A stretch of 7,164 bases of DNA, taken from a virus. Its lineage: Duplodnaviria; Heunggongvirae; Uroviricota; Caudoviricetes. The stretch lies in the IMG/VR virus record IMGVR_UViG_2778261085_000001, one strand, 5' to 3'. The notes under the pieces are model-generated. The model searched no databases. It saw only the letters and a list, made by a program, of their open reading frames with translations, and was not told the origin of the DNA. Every line of letters begins with the position of its first letter. Within the stretch, counting starts at the first letter, position 1. This document shows positions 1 to 7,164 of this stretch, piece by piece. The position numbers and the translations under genes were made by a program.

Positions 1-254
1 GTGCCTGGAAGGCCAGATTACGCGAGGGGGTGCCACCAGAGGCCATGCTGGATGGCGTGAGGCGTTACGCAAGATACCTTACGGCTACCGGGAAAACGGG
101 AACGGAATTTGTTCAGCGAGCGACGACGTTTTTTGGACCGGACCGGAATTTTGAAAACCCCTGGCTGCTCCCGGTAAGCGGCACGAACAACCAGCGTTGT
201 GTGAATCATATTTCTGAACCGGATACCGAAATTCCGCCGGGCTTCAGGGGGTAA
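1..254 (+). CDS. 3' end of a phage early-region protein of unknown function (5'-truncated by the window edge)
   Basis: The reading frame is open from position 3 with no upstream stop, so the gene starts before the window; the track's GTG at 30 is probably internal. Stop at 252-254. I do not recognise the family. Confidence 0.5.
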   Translation, partial: AWKARLREGVPPEAMLDGVRRYARYLTATGKTGTEFVQRATTFFGPDRNFENPWLLPVSGTNNQRCVNHISEPDTEIPPGFRG

Positions 255-296
255 GTGTTGATTTGAGGTTATGAAGTTATTTTCTCAGGAGAGTTT

Positions 297-698
297 ATGG
301 GGACTATTTATACCGAAGAACAGCGGGAAAGATTACAGCGTCATATCGTTGACCTTGTGCGTAAAAACGGGCGTATGACAATGCCACAACTGGCATCGGC
401 AACATATGCTTCACATGATTCCATTCGCCGGTACCTGAAGATGCTGGTGAGCCAGGGCGAAGTGTATGTTGTCAGCGGAAAAGGGGTATTTCTTTCAGAG
501 AGGGTTTACCGTGAATGGCTGGCAAGTTCGGCAAGAAAAGCAAGGGTTATCCGCAAACCAGCACAAAAACAGGGTAAGGCAGGAGCACAACCCTACGACC
601 GGCACCAGAACATAATTTGCCGTGAGTGCCGTCAGAGTGAGGTTATGCAGCGTGTACTGGCGTTCTATCAGGGAGATTTTCAGGAGGTGATGGAGTGA
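297..698 (+). CDS. Phage hypothetical protein, possibly a helix-turn-helix DNA-binding protein (133 aa)
   Basis: ATG at 297 follows an AGGAGAG SD at 287-293. The N-terminal half (TMPQLASATYASHDSIRRYLKMLVSQGEV) looks like a winged-helix/HTH segment, and the C-terminal CRECRQ is a possible metal-binding pair. The stop overlaps the next start (GTGA). Confidence 0.6.
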   Translation: MGTIYTEEQRERLQRHIVDLVRKNGRMTMPQLASATYASHDSIRRYLKMLVSQGEVYVVSGKGVFLSERVYREWLASSARKARVIRKPAQKQGKAGAQPYDRHQNIICRECRQSEVMQRVLAFYQGDFQEVME

Positions 699-991
699 GG
701 GTAAGGGTTTATATCGCTGGTCCGATGACCGGGTATAAAAATTTCAACCGTGAGGCGTTCCACAATGCGGAAGAGGAACTGAAACGGGAAGGGCATACCG
801 TCTTAAACCCGGCAGTACTTCCGGACGGACTGACTCAGTCGCAGTACATGGATATCTGCATGGCGATGATACGTTGCGTGGATGCGATTTACATGCTGAA
901 TGGCTGGCAGCGGTCGGCGGGTGCTAAGGCAGAACTGGCGCTGGCGGAGAAGCTGGGGCATGCGGTTATTTTACAGAAGGCGATGCAGTGA
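695..991 (+). CDS. DUF4406-like phage protein (nucleoside 2-deoxyribosyltransferase-like fold), 98 aa
   Basis: The N-terminal motif VYIAGPMTG followed by NFN/EAF matches my memory of the DUF4406 family common in enterobacterial prophages. GTG start overlaps the upstream stop, with a GGAGG SD about 10 nt upstream. Confidence 0.6.
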   Translation: MRVRVYIAGPMTGYKNFNREAFHNAEEELKREGHTVLNPAVLPDGLTQSQYMDICMAMIRCVDAIYMLNGWQRSAGAKAELALAEKLGHAVILQKAMQ

Positions 992-1170
992 ATATGTTCT
1001 GGATAATCAAAATTGAGCTGTTTGTTATTGTTTTACTTATCAGTGCATTTCTGGCAGCGGCTTTTATTATCTGGGAAAATCCTTTTCGACATATCAGCCC
1101 GCTGTTTGCAATCAGGGTGTTAATAGCATCGGTTGTCGTGGTGTGGTTAATTTGTTTTGCATTATCTTAA
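988..1170 (+). CDS. Small membrane protein with two predicted transmembrane segments (60 aa)
   Basis: Strongly hydrophobic sequence (FWIIKIELFVIVLLISAFLAAAFIIW and VLIASVVVVWLICFAL). GTG at 988 overlaps the previous stop (GTGA); ATG at 994 is an alternative start. Sits inside the co-oriented operon. Confidence 0.5.
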   Translation: MNMFWIIKIELFVIVLLISAFLAAAFIIWENPFRHISPLFAIRVLIASVVVVWLICFALS

Positions 1171-1183
1171 TGGAGTTAATGTT

Positions 1184-1498
1184 ATGATTGAAATCAAAGA
1201 ACTGCCGGTAGAACGTGATGAATATGGCTGCTGGACGCATCCTGAATATGAAAAATTTTGTGATGGCCGGGAGTATATTTCGACGGAAGAATTTAACGCC
1301 TGGATGAAGGCAAATAATCTTCAGTGGACTATTCGCAGTATGGATGAAGATGATTTTAACCCGGATGCAGATGGTCCCGATATTTCCGCATGGGAACCTG
1401 AACGACCAGAGGGTGAGGGCTGGTTTATTGGCTCCATTCATGACACCGAGGATGGACCGGTTTGTATCTGGTTGAGGAATCGTGAGGTGACGCAGTGA
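1184..1498 (+). CDS. Phage hypothetical protein, acidic (104 aa)
   Basis: ATG at 1184 is preceded by GGAG at 1171-1174 with about 9 nt spacing. The track's 1157 start is a TTG inside the upstream gene and lacks an SD. Stop at 1496-1498 overlaps the next GTG start. Confidence 0.6.
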   Translation: MIEIKELPVERDEYGCWTHPEYEKFCDGREYISTEEFNAWMKANNLQWTIRSMDEDDFNPDADGPDISAWEPERPEGEGWFIGSIHDTEDGPVCIWLRNREVTQ

Positions 1499-1824
1499 AT
1501 CAGATTAACAACCAGGCGTTGCGTGATGTGGCAGAGGCAATAAAAACAGTGTCCACACCTCAGAAACTGCTGGCGTTTCGCATGAAAGTCACACCGCAGG
1601 TTGTGCTGGCGTTACTGGACGAACTGGAAGCCAGAGATAAACGCATTGCAGAGCTGGAAGCAAGGGCAGTGCATTTACCGACTTGCTATGACCTTCGAAG
1701 GGGTCATCCGATAAATGCCGATGAGCAATATGTCATGATGCCCAAAGAGCATGGGCGCTGGCTTTATCTGGCTGATTTGGAGCATGCACTGCGTGTTGCA
1801 GGTATTCGCATCAAAGGAGAGTGA
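1495..1824 (+). CDS. Phage hypothetical protein, possibly Ead/Ea22-like (109 aa)
   Basis: GTG start overlaps the upstream stop, with GAGGTGA upstream. The coiled-coil stretch LLDELEARDKRIAELEARA resembles the Ead/Ea22-like proteins of lambdoid phages; this is from memory and weak. Confidence 0.5.
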   Translation: MNQINNQALRDVAEAIKTVSTPQKLLAFRMKVTPQVVLALLDELEARDKRIAELEARAVHLPTCYDLRRGHPINADEQYVMMPKEHGRWLYLADLEHALRVAGIRIKGE

Positions 1825-1825
1825 C

Positions 1826-2182
1826 GTGGAAATAAAACCAGAAGATGAGTTAAGTAATATTGTTTTATTTCCGGTAAAAGAGGATGACCTACGTAATCAG
1901 GTTAATTTTCTTTATGAGCCATCGGAGAAACCATATTGCCATCACGCCTCTGTCAGGGTTGATGAAAAAGAGCGTCATGTCCGTTGTAAAATCTGCGGTG
2001 CAGTTGTGGAGCCATTTGACTGGATGCTCTCTGTGGCGAAAAGAGAAACCAGACTGGCAGATGATGTAAAACAATTGCGTCAGGAGGAACGGGAAAGACG
2101 TAAAAATATAGAAAAGCTAATTCAGATTGAGCGCAATGTGAAAGCGCGGATACGCAGGGCGACAAAAACCAGACCAGAATAA
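1826..2182 (+). CDS. Phage hypothetical protein with a putative zinc-ribbon motif (118 aa)
   Basis: GTG at 1826 has an AGGAG SD at 1814-1818 and lies just after the previous stop. The track's ATG at 1751 is inside the previous gene. Contains CHH...(13 residues)...CKIC, followed by a basic coiled-coil tail. Confidence 0.55.
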   Translation: MEIKPEDELSNIVLFPVKEDDLRNQVNFLYEPSEKPYCHHASVRVDEKERHVRCKICGAVVEPFDWMLSVAKRETRLADDVKQLRQEERERRKNIEKLIQIERNVKARIRRATKTRPE

Positions 2183-2272
2183 CCAATATTATTATCGAAA
2201 ATAAAATCCTTAACCGGAGGGATTTCTGCACCCTCAGAACATCAGGAGACTGCCAGAAATGGTGGTAAGACA

Positions 2273-2446
2273 ATGCGAAAATTCAAAATAGTTATCGAAA
2301 CGAGGATTGTTGGTGGCGTGCGTGAAGATGTATTTGAAGTGGATGATGAAGCGACTCCTGAGGAAATAGAAAACGAGGCAATTGATGTTTTCTTTAATCA
2401 CTGCAATTACTCAATTTACGAAATAAAAGACGAAGTGGAAGAGTAA
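2273..2446 (+). CDS. Small acidic hypothetical protein (57 aa), absent from the supplied ORF track
   Basis: ATG at 2273 runs to TAA at 2444-2446 ([15 protein letters not shown]...KDEVEE). It fills the gap between neighbouring genes exactly, and the next gene starts at 2448. It is under the track's apparent 60-aa cutoff. Confidence 0.5.
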
Positions 2447-2447
2447 A

Positions 2448-2810
2448 ATGGCGACTTTGACCAAAGAAGAACGGTTTACCAAAGAGCAGTTAATAGCCCA
2501 CGCAGAGGAGACTATTGAATCACAGAGACTGTGCATACCAGGTACAATCGACCATGACCTCATTCGCGCATATAAGATGGATATTGCTGTTCTGGAAATT
2601 GCACTGCAATCGCTGGCAGCAGCGCCAGTTGGTAAATTTTATGAATACAAACCAGTGGGGTATCAGCGTCTGGTCGACGAGTTAACCATGCAGGTAAAGC
2701 AGTTAACCTGGCAACTGAGGAAAGCGAAGCCGGACTGCAAACTGCCGGATAAGGTGATGGACTACCTGGAGCGAAACGGACTGATAAGCGTGGAGGATAT
2801 TTTACGATGA
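2448..2810 (+). CDS. Phage hypothetical protein (120 aa)
   Basis: ATG at 2448 lies 1 nt after the preceding stop. No family recognised. The stop overlaps the start of a downstream small ORF (ATGA). Confidence 0.6.
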
Positions 2811-2890
2811 CCTGGCCTGAAGCATTCACAACGGCAGGAATTGCGATGGCGGTGGCGCTGATGGTGTATTCGATTTGCCGCTGGGGATAA
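2807..2890 (+). CDS. Small hydrophobic peptide (27 aa, [27 protein letters not shown]), likely a single-pass membrane peptide; absent from the ORF track
   Basis: ATG at 2807 overlaps the upstream stop (ATGA) and has a GGAGG SD at 2793-2797. It is the last ORF before the operon terminator at 2901-2926. Confidence 0.4.
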
Positions 2891-2895
2891 CAAAC

Positions 2896-2926
2896 AAAAA
2901 CCCCGGATTGACGGTCCGGGGTTTTT
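2896..2926 (+). terminator. Intrinsic (rho-independent) terminator ending the early operon; probably bidirectional
   Basis: Perfect 7-bp stem CCCCGGA (2901-2907) pairing with TCCGGGG (2915-2921), 7-nt loop, then TTTTT (2922-2926). An A-run precedes the stem, so the reverse strand also sees a hairpin followed by a U-run. Confidence 0.8.
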
Positions 2927-3085
2927 GAAGGAAACAAACAGAAACAACAATTGCCGTTATCTGTTGCCACCAATGACAAGTAAACGTATCACAGGCGAGC
3001 GCATTGCGCCGTTCTGACGCGCATAAGGTAGATCAGATTTCAGGAGCTGGCAATAAAAAGTTGGTGGAAAGTCTGATGCAGATGT

Positions 3086-3112
3086 GAAAAGACAGCCCCG
3101 AAAACGGGGCCG
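3086..3112 (-). terminator. Intrinsic terminator for the minus-strand 96-aa gene
   Basis: GCCCCG (3095-3100) pairs with CGGGGC (3105-3110) across an AAAA loop. On the minus-strand RNA the hairpin is followed by UGUCUUUUCA. It lies about 8 nt after the stop codon at 3119-3121. Confidence 0.7.
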
Positions 3113-3118
3113 GATTTA

Positions 3119-3409
3119 CTAAGCACCAATAATTCTGAAGATGTAATCCTTGAAGATGAGAGCCAGAGCTGCAGCAACAATAAACCACTGGAGTCGATCA
3201 AACTTGGTTTCCAGCTTGTTGAACCGTCTTTCGGTTTCTTGCTCCATTTTGTCGAGGCGCTTATCTATAACGTTCAGGCGTGTATCCATCTCACGACGGA
3301 GGTTATCAACGTTTTCTTGTGTTGCCAGGTGTTGCATGTTCTGCTGGCGATGCAACAAAGCATTCAGCACATCGCTGGTGCTGAACTCAATTTTTTTGTC
3401 GTCACTCAT
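3119..3409 (-). CDS. Coiled-coil protein with C-terminal transmembrane anchor (96 aa); possibly XhlA-like or DUF1640-like
   Basis: ATG at 3407-3409 (minus) has a strong AGGAGG SD 5 nt upstream. The central region is charged and heptad-like (RREMDTRLNVIDKRLDKMEQETERRFNKLETKFDRLQ); the C-terminus is hydrophobic (WFIVAAALALIFKDYIFRIIGA). It is a stand-alone opposite-strand gene with its own promoter and terminator. The family assignment is from memory and uncertain. Confidence 0.6.
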   Translation of the reverse strand: MSDDKKIEFSTSDVLNALLHRQQNMQHLATQENVDNLRREMDTRLNVIDKRLDKMEQETERRFNKLETKFDRLQWFIVAAALALIFKDYIFRIIGA

Positions 3410-3414
3410 GCTGG

Positions 3415-3453
3415 CCTCCTGTATAGGGAATCGTGGTACAGGAAAAACCTGTT
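3415..3453 (-). promoter_or_regulatory. 5'UTR with two mutually exclusive hairpins, one of which overlaps the SD of the 96-aa gene
   Basis: Plus-strand motifs are CCTGTA (3418-3423), TACAGG (3437-3442) and CCTGT (3448-3452). On the minus-strand mRNA this reads 5'-AACAGG-UUUUU-CCUGUA-(13 nt)-UACAGGAGG-CCAGC-AUG. The central CCUGUA can pair either upstream (SD free) or downstream with UACAGG (first half of the SD buried). Confidence 0.4.
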
Positions 3454-3459
3454 AAGTAA

Positions 3460-3488
3460 ATAGTAAAGTTAATCGCTTCACTCATCAA
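3460..3488 (-). promoter_or_regulatory. Putative sigma70-type promoter for the 96-aa minus-strand gene
   Basis: On the minus strand: -35 TTGATG (plus 3483-3488), 17-nt spacer, -10 TACTAT (plus 3460-3465). The predicted transcription start is near plus 3453, at the first UTR hairpin. Hexamer matching by eye only. Confidence 0.3.
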
Positions 3489-3508
3489 GAGAGGAAGCAC
3501 AGAAGCGG

Positions 3509-3538
3509 TTGACGACAACAGAAATCAGAGACAATATT
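3509..3538 (+). promoter_or_regulatory. Putative divergent sigma70-type promoter for the 3591 to 5668 gene block
   Basis: TTGACG at 3509-3514, 18-nt spacer, AATATT at 3533-3538. If real, transcription starts near 3545, which excludes the track's TTG start at 3537 and favours ATG 3591. Confidence 0.3.
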
Positions 3539-3590
3539 GCCGCACGCCAGCCTGAACAACTGGCACCTGCTGCGCCAGCAGAGAAAACAG

Positions 3591-3863
3591 ATGGCGCACC
3601 ACACCAAATTACACAATTCTGATACCGCCCCTGCCAGCAGATACGGGCGGCGTTCGCGCGCATTTAAAACCGACTGGTTCCAGCATGATCCATGCACTGA
3701 AGAGCAGGCAGAGTGGCTAATTCAGAACTACCGCAGACGTGGTTACGAGTTTCAGAAAGACCTCAGCCTCGACTTCCGACACTGGATAATCTCAGTCAGA
3801 CTGCCTTACTCTGAACGCCCACCGCGTCCGTCCCGCACATTCCAGCAACGCATCTGGAGGTAA
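3591..3863 (+). CDS. Basic hypothetical protein (90 aa) immediately upstream of the DUF968-like gene
   Basis: ATG at 3591 is in frame with the track ORF 3537-3863. The stop at 3861-3863 lies 1 nt before the next GTG start. Arg/Lys-rich; no family recognised. Start choice is uncertain because the local SD is weak (AGAGAAAA). Confidence 0.45.
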   Translation: MAHHTKLHNSDTAPASRYGRRSRAFKTDWFQHDPCTEEQAEWLIQNYRRRGYEFQKDLSLDFRHWIISVRLPYSERPPRPSRTFQQRIWR

Positions 3864-3864
3864 C

Positions 3865-4914
3865 GTGCGGGTATTGCTTCGACCTGTTCATGTACCGGAA
3901 CTTGGGCTGGTGGTCCTTAAACCTGGCCGTGAATCCATGCAGGTATTTCATAGCCCTCGAGTGCTGGTGGAGCCGGAACCGAAAAACATGCGCGGTCTGC
4001 CGTCCGGAGCTGTTCCTGCCGTTCGCCAGCCGCTGGCGGAAGATAAATCATTACTGCCATTTTTCAGCGATGAGCGGGTGATTCGTGCTGCTGGCGGCGC
4101 TGGTGCACTATCTGACTGGCTCCTGCGTCATGTCAAATCCTGCCAGTGGCCTCATGGTGACTATCATCACAGTGAAATCGTCATACATCGTTACGGTACC
4201 GGCGCGATGGTGTTGTGCTGGCACTGTGACAATCAACTGCGCGACCAGACCTCGGAATCGCTAGAGCAACTTGCTCATCAAAATCTGACAGCCTGGATGA
4301 TTGACGTCATCCGTCACGCAATGAATGGCACGCAGGAGCGGGAGTTATCGCTGGCTGAATTATCCTGGTGGGCGGTCTGCAATCAGGTGGCGGACGCGCT
4401 ACCGGAAGCAGTATTACGCCGTTCGCTGGGATTACCGGTGGAAAAAATCCGTTCCCTGTACCGCGAAAGCGACATCGTACCGGGAGAGCAGACAGCTACC
4501 AGCATACTGAAGCAGCGCACAAAAAATATTGCGCTACCACCTCACGCCCACCAGCAACAGAACGCACCACAGGAAAAGACGGTGGTCAGCATTGCCGTAG
4601 ATCCGGAGTCTCCGGAATCTTTCATGAAGCGACCTAAACGTCGCCGTTGGATAAATGAGAAATATACACGCTGGGTAAAGACACAGCCGTGTGCGTGCTG
4701 TGGTAAGCCAGCCGACGATCCCCATCACCTGATTGGTCATGGTCAGGGCGGAATGGGAACAAAATCCCACGATATTTTCACGCTACCGTTATGCCGGGAA
4801 CATCACAACGAACTTCATGCGGATCCGCTGGCGTTCGAAGAAAAGCATGGTTCCCAGGTTGATTTAATTTTTCGTTTTCTTGATCACGCCTTTGCAACCG
4901 GCGTGCTCGGGTAA
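3865..4914 (+). CDS. DUF968-like prophage protein with a C-terminal Cys/His-rich HNH-like motif (349 aa)
   Basis: GTG at 3865 follows a GGAGG SD at 3856-3860. The C-terminus carries CACCGKPADDPHHLIGHGQGG...LPLCREHHNELH, a zinc-finger/HNH-type arrangement. Length and position just upstream of rusA and Q resemble what I recall of E. coli Qin prophage YdfU, although Qin as I recall it has no rusA between them. Confidence 0.6.
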   Translation: MRVLLRPVHVPELGLVVLKPGRESMQVFHSPRVLVEPEPKNMRGLPSGAVPAVRQPLAEDKSLLPFFSDERVIRAAGGAGALSDWLLRHVKSCQWPHGDYHHSEIVIHRYGTGAMVLCWHCDNQLRDQTSESLEQLAHQNLTAWMIDVIRHAMNGTQERELSLAELSWWAVCNQVADALPEAVLRRSLGLPVEKIRSLYRESDIVPGEQTATSILKQRTKNIALPPHAHQQQNAPQEKTVVSIAVDPESPESFMKRPKRRRWINEKYTRWVKTQPCACCGKPADDPHHLIGHGQGGMGTKSHDIFTLPLCREHHNELHADPLAFEEKHGSQVDLIFRFLDHAFATGVLG

Positions 4915-4926
4915 AAGAGGTTACTG

Positions 4927-5298
4927 ATGCGTATAGAGTTTGTTTTGCCTTACCCGCCGACGGTAAACACCTACTGGCGACGTCGTGGCAGCACATATTT
5001 TGTATCAAAAGCCGGTGAGCGTTATCGCCGTGATGTGGCGCTCATTGTTCGCCAGCAGCGGCTGAAATTAAATCTGTCCGGAAGGCTGGCAATAAAAATT
5101 ACTGCAGAGCCACCGGATAAGCGCCGTCGTGACCTGGACAATATTCTGAAAGCACCACTGGATGCACTGACACATGCGGGGTTGCTTATCGACGACGAGC
5201 AGTTTGATGAAATTAATATTGTGCGCGGTCAGCGCGTACCTGGTGGTCGGCTGGGTGTGAAGATTTACGAAATTACAGGTGGTAACGATGGCGCGTGA
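4927..5298 (+). CDS. rusA: Crossover junction endodeoxyribonuclease RusA (Holliday junction resolvase), 123 aa
   Basis: ATG at 4927 has an AAGAGG SD. The protein shows clear similarity to E. coli RusA as I remember it, including the acidic catalytic block DKRRRDLDNILKAPLDALTHAGLLIDDEQF, with the conserved RRRDLDN and LDD elements. It sits just upstream of Q, as in lambdoid prophages. Confidence 0.85.
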   Translation: MRIEFVLPYPPTVNTYWRRRGSTYFVSKAGERYRRDVALIVRQQRLKLNLSGRLAIKITAEPPDKRRRDLDNILKAPLDALTHAGLLIDDEQFDEINIVRGQRVPGGRLGVKIYEITGGNDGA

Positions 5299-5668
5299 TA
5301 TTCAGATGGTTCTTGAGCGTTGGGGGGCATGGGCGGCTAGTGATAGCTCGGGTGTGGACTATTCACCTATAGCTGCCGGGTTTAAGGGACTTCTGCCCTA
5401 TACCAGTAAGAAACGCCTGGCTTGTTCAGATAGTGACGCATTAATTATTGAAGGTTGTCTTGCTTGTTTAAAGCAAAAAAGGCCTTATGAGCATTCGCTT
5501 CTTGTGGCACATTATTTATACAGGATATCCAAGCGCAAGATTGCAAAGGCGCGTTGGAAGGATGAGAAATTGATACGTATAGAGATACAGATGGCTGAAG
5601 GGTTTATCGACGGTTGCCTGAGTATGTTGGATGTAAGTTTAGAAATGGATGCCGAAGTGGAATCTTGA
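5288..5668 (+). CDS. Late-gene antitermination protein Q (Q-family of the E. coli cryptic-prophage type), 126 aa
   Basis: ATG at 5288 has an AGGTGG SD at 5277-5282, and the start overlaps the rusA stop by 11 nt. The N-terminus MARDIQMVLERWGAWAA and the motifs IAAGFKGL and MAEGFIDGCLSMLDVSLEMD closely resemble the prophage Q antiterminators (quuD-like) I recall. The track's GTG at 5279 is probably three codons too early. Confidence 0.8.
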   Translation: MARDIQMVLERWGAWAASDSSGVDYSPIAAGFKGLLPYTSKKRLACSDSDALIIEGCLACLKQKRPYEHSLLVAHYLYRISKRKIAKARWKDEKLIRIEIQMAEGFIDGCLSMLDVSLEMDAEVES

Positions 5669-5676
5669 AACCAGAC

Positions 5677-5694
5677 AGCCCGATTACTCGGGCT
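5677..5694. terminator. GC-rich hairpin between convergent Q and the minus-strand moron; candidate bidirectional terminator
   Basis: AGCCCGA (5677-5683) pairs with TCGGGCT (5688-5694) across a 4-nt loop, giving a 7-bp stem. The minus-gene stop codon (plus TTA at 5684-5686) lies in the loop. Flanking runs are only moderately T-rich, so efficiency is uncertain. Confidence 0.4.
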
Positions 5695-6694
5695 TATCTT
5701 CAACATCTTTCACATGTAAAATTACGGCGGACTTGATATCTCCATCAATGTGTTTGGCATTGATGCTTAAATGCACAGGCTTTCTTTCCCATTCAGCTCG
5801 CTGTAAGGCTTCTTTGTTCCCTGATTCATCAAGGAATATATCCTGAACAACGCAGGTCAAACGTTGATCAGAATCGACCTTTCGAACCTTAACTTTGAAG
5901 CTTTCGGGGTCGGTATTATTCACTTCTTCGATACGGTATATACCGTCTATTCTCATTTCAACTGAGCGCCGACGAGCATTTGTTACTAGCTCTTTTGCCG
6001 TTTCTGAATCTATTGTGACACCGTCAATTTCTGCTGAATCTGAACGCACGAAAGATTTAACCATGGTGGTTTTAGCGTCATAAGACATTCGATCCATATT
6101 GTCGAGTAGAGGTTTTTTAGCCACCATTTCTGAGATGATTTGGAGGCGTTTTGTTTCCTCCTGTGTCATCACTTGCATTGCGCGTAGGTGTTCTTTGTCG
6201 CCTTCTTTAGCAATTTCAGCCAACCGAGTATCTTTACGGTTATCCAGATAGCGTTTGAAGACGGTTACACCGCCCCATATAACGGCAGCACCGAGAACCG
6301 TAAATACAATCTCTGTGGCGTTCATTTTCCCTACCAGTTCGTGCGTAAGCTTGCTTAGGAAGCCATCAATGTTAATCTCTACAAGAGATGAACCTTGCTC
6401 TACTGTAACTTCAATTTCTAAAGCATCAAGTTCTTCTTTTGTTAGCCTGCGGACATCAGGAGTTCCGAACTTTGCTAGCGCATAAGACTTATTGAGTTGC
6501 GATTGCATTTCAACAAATCCTTTCATAACTGAAGGTGTGAGTGATTTGTTGAATTTTTCACCAGTCAACCTGATGGTTAGACTTGGCCAACCATTGAAAC
6601 TAATTTTTTCGGGTAAAGCTTGTCCGTTTAGGTAACGTTCAAGTAATTCAAAAGCTTGCTGTTCAGACTCAACGTCGTAATGTATTTCGTACAA
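5684..6694 (-). CDS. AT-rich moron: hypothetical protein with a central transmembrane helix (336 aa); function unknown, candidate phage-exclusion protein
   Basis: A long minus-strand ORF with a TTG start at 6692-6694. There is an in-frame stop five codons upstream and no ATG or GTG between, so TTG is the only possible start for the full-length ORF; a GAGGG SD lies 6 nt upstream. One clear hydrophobic segment (ATEIVFTVLGAAVIWGGVTVF) sits between two soluble charged domains. G+C in four 60-nt lines I counted by hand is 38-47 percent, against about 58 percent in two lines of the DUF968-like gene. It is not a porin: no signal peptide and no C-terminal Phe. Confidence 0.65.
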   Translation of the reverse strand: MYEIHYDVESEQQAFELLERYLNGQALPEKISFNGWPSLTIRLTGEKFNKSLTPSVMKGFVEMQSQLNKSYALAKFGTPDVRRLTKEELDALEIEVTVEQGSSLVEINIDGFLSKLTHELVGKMNATEIVFTVLGAAVIWGGVTVFKRYLDNRKDTRLAEIAKEGDKEHLRAMQVMTQEETKRLQIISEMVAKKPLLDNMDRMSYDAKTTMVKSFVRSDSAEIDGVTIDSETAKELVTNARRRSVEMRIDGIYRIEEVNNTDPESFKVKVRKVDSDQRLTCVVQDIFLDESGNKEALQRAEWERKPVHLSINAKHIDGDIKSAVILHVKDVEDKPE

Positions 6695-6730
6695 AGAAGT
6701 TCCCTCATTCTAAGACCTGTGTTAACTCAG

Positions 6731-6743
6731 CCAGCCTGGCTGG
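6731..6743. promoter_or_regulatory. Inverted repeat CCAGCC-t-GGCTGG in the leader/promoter region of the minus-strand moron; candidate operator
   Basis: Perfect 6-bp arms with a 1-nt spacer, about 40 bp upstream of the moron start codon. The spacer is too short for an RNA hairpin, so a dimeric protein-binding site is the more natural reading. Confidence 0.3.
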
Positions 6744-6866
6744 AATTGATTTCTTATTTTTACTGTACGTAGGAAAAATAAAGCAAAACTTGCTAAAAAT
6801 CACTAACGCGGTCCGCATTTTTTCGCTTAGTGTGTTAAGAGTGGTTACTTCGCTACACAGCTTAAG

Positions 6867-6888
6867 CTCGCCGTTAGGCGGGTTTTTT
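6867..6888 (+). terminator. Candidate intrinsic terminator or attenuator on the plus strand, upstream of the ORF starting at 7012
   Basis: Stem CTCGCC (6867-6872) pairs with GGCGGG (6877-6882), including one G-U pair, across a GTTA loop, followed by TTTTTT (6883-6888). A weaker hairpin plus T6 lies at 6808-6823. No plus-strand gene precedes it in the intergenic region, which fits a leader terminator of the lambda tR' type. Confidence 0.4.
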
Positions 6889-7011
6889 GTGCCCGAAAAG
6901 TGGTGCAGTACGTTAAACGCGCTGGTGGTTACGAATACCGGTTTTTCAGCTTGCTGGCTTTTCAGACAAGAGTTATTGGTATGTCACGTTAACCGGAATA
7001 GGGAAAAAGAC

Positions 7012-7164
7012 ATGCTAAAACAGCAGGATATGACCAAAACCGCCAGAGTGGTGTTTAATGAATTAAGCGTCACCGAACCGGCGACCGTCGGGGAAATTGC
7101 GCAGAATACTTACCTTTCACGCGAACGCTGCCAGTTAATACTGACCCAGCTTGTTATGGCGGGT
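7012..7164 (+). CDS. 5' end of a hypothetical protein, possibly a winged-helix DNA-binding protein (3'-truncated by the window edge)
   Basis: ATG at 7012 (alternative in-frame ATG at 7030 with a CAGGA SD) is open to the end of the window: MLKQQDMTKTARVVFNELSVTEPATVGEIAQNTYLSRERCQLILTQLVMAG. Only 51 codons are visible, which is why it is absent from the track. It is not hydrophobic, so it is not a holin. Confidence 0.45.
   Translation, partial: MLKQQDMTKTARVVFNELSVTEPATVGEIAQNTYLSRERCQLILTQLVMAG

Follow-up and report, generated by a model that had tools for sequence, protein, structure and literature searches.

The locus and its setting

An open reading frame of 27 codons is found at positions 2807-2890, plus strand, of the window (the whole stretch of 7,164 nucleotides that was analysed), which is part of a lambdoid (Rac/Qin-like) prophage. 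Along the plus strand the gene order is DUF977 (winged-helix), DUF4406, an Ead/Ea22-like gene, a zinc-ribbon gene, DUF7167, a gene for a 120-residue protein, the 27-codon ORF and a terminator. Past the terminator lie a convergent gene for a 96-residue protein, then a gene for a 108-residue protein, DUF968, RusA and a complete Q antiterminator gene (5279-5668; Phage_antitermQ, E=4.5e-50). In E. coli strain C5, the nearest relative, the equivalent gene string is located downstream of ydaS/ydaT-type regulators, and the int-xis-recE-dicB arm lies on the opposite side of the string. The whole accessory cassette of the window belongs to a rightward operon, upstream of Q.

The ORF comprises 84 nucleotides (ATGACC...GGATAA, with TAA as its stop codon) and was delimited from the sequence together with the comparative data described below. 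Its upstream neighbor, the gene for the 120-residue protein (2448-2810, plus strand), was taken from the ORF list and is a PGAP coding sequence in the homologous locus L001. The start codon of the peptide (ATG, 2807-2809) overlaps the stop codon of this neighbor (TGA, 2808-2810) to give the sequence ATGA, and a Shine-Dalgarno sequence (GGAGG, 2792-2796, plus strand) can be read 10 nucleotides before the ATG. A first-pass annotation of this DNA had drawn attention to both the stop-start overlap and the Shine-Dalgarno sequence. Both are present as described; the spacing of 10 nucleotides is usable but long, most homologous copies having AGGAGG at 7 nucleotides.

A terminator hairpin followed by U5 occupies positions 2895-2927 (GC core from 2900) and was recognized on both strands by scanning and folding. 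The structure, A5-CCCCGGA...TCCGGGG-U5, begins 4 nucleotides past the peptide stop codon (2890) and folds with -23 kcal/mol (z = -4.6), a value equalled by 0 of 200 shuffled sequences, so that the strong terminator reported just 3' of the ORF is borne out. It had been described as the operon terminator, with the peptide ORF as the last gene before it. A terminator is indeed present, but it is internal to the rightward early operon, upstream of DUF968, RusA and Q, and the terminal position of the ORF holds for the window and its close relatives but not across the family. The hairpin and the peptide ORF are kept together in about 60 related loci. The spacer that follows the terminator (2928-3092) is conserved in related loci, and in one of them, L069, the hairpin is precisely missing and the spacer is retained, from which the terminator appears to be gained or lost as one unit.

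The 120-residue protein encoded upstream matches phrog_660 (E=1.4e-38), and its last ~50 residues (72-120) match the C-terminal ends of PHROGs 660, 924, 8171 and 30109. These matches point to a C-terminal module of ~50 residues that is common to several protein families of the Ea22 region. The module accompanies the peptide ORF in about a third of its copies.

Other reading frames of the window lie outside the unit considered here. At 988-1170 (plus strand) is a second unannotated hydrophobic ORF, of 60 codons and with two hydrophobic stretches, whose GTG start overlaps the DUF4406 stop codon (GTGA) and which fills a gap in the PGAP annotation of locus L001 (2193-2384). It gave no tblastn match among phages and no Pfam or PHROG family, and it may be spurious or very narrowly distributed. 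The convergent gene for the 96-residue protein (3119-3409, minus strand) encodes a coiled-coil N-terminal part and a hydrophobic C-terminal anchor (...WFIVAAALALIFKDYIFRIIGA), and the protein is weakly similar to phrog_6701 and to XhlA-type "hemolysin" PHROGs (E 3e-5 to 2e-2). With an intrinsic terminator of its own (3093-3112, minus strand), this gene looks like an independently transcribed moron. Directly downstream of the complete Q gene, at the position where Stx phages carry stx, is an ORF of 336 codons (5684-6694, minus strand) for which no Pfam or PADLOC family was found.

Distribution, boundaries and annotation of the peptide ORF

With the 84 nucleotides alone as blastn query, the ORF was found in 1630 of 5426 complete E. 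coli genomes (about 30%), at a total of 3104 places, with up to 7 in one genome and 162 on plasmids. Among phages, tblastn recovered the peptide at full length and 55-93% identity in 93 records, which include 933W, VT1-Sakai, VT2-Sakai, Stx2 II, BP-4795, YYZ-2008, ArgO145 and ECOR-derived lambdoid phages; the virulent Vequintavirinae Av-05 and TH18 also carry it. Judged by the organism list of these matches, phage lambda records are without the ORF. The 181 plasmids that have it are mostly 90-100 kb in size and non-mobilizable, with Escherichia (155), Salmonella (25) and Klebsiella (1) as hosts, and the one plasmid inspected harbors P1-type genes (theta, a HumD-like peptidase and Phd). A scan of one genome per species placed the ORF only in Escherichia/Shigella, barring two contigs labelled Acinetobacter and Xanthomonas, whose size of ~400 bp suggests contamination. 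In lambdoid prophages the ORF belongs to strings of early accessory genes of the Ea22 / exo-xis type, which are part of the leftward early operon in some cases and of the rightward one in others; it is also carried by P1-like phage-plasmids and by a few virulent Vequintavirinae.

Early in development, the pL promoter drives transcription of the exo-xis region (PMC4195576). The genes described for it (orf60a, orf61, orf63, orf73, ea22 and ea8.5) are non-essential, are mostly without assigned function and affect the lysis-lysogeny balance (PMC4195576, PMC8614690). These lambdoid genes resemble the peptide ORF in genomic neighborhood and in their expected early expression from pL, but the cassette of the window differs in belonging to a rightward operon upstream of Q. 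None of the described exo-xis genes encodes the peptide, and a modelling survey of the region mentions no transmembrane protein.

The limits of the conserved unit were drawn from mean pairwise identity across 37 non-redundant contexts, mutually <85% identical. Upstream, identity is about 0.3 from -90 to -54 and rises to ~0.5 just 5' of the Shine-Dalgarno sequence; it is 0.84 at the Shine-Dalgarno site itself (-12..-6) and 0.77-1.00 over nucleotides 1-84 of the ORF, and in the first six bases past the stop codon it is 0.34, which is background. The conserved mobile unit is the Shine-Dalgarno sequence, the spacer and the 27 codons, about 100 nucleotides in all.

What surrounds this unit is highly diverse. 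Clustering at 80% identity separates 18 upstream and about 19 downstream sequence contexts, and across the contexts examined there was no constant neighbor gene. Of 36 distinct upstream sequences, 35 contain a Shine-Dalgarno sequence, mostly as AGGAGG at 7 nucleotides or xGGAGG at 10 nucleotides, and the ATGA junction was seen in 98 of 99 copies. In 12 of 12 annotated records the upstream coding sequence ends exactly in the start overlap, which is TGATG in VT1-Sakai and ATGA in the others. The ORF is coupled in this way (ATGA or TGATG) to at least five unrelated families of upstream genes, among which are those for DUF551 proteins, p77 of 933W, a hypothetical protein of ArgO145, EaA, proteins annotated as "Ea22" and the 120-residue type of the window; in one more genome, a dATP/dGTP pyrophosphohydrolase-domain protein is annotated under the ORF match. 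A programmed frameshift that would join the peptide to the upstream product is unlikely, as no slippery heptamer occurs in any context. Downstream, other phages have the next gene 2-6 nucleotides away, or else continue with a hok/sok locus, a toxin-antitoxin pair or xis-int. In 933W-type phages the peptide ORF is ~160 nucleotides upstream of the hokW/sokW locus, a separate and independently conserved neighbor that is found in just one of the about 19 downstream contexts.

An apparent fusion of DUF551 with the peptide was rejected as a clustering artefact, the 121-residue DUF551 proteins ending in ...QEVNQ without the peptide, and the "partial DUF551" entries of 29-31 residues are mis-annotations at contig ends. 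At other loci (L138, L215, L125, L169, L124/L146/L150), unrelated tiny hydrophobic ORFs have starts that overlap the DUF551 stop codon, with products such as MPPVKVVIITLVMIVIARIMSGEIGWIW (28 residues), MFSITEISIVAIGMVCILIALR (22 residues) and MDSFAKYTIIDWIAFLQVLLIWFYMAY...; where such accessory genes end, small membrane peptides may recur as a class.

The ORF was called in none of the 12 annotated records inspected. The exact 27-residue product does appear in a few GenBank submissions (e.g., AOM45384.1, BAI35516.1 and ETI78407.1) under the labels "hypothetical protein" or "bacteriophage protein", so that its description as unannotated holds for the records inspected but not for these entries. 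Gene callers of the Prodigal type stop at about 30 codons, and the expectation of the first-pass annotation that pipelines miss ORFs this short proved right for this one. No paper in the literature searched contains the peptide sequence; SMP7, from a preprint on small proteins of CFT073, is a different ORF, of 63 codons.

Coding status and selection on the peptide

The length of an 84-nucleotide ORF is not significant alone, and support for a gene therefore comes from comparison. Pairwise dN/dS was computed for 43 alleles and came to 0.18 in the frame of the ORF, compared with 1.6-2.3 in four other frames. The wobble-aligned antisense frame likewise gave 0.18, a value expected by construction, so dN/dS alone cannot choose the strand. 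This antisense frame is open inside the ORF in every allele; stops in it occur in 3 of the 43 only, all on the complement of the sense stop codon. It is important to consider here the possibility that there is no gene on the plus strand, and that the 84 nucleotides are instead a DNA or RNA element, such as a recombination linker, or part of an antisense ORF. The equal dN/dS and openness of the antisense frame would be in keeping with this, as would the position of the block exactly at mosaic junctions, where it could supply a patch of homology through which modules are exchanged, and the existence of minus-strand ORFs annotated at this place. The latter are "hypothetical proteins" drawn across the peptide ORF, gp73 of POCJ13 (L020, NC_025434.1, 2506-2634, minus strand) and ORF C38 of Stx2 II (L004, 2001-2750, minus strand). 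They are probably false calls from the open antisense frame of a coding sequence rich in Ala, Val and Gly.

The choice of strand rests on the start, the stop, the Shine-Dalgarno sequence, the boundaries of the block and the quality of the substitutions. The 76 intact alleles contain 80 distinct variants, of which 35 are synonymous, compared with 27% expected from the mix of transitions and transversions (p=9e-4), and the variants are distributed 23/17/40 over codon positions 1/2/3. This concentration at third positions argues that the constraint is on coding and not on nucleotides. The start codon is ATG in 75 of these alleles and GTG in 1, and the stop is fixed at codon 28, as TAA in 71 and TGA in 5. 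Replacements have a mean BLOSUM62 score of +0.38 in the sense frame; in the wobble-aligned antisense frame the score is -0.37, and the implied changes are thus non-conservative. An antisense ORF would, moreover, need to take its starts from ~19 unrelated downstream sequences, often inside a hairpin, and its ends from within unrelated upstream genes, whereas the sense frame has an invariant start position, a Shine-Dalgarno sequence and interchangeable stops at a single position. No RNA family was matched, Rfam giving only sub-threshold matches, to the terminator hairpin. An explanation without a plus-strand gene is on these grounds extremely improbable, and the pattern of substitution shows purifying selection on the amino acid sequence of the peptide. 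With conservation bounded by the ORF and with start and stop fixed in unrelated contexts, the view that the ORF is positioned like a real gene is upheld, and 2807-2890 is very probably a genuine, translated, protein-coding micro-gene of E. coli/Shigella phages.

The integrity of the gene was assessed at loci anchored outside the ORF (in the DUF551 C-terminus, the hokW leader or the terminator), a sample that is blind to the state of the ORF itself. Of 155 copies located by blastn, 148 can be read from a start codon to the conserved C-terminus; 142 of these have 27 codons, and the other 6 have in-frame deletions of two codons, the 6 indels among readable copies all being in-frame. Six copies are disrupted, two by TGG->TGA at codon 3, two by -1 frameshifts at codon 2, one by a frameshift in a G-run at the end of the ORF and one by 5' truncation, and one further copy lies at a contig end. 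Anchored loci beyond the blastn set add a TAG allele of the POCJ13 type and a decayed remnant in L130. An apparent tandem duplication in L040 was rejected; it is a single copy with a 1-nucleotide G insertion that removes the stop codon. About 5% of copies are inactivated, which matches expectation for a dispensable accessory prophage gene, and alleles with W3R (8 copies) and P4S (4 copies) likewise indicate that the gene is dispensable in prophages. Comparison of synonymous with nonsynonymous change, and a search for frameshifts and stops in homologous regions, had been put forward by the first-pass annotation as ways to examine the ORF, and the outcome of both favors a gene.

Codons 2-3 (ACCTGG, 2810-2815) contain a Dcm site, CCTGG. 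Several alleles have the synonymous ACT at codon 2, and in the POCJ13 lineage the TGG of codon 3 is replaced by the nonsense codon TAG. Presumably, deamination of methyl-C at this site yields ACT, or TAG when it occurs on the other strand. Codon 3 is additionally altered to TGA, CGG and AGG.

The peptide is missing from the supplementary tables of two ribosome-profiling studies of EHEC, whose cultures were uninduced, for which reason its absence says little. A somewhat different proposal is that translation of the ORF matters and the peptide does not, in that passage of ribosomes would prevent Rho-dependent polarity, mask the terminator or provide a platform for re-initiation at the next gene. 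The coupling signals (Shine-Dalgarno sequence and ATGA) are the best conserved of the flanking features, and the stop codon in the window is 4 nucleotides from the base of the hairpin. A ribosome at a stop codon reaches several nucleotides downstream and, at this one, would cover the 5' arm of the hairpin. Yet an ORF of this kind should tolerate any sequence and any length, and what is found is purifying selection on amino acids, a length fixed at 27 codons and about 19 downstream contexts, many of them without a nearby hairpin. A role for translation only is contradicted by these observations and is very unlikely as an account of the family, although it may contribute a local, added effect in the window.

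Predicted membrane placement and possible functions

The peptide of the window has a GRAVY of 0.92, a best 19-residue Kyte-Doolittle window of 1.86 and one basic residue, R25; the ranges over all variants are 0.8-1.5 for GRAVY and 1.7-2.6 for the best window. Residues M1, A6, R25 and W26 are invariant, W3, P4, G11, A15 and C24 are conserved at >=91%, and Y21, S22, A17 and E5 at 83-87%. The two tryptophans, W3 and W26, flank the hydrophobic core at a spacing of 23 residues, which corresponds to one membrane-spanning helix, and the sole charges are E/D5 and R25. According to the positive-inside rule, the basic end of a membrane helix faces inside, and the placement of the two charges accordingly predicts an N-out/C-in orientation. 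The single hydrophobic helix with a basic C-terminal end that had been seen in the first-pass annotation is thus supported, as a prediction. Within the core, small residues alternate (G11, A13, A15 and A17) to form the interleaved small-xxx-small motifs G11xxxA15 and A13xxxA17. Conserved positions showed no clustering on one face of the helix (conservation moment p=0.17), which makes an argument from helix packing suggestive only. A lipoprotein signal peptide was considered and rejected, since Ile precedes Cys24, one variant has Phe for Cys, and cleavage would leave a mature part of 4 residues.

Searches of Pfam, NCBIfam, PHROGs and PADLOC returned no significant match (best E ~0.01-0.1, inconsistent between variants), and a PDB search returned 0 matches at E up to 10. 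The best family match was to KdpF (TIGR02115), with 15.8 bits against a cut-off of 26.85 and over 11 residues; the sole match to a holin family, phrog_785 (E=0.11, on an artificially extended form of the peptide), was likewise not significant. By its predicted features, the peptide would represent a new family of single-pass small proteins that belongs to the known class of small membrane proteins. The comparison set for this class consists of KdpF (29 residues), AcrZ (49), MgtS (31), MgrB (47), PmrR (29), CydX (37) and Caulobacter SidA (29). These small regulatory membrane proteins are alike in size, in having a single hydrophobic helix with few charges and interfacial aromatic residues, and in often being missed by annotation, and the peptide, like them, would probably bind a larger membrane protein in the bilayer. 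At 27 residues and with one predicted transmembrane helix, it lies within the bounds of the KdpF/AcrZ/MgtS functional class (<=50 residues, one such helix). They have no sequence relationship to the peptide, which further differs from the KdpF/AcrZ/MgtS class in being phage-borne, in moving as a 100-nucleotide module and in being coupled inside early phage operons.

A helpful precedent for insertion is the Pf3 coat protein, a 44-residue protein that adopts an N-out/C-in topology and is inserted by YidC. The logic of its topology, with a short acidic N-terminal tail, one helix and a basic C-terminal end, resembles that predicted for the peptide. The comparison covers insertion only, as the peptide is not a virion protein and has no sequence similarity to the Pf3 coat.

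Taken together, these features are best accommodated by a composite explanation, to which we give a probability of roughly 0.55: a genuine micro-gene, expressed by coupled translation, whose product is a single-helix peptide of the inner membrane that packs against a larger membrane protein. Any transcription of the early operon would lead to translation of the peptide, coupled to that of the upstream gene. The peptide would enter the inner membrane as one helix from Trp3 to Trp26, with the acidic N-terminus (Glu5) toward the periplasm and Arg25 toward the cytoplasm in a topology like that of the Pf3 coat. Its action would take place inside the bilayer, through helix-helix packing by the nearly invariant Gly11, Ala13, Ala15, Ala17 and Ser22, and its partner would most likely be a larger inner-membrane protein of the host (or phage), as for KdpF, AcrZ, MgtS and SidA. 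In the context of this window only, the terminating ribosome could also dampen termination at the hairpin, because the stop codon is 4 nucleotides before it.

The main rival to partner binding is a self-assembling, membrane-damaging peptide (type I toxin-, holin- or abortive infection-like) that would oligomerise and depolarise or permeabilise the inner membrane. The first-pass annotation had likened the peptide to type I toxins, and there is a resemblance to this group (Hok/Gef, TisB, DinQ, ShoB, Ibs, Ldr and ZorO): a 27-residue hydrophobic peptide falls within the usual bounds of such toxins (<60 residues, hydrophobic, predicted to span the membrane), and entry into the inner membrane is predicted in both cases. 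TisB, DinQ, ShoB and Ibs are toxins of similar size and hydrophobicity that also have a basic residue near the C-terminus, and the two small-xxx-small motifs of the peptide could let one helix pack against two neighbors. Selection against a harmful product might, in addition, be reflected in several independent inactivating or radical changes at codons 2-4, namely TAG, TGA, W3R by CGG and by AGG, a -1 frameshift and a deletion of W3-P4; at least the TAG allele, however, is explained without such selection by deamination at the Dcm CCTGG hotspot.

The likeness to type I toxins does not extend to genetic organization. Such toxins have their own transcription unit with a promoter and 5' leader, but no plus-strand promoter-like site was found near the peptide ORF, whose start is tied to an upstream gene in all contexts, and the sequence 5' of the Shine-Dalgarno site is too variable between contexts to contain a shared promoter or 5' leader. 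An antisense RNA antitoxin, in cis or nearby, was likewise not found: there was no minus-strand promoter-like site over or beside the ORF, Rfam matches were below threshold, and the unconserved flanks hold no conserved sequence for an sRNA gene. An antisense RNA encoded entirely within the 84 nucleotides is a remote possibility. Carriage by strictly virulent phages is a misfit with a maintenance toxin module, and the presence of the gene in Av-05 and TH18 argues for a role in lytic growth. As for a holin or pinholin, the ORF resides in early accessory operons and not in a late lysis cassette with endolysin and spanin, and its holin PHROG match (E=0.11) is insignificant. PADLOC gave no match. 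Up to 7 copies are carried per genome, with 95% of copies intact, which also speaks against a toxic product. The toxin likeness was thus not sustained, and a peptide that assembles by itself to damage membranes seems improbable; a stand-alone killing toxin is less likely than binding of a membrane partner.

A more specific version of partner binding can be tentatively suggested, although we hold it to be unlikely. The peptide may be a dedicated phage effector that docks on one E. coli inner-membrane machine, for example a DNA-entry route, a transporter, the division apparatus or FtsH, and the 100-nucleotide module may serve at the same time as a shared joint for cassette exchange. If this were true, the gene would rank among the smallest known conserved genes of phages, the peptide would alter host physiology or exclude competing phages, and cassettes of the Ea22 region would be swapped at the module among lambdoid, P1-like and rV5-like phages.

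About 30% of the complete E. coli genomes carry this gene, many of them more than once, yet it has been effectively invisible: it is absent from RefSeq/PGAP annotation, Pfam, NCBIfam, PHROGs and the literature searched, despite its presence in 933W and in VT1-Sakai and VT2-Sakai. It illustrates cleanly how gene callers overlook ORFs under 30 codons, and how a gene of <100 nucleotides can act as a mosaic module in its own right. Time and again, small single-helix proteins have proved to regulate transporters, sensor kinases and the division machinery. Such precedents, together with early accessory expression, make the peptide a plausible modulator of host physiology or of the lysis-lysogeny balance of Stx phages.

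Follow-up and report, generated by a model that had tools for sequence, protein, structure and literature searches.

Proteins of the DUF1640/CCDC90-like type (PF07798; MCUR1, CCDC90B, and bacterial and prophage members) are trimeric membrane proteins composed of a head, a neck, a stalk and an anchor, and we know of no function for the bacterial proteins of this head–neck–stalk–anchor build. XhlA, a membrane-associated lysis protein of Bacillus PBSX-like phages, offers a second point of comparison. For DUF1640 a beta-layer neck with the consensus [aliphatic]-A-T-K-[polar]-[DE] has been given (PMC4786415), and its relative MCUR1, described as head, neck, stalk and transmembrane segment, binds a partner directly through its head (PMC6801532). 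Here we consider a 96-aa protein encoded within 7,164 nt of phage DNA (the window, meaning the whole of the stretch that was analysed). Judged by alignment with its relatives, this protein belongs to an unannotated family characterized by a short conserved head, an A-T-Q neck, a variable heptad stalk and a conserved hydrophobic C-terminal segment. In the literature on DUF1640, lambdoid hotspots and tail-anchored prophage proteins we found no study of the family.

The 96-aa gene lies antisense between plus-strand phage genes and is convergent to a plus-strand operon (Table 1). The description of the locus as a stand-alone antisense unit, put forward in an earlier note made from the bare sequence, is borne out by the ORF, by its AGGAGG Shine–Dalgarno (SD) sequence and by a terminator of its own. 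Comparison of 44 conserved codons with Photorhabdus gave 20 synonymous and 3 non-synonymous differences, and a conserved-codon comparison with another E. coli allele gave 15 and 2, respectively. Since synonymous differences far exceed non-synonymous ones, we take the ORF to be a real gene and, on this substitution pattern, an intact one under purifying selection; database entries label the product merely ‘hypothetical protein’.

Table 1. Features of the 96-aa gene, its product and its immediate surroundings (positions in the window)
Feature	Position	Strand	Details
Coding sequence	3119–3409	−	96 aa, ATG start; closed by a TAG TAA double stop (ORF call)
Shine–Dalgarno AGGAGG	3420–3415	−	5 nt ahead of the ATG
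Candidate sigma-70 promoter	3460–3488	−	TTGATG (3488–3483), 17 nt, TACTAT (3465–3460); 8/12, by eye
Own terminator	3083–3112	−	Hairpin CGGCCCCGTTTTCGGGGCTG (3112–3093) and tail TCTTTTCACA
Bidirectional intrinsic-terminator hairpin	2895–2927	Both	AAAAACCCCGGA...TCCGGGGTTTTT; 13–15 pairs, −23.0 kcal/mol
Head, aa 1–27	3329–3409	−	MSDDKKIEFSTSDVLNALLHRQQNMQH; conserved N-terminal module
Neck, aa 28–33 (LATQEN)	3311–3328	−	Beta-layer-like motif; family form LATQES
Stalk, aa 34–72	3194–3310	−	Heptad coiled coil
Anchor (predicted), aa 73–96	3122–3193	−	LQWFIVAAALALIFKDYIFRIIGA; 11 strongly apolar residues, F86-K87, acidic 88, short amphipathic tail
Promoter-like TTGACG-18-AATATT	3509–3538	+	Neighbour outside the cassette; faces rem-like/DUF968/RusA/Q genes
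Spacer common to hokD-carrying slot versions	2891–3059		Cassette swap junction ~3026–3060

The gene's own terminator has a hairpin of 8 pairs (7 of them G–C) with a 4-nt loop, followed by TCTTTTCACA (−17.5 kcal/mol, RNAfold); it is kept in L001 and L002, and a different hairpin stands in its place in L003. The strong terminator that had been ascribed to the upstream operon proved to be the larger hairpin of Table 1, which marks the end of that plus-strand operon and, since its arms carry A5 and T5 and can therefore act on both strands, also forms a backup terminator for the minus-strand gene. Terminator-like sites numbered 7 between 2700 and 3900, against 1.4 ± 1.3 in shuffles, and an Rfam search (E ≤ 1) yielded three sub-threshold matches, all of them to the terminator hairpin, and none close to the 96-aa gene. 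The claim of a dedicated promoter survived in part: a candidate could be located by eye, its 8/12 score falling under the 9/12 threshold of the promoter scan, and the scan itself returned no sigma-70-like site of at least 9/12 on the minus strand upstream of the gene. At the equivalent position, family genes in Erwinia and Photorhabdus have promoter-like sites scoring 9/12, and those in Salmonella and Vibrio have none. As judged from these matches, the cassette's own promoter is a weak candidate and unproven. Separately, a plus-strand hairpin followed by a T-run occurs at 3363–3385, within the gene. An antisense-RNA reading of this hairpin (type I toxin–antitoxin) was rejected, with no antisense promoter found and the hairpin lost in Vibrio and other taxa; the F-S and L-N codons, which spell it, account for it.

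With respect to the protein, alignment of 55 sequences revealed nearly invariant residues in the head (A17, L18, L19, H20 and H27) and in the neck (A29, T30, Q31 and E32), together with invariant F86 and K87 in the anchor. The earlier view of the product as a coiled coil followed by a C-terminal hydrophobic anchor agrees with our predictions: residues 34–74 fit a heptad register with L, I, V, M or F at 8/12 a/d positions, and the Kyte–Doolittle mean is 3.05 over residues 76–86 and 1.93 over the 19 residues 76–94. Considering that K87, D88 and R92 interrupt this C-terminal span and that the uninterrupted apolar run is just 11–14 residues, membrane spanning by the predicted anchor is plausible rather than assured. 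Stalk length among relatives differs by 7, 11 or 18 residues, the coiled-coil register being kept across the family despite these changes, and two mod-7 classes of neck-to-anchor spacing hold 72 of the 87 family members. AlphaFold predicts, with moderate confidence (pLDDT 69), a monomer consisting of one helix from residue 11 to 95.

The 89 homologues, conserved at both ends, are spread across Enterobacterales and Vibrio, with Photorhabdus, Erwinia, Salmonella, Serratia, Vibrio plasmids and E. coli prophages as hosts. The family gene is single-copy, syntenic downstream of icd and without a partner gene in all 13 of the Photorhabdus species representatives; in E. coli, Salmonella and Vibrio it is rare and restricted to mobile elements. 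Such settings of the family include Vibrio plasmids, beside ArdC and anti-restriction genes, and toxin–antitoxin islets. A tblastn search with the 96-aa protein gave no match in 50,697 phage records, and the distant relatives retrieved by cluster look-up are mainly unnamed metagenomic proteins. When the protein and 55 relatives were scanned with Pfam, NCBIfam, PHROG and PADLOC, generic coiled-coil matches only were obtained. Many family members match PHROG 6701, 12015 and 5553, none of which has an assigned function; PADLOC gave no specific defence-family match, and its weak hits to the coiled-coil-rich JetA/JetC, LmuB and PDC-M26A models (best E ~1e-5) are, as we read them, SMC-like coiled-coil noise.

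Among described proteins, those of the DUF1640 type come closest. Like them, the family members are small and combine a head at the N-terminus with an A-T-(K/Q) neck, a heptad stalk of variable length (77–172 aa in the prophage DUF1640 set) and, beyond the stalk, a short hydrophobic C-terminal anchor ending in lysine, which for the 96-aa protein is predicted from Kyte–Doolittle values. The DUF1640 profile, suggested earlier as one to be searched, gave a divided answer. The Pfam model PF07798 did not match the 96-aa protein even at E ≤ 10 and was not among the top families matched by the 55 relatives; in contrast, hhalign of the family against DUF1640 returned 92.4% probability over neck and stalk, placing LATQES on VATKRD. 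Shuffled controls gave 10% or less and the reversed sequence still 59%, so that part of this signal is coiled-coil periodicity. Against the published consensus, the neck L-A-T-Q-E-N agrees at 4/6 positions, Q standing for K and, in the family, S or N for D/E. From this motif match and the profile alignment we infer that the protein may be a trimer with a beta-layer.

The heads tell the two groups apart. Hhalign leaves them unaligned, and the DUF1640 head (FDTLKFVETLEAAG..., with the pattern FDT.KFV..LE.AG...QA) is absent from the 96-aa protein, whose shorter, unrelated head reads SDVLNALLH..QH and appears to be a distinct type for which we found no Pfam model; the anchor sequences are also unlike (WFIVAAALALIFKDY against MLVVAVGVLAAIIKF). 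Natural chimeras bridge this divide: P0222 and P0338 join a sub-threshold match to a CCDC90-like head (E 9e-5 and 2e-4) to the stalk and anchor of the family, and P0256 carries the same stalk and anchor behind a head that is DUF1640-like by sequence only, with no Pfam match. Moreover, Salmonella prophages carry a DUF1640 gene directly next to a family gene, and the lambdoid slot of the 96-aa gene can instead hold, again antisense, a true DUF1640 gene. Profile–profile comparison, chimeras and common slot use thus link the two architectures. In a profile search of the PDB, the best match was marginal (the long helix of influenza haemagglutinin HA2 on residues ~39–86, E ~4e-4), with A-T-Q-E-S-V-D falling on S-T-Q-x-A-I-D and the heptads that follow; HA2 has been listed as a trimeric coiled coil among beta-layer N-caps (PMC4786415), and the resemblance almost certainly reflects convergent coiled-coil features without functional implication.

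The genomic position of the cassette supports the view of its slot as a cargo hotspot, a proposal also made in the earlier note. Of 5,426 complete E. coli genomes, 3,653 have the flanks and 6 the cassette; the slot has its breakpoints at 2890–2894 on the left and 3508–3541 on the right. In other prophages it is filled by hokD, by RelE/ParD as an antisense pair, or by a DUF1640 gene, likewise antisense, together with hok. The toxin–antitoxin genes expected for Qin are indeed there, hokD and relBE adjoining rem/ydfU in K-12. Every other E. coli allele examined (93–129 aa) shares this slot and orientation. Traces of exchange are visible in the flanking DNA: positions 2891–3025 are 98.5% identical to the sequence 240–374 nt upstream of hokD in strain NS-NP030, 2891–3059 match the corresponding stretch of strain A8 at 88.8% identity, and 2201–2894 are 97% identical to the flank of the DUF1640-carrying prophage, where the antisense gene ends 25 bp past the breakpoint. 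As in a ‘moron’, the cassette is present in some homologous prophages and missing from others, and it brings its own 8-pair terminator. With the hokD, relBE and parDE cargo of the rem–ydfU region it shares the slot, autonomy with an own terminator and a patchy occurrence among related prophages, and with RelE/ParD the antisense orientation; it differs from all of these in lacking sequence kinship with them, a partner gene and antisense RNA signals. In roughly this part of Qin, the small genes flxA and ydfV likewise run antisense to the ydfU operon, and here the suggested FlxA-like relationship fell away: the FlxA model (PF14282) gave no Pfam match, BLASTP against Qin FlxA gave E = 11 and YdfV gave no alignment. 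The neighbouring 108-aa ORF likewise has no BLASTP similarity to Rem.

That the ORF arose by chance or is a decayed, functionless remnant might be argued from the weak promoter and the uninformative annotation of its products. Considering the selection pattern (20:3 and 15:2), which refutes such a reading, the homologues conserved at both ends across Enterobacterales and Vibrio, the conserved SD and terminator, and a coiled-coil register that survives length changes, we give it a practically negligible chance. It is also very improbable that the protein is an XhlA-type accessory aiding holin and endolysin in phage release. Both are phage-borne proteins of about 90 aa in which a coiled coil precedes a hydrophobic C-terminal segment, and a weak similarity exists, but it stays far below threshold (PF10779, E = 0.13, 12.9 bits against a cut-off of 34.7), and XhlA is not among the 25 families most often matched by the 55 relatives, so that the XhlA kinship raised at the outset was not upheld. 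Since the gene is antisense to lytic transcripts and upstream of Q (and of DUF968/RusA), it lies outside the late lysis cassette; no holin or endolysin gene is adjacent. Further, the gene has Gram-negative hosts, is found on plasmids and at a chromosomal non-phage site, and is absent from the phage genome records searched. The position of the gene thus largely refutes a lysis function.

Two further readings concern what an anchored protein might do. As a small membrane-damaging toxin, with a hok-like effect or in the manner of an XhlA-like ‘haemolysin’, it would permeabilize the inner membrane through anchor oligomers and, once induced, kill or arrest cells in abortive infection or post-segregational killing. 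The company of hokD and type II toxin genes in the slot is consistent with this, as are the invariant charged residues within the hydrophobic anchor, weak matches of 4–5 of the 55 members to PHROG ‘hemolysin’ families (best 9e-6 for phrog_1193 and 2e-5 for phrog_937), a HicB-like antitoxin gene 26 nt downstream of the Erwinia copy (a single case), and a possible SD-occluding leader fold that could limit translation. However, the strong SD favours ready translation, no antitoxin ORF or antisense promoter-like site adjoins the E. coli gene, and the greater part of what is conserved falls in the presumably cytoplasmic head and neck, parts that a pore-former could do without; unlike Hok, the product is much larger and predicted to be mostly cytoplasmic coiled coil. 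Since Photorhabdus carries the gene genus-wide in single copy without a partner, a constitutive toxin is argued against, and together with the XhlA score this leaves the toxin reading improbable. The Photorhabdus gene, core-like and syntenic, speaks for a domesticated factor of host physiology, i.e. a membrane-tethered scaffold on a host complex (ribosomes, divisome or a transporter) comparable to tail-anchored ElaB/YqjD or to MCUR1 on MCU, for which prophages and plasmids would be mere carriers. Strong purifying selection on head and anchor and the direct partner binding of the MCUR1 head (PMC6801532) accord with such a factor, but the E. coli, Salmonella and Vibrio copies are rare and confined to mobile elements, the gene alternates with toxin–antitoxin genes, and Pfam revealed no resemblance to DUF883 or to any other known tail-anchored host factor; we doubt this explanation strongly as well.

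On balance, we lean towards the cassette being a moron: an accessory gene, still intact, that occupies a variable slot in the nin-like early region of a lambdoid prophage. This modest preference is meant to cover the explanation as a whole, including the expression, topology and trimer envisaged next. The weak promoter of the gene would drive its transcription in the lysogen; during lytic growth, antiterminated early transcription would cross the gene head-on and silence it by read-through. Because the protein has no signal peptide, its C-terminal anchor would be inserted post-translationally into the inner membrane, leaving the N-terminus in the cytoplasm. The stalk would assemble in parallel, probably as a trimer, into a coiled coil of the head–neck–stalk–anchor type, as in DUF1640/CCDC90B, and the number of heptads would set the distance of the small head from the membrane.

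As to its role, we tentatively suggest, in the knowledge that this may well be wrong, that the product is a membrane-tethered binding module benefiting the lysogen or the mobile element. Exclusion of, or an abortive response to, other phages, or else maintenance of the element, are possible examples, held with the same reserve. The suggestion is drawn purely from the neighbourhood, in parallel with the toxin–antitoxin and DUF1640 genes that alternate in the slot. A lysis factor is unlikely in our view, as is a free-standing toxin; a binding or protective module of this kind appears more likely than either. It is formally conceivable, and we would call it speculative and rather unlikely, that the family and the prophage DUF1640 genes sharing its slot are unrecognized single-gene protective modules of mobile elements: trimeric, tail-anchored coiled coils whose small cytoplasmic head would sense or capture, at the inner membrane, some component of a phage or plasmid entering the cell, the heptads setting reach or specificity. 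Were this true, it would provide the first function for bacterial DUF1640-like proteins and a new kind of occupant in lambdoid defence hotspots.

Finally, family genes and canonical DUF1640 genes emerge as interchangeable antisense cargo, probably of the lysogenic phase, in a slot otherwise filled by hok, relBE and parDE. Natural alleles that differ only in stalk length make the question of function testable in E. coli. If the gene is inert, the locus would be a tidy case of moron exchange; if it protects lysogens, it would join the small defence or exclusion factors already known from prophages.

We show that the 96-aa gene, which lies within a segment of a lambdoid E. coli prophage, is an autonomous, selected and patchily distributed antisense gene whose product is built in a head–neck–stalk–anchor style. 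The antisense ORF proposed in the earlier note is real, starting with ATG and ending in TAG with TAA immediately after; the strong Shine–Dalgarno sequence claimed for it is an AGGAGG close to the start codon, and its own intrinsic terminator is recognizable as a hairpin 6 bases 3' of the stop (8 pairs, 7 of them G-C, a 4-nt loop, then TCTTTTCACA; −17.5 kcal/mol by RNAfold). The terminator said to close the upstream operon was also found and, given its A5/T5 arms, termination there is possible in both directions; terminator-like sites are enriched around the gene (7, versus 1.4 ± 1.3 in shuffles). Over conserved codons, the window and Photorhabdus genes differ by 20 synonymous and 3 non-synonymous changes. 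The promoter remains a candidate: a minus-strand scan returned no site of at least 9/12, and the 9/12 promoter-like sites ~30 nt 5' of the Erwinia and Photorhabdus homologues, with none at the equivalent position in Salmonella and Vibrio, amount to chance level across genera. Back-to-back with this candidate stands a plus-strand promoter-like site.

Features of the slot and its surroundings
Feature	Position	Strand	Remarks
DUF977, DUF4406, Ead/Ea22-like, DUF7167 and 120-aa genes		+	before the gap
26-codon ORF	2808-2888	+	unannotated; hydrophobic product
Slot left breakpoint	2890-2894		from comparison with other prophages
Hairpin, 15 pairs	2895-2927		end of upstream plus-strand genes; −23.0 kcal/mol
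Cassette	3086-3490
ORF of 96-aa gene	3119-3409	-	96 codons, ATG start
Intragenic hairpin	3363-3385	both	codons 9-16
Predicted leader	3410-3452	-
Shine–Dalgarno AGGAGG	3420-3415	-	5 nt 5' of ATG
Candidate promoter	TTGATG (3488-3483), 17 nt, TACTAT (3465-3460)	-	8/12, by eye
Slot right breakpoint	3508-3541		from comparison with other prophages
Promoter-like TTGACG-18-AATATT	3509-3538	+	faces 90-aa/DUF968/RusA/Q genes
90-aa, DUF968 (YdfU-like), RusA and antiterminator Q genes		+	after the gap
336-aa ORF	5684-6694	-	directly after Q

In the predicted leader, TTCCTGTA pairs with the TACAGGAGG Shine–Dalgarno region (−10.8 kcal/mol), and an alternative ACAGG/CCTGT hairpin lies just 5' of this fold; the modelled fold over the Shine–Dalgarno sequence may exert translational control. 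Within the gene, a perfect 8-bp hairpin beside an A7/T7 run looks like a terminator when read on the plus strand and is retained in Erwinia with one compensatory pair; it was rejected as a separate signal, since it arises from the F-S and L-N codons and does not persist in Vibrio.

The interval holding the cassette is a cargo hotspot, as had been supposed in the earlier note. When a 1.1-kb query across the cassette was compared with 5,426 complete E. coli genomes, 3,653 matched, nearly all through the right flank only (from ~3541 on), and 4 covered most of the query; the cassette itself occurs in 6 of these genomes, at 76–86% identity, and had no match among 50,697 phage records. Right-flank homology starts at 3508 in the RelE/ParD version, covering the plus-strand promoter-like site, and at 3541 in hokD versions; because the first 135–169 nt of the slot (2891–3059) are common to hokD-type variants, the cassette proper spans ~3060 to 3507. 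Elsewhere the slot is occupied by hokD (strains EC958, SCU-104, one O157:H7 strain), an antisense RelE/ParD pair (O111, strain 442/2), hokD plus a 110-aa homologue (strain C8), a homologue alone (strains C5, 04-00955) or, in one prophage whose flank is 97% identical to window 2201–2894, an antisense DUF1640 gene plus hok, the antisense gene ending 25 bp past the breakpoint. Further E. coli alleles, of 108 and 129 aa, are found in this slot too, in the same orientation. The toxin–antitoxin genes attributed to Qin-type prophages are indeed present in K-12 Qin: rem, hokD and relBE adjoin ydfU, with ydfV and flxA antisense.

Other observations concern neighbouring genes. The ATG of the 26-codon ORF shares bases with the stop codon that ends the 120-aa gene (ATGA); this ORF ends just 5' of the bidirectional terminator, and its DNA is 92–94% identical in 3 other prophages whose upstream genes differ. 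The 336-aa ORF, which has no match in Pfam or PADLOC, encodes a central hydrophobic stretch (..IVFTVLGAAVIWGGVTVF..) and appears to be a second antisense gene of cargo-like type; G+C around it is ~0.40–0.44, below that of the DUF968 region (~0.52–0.57). In E. coli prophages with the 129-aa allele in the slot (L028–L031), heat-labile enterotoxin II (LT-II) genes, matching Enterotoxin_a / Pertussis_S1 / LT-IIB, lie downstream of Q.

A search of 5.8 billion proteins gave 89 relatives, from E. coli, Photorhabdus, Erwinia, Salmonella, Serratia symbiotica, Vibrio and metagenomes, none with a specific Pfam domain, and searching 1.84 billion representatives with a profile recovered 67 proteins at E ≤ 1e-10, trailed by a long series of weaker hits, many of which match the repeat region in several stretches. 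The family lacks annotation, and no study of it was found in the literature on DUF1640, lambdoid hotspots and tail-anchored prophage proteins. All full-length members have four modules: a head (..SDVLNALLH..QH), a neck ((L/Y)ATQES(V), with A, T, Q and E nearly invariant), a stalk of tandem heptads (e.g. RFEQVDK) and a tail (KFDRLQWFIVAAALALIFK(D/E)Y.., with F86 and K87 invariant). Heptads number from ~1 to 8 or more, hence protein lengths of 70 to 173 aa, and E. coli alleles also vary by 18-residue (7+11) units. Two mod-7 classes of neck-to-anchor spacing hold 72/87 members, as a continuous coiled coil with occasional stutter predicts, and residues 34–74 of the window protein fit a heptad register, so that the coiled coil claimed earlier stands. 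AlphaFold predicts a single helix, 11–95 (pLDDT 69). Judging from its hydrophobicity profile (Kyte–Doolittle 1.93 over 19 residues, only 11–14 uninterrupted apolar residues, with K87, D88 and R92 inside), the C-terminal segment is likely to anchor the protein in the membrane.

Of the families named in the earlier note, we argue against XhlA (PF10779), for which the Pfam model scores 12.9 bits (E = 0.13) against a cut-off of 34.7; a few relatives weakly match PHROG 'hemolysin' families, and the locus is nowhere near a lysis cassette. FlxA fell away, no similarity being detected between the window protein and either FlxA or YdfV. For DUF1640 (CCDC90-like), the Pfam model gave no hit on the window protein, but a link survives in the neck motif, profile alignment, chimeras and slot sharing. 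A β-layer neck, [aliphatic]-A-T-K-[polar]-[DE], opens the DUF1640 stalk (Hartmann et al., PMC4786415), and LATQEN of the window agrees at 4/6 positions. Aligned by hhalign with 49 prophage DUF1640 proteins, the family profile reached 92.4% probability over 50 columns, LATQES being aligned to VATKRD; with controls of 59% (reversed alignment) and ≤10% (16 shuffles), the signal exceeds background but partly reflects periodicity. Three natural chimeras (P0222, P0256, P0338) carry a DUF1640-like head and VATKRDL neck on this family's RFEQVDK stalk and DRLQWFIVAAAL anchor, an arrangement that implies module exchange at neck or stalk. DUF1640 genes and genes of this family replace one another in the slot, and the prophage DUF1640 set is likewise variable in length (77 to 172 aa). 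MCUR1, a DUF1640 member, is described in PMC6801532, which cites Adlakha et al. (2019), as head, β-layer neck, stalk and transmembrane domain, the head binding its partner. The 2019 paper itself reportedly treats a mixed assemblage of trimeric proteins, both prokaryotic and organellar, whose head types differ. Given no Pfam hit and these four connecting observations, we file the product as a new head-type variant of the DUF1640 architecture, not a Pfam DUF1640 member; the architecture is already a known kind, and the function a guess. In two Salmonella prophages (L014 8001–8671, L015 6221–6879), a 124-aa family member is convergent with a true DUF1640 gene (95–99 aa), their 3' ends overlapping by 4 nt.

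Among 185,579 species-representative genomes the family occurs in 27, nearly all Enterobacterales or Vibrio. In Photorhabdus a single homologue, without partner gene and with widely varying heptad number, lies directly downstream of icd in 13/13 species representatives recovered (L007 6628–8396, L035–L050); since the 3' end of icd is known to serve lambdoid phages as an attachment site in E. coli, this homologue may be an old, retained prophage remnant. Vibrio homologues occur on plasmids (43 records) and, on a conjugative-element-like contig, beside ArdC, anti-restriction and TIR-NTPase genes; one metagenomic contig has a homologue within an islet of CopG, Phd/YoeB and ParD genes. In Erwinia tracheiphila (L013 8001–8751) a HicB-like antitoxin gene lies 26 nt downstream in the same direction, and no HicA gene was called in the vicinity; this could be a chance arrangement in a genome rich in IS elements, or else an unusual pair.

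Finally, in the repressed prophage the 96-aa gene would be transcribed from its own weak candidate promoter, and once lytic growth is under way, antiterminated transcripts of the early region would run across it from the opposite direction and silence it; its function would then lie in the lysogenic state, an argument against a role in lysis. Having no signal peptide and a charged N-terminal part of 74 residues, the protein would insert by its tail, leaving the N-terminus cytoplasmic, and would probably assemble as a parallel trimer. That Photorhabdus stably carries the homologue on its own speaks against a constitutive toxin. We consider this structural and genetic reading slightly better than an even bet, and within it a protective or exclusion role is a tentative and rather doubtful assignment. 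The company kept by the gene and its homologues (hok, relBE, parDE, DUF1640, anti-restriction regions) suggests that it serves conflicts between mobile elements or element maintenance, and the gene is a testable lead.

Follow-up and report, generated by a model that had tools for sequence, protein, structure and literature searches.

A prophage accessory-gene leader with two mutually exclusive hairpins and a predicted preference for the Shine-Dalgarno-sequestering fold

Described leader hairpins and the layout of the locus

RBS hairpins of about -10 to -11 kcal/mol depress translation initiation unless a single-stranded standby is available, and the loss of initiation is roughly tenfold for every 1.4 kcal/mol of hairpin (PMC5934652). 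In fourU thermometers, such as that of Salmonella agsA, a U-rich stretch within a short 5' UTR pairs with the AGGA of the Shine-Dalgarno (SD) sequence (PMC2887971, PMC3185406). The MS2 maturation-gene leader, hok, and H. pylori aapA3 have in common an early 5' hairpin that yields to a stabler, SD-sequestering fold; these are long mRNAs with 5'-3' long-distance interactions, antisense RNAs, and documented covariation (PMC4615214, PMC6733600).

The window analyzed here, a stretch of 7,164 nucleotides from a Caudoviricetes record in IMG/VR, derives from a lambdoid prophage, of which it covers the nin/Q region (DUF968, RusA, and antiterminator Q), and resembles prophages of E. coli RM11911 and others. 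Phage "morons," a concept associated with Hendrix, Juhala, and colleagues, are reportedly autonomous promoter-gene-terminator units inserted between phage genes. The window contains a cassette of this kind: it has its own promoter (predicted) and intrinsic terminator, lies between nin-region genes with discrete, mosaic boundaries, is interchangeable with hok, and occurs in variable prophage backgrounds. It differs from the described units in that its gene runs antisense to the early-right operon, with expression in lysogens presumed.

The single strand of interest is the minus strand, on which the gene for a 96-aa protein is preceded by the RNA leader 5'-AACAGGUUUUUCCUGUACCACGAUUCCCUAUACAGGAGGCCAGC-AUG. 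The length of 44 nt given to this leader follows from placing the start of transcription at the predicted A3453 (Table 1). The promoter itself is predicted from the sequence to be a weak sigma-70 type, matching the consensus at 8 of 12 positions and scoring below the threshold of the promoter scan, which did not call it. Its 17-nt spacer is variable at six columns while both hexamers are invariant, and three unrelated upstream contexts join the cassette just 5' of the -35, with the hexamers and the leader kept behind all of them.

Table 1. Features of the cassette and of the leader, in window coordinates
Feature	Position	Strand	Basis and remarks
Whole accessory-gene ("moron") cassette	3060..3539	-	480 bp: terminator, CDS, leader, promoter
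Intrinsic terminator, CGGCCCCG-UUUU-CGGGGCUG then UCUUUUC	3093..3112	-	Terminator scan; 8 pairs, 7 of them G-C; conserved in cassette copies
96-aa gene, DUF1640/CCDC90-like coiled-coil protein	3119..3409	-	ORF list, 89 homologs, alignment A1
Coding hairpin, GUUCAGCAC...GUGCUGAAU	3362..3386	-	Codons 9-16; surrounded by base pairs joining AUG-codon 5 to codons 16-22
Start codon AUG	3409-3407	-	Sequence
H2, SD-sequestering hairpin	3413..3449	-	11 bp, -10.8 kcal/mol, MFE fold
Shine-Dalgarno AGGAGG	3415..3420	-	Sequence; 5 nt before AUG
H1, 5'-terminal hairpin ACAGG-UUUUU-CCUGU	3438..3452	-	5 bp, U5 loop, -6.1 kcal/mol at 37 °C
Predicted transcription start A3453	3453	-	Promoter geometry alone; A 7 nt after -10
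Predicted -10 hexamer TACTAT	3460..3465	-	Sequence; invariant; 17-nt spacing from -35
Predicted -35 hexamer TTGATG	3483..3488	-	Sequence; invariant in every cassette copy

Two competing hairpins and their predicted energetics

The initial annotation of this leader described three copies of a CCTGTA/TACAGG motif. All three sites are present (ACAGG at 3452-3448, CCUGUA at 3442-3437, and UACAGG at 3423-3418, minus strand), but the first copy, AACAGG, matches the other two at only five of six positions. As the annotation had also proposed, the central copy can pair either upstream, forming H1, or downstream, forming H2. Both hairpins are individually stable, contrary to the outcome that the annotation had named first as counting against it, and they are mutually exclusive because the CCUGU arm is common to both. 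H2 is assembled from UUCCUGUA (3444-3437) paired with UACAGGAG (3423-3416), and GGU (3449-3447) paired with GCC (3415-3413), around a loop of 13 nt (3436-3424); it is the centroid as well as the MFE fold, leaving only 4 unpaired nt between it and the predicted 5' end.

The two folds had been assigned opposite effects on the SD, and here the outcome is divided. Downstream pairing does bury the SD, with all of its bases paired in H2 (A-U, G-C, G-C, A-U, G.U, then G.U across a 2-nt bulge) and a mean unpaired probability of 0.05. Upstream pairing, by contrast, does not leave the SD free as supposed: in the best H1-containing folds, it is still partly paired with the CCU of the UUCCCU tract. The G.U pairs and the GG/CC pairs that extend H2 are relevant only in RNA of the minus strand. 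At the DNA level, ACAGG-N5-CCTGT forms a perfect palindrome of 15 bp spanning about +2 to +16, and a further half-site, the third, lies 30 bp downstream.

The leader appears to be thermodynamically one-sided, with no equilibrium switch in the predicted energies. At 37 °C, H2 is computed to be 3.1 kcal/mol better than the best H1-containing fold, and this gap stays within 3.1-3.3 kcal/mol across 25, 30, 37, 42, and 45 °C; the comparison at 30 and 42 °C that had been suggested as a check thus gives H2 as better by ~3 kcal/mol at both temperatures. Predicted occupancies between 20 and 75 °C are 0.94-0.98 for H2 and 0.02-0.05 for H1. Under the nearest-neighbor model, the H2 core has a pair probability of 0.965 at 30 °C (0.974 at 45 °C), and no melting of H2 is predicted in a scan from 20 to 80 °C. 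Complete opening of the six SD bases has a probability of 1.4e-4 at 30 °C, which rises only ~3-fold by 40 °C and reaches 7e-4 at 45 °C. A thermometer in which the SD melts, one of the roles first proposed for this leader, is therefore disfavored on these models, since H2 is predicted to dominate throughout the temperatures scanned and to stay closed through 30-45 °C. The leader does resemble fourU thermometers in that its 5' UTR is short and the AGGA of its SD is paired to a U-rich stretch. It differs from them in that the SD partner is U..UUCCU, with two G-C pairs, rather than UUUU; in that H2 has no internal mismatch and a predicted occupancy of at least 0.94 up to 75 °C; in that no Rfam match is found; and in that the 96-aa gene is neither a heat-shock nor a virulence gene (PMC2887971, PMC3185406).

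The order of folding on the nascent RNA is predicted to be H1 before H2. H1 is the MFE structure while the transcript is 16-38 nt long, H2 replaces it at 40 nt and beyond, and the barrier from H1 to H2 is estimated at ~9.8 kcal/mol. From this barrier, the lifetime of H1 might be a fraction of a second to seconds, a rough estimate for which the rate constants are uncertain. The leader would thus have the folding order associated with kinetic control, in which an early 5' structure gives way to a stabler one that sequesters the SD, as in the MS2 maturation-gene leader, hok, and aapA3. Like these, it has a nearby, C/U-rich anti-SD, and the cassette fills the hok slot of related prophages. Unlike these, the leader is only 44 nt long, has no antisense RNA gene and no covariation, and precedes a gene for a 96-aa coiled-coil protein rather than a toxin peptide of <60 aa (PMC4615214, PMC6733600).

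How unusual the leader is depends on the property considered. When the leader is shuffled, a 5-mer that pairs perfectly both upstream and downstream arises in 0.24% of cases by mononucleotide and 0.075% by dinucleotide shuffling; with SD overlap required, the figure is 0.04%. The layout was chosen post hoc out of the whole window. The stability of the RNA, however, is not unusual: the folding energy of the leader has a z score of -0.55, a stability equaled or exceeded by 48 of 200 shuffles, and the costs of opening the SD (5.0 kcal/mol) and positions -15 to -5 (4.9 kcal/mol) are close to the respective shuffle means (4.6 and 5.0 kcal/mol). Of the 64 annotated genes compared from the same genome region, 42% equal or exceed the SD opening cost, and 30% equal or exceed that of the ribosome footprint (-18 to +13). 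SD occlusion of this degree is typical for the C/U-rich composition. Because the SD opening cost is mid-range among neighbors, any damping would be no stronger than in ordinary genes. H2 resembles the described SD-enclosing RBS hairpins in its energy of about -10 to -11 kcal/mol, in the fixed cut in 30S access predicted from it, and in that the availability of single-stranded standby RNA decides the degree of inhibition; it differs in being separated by 4 nt from the 5' end predicted for a cellular/prophage mRNA, in being a prediction, and in having a computed opening cost no higher than that of neighboring genes (PMC5934652). A scan of the whole window against Rfam 15 (E <= 1) gave no match at 3400-3460. 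Three sub-threshold matches of the same scan lie at 2889-2997.

The cassette, its product, and variation among its copies

The boundaries of the cassette are apparent from comparison with E. coli A8 (L082). BLAST aligns the flanks (2677-3059 and 3540-4000) as homologous sequence, whereas the intervening 3060-3539 corresponds to a 474-bp hok/Gef cassette. In L060-63 and L081, upstream homology stops just 5' of the -35. Strains C8 and PapM-36-2 carry hok and this cassette together, with a homolog that bears a +1 frameshift. The cassette is rare: of 5426 complete E. coli genomes, 6 carry it, with a few more copies in IMG/VR, one metagenome contig, and draft assemblies, and the prophage backgrounds in which it sits differ in their neighboring modules. 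The leader was not found on other genes and occurs only with the 96-aa gene. To phage biologists, this context may be of more interest than the hairpins: in the nin region, hok alternates with a discrete cassette of 480 bp, which encodes an uncharacterized, repeat-length-variable, DUF1640-like anchored coiled-coil protein.

In the protein, a conserved N-terminal part (HLATQE) is followed by a variable repeat region and then, at the C-terminus, by a hydrophobic anchor, KFDRLQWFIVAAALALIFKDY. The H-x-A-T-Q-E motif is invariant, while the 7/11-residue repeats of the coiled coil vary greatly in number. No Pfam or NCBIfam profile, PF07798 included, scores above cut-off for the 96-aa protein; relatives reach 20.6 and 30.6 bits against PF07798 (cut-off 33.5), and hhalign matches the protein to DUF1640-like relatives at 99.5% (E 1.7e-22), in an alignment of 85 columns that runs from the motif to the C-terminus. 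Searches of Pfam, NCBIfam, and PHROGs otherwise return weak coiled-coil or "hemolysin" matches alone. In DUF1640 proteins, the coiled-coil stalk opens with a beta-layer motif, [aliphatic]-A-T-K-x-[DE]; the L-A-T-Q-E-S/N of the 96-aa protein is a variant of it (PMC4786415). A C-terminal membrane anchor is a further mark of DUF1640/CCDC90-like proteins. The 96-aa protein and its homologs range from Escherichia to Vibrio and Sulfurimonas. Matches of the 96-aa protein in the PDB were discarded as HA2-like coiled-coil noise, and a literature search on the protein's accessions gave no match.

Tight translational control had been linked in the initial annotation to a toxic or membrane-active product, and this description fits in part. 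The C-terminal hydrophobic anchor agrees with it, but a 96-aa coiled coil is not a type I toxin-like peptide. A type I toxin-antitoxin locus was accordingly rejected, the product being 96 aa and mostly coiled coil, as against a small hydrophobic toxin of typically <60 aa. For an antisense RNA to the 96-aa gene, we found no consensus promoter on the opposite strand within the gene and no Sok-like Rfam match; on the plus strand, just one hairpin (3363-3385) resembles a terminator, and 5 nt separate it from its T run. On the minus strand, the first 113 nt of the RNA fold at -32.9 kcal/mol (z = -2.31). The coding hairpin listed in Table 1 was considered as a conserved RNA element or as an antisense terminator and rejected (permutation test, p = 0.17); the conserved peptide FSTSDVLN largely accounts for its pairing.

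More than 25 copies of the cassette were gathered from E. coli genomes, IMG/VR, one metagenome contig, and Logan/NCBI assemblies. Six distinct leader variants are present across more than 20 loci, differing at five leader columns. The 21 columns of the core stems are untouched: two substitutions and one insertion affect the H2 loop, and the remaining variable columns are the last SD base and the spacer between SD and AUG. The change in the last SD base, from G to C, occurs in the L060 lineage (SD AGGAGC) and lies in the outer U.G pair of H2. Among seven aligned sequences, the pairs of H1 (5 of 5) and nearly all those of H2 (10 of 11) are invariant, and compensatory changes in the H1 and H2 stems number zero because the stems never vary and so hold no variation that could reveal any. 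A Fisher test for avoidance of the stems gives ~0.035, or 0.065 without the SD arm (hand counts from alignment A2; C(24,5)/C(45,5)). In the comparison of the window with L060, the most diverged pair, none of 21 stem positions is changed while 10 of 39 third codon positions are (p = 0.008); non-stem leader positions are changed at 4 of 23, which is about the neutral rate (synonymous 26%).

Stem invariance is in part a matter of shared ancestry, because most lineages share a recently exchanged left block. Most lineages differ in this block, which reaches codon 16, by 0-3 substitutions across 79-80 nt, the L047 type also having one single-base insertion, and the block gives way to a recombination breakpoint near codon 17. 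With the block so nearly identical, identity among most lineages says little. The comparison of the window with L060 is modest, post hoc evidence that the stem bases are constrained, which could be at the level of either RNA or DNA.

Conservation of the motif, which the initial annotation had proposed to check in homologs, does not extend to homologous genes in other genera and is confined to the invariant stems within the cassette. Leaders of the Photorhabdus, Erwinia, Pantoea, Salmonella, and Vibrio homologs are unrelated in sequence and lack the three-motif layout, and none of these leaders occludes its SD beyond its own shuffles.

Explanations for the repeat layout

The explanation we favor, tentatively and at somewhat less than an even chance, is that SD/anti-SD pairing in H2 provides constitutive translational damping and does not act as a switch. 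The 5-bp, 5'-terminal H1 would form first as the RNA emerges; once nucleotides 31-41 are made, the CCUGU arm would re-pair with UACAGG to yield the 11-bp H2, which would hold the strong AGGAGG SD against the U/C-rich anti-SD, 4 nt from the 5' end. Being always on, H2 would lower translation initiation to a modest fixed level and would sense neither temperature nor ligand. The likely result would be that lysogens make a membrane-anchored protein from a weak promoter at a low and fixed level, and the paired 5' end may also stabilize the mRNA. Formation of H2 in vivo, a limiting effect of H2 on translation, and selection on the RNA as the cause of stem conservation are all inferred. If H2 works as proposed, it would be another case of SD/anti-SD pairing, giving low expression of a prophage accessory membrane protein; this would be of value for annotation and unsurprising. 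The main value of the analysis is negative, in that a layout resembling a riboswitch or thermometer by eye is nevertheless predicted to be one-sided and is statistically ordinary in its SD occlusion. That ordinariness, in both folding energy and SD occlusion relative to shuffles and neighboring genes, also fits the strongest competitor of constitutive damping, an unlikely but by no means negligible one, in which the repeats have no dedicated function: they would have arisen by chance or through past events such as a small duplication or inversion, and their invariance would reflect recent common origin. The rarity of the cassette (6 of 5426 complete E. coli genomes), the left block nearly identical among most lineages up to the breakpoint near codon 17, and the post hoc choice of the feature agree with such an origin, which is harder to reconcile with a three-motif layout seen in <0.3% of shuffles and with stems unchanged (0 of 21) between the window and L060, where synonymous change is 26% and the rest of the leader varies at about the neutral rate.

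A true translational switch, the role originally envisaged, appears to us clearly unlikely. H1 and H2 would then be alternative functional states, their balance set kinetically, with a brief window for translation of nascent mRNA before H2 forms, on the model of the MS2 maturation-gene leader. Such a window is conceivable given that H1 is favored until 38 nt have been made and that the ~9.8 kcal/mol barrier could let it persist for a fraction of a second to seconds, but the SD is partly paired even in the best H1-containing folds, and H1 makes up <= 5% at equilibrium at any temperature, with H2 ~3 kcal/mol ahead at 25-45 °C. The three-way complementarity is rare in shuffles (0.075-0.24%; 0.04% with SD overlap) and the stems are invariant, to be set against ordinary TIR occlusion, no Rfam match, no covariation, and absence of the layout from homologs elsewhere. 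Likewise, the cassette shares its prophage slot with hok, of a gene class governed by metastable mRNA folds (PMC6733600), yet its product is not a short toxin peptide. A variant of the switch, in which an sRNA or protein partner binds the UUUUUCCUGUACC arm or H1, would correspond to the responsive leader initially suggested, a suggestion that loses ground in that no trans-acting RNA or protein partner was found. A search of the prophage for a GGTACAGGAAAAACC-like trans partner gave nine scattered 3-mismatch matches, versus ~1 expected, in unrelated genes; these were attributed to A-rich word bias and rejected. In its minimal form, a kinetic gate, H1 would hold the anti-SD arm for ~1 s, only nascent transcripts would be translated, and H2 would then close the mRNA permanently. 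We regard this as improbable; were it true, each transcript of the hok-interchangeable cassette would deliver a small fixed burst of a membrane-anchored, DUF1640-like protein. Only slightly more credible, and still quite unlikely, is that the repeats act as DNA, with a dimeric repressor of the cassette promoter binding the palindrome and the RNA hairpins being a by-product. Repressor operators are typically positioned over the start site. The palindrome overlies the predicted start site here, and a perfect palindrome at +2 to +16 would fit an operator equally well. The palindrome and direct-repeat geometry can be read directly from the sequence, exact repeats that are rare by chance combined with RNA stability that is not unusual would suit a protein-binding site, and the stem bases are conserved without compensatory change. 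The G.U pairs and the GG/CC extension of H2, on the other hand, would matter only in minus-strand RNA; ACAGGN5CCTGT (<= 1 mismatch) has a single occurrence in the 45-kb RM11911 prophage, and the palindrome is also unique in the window; it is unlike the immunity-region repeats of that prophage; and the neighboring prophage modules differ, with no candidate regulator linked to the cassette. A further point in favor of an operator comes from the homologous gene in other genera, which has a different promoter, with a TTGCAA -35 inside a different, conserved palindrome, TGCAAAATTTTGCA. Because these genera carry that palindrome over the -35, transcriptional control of the gene family is plausible.

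Repeat variation in the 96-aa protein family and its shared slot with hok

The 96-aa protein belongs to a family (P0001-P0089; loci L002-L039) in which the N-terminal 40 residues are near-invariant and the C-terminal anchor is likewise kept, the two being separated by coiled-coil repeats of 7 or 11 residues, such as DKRFEQV, NQRFEAxDKAL, and EKNLNEKIDNV. The copy number of these repeats is highly variable, even among close relatives, giving protein lengths from 88 to more than 190 aa. Members occur in Escherichia, Photorhabdus, Vibrio, Sulfurimonas, and Methyloprofundus, and profile comparison ties the family to DUF1640.

When the window is compared with the homologous locus of E. coli A8 (L082, 1750-2223; see also L040, 4024-4179), the entire cassette and a hok/Gef type I toxin cassette are seen to be alternatives at the same nin-region slot, where they lie in opposite orientations. 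Strains C8 and PapM-36-2 carry both cassettes, and their homologue of the 96-aa gene has a single T inserted after codon 12 (+1).

Genomic setting and promoters of the homologues

Outside E. coli, a recognizable prophage is not always present around the homologue gene. The gene adjoins dusA and pspG in Pantoea (L064, L065, and L077) and lies directly downstream of icd in Photorhabdus luminescens (L007), where the neighboring genes, judged by eye, look like queD and GTP cyclohydrolase I. Both of these flanking genes, dusA and icd, are known hot spots for integration. In Salmonella (L044-L046, 3372-3671), the homologue faces another small gene, a match to PF07798 (CCDC90-like/DUF1640), and the two convergent genes overlap by 4 nt. 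This arrangement suggests that paralogous anchored coiled-coil proteins can occur in pairs.

The homologue promoters in other genera have a conserved TTGCAA -35 element inside a palindrome, for example CTGCAAAATTTTGCAAG, which we regard as a candidate operator. The palindrome precedes the -10 element by about 35-45 nt at L002-L016, L044, L059, L064, L073, and L076-L080; the E. coli cassette lacks this candidate operator. On the plus strand of the window, a promoter-like site stands back-to-back with the cassette promoter and points at the genes for the 90-aa protein, DUF968, RusA, and Q.

Features of the cassette and of the surrounding window
Feature	Position in window	Strand	Details
96-aa gene cassette	3060-3539	-	alternates with hok/Gef
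96-aa gene	3119-3409	-	
mRNA nt 1-113	3341-3453	-	-32.9 kcal/mol, z -2.31
Coding hairpin	3362-3386		9 bp
Promoter-like site	3509-3538	+	TTGACG-18-AATATT; 9/12 match, ~1 such site expected by chance in this kilobase
Rfam hits (three, overlapping, sub-threshold)	2889-2997	-	rnk leader, Betaproteobacteria toxic sRNA, PsrR1; E 0.2-0.8; scores roughly half of gathering score
336-aa ORF	5684-6694	-	convergent with Q; phrog_6191 match nearly end to end, E 8e-143

Fold of the mRNA start and other features of the window

Over nt 1-113 of the mRNA, the predicted fold consists of H2, the leader hairpin predicted to sequester the Shine-Dalgarno sequence, and a long hairpin in which codons 16-22 pair with the stretch from AUG to codon 5, enclosing the coding hairpin. 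The pairing of this coding hairpin is explained by the conserved peptide FSTSDVLN (27 homologues; permutation p = 0.17). Read on the plus strand, where T7 follows, the same hairpin is terminator-like.

The Rfam hits fall in a non-coding stretch that stands upstream of hok in related prophages, and are probably chance matches. The 336-aa ORF is a further accessory gene downstream of the antiterminator gene Q; Pfam and NCBIfam searches gave no family for it, and the phrog_6191 group that it matches has no known function.

Follow-up and report, generated by a model that had tools for sequence, protein, structure and literature searches.

The window, which is the whole stretch of 7,164 nucleotides analysed here, raises the question of what a protein with a Cys/His-rich C-terminus does directly in front of the RusA Holliday-junction resolvase. 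The original prediction described a 349-residue reading frame that ends in Cys/His motifs and is followed by rusA. This is what the window contains: rusA follows after 12 nt, and all three motifs were located in the protein (CACCGK at residues 276-281, PHHLIGHGQGG at 286-296 and CREHHNELH at 310-318).

A ydfU-type gene in a lambdoid prophage segment

The window is a mosaic lambdoid prophage segment, for which the best match in E. coli covers 88% at 96.8% identity, and the gene (Table 1) is an unremarkable representative of ydfU, which is widespread in E. coli prophages. It is a real gene and no chance ORF. The TAA stop codon of the upstream ORF (3861-3863) is located 1 nt from the GTG of the ydfU-type gene, between the GGAGG and this start codon, suggesting that the upstream PHROG 1212 ORF is translationally coupled to the ydfU-type gene. 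We sampled 160 IMG/VR loci (80 of the window type and 80 of the SfIV type, in which the protein is about 54% identical), and the 1-nt gap between stop and start was found again in 64 of the 76 window-type loci with an upstream ORF; the search returned close relatives only, so that linkage counts from this sample overstate the number of independent events. The true start of the upstream ORF is uncertain, since the PHROG 1212 profile is limited to part of it. RNA elements were not found in an Rfam scan of the window, and the matches of a promoter scan were at chance level.

Table 1. Position of the ydfU-type gene, its protein domains, its signals and its neighbours in the window
Feature	Coordinates	Strand	Details
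Small upstream ORF	3537..3863	+	PHROG 1212, profile matches residues 43-108
GGAGG Shine-Dalgarno of ydfU-type gene	3856..3860	+	4 nt before GTG, read from sequence
ydfU-type gene (DUF968 family)	3865..4914	+	GTG start, 349 aa, stop included; ORF list
N-terminal zinc module (probable)	4117..4242	+	residues 85-126, putative ligands C93, H101, C118, C121
Helical middle region	4243..4593	+	residues 127-243; secondary structure, pLDDT, conservation
Basic lead-in VDPExPxxFMxRPKxxRW	4594..4650	+	residues 244-262, conserved
HNH / His-Me finger core	4675..4824	+	residues 271-320
RusA Holliday-junction resolvase	4927..5298	+	PF05866, E=2e-16; 12 nt after ydfU stop
Q-family late-gene antiterminator	5279..5668	+	PF06530, E=4.5e-50; overlaps rusA end

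The protein belongs to the Pfam family DUF968 (PF06147), the whole 171-position profile of which matches residues 160-346 with 257.2 bits (E=9.9e-77) at a gathering threshold of 27.8 bits. PHROG 96 ('HNH endonuclease') matches it over the full length (E=3e-175), and NCBIfam is without a model for it. YdfU from the Qin prophage of K-12 (b1560) is 85% identical over 349 residues without a gap. As predicted, the family is widespread in enterobacterial prophages. Related DNA is present in 4473 of 5426 complete E. coli genomes, with at most 9 copies per genome and the annotation 'DUF968 domain-containing protein'. Full-length homologues were detected by tblastn in 186 phage records, covering phages of Escherichia, Shigella, Klebsiella, Salmonella, Yersinia, Morganella, Cronobacter and Vibrio and also P1, and among 1.84 billion representative proteins 3068 scored as homologues at E<=1e-3.

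The HNH assignment of DUF968 and YdfU is already in the literature, and nothing in the window itself is new. Jablonska et al. combined DUF968 and DUF1364, which includes YbcO (PDB 3G27), as group 7 of the His-Me finger (HNH) superfamily; they name YdfU and give RusA and the antiterminator Q as its genomic neighbours (2017, PMC5714182). YbcO was tied to P1 Ref and to HNHc_6 using FFAS by Kaur and Subramanian (2016, PMC4999995). The lack of a functional characterisation stated in the original prediction also agrees with the literature: YdfU was still listed among the uncharacterised K-12 genes in 2024 (PMC11551758), and our literature search found no functional study or assay of a DUF968 member. 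A role in anti-phage defence was considered and dropped, since the PADLOC defence models did not match the protein at E<=0.01.

Several other ORFs of the window were noted. A 336-aa ORF on the reverse strand (5684-6694), convergent with Q, belongs to PHROG 6191 (E=8e-143), matches no Pfam, NCBIfam or PADLOC family and is accompanied by a terminator-like hairpin on its strand (5694-5677); phage mEp390 likewise carries a reverse-strand gene here, and the ORF looks like a moron in the gap between Q and the lysis genes. A second reverse-strand ORF (3119-3409, 96 aa) has weak family matches only, is coiled-coil-like with a hydrophobic C-terminal tail (WFIVAAALALIFKDYIFRIIGA) and is followed by a strong terminator-like hairpin (3112-3093). 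On the forward strand, a 143-aa ORF (1751-2182, PHROG 1621) carries a zinc-ribbon signature of the CxxC...CxxC type with a weak TFIIB zinc-ribbon match below threshold (E=5e-4), and a DUF4406 / nucleoside 2-deoxyribosyltransferase-like gene is located at 695-991. A DUF4406-type gene is also found in Vibrio phage Cla (locus 2214-2504), directly upstream of the DUF968 homologue and overlapping it.

The C-terminal HNH core

The C-terminus of the window protein very probably forms an intact HNH active site. The strongest link is the one to Gp16 from the Staphylococcus phage PhiNM1: BLASTP pairs residues 273-328 with Gp16 residues 142-200 (39% identity, E=1e-9), and hhalign of the C-terminal domain against Gp16 gives a probability of 95%. 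The profile of the C-terminal 105 residues finds YbcO first in the PDB (E=0.11), and the hhalign comparisons of the C-terminal profile with YbcO and with Ref both yield E=2e-5; a PDB search with the single sequence returned chance C2H2 zinc-finger matches only. For the structure prediction an alignment of 32 diverse full-length homologues (26-83% identical) was used, resulting in a mean pLDDT of 87.2 and an AF2 pTM of 0.54, with which the arrangement of the domains is uncertain. The modelled C-terminus has the His-Me finger superfamily's beta-beta-alpha-metal fold, and the best structural match is P1 Ref (PDB 3PLW). The HNH-like C-terminus of the original prediction was thus found again in profiles as well as in the structure, via YbcO, Ref and Gp16.

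The likeness extends to single residues. H288, located at the end of strand 1 as the catalytic His, and the metal-binding helix residues H314 and H318 align to H157, H185 and H189 of Gp16, and each of them is conserved in 34-35 of 44 representatives. The zinc knuckle is formed by C276/C279 and C310/H313, which align to C145/C148 and C181/H184. These Gp16 residues have been assigned to a nuclease centre (H157, H185, H189) and a zinc finger (C145, C148, C181, H184) (PMC12817073), and all of them have aligned counterparts in the window protein. As assigned from the alignment, the C-terminal 80 residues would be a zinc-stabilised beta-beta-alpha-metal (HNH) site, with the structural zinc bound by C276, C279, C310 and H313, the catalytic metal by H314, H318 and D303, and H288 as the general base. 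The motif H287-H288-D303-H314-H318 (HHDHH) is complete in 33 of the 44 representatives of 290-380 aa, and the C-terminal zinc set is CCCC or CCCH in 28 of them. Both sets are complete in all 158 full-length copies from the IMG/VR loci, which represent two E. coli-type clades.

Two Pfam nuclease families match below their thresholds. HNHc_6 (PF16784) reaches 22.3 bits with the whole protein and 25.5 bits with the C-terminal 95 residues (threshold 26.6), and RecA_dep_nuc (PF16786) reaches 15.5 bits (E=0.019, threshold 26.9); therefore family membership does not justify carrying over RecA dependence. Gp16 was described in 2026 as a dsDNA-binding nickase that promotes phage replication; RecA enhances its activity and is required for its toxicity (PMC12817073). 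Most probably the YdfU-type protein would use a metal to nick double-stranded or branched DNA without much sequence specificity, and, by analogy with Gp16 and Ref, which are stimulated by or dependent on RecA, it may be stimulated by RecA. The composite reading that we prefer, and to which we give an even chance, is an HNH nickase, possibly stimulated by RecA, that acts on recombination or replication intermediates, is targeted by its N-terminal half and cooperates with RusA.

The same relatives allow a host-directed reading, in which the nuclease nicks the host chromosome with or without RecA, stalls host replication and favours phage replication, RusA-linked recombination of phage DNA not being its main role. 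The HNH core is homologous to that of Gp16, overexpression of which leads to growth arrest, a higher oriC/ter ratio and nucleoid condensation (PMC12817073), and Ref, the top structural match, also acts on RecA-bound host DNA (PMC4713147). We consider this reading unlikely.

The N-terminal half and variation within the family

Residues 1-159 are without Pfam coverage, and a Foldseek search with the N-terminal domain returned no match. The model predicts a beta-hairpin (residues 105-118) and a helix (119-125) for the putative zinc module, in which D122 and N123 follow directly after the putative ligand C121. Among the 44 representatives, C93 (followed by Q94) is present in 41 and C118 (followed by W119) in 42; position 101 is Cys or His in 39, position 121 is His or Cys in 42, and D122 is found in 38. 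Positions 101 and 121 are occupied by the pairs C/H in 22 representatives, H/C in 10 and H/H in 7, and C/C never occurs. This pairing fits a four-ligand zinc site, the sequences being related and the events therefore non-independent.

Three sequence comparisons, none of them significant singly, place this module in the register of a true HNH, with C93 as the second knuckle Cys, C118 corresponding to C310, position 121 to H313 and D122 to H314. The equivalent of the catalytic His in this register is position 102, which is His in 17 of the 44 representatives; a second candidate, position 108, where the predicted first strand ends, has His in 6. Since His is conserved at neither position, the module is read as degenerate and non-catalytic, and with moderate confidence, on the basis of the predicted structure, we regard it as a probable second, HNH-like zinc domain. 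An earlier description of a tandem-HNH architecture for YdfU-type proteins was not found, and the 2017 account of group 7 does not contain it.

The helical middle region, in which the Pfam DUF968 model begins at residue 160, carries the conserved motifs LSxxELxWWA (161-170), LP (179-180) and ESD (201-203), and residues 229-236 are modelled as a low-confidence linker. The basic lead-in in front of the HNH core has a near-invariant P257 and K258 and may bind DNA. The N-terminus similar to Orf and NinB that Curtis et al. proposed for Gram-positive 'DUF968' proteins is inapplicable here: those proteins are now HNHc_6, and the window protein does not have the NinB/Orf-like N-terminal domain of that family. 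Fusions of the N-terminal half to tail-tip J, tail-fibre, portal and capsid domains were rejected as chimeras and not used as architectures. They were seen in the metagenome representatives P0145, P0188, P0189, P0125, P0172 and P0245, in which the YdfU-like first 150-300 residues are in frame with phage structural domains, and are most likely artefacts of assembly or the joints of prophage deletions.

Not all clades have kept the HNH site. P1 PdcB is homologous over the full length (26% identity, DUF968 E=3.6e-50), and its gene is located directly upstream of the late activator gene lpa, as ydfU is upstream of Q. PdcB has YIDQE in place of HHDHH and keeps both sets of zinc ligands. Its clade (P0199, P0219, P0254) retains the full length and both zinc sites and has lost the catalytic residues. 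PdcB is non-essential (PMC10695390, PMC10067587, PMC10999674) and, judged from these replacements, probably catalytically dead. In RefSeq, pdcB (P1 locus, 2501-3544) is labelled 'HNH endonuclease' despite the YIDQE.

Since the catalytic residues are lost and the zinc sites retained, the protein of at least one clade would function without cutting DNA, which tells against the preferred reading. The window protein might then be a non-catalytic DNA-binding or regulatory protein as well, with zinc modules that contact DNA or a partner (RusA or the late-gene regulator, for example), cleavage being irrelevant. The lack of a conserved catalytic His in the N-terminal domain and the position of the gene, which is nearly always immediately followed by the late activator Q or Lpa, would be in agreement with such a function. 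However, HHDHH is complete in the window protein and in three quarters of the representatives. Furthermore, three of the four C-terminal zinc ligands are lost in a Vibrio-phage clade (CTHE) and in relatives with the CT.. pattern, which yet keep HHDHH, so that selection there acts on the catalytic residues; the Vibrio-phage clade (Cla locus 2498-3505; L167-L175) also keeps the N-terminal zinc set. We therefore rate a purely non-catalytic function as distinctly improbable.

Gene neighbourhood, proposed role and known relatives

RusA is linked to the DUF968 gene in two different gene orders. It follows in about 72 of the 80 window-type loci, nearly always after 12 nt, and precedes the DUF968 gene with one gene between in 77 of the 80 SfIV-type loci, both counts coming from closely related loci. 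In the window the sequence AAGAGG is located ahead of rusA (4915-4920), and in mEp390 RusA overlaps the start of the DUF968 gene. A RusA gene adjoining the DUF968 gene is absent from nine of nine Vibrio-type loci, P1 and K-12 Qin, and in the Vibrio-type loci RusA was not detected within 3.5 kb. The linkage in two orders argues for a functional tie between the two genes that is not obligatory. The neighbour that varies least is the late-gene activator (Q, or Lpa in P1) immediately downstream; with Q seeds, Q was found downstream in 33 of the 77 SfIV-type loci. The PHROG 1212 ORF is located upstream in 76 of the 80 window-type loci and in no SfIV-type or Vibrio-type locus, and might serve the nuclease as a partner or regulator specific to this clade. 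The gene between RusA and DUF968 in the SfIV type (gp44 in SfIV, locus 1678-2493; the same in L087-L166) encodes a 'transcriptional regulator' of about 270 aa at a constant spacing of 818-830 nt.

This conservation also bears on the question of mobility. Free-standing phage HNH genes are often homing enzymes (His-Me group 2, PMC5714182). A selfish homing endonuclease would spread among related phages by cutting genomes without the gene, and the patchy occurrence among lambdoid phages, with absence from lambda, would be expected for such an element. But the specificity modules NUMOD, AP2 and HTH were not found in the window protein by Pfam, the operon coupling to the flanking genes is conserved, and the two-domain architecture is kept at 25-50% identity across phages of Enterobacterales and Vibrio. 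The closest relatives are non-specific nickases. We regard homing as very unlikely. A packaging-associated HNH that helps terminase to cut cos or pac sites, as does HK97 gp74, is hardly credible: HNH-terminase partnerships are common (PMC12817073) and P1 pdcB is located two genes upstream of pacA, but PdcB is probably dead and dispensable, and the lambdoid gene belongs to the early nin region, which Q and the lysis genes separate from the packaging genes.

The position of the gene relative to lambda was misjudged in the original prediction, which placed it where lambda has NinG. The genes rap and rusA are positional alternatives in the nin region (PMC4118853), the counterpart of NinG being RusA. 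The order in DLP12 is ybcN-ninE-ybcO-rusA-ylcG-quuD, with ybcO overlapping rusA; since ybcO is located directly before rusA, the window gene is in the YbcO slot. The NinG profile was unmatched even at E<=10 by either half of the window protein.

Returning to the preferred nickase reading, we propose that the YdfU-type protein would be made from the delayed-early (nin-region) transcript, as part of the final block ahead of the late-gene activator Q. Its substrate would be recombination or replication intermediates in the infected cell, and the nicks would feed or complete recombination, with the adjacent RusA resolving the resulting junctions. The N-terminal half would probably provide recognition of DNA structures or partners, replacing the NinB-like domain of Gp16 and the basic tail of Ref. 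A more specific version, which we put forward as speculation that may well prove wrong, is that the degenerate N-terminal domain of a tandem HNH targets the C-terminal nickase to RecA-made D-loops or branched DNA and forms a 'nick and resolve' module with RusA in most E. coli prophages.

YdfU-type genes are found in prophages of about four fifths of the sequenced E. coli genomes, often in several copies. Should the proteins turn out to be RecA-linked nickases in the manner of Gp16 and Ref, prophage induction, recombination between prophages and the sensitivity to DNA-damaging antibiotics could all be affected; Shiga-toxin phages carry YdfU-type genes, and an effect on inter-prophage recombination could, if true, include them. 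The residue-level match to Gp16 makes the function of this long-standing E. coli 'y-gene' directly testable, and the possible tandem-HNH architecture is part of the residual interest in this near-ubiquitous family.

Comparison with known systems places the window protein among several phage nucleases. Lambda NinG/Rap (PF05766) is likewise a nin-region His-Me finger nuclease, acting on branched DNA (group 24, PMC5714182). YbcO from DLP12 and phage 82 (PDB 3G27, DUF1364) is a single domain of 96 aa with a Cx7C first knuckle and without the N-terminal half; the window protein, with 349 aa and a CxxC knuckle, is no DUF1364 member, and the kinship is found at the level of profile and fold. P1 Ref is an HNH endonuclease of 186 aa that depends on RecA, with a disordered basic N-terminus and without a second zinc domain, whereas the window protein scores far below the RecA_dep_nuc threshold. 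K-12 YdfU belongs to the same Pfam family as the window protein, and both genes are located upstream of the Q antiterminator; in Qin, however, ydfU stands directly before Q without rusA between them. Among the closest characterised relatives is also Gp16, an HNHc_6 protein that also passes the DUF968 threshold (29.1 bits). The HNH cores of the two proteins are 39% identical over 59 residues and have the same CxxC...H...CREHHNExH spacing, and both genes are expressed early, the PhiNM1 RusA gene being located in the early region of Gp16. The two proteins differ in the part in front of this core, which is a NinB/Orf-like domain in Gp16 and an unrelated N-terminal half of about 245 residues in YdfU.

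Follow-up and report, generated by a model that had tools for sequence, protein, structure and literature searches.

A Q antiterminator acts by binding a DNA site at the late promoter, so that the distance from the Q gene to this site has no known mechanistic role. In lambda, transcripts are terminated in the leader unless promoter-bound Q joins the paused polymerase, and this logic of pR', qut and tR' (6S RNA; partly described in PMC9388147) appears to be shared by the locus studied here. The differences are considerable: lambda Q belongs to the unrelated family PF03589 and recognizes an asymmetric site as a monomer (PMC9388147), its promoter is near-consensus (position-weight score 14.6), and tR' is located about 194 nt downstream. 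Phage 21 (pR', QBE, SDPE and terminator as annotated in OL657228; Yin et al. 2019) has in common with our locus a Q of the PF06530 family and, probably, a promoter-embedded DNA site for it, and its terminator, annotated at +3..+50 and ending near +50, is comparable with the one found here at +25..+49. However, Q21 is a remote relative of the Q under study (E = 0.04), and its binding element, located between −35 and −10, is a direct repeat and not a palindrome (PMC9388147). Two 8-bp subsites of this repeat occupy positions −27..−12 beside the consensus −35 hexamer TTGACA, whereas our locus has a palindrome at −32..−24 and no −35 element. Since the Q21 site is a direct repeat, transfer of the Q21 mechanism is unsafe in detail.

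Promoter pR' of phage 933W and of the Sakai prophage Sp5, from which the StxS leader RNA is transcribed, is also accompanied by a PF06530 Q, 45.6% identical to ours (tblastn), and has the same elements in the same register: an A-tract, a palindrome near −28, a −10 element at −12..−7, a hairpin with a T-run at about +27..+49 and the sequence TGnTAAG|AGTGGTTAC across the start site. In 933W this cassette comes directly after Q, so that the core motif is 18 bp away from the stop codon, and its leader has been mapped over 258 nt to a second terminator (PMC7547250), whereas in the window (the whole 7,164-nt stretch of viral DNA that was analysed) cargo of 1.17 kb lies between Q and cassette and the StxS region is missing. 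The gene order of DLP12, a cryptic prophage of E. coli K-12, is the same as here: rusA, Q (quuD), a minus-strand cargo (nmpC), cassette, late genes (essD). Core and leader of the window's cassette are also present upstream of essD, and the lysis operon of DLP12 has been reported to be under the control of a Q-type antiterminator (PMC7918800). Distinct are the cargo, represented in DLP12 by the IS5-interrupted porin gene nmpC, the box, which is of the 933W class (TTTACGTACGTAAA), and the late operon, which begins directly with the holin gene.

The late cassette of the window is quite likely intact, Q-dependent and of the 933W/DLP12 type, with a reverse-oriented accessory gene displacing it from Q, and the late-gene switch of the prophage is probably intact. 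The Q gene (plus strand, 5288–5668) encodes a protein of 126 aa, covered at full length by the Pfam profile PF06530, Phage_antitermQ (E = 4.2e-50), and labelled in RefSeq as an “antiterminator Q family protein”. It is 75% identical to Q of Stx2_EH1846, and the only match to solved structures obtained in the sequence search was a marginal one, to Q21 (6p18/6jnx, E = 0.04). Q21, as a relative of this Q, has a sigma-region-4-like fold. Downstream of the accessory gene, positions 6795–6888 align base for base with the post-Q sequence of PhiR5_1, Stx2_EH1846 and 933W, and in 933W pR', qut and the terminator are annotated within the aligned segment; the late-promoter cassettes of 933W and Sp5 are the partners of the window in this alignment. 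In relatives devoid of cargo the counterpart of 6795–6888 is exactly the sequence that follows Q. The layout with a reverse-facing cargo after Q and then the cassette is common to DLP12 and most sampled relatives, and there is nothing unusual about the window within this known kind. In the interval census, for which the sample was seeded by similarity to the window plus the core motif, 114 of 130 distinct intervals have cargo of 0.5–3 kb between Q and cassette, which makes its presence the majority state.

The first-pass annotation of this DNA had reported no convincing sigma-70 promoter on the plus strand in 6695–6860, and our scans agree with that: no promoter-like sites were found on this strand by the consensus scan of 5200–7164, and the position-weight scan of 6650–7011 gave weak scores only, the best plus-strand values being 6.2–6.4 versus 10.4 for the late promoter of 933W and 14.6 for that of lambda on the same scale. 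As one alternative, it had proposed that the late promoter is non-canonical or overlaps the control region of the accessory gene, and homology with 933W/Sp5 does point to a promoter at 6795–6840 which lacks a −35 element. Its putative −10 element TAGTGT (plus strand, 6828–6833, −12..−7) aligns with TATCAT of 933W/Sp5, scores −0.3 and ranks 61st of 335 in the scan of 6650–7011. The frame TAnnnT is kept at −12..−7 in 83 of the 88 distinct cassettes, while the inner bases vary, giving 17 different hexamers. No usable −35 element was found in the late promoter of the window, where positions −35..−30 read AACGCG. The 933W class has a recognizable hexamer, TTTACG, supplied by its box TTTACGATCGTAAA, whereas the box GCGGTCCGC of the window does not provide it; a design lacking −35 is the norm in the window's Q clade (53 distinct cassettes) and in the GCGTACGC clade (19). 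The A-tract at 6795–6799 (plus strand, −45..−41), which reads aaAAAtca in the 53 distinct cassettes of the window's clade, is a possible UP-element-like site, as judged from the published consensus.

Transcription would start at A6840 (plus strand), which is aligned with +1 of Sakai Sp5 and is thus an assignment transferred from the 933W class to the clade of the window. For Sp5 the start was mapped, according to statements on dRNA-seq and Term-seq, to the A of AAG[A]GTGG (PMC7547250), with a distance of 258 nt to the 3' end of tR' and RNase E cleavage GU|AUU at +173 (PMC7547250). We placed it by applying these internal distances to the Sp5 sequence; the published Sakai coordinate 1,266,203 is not directly usable, the RefSeq record being a later version with shifted coordinates. 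The predicted start is spanned by the invariant core TGTTAAGAGTGGTTAC (plus strand, 6833–6848, −7..+9), common to all box classes and conserved across the 88 cassettes. Both this core, for which 0.04 chance matches are expected, and the box occur in the window only once, at 6833 and 6807, respectively. The core is a candidate pause or Q-loading region; its TAAG (−4..−1) resembles the pause element TAAGCTG of phage 21, annotated at +2..+8, and lies 6 nt further upstream. Neither a conserved TAnnnT nor a clear −10-like pause element was found downstream of +1 in the cassette alignment. The sole deviation of the window from the ≥90% consensus of its clade is T for C at +15, and the same change is encountered in other lineages.

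The leader contains an intrinsic terminator (plus strand, 6864–6888, +25..+49). Its stem 6867–6872/6877–6882 with the loop GTTA, followed by T6 at 6883–6888, extends to 6864–6885 upon folding of 6840–6895, and the 56-nt leader is characterized by −20.8 kcal/mol with z = −2.8 relative to shuffled sequences, so that the hairpin with T6 noticed earlier at 6867–6888 is a real structure. A simple terminator scan did not list it. Hairpins with a T-run are found at +15..+110 in 94 of the 105 distinct leaders, and their stems are many and varied in sequence. The weak terminator-like structure described at 6808–6823 exists as well, being formed by the palindrome GCGGTCCGC and a T-run, but it is not a conserved terminator, because many relatives have an A-run at this place after the box palindrome. 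Besides these two, which had been described as the first such structures on the plus strand after Q, a loose scan listed weak plus-strand terminator-like hairpins at 6170–6190 and 6727–6743. No matches to Rfam were obtained for 5600–7164 at E ≤ 1, which means that no known leader RNA family is present there. A hairpin at the 5' end of the leader (+2..+5 with +14..+17) was considered as a supported RNA structure and rejected: 85% of cells pair, but there is only 1 compensatory change, and the observed co-variation is attained by shuffles in 171 cases of 500. It would be better to treat the core as a DNA element than as an RNA structure. The first ORF of the late operon (plus strand, 7012–7164, truncated by the window end) encodes a 65-aa “TrmB family” protein and at the DNA level is 92% identical to L23 of phiP27 and about 90% identical to Stx2 phages. 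Downstream of it on the same strand, the host genome has genes for a DNA methyltransferase, tRNA, holins, endolysin, terminase, portal and capsid/head proteins. Another integrase-bearing element is located after the head genes.

Upstream of the −10 element the cassette has a candidate Q box CGCGGTCCGCA (plus strand, 6807–6817, −33..−23; sole exact match in the window), which contains the palindrome GCGGTCCGC at 6808–6816 (−32..−24, centred at −28). Its position and sequence are invariant among loci with Q at least 74% identical, and other Q clades have different palindromes at the same position, centred at −27.5 or −28, the whole set being GCGGTCCGC, GCGTACGC, TTTACGATCGTAAA, GGAATTCC and TGTTATAACA. 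Across the 130 intervals the box co-varies with the Q clade, the predicted recognition-helix region of Q changes in step with it, and identical leaders are found with different boxes. Despite the variable cargo of 0.5–3 kb, Q and box stay paired in the same 114 of 130 distinct intervals, and the GCGGTCCGC box is common to at least 10 cargo families and also to loci without cargo. Since the box changes with the Q clade and the recognition-helix region, it can be considered as a candidate Q-binding element, while the core, which stays the same when the recognition-helix region differs from one Q clade to another, cannot encode Q specificity. Cargo families mostly segregate by box type, and the co-variation of Q and box could partly reflect their co-inheritance. 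Sequence GCAATTCGC is a designed mutant form of the palindrome GCGGTCCGC.

What the sequences show is where each element lies and how well it is conserved, that box and Q co-vary, and that the layout is general. Provided that the cassette is active as a promoter, we infer that Q produced from the early rightward transcript (5288–5668) would diffuse to the palindrome GCGGTCCGC (6808–6816) of the late promoter. Without Q, transcripts would stop at the hairpin with T6 (6864–6888), while Q joining the polymerase early in elongation, within or just after the core TGTTAAGAGTGGTTAC, would allow read-through into the late operon from 7012. The cargo gene, which faces away from the late promoter, would remain outside this operon.

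The first-pass annotation had offered another outcome, in which insertion of the accessory gene uncoupled Q from its target and left the prophage defective for late expression, so that the cassette would be a decayed remnant and late genes could not be switched on. The score of −0.3 for the predicted promoter and the absence of a consensus-like site in 6650–7011 fit this view, as does the integrase-bearing element past the head genes, which may mean that part of the prophage is missing or disrupted. However, a −35-less design is normal for the 53 and 19 cassettes of the GCGGTCCGC and GCGTACGC clades, where box, TAnnnT and core are kept, the complete cassette is present once (6807–6888) with the single deviation at +15, and decay would not maintain this pattern across 48 cargo families. 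Cargo at this place is, besides, the majority state, and DLP12 has it too. Lysis, terminase and head genes are, moreover, retained in the host genome downstream of the cassette, and we estimate the loss of the switch as very unlikely. Direct succession of Q and late promoter in lambda, 21, 82 and 933W might, in turn, suggest that the real promoter and Q site are located right after Q near 5677–5694, a place which had also been named earlier, and that late transcription runs antisense through the cargo gene. The probability of this is next to negligible, as neither box nor core was found near 5669–5760, the scan revealed no plus-strand promoter-like site there, and in cargo-free relatives the place after Q is taken by the sequence of 6795–6888. 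The hairpin 5677–5694 (7 pairs, 5 of them G-C), located where the Q and cargo genes converge, looks like a minus-strand terminator and probably belongs to the cargo gene.

It is distinctly unlikely that the box is not a Q site at all, but an operator of another regulator (for instance at the divergent cargo promoter) or a variable −35 region, with Q reading the core or nascent RNA. The box overlaps −35, and the 933W and phiP27 classes include −35-like TTTACG or TTGCGG; the Q21 site is a direct repeat, and the candidate −35 of the cargo gene is only 4 bp away from the box. On the other hand, the box tracks the Q clade and not the cargo family, as is evident from its presence with at least 10 cargo families and in cargo-free loci, the core does not differ between Q clades with different recognition-helix regions, and recognition of nascent RNA finds no support in the co-variation of the 5' leader hairpin. 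Returning to the palindrome as the Q-binding element, one can speculate about the way of its usage in the GCGGTCCGC and GCGTACGC clades. Since −35 is absent and the palindrome occupies its place together with the upstream spacer, Q may bind there as a symmetric dimer replacing the contact of sigma-4 with −35, which would make it necessary for both initiation and antitermination; bound 4 bp from the −35 of the divergent cargo promoter, the same Q might, at the lytic switch, silence the cargo gene or alter its expression. We regard this scheme as rather unlikely, but if true, such architecture of the Q site and dual role would be something not described either for lambda Q, with its asymmetric site for a monomer, or for Q21, with its direct repeat and constitutive promoter.

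What looked like a defect of the window is thus an ordinary late switch that probably works, and this shows where its late promoter, start site and terminator are to be annotated. Promoter searches by consensus or position weights miss this entire class of late promoters in lambdoid phages, while the 16-base core TGTTAAGAGTGGTTAC in combination with the clade-specific palindrome locates them reliably. Co-variation of box and Q leads to testable predictions of Q specificity in at least five clades of the Q933W family, including controllers of Shiga toxin phages.

Between Q and box there is a compact and easily delimited slot, a candidate cargo hotspot, the cargo of which comprises 48 protein families and is 92% minus-strand. 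Several cargos match anti-phage defence models: strong PADLOC matches among the alternatives to the window's gene are PDC-S20/KAP NTPase, PDC-S42, PDC-M68A/HNH and TIR-TM, and one more is an NYN nuclease in Pfam with marginal PADLOC matches. We found in the literature no direct description of a “Q-to-late-promoter” defence hotspot or of a defined Q933W binding element, which does not prove that none exists; the study of pR' region diversity in Stx phages (PMC6266700) does not define the cassette elements. With several cargos being defence systems, known or candidate, new ones can practically be sought in this slot, the 336-aa protein of the window included. Its gene (minus strand, 5684–6694) has a TTG start after GAGGG. 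The protein gave no matches in PADLOC, Pfam and NCBIfam, and the fold search revealed a generic OB-fold domain and no relative of the whole protein, so that a role in anti-phage defence is suggested by location and not by family homology.

The palindrome CCAGCCTGGCTGG in the 5' leader of this gene (6731–6743), described earlier as an operator-like repeat, is indeed present in the window but specific to this locus: it is not conserved in 9 other loci with the same cargo family and was rejected as an operator. In the earlier proposal it belonged to a shared control region that might tie expression of the cargo to the lytic switch. The top minus-strand position-weight score (8.2) belongs to a candidate −10 element TATTTT at 6775–6780, which pairs with GTGATT at 6803–6798, and AAAATA hardly varies when this region is aligned for 10 loci. 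The cargo promoter is probably located near 6775–6803 with a start near 6768, that is about 72 bp from the predicted late start on the opposite strand. In Salmonella prophages a 58%-identical homologue of the cargo adjoins the repressor gene.

Visual inspection in the first-pass annotation had revealed no convincing plus-strand sigma70 promoter downstream of the antiterminator gene Q, and computation led to the same result: a consensus scan of 5200-7164 returned no promoter-like sites on this strand, and the best plus-strand scores of a position-weight scan of 6650-7011 were only 6.2-6.4, compared with 10.4 for the late promoter of Stx phage 933W and 14.6 for that of lambda. The observation is, thus, confirmed, and its interpretation is partly supported. 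Judging by homology with 933W and with Sp5, a 933W-like prophage of Sakai, the late promoter is not missing: it is non-canonical and is placed beside the control region of the cargo gene, as had been one of the proposals. In insertion-free PhiR5_1, Stx2_EH1846 and locus L047 the sequence beginning a few bases past the Q stop codon corresponds element for element to 6795-6888 of the window, and 933W aligns in the same register, where its record annotates pR′ (TTTACG, 16 bp, TATCAT), qut and a terminator. For Sp5 the pR′ start was mapped by dRNA-seq, 258 nt from the Term-seq 3′ end at tR′, with an RNase E cut between GU and AUU at +173 (Sy et al., PMC7547250). Measured along the Sp5 sequence, both distances set +1 at the fourth base, A, of AAGAGTGG, or possibly at the next base. 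Transferred by alignment from this register, the plus-strand elements of the window are an A-tract at 6795-6799 (−45 to −41), a box CGCGGTCCGCA at 6807-6817 (−33 to −23), a −10 hexamer TAGTGT at 6828-6833 (−12 to −7), an invariant core TGTTAAGAGTGGTTAC at 6833-6848 (−7 to +9), the inferred start A at 6840 and a terminator at 6864-6888 (+25 to +49). The box and the core each have one exact occurrence within the window, and no counterpart of either was found beside Q, in 5669-5760.

Conservation was estimated in a sample of 80 viral contigs with close Q relatives and 120 loci with the core motif. The pattern TAnnnT occupied −12 to −7 in 83 of 88 distinct cassettes, represented by 17 different hexamers, which in sequence terms is as expected for a working −10 element. 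From the consensus of its own clade (at least 90%) the window deviates only at +15, with T for C, a change common to other lineages. Since cassettes with GCGGTCCGC and GCGTACGC boxes carry AACGCG or similar at −35 to −30, they have no −35 element, unlike those with 933W and phiP27 boxes, where TTTACG or TTGCGG is found; a class of late promoters lacking the −35 element is a by-product worth testing. The conserved A-tract could be an UP-element-like site. The comparison yielded no assignable sigma-dependent pause element: in phage 21 the pause element TAAGCTG is situated at +2 to +8, whereas the similar TAAG of the core lies at −4 to −1.

The hairpin with T6 that had been reported at 6867-6888 was reproduced, as 6864-6888 folds in this way, and folding of the 56-nt leader gave −20.8 kcal/mol (z = −2.8). 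A hairpin of −6 kcal/mol or lower followed by a T-run was registered within +15 to +110 in 94 of 105 distinct leaders, whose stem sequences were diverse; for a possible 5′ leader hairpin no co-variation support was obtained. In 933W and Sp5 a hairpin with T7 occupies the position of the window terminator (+27 to +49; 1986-2008 of L006 and 672-695 of L087). The published leader is nevertheless 258 nt long and ends at another terminator, so that the first hairpin either is leaky there or gives a short product that escaped detection. The weak structure noticed at 6808-6823 does exist, as a palindrome followed by a T-run, but it is not a conserved terminator because in many relatives an A-run replaces the T-run. 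Past the leader terminator and ahead of the first late ORF, at 6921-6946, there is a further weak hairpin on the plus strand, containing three G-U pairs and followed by T5; it, too, is unlikely to be a conserved terminator, since Stx2_EH1846 and phiP27 have interruptions in its T-run.

In all cassettes a palindrome is found at −32 to −24, followed by an A- or T-run, and its sequence follows the Q clade. The box is GCGGTCCGC where Q is at least 74% identical to that of the window, GCGTACGC in the clade with about 50% identity, TTTACGATCGTAAA, TTTACAATCGTAAA or TTTACGTACGTAAA in the 933W clade including the cryptic K-12 prophage DLP12, GGAATTCC in the phiP27 clade and TGTTATAACA in a further clade, with 59% identity to phiP27 Q. 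Differences in the box are accompanied by differences in the C-terminal helix-loop-helix region of Q, its recognition-helix region being EKxIRIEIQMAEGF for GCGGTCCGC, DGTIRKELQTAxGF for GCGTACGC, DTCIGKRLHKAEG for TTTACGATCGTAAA and HTQILKRLQKAEGF for GGAATTCC. Different boxes precede identical leaders (+1 to +50), so that recombination does part box from leader, and the pairing of box with Q is kept despite kilobases of variable cargo between them. This is good comparative evidence for the box as the putative recognition site of Q, and palindromic boxes predicting Q specificity are worth testing as a by-product. In architecture the box differs from the annotated element of phage 21, a direct repeat (ATTGAGCA / AATGAGCA) at −27 to −12 between a consensus −35 hexamer and the −10, and from the asymmetric site to which lambda Q binds as a monomer. 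The GCGGTCCGC box (window 6807-6817) and the GCGTACGC boxes (in loci such as L088 and L113) have common GCG/CGC half-sites, with a difference of 1 bp in spacing; the right half-site is constant at −26 to −23, and the respective Q helix regions are IRIEIQ and IRKELQ.

As an alternative, it had been proposed that insertion of the moron might have disconnected Q from its target. The stretch from the Q stop codon to the box (5669-6806 in the window, with its counterpart in L008-L206) is a cargo hotspot: in a sample seeded by similarity to the window and by the core motif, whose frequencies are therefore not population estimates, 16 of 130 distinct intervals were adjacent (<100 bp), none measured 100-500 bp and 114 contained 0.5-3 kb of cargo. 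Cargo insertion is, thus, the rule rather than a lesion, and this common layout is already known. As the target of Q is a DNA site within the promoter, no mechanistic role is known for the distance of this site from the Q gene, which leaves the uncoupling unsupported. DLP12 has the same layout with nmpC as cargo: rusA, ylcG, quuD (+), nmpC (−; interrupted by IS5), GTTTACGTACGTAAAAAATTGGTTATGCTGTTAAG|AGTGGTTAC... with a terminator, and essD; Q-type antiterminator control of its lysis operon was reported (PMC7918800). The DLP12 cassette upstream of essD (L208 2690-2780; NC_000913.3 about 577,189-577,279) contains box TTTACGTACGTAAA and −10 TATGCT; its start is predicted at 577,229 and is followed by a leader terminator, so that K-12 should produce a short (~50-nt) leader RNA. 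Further cargo-bearing examples are phiP27 (GIY-YIG gene) and phage cdtI (orf53, orf54). Sampled cargos comprise 48 protein families, with 158 of 172 ORFs (92%) on the minus strand. Some strongly match PADLOC defence models (PDC-S20/KAP NTPase, PDC-S42, PDC-M68A/HNH, TIR-TM), and one has a Pfam NYN nuclease domain with only marginal PADLOC matches. A cargo slot between Q and its own candidate binding site is one more by-product worth testing.

The cargo of the window (5684-6694, minus strand) encodes a 336-aa protein, for which no model matches were found in Pfam, NCBIfam or PADLOC; it belongs to a family of 330-344-aa proteins spread across Enterobacterales. Its 58%-identical homologue lies directly 3′ of the repressor gene in Salmonella prophages, so the family occupies two different prophage accessory-gene slots. 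In Salmonella enterica prophages L210-L213 (4001-4999) it is co-oriented with the CI-type repressor gene, in the position of rexAB in lambda. This location, together with the cargos matching defence models in the slot after Q, suggests, by position only, a gene expressed in lysogens with a role in defence or exclusion. The best candidate cargo promoter is minus-strand TATTTT (6780-6775) with GTGATT (6803-6798), scoring 8.2 in the position-weight scan, and its AAAATA is conserved; it would start cargo transcription near 6768, in a back-to-back arrangement with the late start some 72 bp away. The operator-like repeat proposed at 6731-6743 is a palindrome, for which conservation was not found.

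The window matches, with 99.9% identity, a prophage adjoining ompW in E. coli PapRG-04-4. Genes for DUF968 and RusA precede Q (5288-5668, plus strand), the cargo and a 65-aa 'TrmB family' ORF from 7012, 3′ of which the host genome encodes DNA methyltransferase, tRNA, holins, endolysin, terminase, portal and capsid. Q is assigned to Pfam PF06530 (E = 4e-50), with 45.6% identity to Q of 933W (tblastn) and 75% to Q of Stx2_EH1846; solved Q21 structures match it only marginally (E = 0.04). In the nin region, 5′ of DUF968 and RusA, RefSeq annotates hokD, a Hok/Gef family toxin gene (2949-3104, plus strand; 17750-17905 of the host genome, L207). Downstream of the window, the segment 36079-41965 of L207, 3′ of head-tail joining genes, carries a second tyrosine recombinase, an Icd-like gene and a RepA-family helicase, and looks like a satellite-like element in or beside the prophage late region.

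Follow-up and report, generated by a model that had tools for sequence, protein, structure and literature searches.

A conserved prophage gene lying tail-to-tail with antiterminator Q is a candidate single-protein exclusion factor

Results

A 336-aa protein is encoded convergently with Q

The window analysed here, a 7,164-nt stretch of a tailed-phage record (IMG/VR IMGVR_UViG_2778261085_000001), carries an antiterminator gene Q and, on the opposite strand directly behind it, a gene for a 336-aa protein, followed by a non-coding region and the beginning of a small open reading frame (ORF) (Table 1). An earlier reading of this DNA from the sequence alone, without database searches (the sequence-only reading), had described a minus-strand ORF with a TTG start and a good Shine–Dalgarno sequence. 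Indeed, TTG is the earliest start possible in this frame and is the start codon in 32 of 33 distinct alleles, with the GAGGG motif located 7 nt 5′ of it. That the ORF is a real gene follows from the strong purifying selection acting on it (dN/dS 0.02–0.035, calculated against alleles with near-saturated synonymous sites), the 82 close homologues of its product and a family comprising 1,407 clusters at 50% identity. Synonymous differences among the alleles reach 63–74%.

With a G+C content of 41.6% (GC3 37.1%), the gene is the lowest among the coding sequences in the window, the values being 45.4% for Q, 51.1% for RusA, 53.9% for DUF968 and 47.6% for the window as a whole. It had been proposed that the gene differs sharply in composition from its neighbours (38–47% versus 58%); its lowest rank stands, but the contrast is modest and Q is also low. 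The composition unlike that of the neighbours, which is expected of a moron, is thus present by a modest margin.

Table 1. Features of the Q-proximal region of the window and of the 336-aa protein
Feature	Position	Strand	Details
Antiterminator Q, 82/QuuD-type	5279..5668	plus	PF06530, E 4.5e-50; PHROG 79
GC-rich hairpin AGCCCGA-nTnA-TCGGGCT between Q and the 336-aa gene	5677..5694		minus-strand scan match
336-aa protein CDS, PHROG 6191 family	5684..6694	minus	start TTG 6694-6692, stop TAA 5686-5684
N-terminal alpha/beta part of the protein	residues 43-60 (motif)		invariant motif LTGEKFxxSLTPSVMKGF
Hydrophobic helix of the protein	residues 128-146
Charged helices of the protein	residues 148-215
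OB-fold-like barrel, C-terminal	residues ~246-330		AlphaFold model
Cassette's own 5′ region	6695..6794	minus	GAGGG 6706-6702, hairpin 6727-6743, AT-rich ~6755-6794
Conserved non-coding block AAAAATCACTAACGCGGTCCGCATTTTTT...TTAGTGTGTTAAGAGTGGTTAC, palindrome GCGGTCCGC	6795..6850	plus	conserved in all Q-convergent loci
Terminator-like hairpin and six-T run	6864..6890	plus	fold -14.2 kcal/mol, U6 tail
Small ORF start, truncated by window end	7012..7164	plus	first gene downstream

The gene shares an invariant hairpin with its junction to Q

The Q stop at 5668 and the stop codon of the convergent gene, which begins at 5684, are separated by 15 nt, in agreement with the distance of within 16 bp noted previously. 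The last three codons (KPE) and the stop of the 336-aa gene fall in the 5′ arm and loop of the GC-rich hairpin at this junction, which folds on the minus strand with -16.2 kcal/mol (z -3.95) and on the plus strand with -13.2 kcal/mol (z -4.67). Its stem is invariant in 24 of 24 distinct Q-convergent junctions, with the flanks and the synonymous sites of the gene diverging around it, and the KPE tail is missing from homologues in non-Q contexts. Judged by its sequence and folding, the hairpin is a probable terminator of the 336-aa gene and possibly a bidirectional one; Rfam returned no match near this locus.

Within the clade of at least 70% identity, the gene is convergent with Q at 51 loci (those scored as Q-convergent, a few other clade members being scored otherwise, partly owing to ORF-calling artefacts), with stop-to-stop gaps of 5–23 bp. 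Across these 51 loci, the sequence identities of Q and of the 336-aa protein are correlated (r = 0.67), and this co-divergence spans genera. The conserved convergence, the co-divergence and the invariant hairpin together mark Q and the 336-aa gene as an old module, which does not support the proposal of a separate acquisition in this prophage: the gene is part of a long-standing Q-linked unit and no recent insertion.

The cassette is variably present between Q and a conserved downstream block

The cassette that carries the gene extends from about 5669 to 6794. In phage PhiR5_1, the end of Q is joined straight to a block that starts at window position 6795, where homology with this phage resumes, the cassette's own 5′ region being missing from empty-site phages. 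Among 5,426 complete Escherichia coli genomes, 96 carry the gene, and at least 135 have an empty site, in which the conserved block follows Q directly. Comparison of related prophages therefore reveals a variably filled slot and a gene that is not kept in all of them, as is typical of morons, and corroborates the suggestion of an accessory moron placed between Q and the region that normally adjoins it.

As for signals of its own, the cassette has the stable and invariant terminator-like hairpin described above. When 28 distinct upstream regions were aligned, the hairpin of the 5′ region proved not to be conserved, and what was conserved was an AT-rich stretch of ~100 bp. Scanning positions 5500–7164 for the sigma-70 consensus yielded no match of at least 9/12, and neither the cassette promoter nor pR′ was located in this way; several hand-picked pairs of promoter hexamers were too weak. 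We infer that the putative promoter of the cassette lies in the AT-rich stretch.

Downstream of the cassette, the block at 6795..6850 is conserved more strongly than the coding sequence of the 336-aa gene in all Q-convergent loci, and in cassette-free phages it begins a few nucleotides past the Q stop. The block probably represents the late promoter that depends on Q, together with the Q-loading region, moved here to ~1.1 kb from Q; a simple scan of the block found no promoter consensus, and Rfam gave no match. In lambdoid late operons, Q-modified polymerase passes the tR′ terminator, and the hairpin at 6864..6890 resembles such a tR′ and may play this role here. Relatives of the small ORF are annotated as ‘TrmB family transcriptional regulator’ or hypothetical and are followed by a DNA methyltransferase, tRNA and lysis genes, and the region of the ORF matches Stx-converting and phiP27 phages. 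A toxin–antitoxin pair formed with the small ORF was considered and rejected, because this ORF occurs in phages without the 336-aa gene.

The family lacks an assigned function

The sequence-only reading had not recognised the protein family, and the searches agree with it. The protein matches PHROG 6191 (‘unknown function’) over its full length (E 8.4e-143; residues 3–334 on profile positions 5–337 of 338). In Pfam and NCBIfam nothing scored above the cut-off, the values being 17.8 bits for FNIII-A_GpJ (cut-off 27) and 15.6 for MetS (cut-off 70), and PADLOC-DB v2 held no family at E <=1. Ten divergent or longer family members likewise had no above-threshold match in Pfam, NCBIfam or PADLOC, and a profile search of PDB sequences with the family returned chance matches (E >=0.04). 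Profile searches thus brought up no housekeeping or structural family. In the literature, we found no paper on the family and no mention of its RefSeq accessions or PHROG identifier, and published work on phage phi458 is silent on its Orf11; defence systems described after 2023 were compared with the family through the literature. No catalytic motif is visible in the protein.

Almost all family members are full-length, at ~335 aa. Their hosts include Enterobacterales, Halomonadaceae, Acinetobacter, Moraxella and Pasteurella, with distant matches in metagenome-assembled genomes (MAGs) of Treponema.

Most relatives outside the Q-linked clade lie behind repressor genes

At least 12 different prophage types carry a more distant relative right after a cI-type repressor gene, and other distant relatives belong to P2-like or Mu-like prophages. 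In Salmonella, Klebsiella and E. coli, the homologue is found on the same strand immediately behind an HTH+S24 or CI repressor, and in a lambda-like E. coli prophage it lies between cI and the N/ral/cIII/kil/gam genes. The same placement recurs in phage phi458, Moraxella phage Mcat17, a Treponema MAG and metagenomic phages, and in a P2-like prophage the homologue belongs to the repressor operon. In Mu-like prophages, it is on the lytic-gene strand, just ahead of lysis or head genes. Some homologues adjoin cargo of the defence or toxin type (a reverse transcriptase, a Fic/Doc protein), others, at several loci, secreted or lipoprotein morons; across 101 loci, there is no conserved partner gene. 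With relatives behind cI-type repressors in so many unrelated temperate phages, the defence or exclusion function guessed from the sequence gains independent contextual support.

These contexts bear on two alternative explanations. One is that we are dealing with an ordinary replication, morphogenesis or lysis gene that has merely escaped annotation, as the construction of PHROGs from phage genomes and the position of the Mu-like copies could suggest. However, the gene is oriented opposite to every flanking lytic gene in the window, it is missing from closely related prophages, distant relatives occur in only 3 of 50,697 deposited phage genomes, and its position varies across unrelated phage types with no conserved structural or replication neighbours, making this explanation very improbable.

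The other alternative is a regulator of the phage's own lysis–lysogeny decision or late-gene timing, which would act as a protein on the repressor, Q or host factors. In a variant of this explanation, convergent transcription and the shared hairpin would dampen Q and keep the late genes silent, in a manner similar to the paQ antisense RNA of lambda. It is in line with such a role that the gene adjoins one of two master regulators, cI or Q, that the Q-linked clade co-diverges with Q and has the invariant hairpin overlapping the stop codon of the gene, and that an influence on the lysis–lysogeny switch has been reported for RexA, the lambda protein encoded in the same slot. Nevertheless, PhiR5_1 and the E. 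coli genomes with an empty site have Q genes closely related to this one and the identical downstream block, which work without the gene, and the protein accompanies at least 12 unrelated repressor types and is also found in P2-like and Mu-like phages, in which both Q and a lambda-type cI are lacking, so that a specific regulatory partner is unlikely. Moreover, the strong constraint over all 336 residues argues that the protein matters, and not the act of transcription alone. We therefore consider a regulatory function quite unlikely.

The protein is predicted to form one compact fold

The AlphaFold model of the full-length protein is compact (pTM 0.83), whereas residues 1–124 modelled alone gave a poor result (pLDDT 68, pTM 0.50), and the parts on either side of the hydrophobic helix thus do not appear to fold independently. 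In the model, a C-terminal five-stranded closed beta-barrel can be superposed on known OB-folds, among them periplasmic metal binders and glycan-binding toxin B subunits. For the ~245 residues outside the barrel there was no match in the PDB, which leaves about three quarters of the protein with no structural relative there. A Foldseek search against BFVD returned OB-folds and two weak, uncharacterised matches (TM-score 0.2–0.3).

The hydrophobic helix reaches a Kyte–Doolittle value of 1.89 over a 19-mer, exceeding the 1.6 rule. As a simple sum on the Hessa scale, the best 19-mer of the protein scores +2.5 kcal/mol, and the median across 214 family members is +2.7, with 4% at or below 0; controls gave 0.0 for RexB and -4.6 for a 60-aa ORF of the window (both true transmembrane segments) and +7.5 to +11 kcal/mol for soluble proteins. 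By these scales, the helix is intermediate between true transmembrane segments and soluble controls, and marginally membrane-competent. If it does span the membrane, the K/R bias places the OB-fold part in the cytoplasm, and the 125-aa N-terminus would have to be exported without a signal peptide, none having been found in the protein.

Coevolution was analysed by mean-field DCA on 214 members (Meff ~168), and because the signals are noisy, clustered and register-consistent ones alone were used. Nine couplings join residues 42–109 to residues 218–223, the coupled pairs 44–220 and 42–222 lie in antiparallel register, and couplings between the hydrophobic helix and N-terminal residues are about twice as frequent as expected. 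The protein had been read as two soluble domains split by a transmembrane helix. A hydrophobic helix does exist, but this architecture is not supported by the AlphaFold model, the coevolution or the Hessa sum, and the first two point to a single compact fold that ends in an OB-fold.

The structural matches leave room for a lysogenic-conversion factor, that is, a protein that alters host physiology, envelope, stress tolerance or virulence, like bor, lom and iss, rather than a defence protein; its OB-fold would bind a host ligand, as the periplasmic metal binders and toxin B subunits might suggest, and the hydrophobic helix would provide membrane association. Such cargo is held by the lambdoid Q-to-lysis and immunity regions, iss is found in APEC O78 in a prophage of this type, secreted or lipoprotein morons are neighbours of several homologues, and the gene is carried by commensal, APEC and clinical strains alike. 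We nonetheless judge this explanation unlikely. Hosts of very different lifestyles, from Enterobacterales to the Treponema MAGs, argue for a phage-centred and not a niche-centred function, a signal peptide is absent, and the K/R bias would keep the OB-fold part cytoplasmic if the helix spans the membrane. In addition, exclusion genes are classically found in the repressor operon, and it is with this operon that the family is most strongly associated in position.

Discussion

The 336-aa gene is very probably accessory cargo serving the lysogen. Since its relatives mostly sit behind a repressor gene, in the slot of lambda rexAB, the protein is a candidate single-protein anti-phage exclusion factor, a function to which we give an even chance. 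We envisage a self-contained cassette of temperate phages that brings along both a 5′ region and a hairpin terminator of its own, has a weak TTG start codon and would be expressed from the prophage in the lysogen; we infer this expression from position, because the consensus scan found no sigma-70-like promoter. In the lineage studied here, the cassette stands tail-to-tail with Q and ahead of the putative Q-dependent late promoter region, and in most other lineages the same gene follows cI as part of the repressor operon. Either position would give expression during lysogeny and predicts shut-off when the prophage itself enters lytic growth, either through loss of pRM transcription (cI slot) or through head-on transcription through Q (Q slot). 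The placement in Mu-like prophages does not fit a strictly lysogeny-only expression.

How such an exclusion factor would act can be proposed tentatively. The C-terminal OB-fold, which is conserved and bears a basic NARRR patch, may be the sensor of a phage-derived ligand, either nucleic acid or protein. The effector may be the small-xxx-small helix, which is conserved, unusually hydrophobic and presumably buried while the protein rests; it would act via membrane association or insertion or via oligomerisation, with abortive infection or a block of entry as the outcome. A sensor/effector mechanism of this kind is rather doubtful. The same low likelihood attaches to its most specific form, a ‘one-protein Rex’, in which the OB-fold of a compact, cytoplasmic sensor protein would detect a phage nucleic acid or protein and thereby free the buried Gly/Ala-rich helix to insert or oligomerise in the inner membrane and collapse it; the two parking places of the gene would then be two ways to silence a killer during the phage's own lytic growth.

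The likeness to lambda RexA/RexB is, in the first place, positional: relatives fill the rexAB position, on the same strand behind cI and before the pL/N region, and both are cargo that temperate phages can do without and do not always carry. The division of labour between the sensor RexA and the membrane effector RexB may also find a parallel in the possible ligand-binding part and membrane-active helix of the 336-aa protein. However, Rex consists of two proteins, whereas this family is a single gene without a conserved partner; RexB has clear transmembrane segments, in contrast to one marginal hydrophobic helix here; and the copy in the window is convergent with Q and outside a cI operon, unlike the two-gene cI-operon arrangement of Rex. 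Homology was not detected, as hhalign with a profile of 39 family sequences gave probabilities of 0.06% for RexA and 0.15% for RexB. Genes in the rex slot may, as lambda RexA illustrates, tune the lysis–lysogeny switch instead of excluding phages.

Single-gene exclusion and abortive-infection proteins (SieB of P22 and lambda, P22 SieA, BstA, HepS, GiPD474 and SNIPE) constitute the same ecological class, in which the lysogen is protected by a single gene of its prophage, in many cases located close to the repressor or in a variable slot. In SNIPE, membrane anchoring is paired with a DNA-binding part (PMC13190303), and BstA adjoins the repressor locus (PMC8585504). Identity with individual members was rejected on domain content: the 336-aa protein has neither the DUF4041 nor the GIY-YIG nuclease domain of SNIPE, and it is missing the HEPN nuclease domain of HepS and the ATPase domain of GiPD474. 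With OB-fold proteins (SSB/PriB, CusF/SilF and the B subunits of AB5 toxins), it shares 7–15% identity, which amounts to no relationship at the sequence level, and the barrel makes up only a quarter of the protein.

In other respects, the cassette recalls the morons found between Q and the lysis genes (stx, bor and tRNA/methyltransferase cargo), being an inserted late-region unit that is variable, lower in G+C and equipped with its own terminator. Those classical morons are positioned downstream of pR′, on the same strand, and are co-transcribed with the late genes; the 336-aa cassette, in contrast, lies upstream of the putative pR′ block, on the opposite strand, tightly linked to Q and co-diverging with it.

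Should expression of the gene produce no phenotype, it would join the many conserved prophage genes to which no function is assigned. The arrangement next to Q deserves attention on its own account, with Q parted by 1.1 kb from its presumed target promoter and the final codons of a gene also forming part of an invariant hairpin, and it offers a testable case of convergent transcription coupling a cargo gene to the lysis–lysogeny state. If the family does exclude phages, a widespread defence protein without known homologues would be added to those already described, and similar genes could be sought by a simple rule, namely right after the repressor gene or convergent with Q.

A constrained gene convergent with the antiterminator Q

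A sequence-only reading had placed an opposite-strand gene for a 336-aa protein, with a TTG start and a Shine-Dalgarno sequence, directly after the antiterminator gene Q, and this arrangement holds: Q lies on the plus strand behind genes for RusA and a DUF968/HNH protein, the Q stop ends at 5668, the stop codon of the convergent gene begins at 5684, and GAGGG lies 7 nt 5′ of the TTG. Being the start in 32 of the 33 distinct alleles of the Q-convergent clade, the TTG suggests deliberately low translation. Length is conserved in the 82 close homologues, and an exhaustive profile search yielded 1,407 clusters at 50% identity (506 with E < 1e-30), nearly all of full-length proteins of 320-350 aa. 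When the gene is compared with alleles whose proteins are 86-95% identical to its own, 63-74% of synonymous sites differ and dN/dS is 0.02-0.035. This is no chance ORF, and its protein is under strong constraint. The sharp contrast in G+C claimed earlier stands only in part: at 41.6% (GC3 37.1%) the gene is the lowest among the CDSs of the window, but its neighbours have 45.4% (Q), 51.1% (RusA) and 53.9% (DUF968), with 47.6% for the whole window.

Coordinates of the features discussed
Feature	Position	Strand	Remarks
Alignment break	254-593		versus PapRG-04-4 prophage
60-aa ORF	988-1170	+	nearly all hydrophobic
Second cargo slot	3026-3545		opposite-strand cargo
96-aa ORF	3119-3409	-	in second cargo slot
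Q	5279-5668	+	PF06530 type, E 4.5e-50
Hairpin AGCCCGA-nTnA-TCGGGCT	5677-5694		invariant in 24/24 distinct junctions
336-aa gene	5684-6694	-	TTG is the first possible start past the upstream stop
Conserved block with palindrome GCGGTCCGC	~6795-6850	+	non-coding, ~55 bp
Hairpin and T6 run	6864-6890	+	downstream of conserved block
Small 'TrmB-like' ORF	7012-7164	+	3′ of hairpin and T6 run

A variably occupied slot

In PhiR5_1, a related Q is followed by homology that resumes directly at window position 6795, which marks about 5669-6794 as an extra segment comprising the hairpin, the CDS and a 100-bp 5′ region. Of 5,426 complete E. coli genomes, 96 have the 336-aa gene, each with just one copy, on the chromosome, and 79 of these 96 contain the whole Q-gene-downstream arrangement; an artificial query, Q fused to 6795-7164, found the empty site contiguous in at least 135 genomes. 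The slot is variably occupied in related prophages, and the reading as an unannotated core phage gene is very improbable. Among 101 homologue loci examined, drawn from genomes and IMG/VR, 51 are arranged as in the window (homologue 70-100% identical, Q convergent, stops 5-23 bp apart), and in these the identity of Q rises and falls with that of the homologue (r = 0.67). Q and the variably present cassette form a module of long standing.

The window has another slot for cargo on the opposite strand, with an ORF for a 96-aa coiled-coil protein that has a hydrophobic C-terminal tail and weak matches only (PHROG 'hemolysin'-like; PADLOC PDC-S32, E 0.009); the prophage of E. coli PapRG-04-4, elsewhere 96-97% identical, has a different 835-bp segment in this slot, with hokD (Hok/Gef toxin). 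Alignment with this near-identical prophage also breaks at a site where the sequence points to a mosaic replacement around the start of a DUF977-like gene.

Conserved non-coding elements

Two non-coding features, the hairpin at the gene end and the block downstream, exceed the coding sequence in conservation. The hairpin encodes the last three residues (KPE), has the stop codon in its loop, and folds stably on both strands (-16.2 and -13.2 kcal/mol, z about -4 to -4.7). This KPE tail with the stop codon in the stem-loop is confined to the Q-convergent clade and missing from homologues in other contexts. Synonymous positions in the stem never vary, whereas the rest of the gene is near synonymous saturation. 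The pattern is one of constraint at the level of the nucleotides, on a probable terminator that is shared and may work in both directions.

The downstream block is conserved across genera above the neighbouring coding sequence and, in empty-site phages, begins a few nt past the Q stop. By analogy with what is established for the late operons of lambdoid phages, the block and the hairpin behind it most probably represent the Q-dependent late promoter, the Q-loading region and a tR'-like terminator; a promoter scan placed no hexamers around the block, and no Rfam family was assigned to it.

Distant relatives behind prophage repressors

More distant relatives (at most 59% identity) lie right behind a prophage repressor on the same strand, as with CI-type repressors in Salmonella, Klebsiella and E. 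coli, the protein occurring in 466 index blocks. One lambda-like E. coli prophage has the order cI, homologue, N remnant, ral, cIII, kil, gam, bet, exo; here the homologue occupies the exact rexAB slot. In coliphage phi458, CI is followed by the homologue Orf11. The gene ahead of the homologue proved to be HTH plus Peptidase_S24 in Moraxella phage Mcat17, in a Treponema MAG and in several IMG/VR phages. In all, homologues are linked to at least 12 different repressor types, with gaps of 42-59 nt in two metagenomic lineages. In one of these lineages, two metagenomic contigs (3007-5002) share the same pair, a 311-aa HTH+S24 repressor followed by a 333-aa homologue, between differing replication modules (lambda P/DnaT versus Rep_O/DnaC-like), so the pair moves as a mosaic unit.

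Adjacency to repressors and to Q would also suit a rival reading, in which the protein regulates the switch of its own prophage or the expression of Q; we consider this distinctly unlikely. Homologues also occur in further settings. In a P2-like prophage the homologue is inside the repressor operon, convergent with tail gene D; in Mu-like prophages it precedes lysis or head genes; and other loci adjoin a reverse transcriptase, a Fic/Doc protein or a methyltransferase. In Pasteurella phage Pmp14 (4945-5913) the homologue is preceded on its own strand by a gene for a reverse transcriptase (RVT_1, annotated 'polymerase'), and in Vreelandella titanicae (upstream of 6001) by one for a Fic/Doc protein. 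Such neighbours are cargo of the defence or toxin type, and the family can thus form part of small defence clusters in prophages. Homologues have no conserved neighbour across the contexts surveyed, so the 336-aa protein would act by itself or together with factors from the host or the phage.

The hydrophobic helix

Residues 128-146 are clearly hydrophobic (KD 1.89), rich in small-xxx-small pairs, and far more hydrophobic than anything in soluble controls. Its best 19-mer has a sum of +2.5 kcal/mol on the Hessa biological scale (family median +2.7; at or below 0 in only 4% of 214 members), which falls between true TM segments scored likewise (0.0 in lambda RexB, -4.6 in the 60-aa ORF of the window) and the soluble controls (+7.5 to +11). 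For a helix that crosses the membrane, the K/R bias (1.9 on the N side versus 4.0 on the C side; C above N in 169 of 214 members) would put the C-terminal part inside, and an N-terminus of 125 aa, which lacks a signal peptide, would have to be exported. A noisy mean-field coevolution analysis (214 members, Meff 168) returned sensible intra-domain pairs, couplings of the helix to the N-terminal part at twice the expected rate, and nine couplings joining residues 42-109 with 218-223, including 44-220 and 42-222 in exact antiparallel register. Should strand 220-223 pair with strand 38-44, the chain before and after the helix would lie on the same side of any membrane. Together with the high pTM of the full-length AlphaFold model, these results indicate a predicted single integrated fold, its helix buried or monotopic, and argue against the earlier picture of one span parting two soluble domains. 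A membrane-active state is possible, given how far the helix exceeds the soluble controls in hydrophobicity.

The 60-aa ORF itself (KD 2.92) encodes a small membrane protein of the early or nin-like region, hypothetical in a related genome.

Family assignment and proposed function

The family had gone unrecognised in the sequence-only reading, and the database searches agree: the sole family match is PHROG 6191, 'unknown function' (E 8.4e-143), and Pfam, NCBIfam and PADLOC scans gave nothing above threshold, likewise for ten longer or more distant members. The protein belongs to none of the PADLOC families. A profile search against all PDB sequences returned chance matches only; the one assignable known fold class is an OB-fold covering the C-terminal quarter. 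Every public source labels the protein 'hypothetical', and we found no paper that names the PHROG id or any of its accessions. Of the prophage defence proteins described of late, three were compared by domain content and are unrelated: GiPD474 (an ATPase), SNIPE (DUF4041 plus GIY-YIG) and HepS (a HEPN protein). Lambda RexAB is alike in position and logic; membership of RexA/RexB was rejected (hhalign probabilities 0.06% and 0.15%; one gene rather than two). Unlike stx and other classical morons of the Q region, the gene lies upstream of the presumed late promoter, on the opposite strand.

The gene is self-contained, strongly constrained, single-gene temperate-phage cargo with two placements: it belongs to the repressor operon of lysogeny, or it faces Q head-on and has its own terminator in between. 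Both would give expression in the lysogen and lose it once the prophage turns lytic; pRM would fall silent in the first placement, and in the second the transcription coming through Q would run into the gene. Such a pattern would be expected of a function that serves the lysogen and possibly harms the phage's own development. Exclusion and abortive-infection genes are the classical occupants of these slots. Given this predicted expression and those occupants, we rank a single-protein phage-exclusion function first, at about an even call; a rival reading as a host-directed lysogenic-conversion factor we think rather unlikely. In one specific mechanism, to which we give a low probability, the sensor would be the OB-fold with a basic patch (N239, A240, R241, R248), while the effector would be the hydrophobic helix, membrane-directed or oligomerising.

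We rate the protein as an unrecognised family inside a category already known, that of prophage cargo expressed by lysogens. Such slots commonly hold prophage genes of unknown function; this candidate stands out for how well it is defined, how widespread and how constrained it is, and for its distinctive genetic arrangement.
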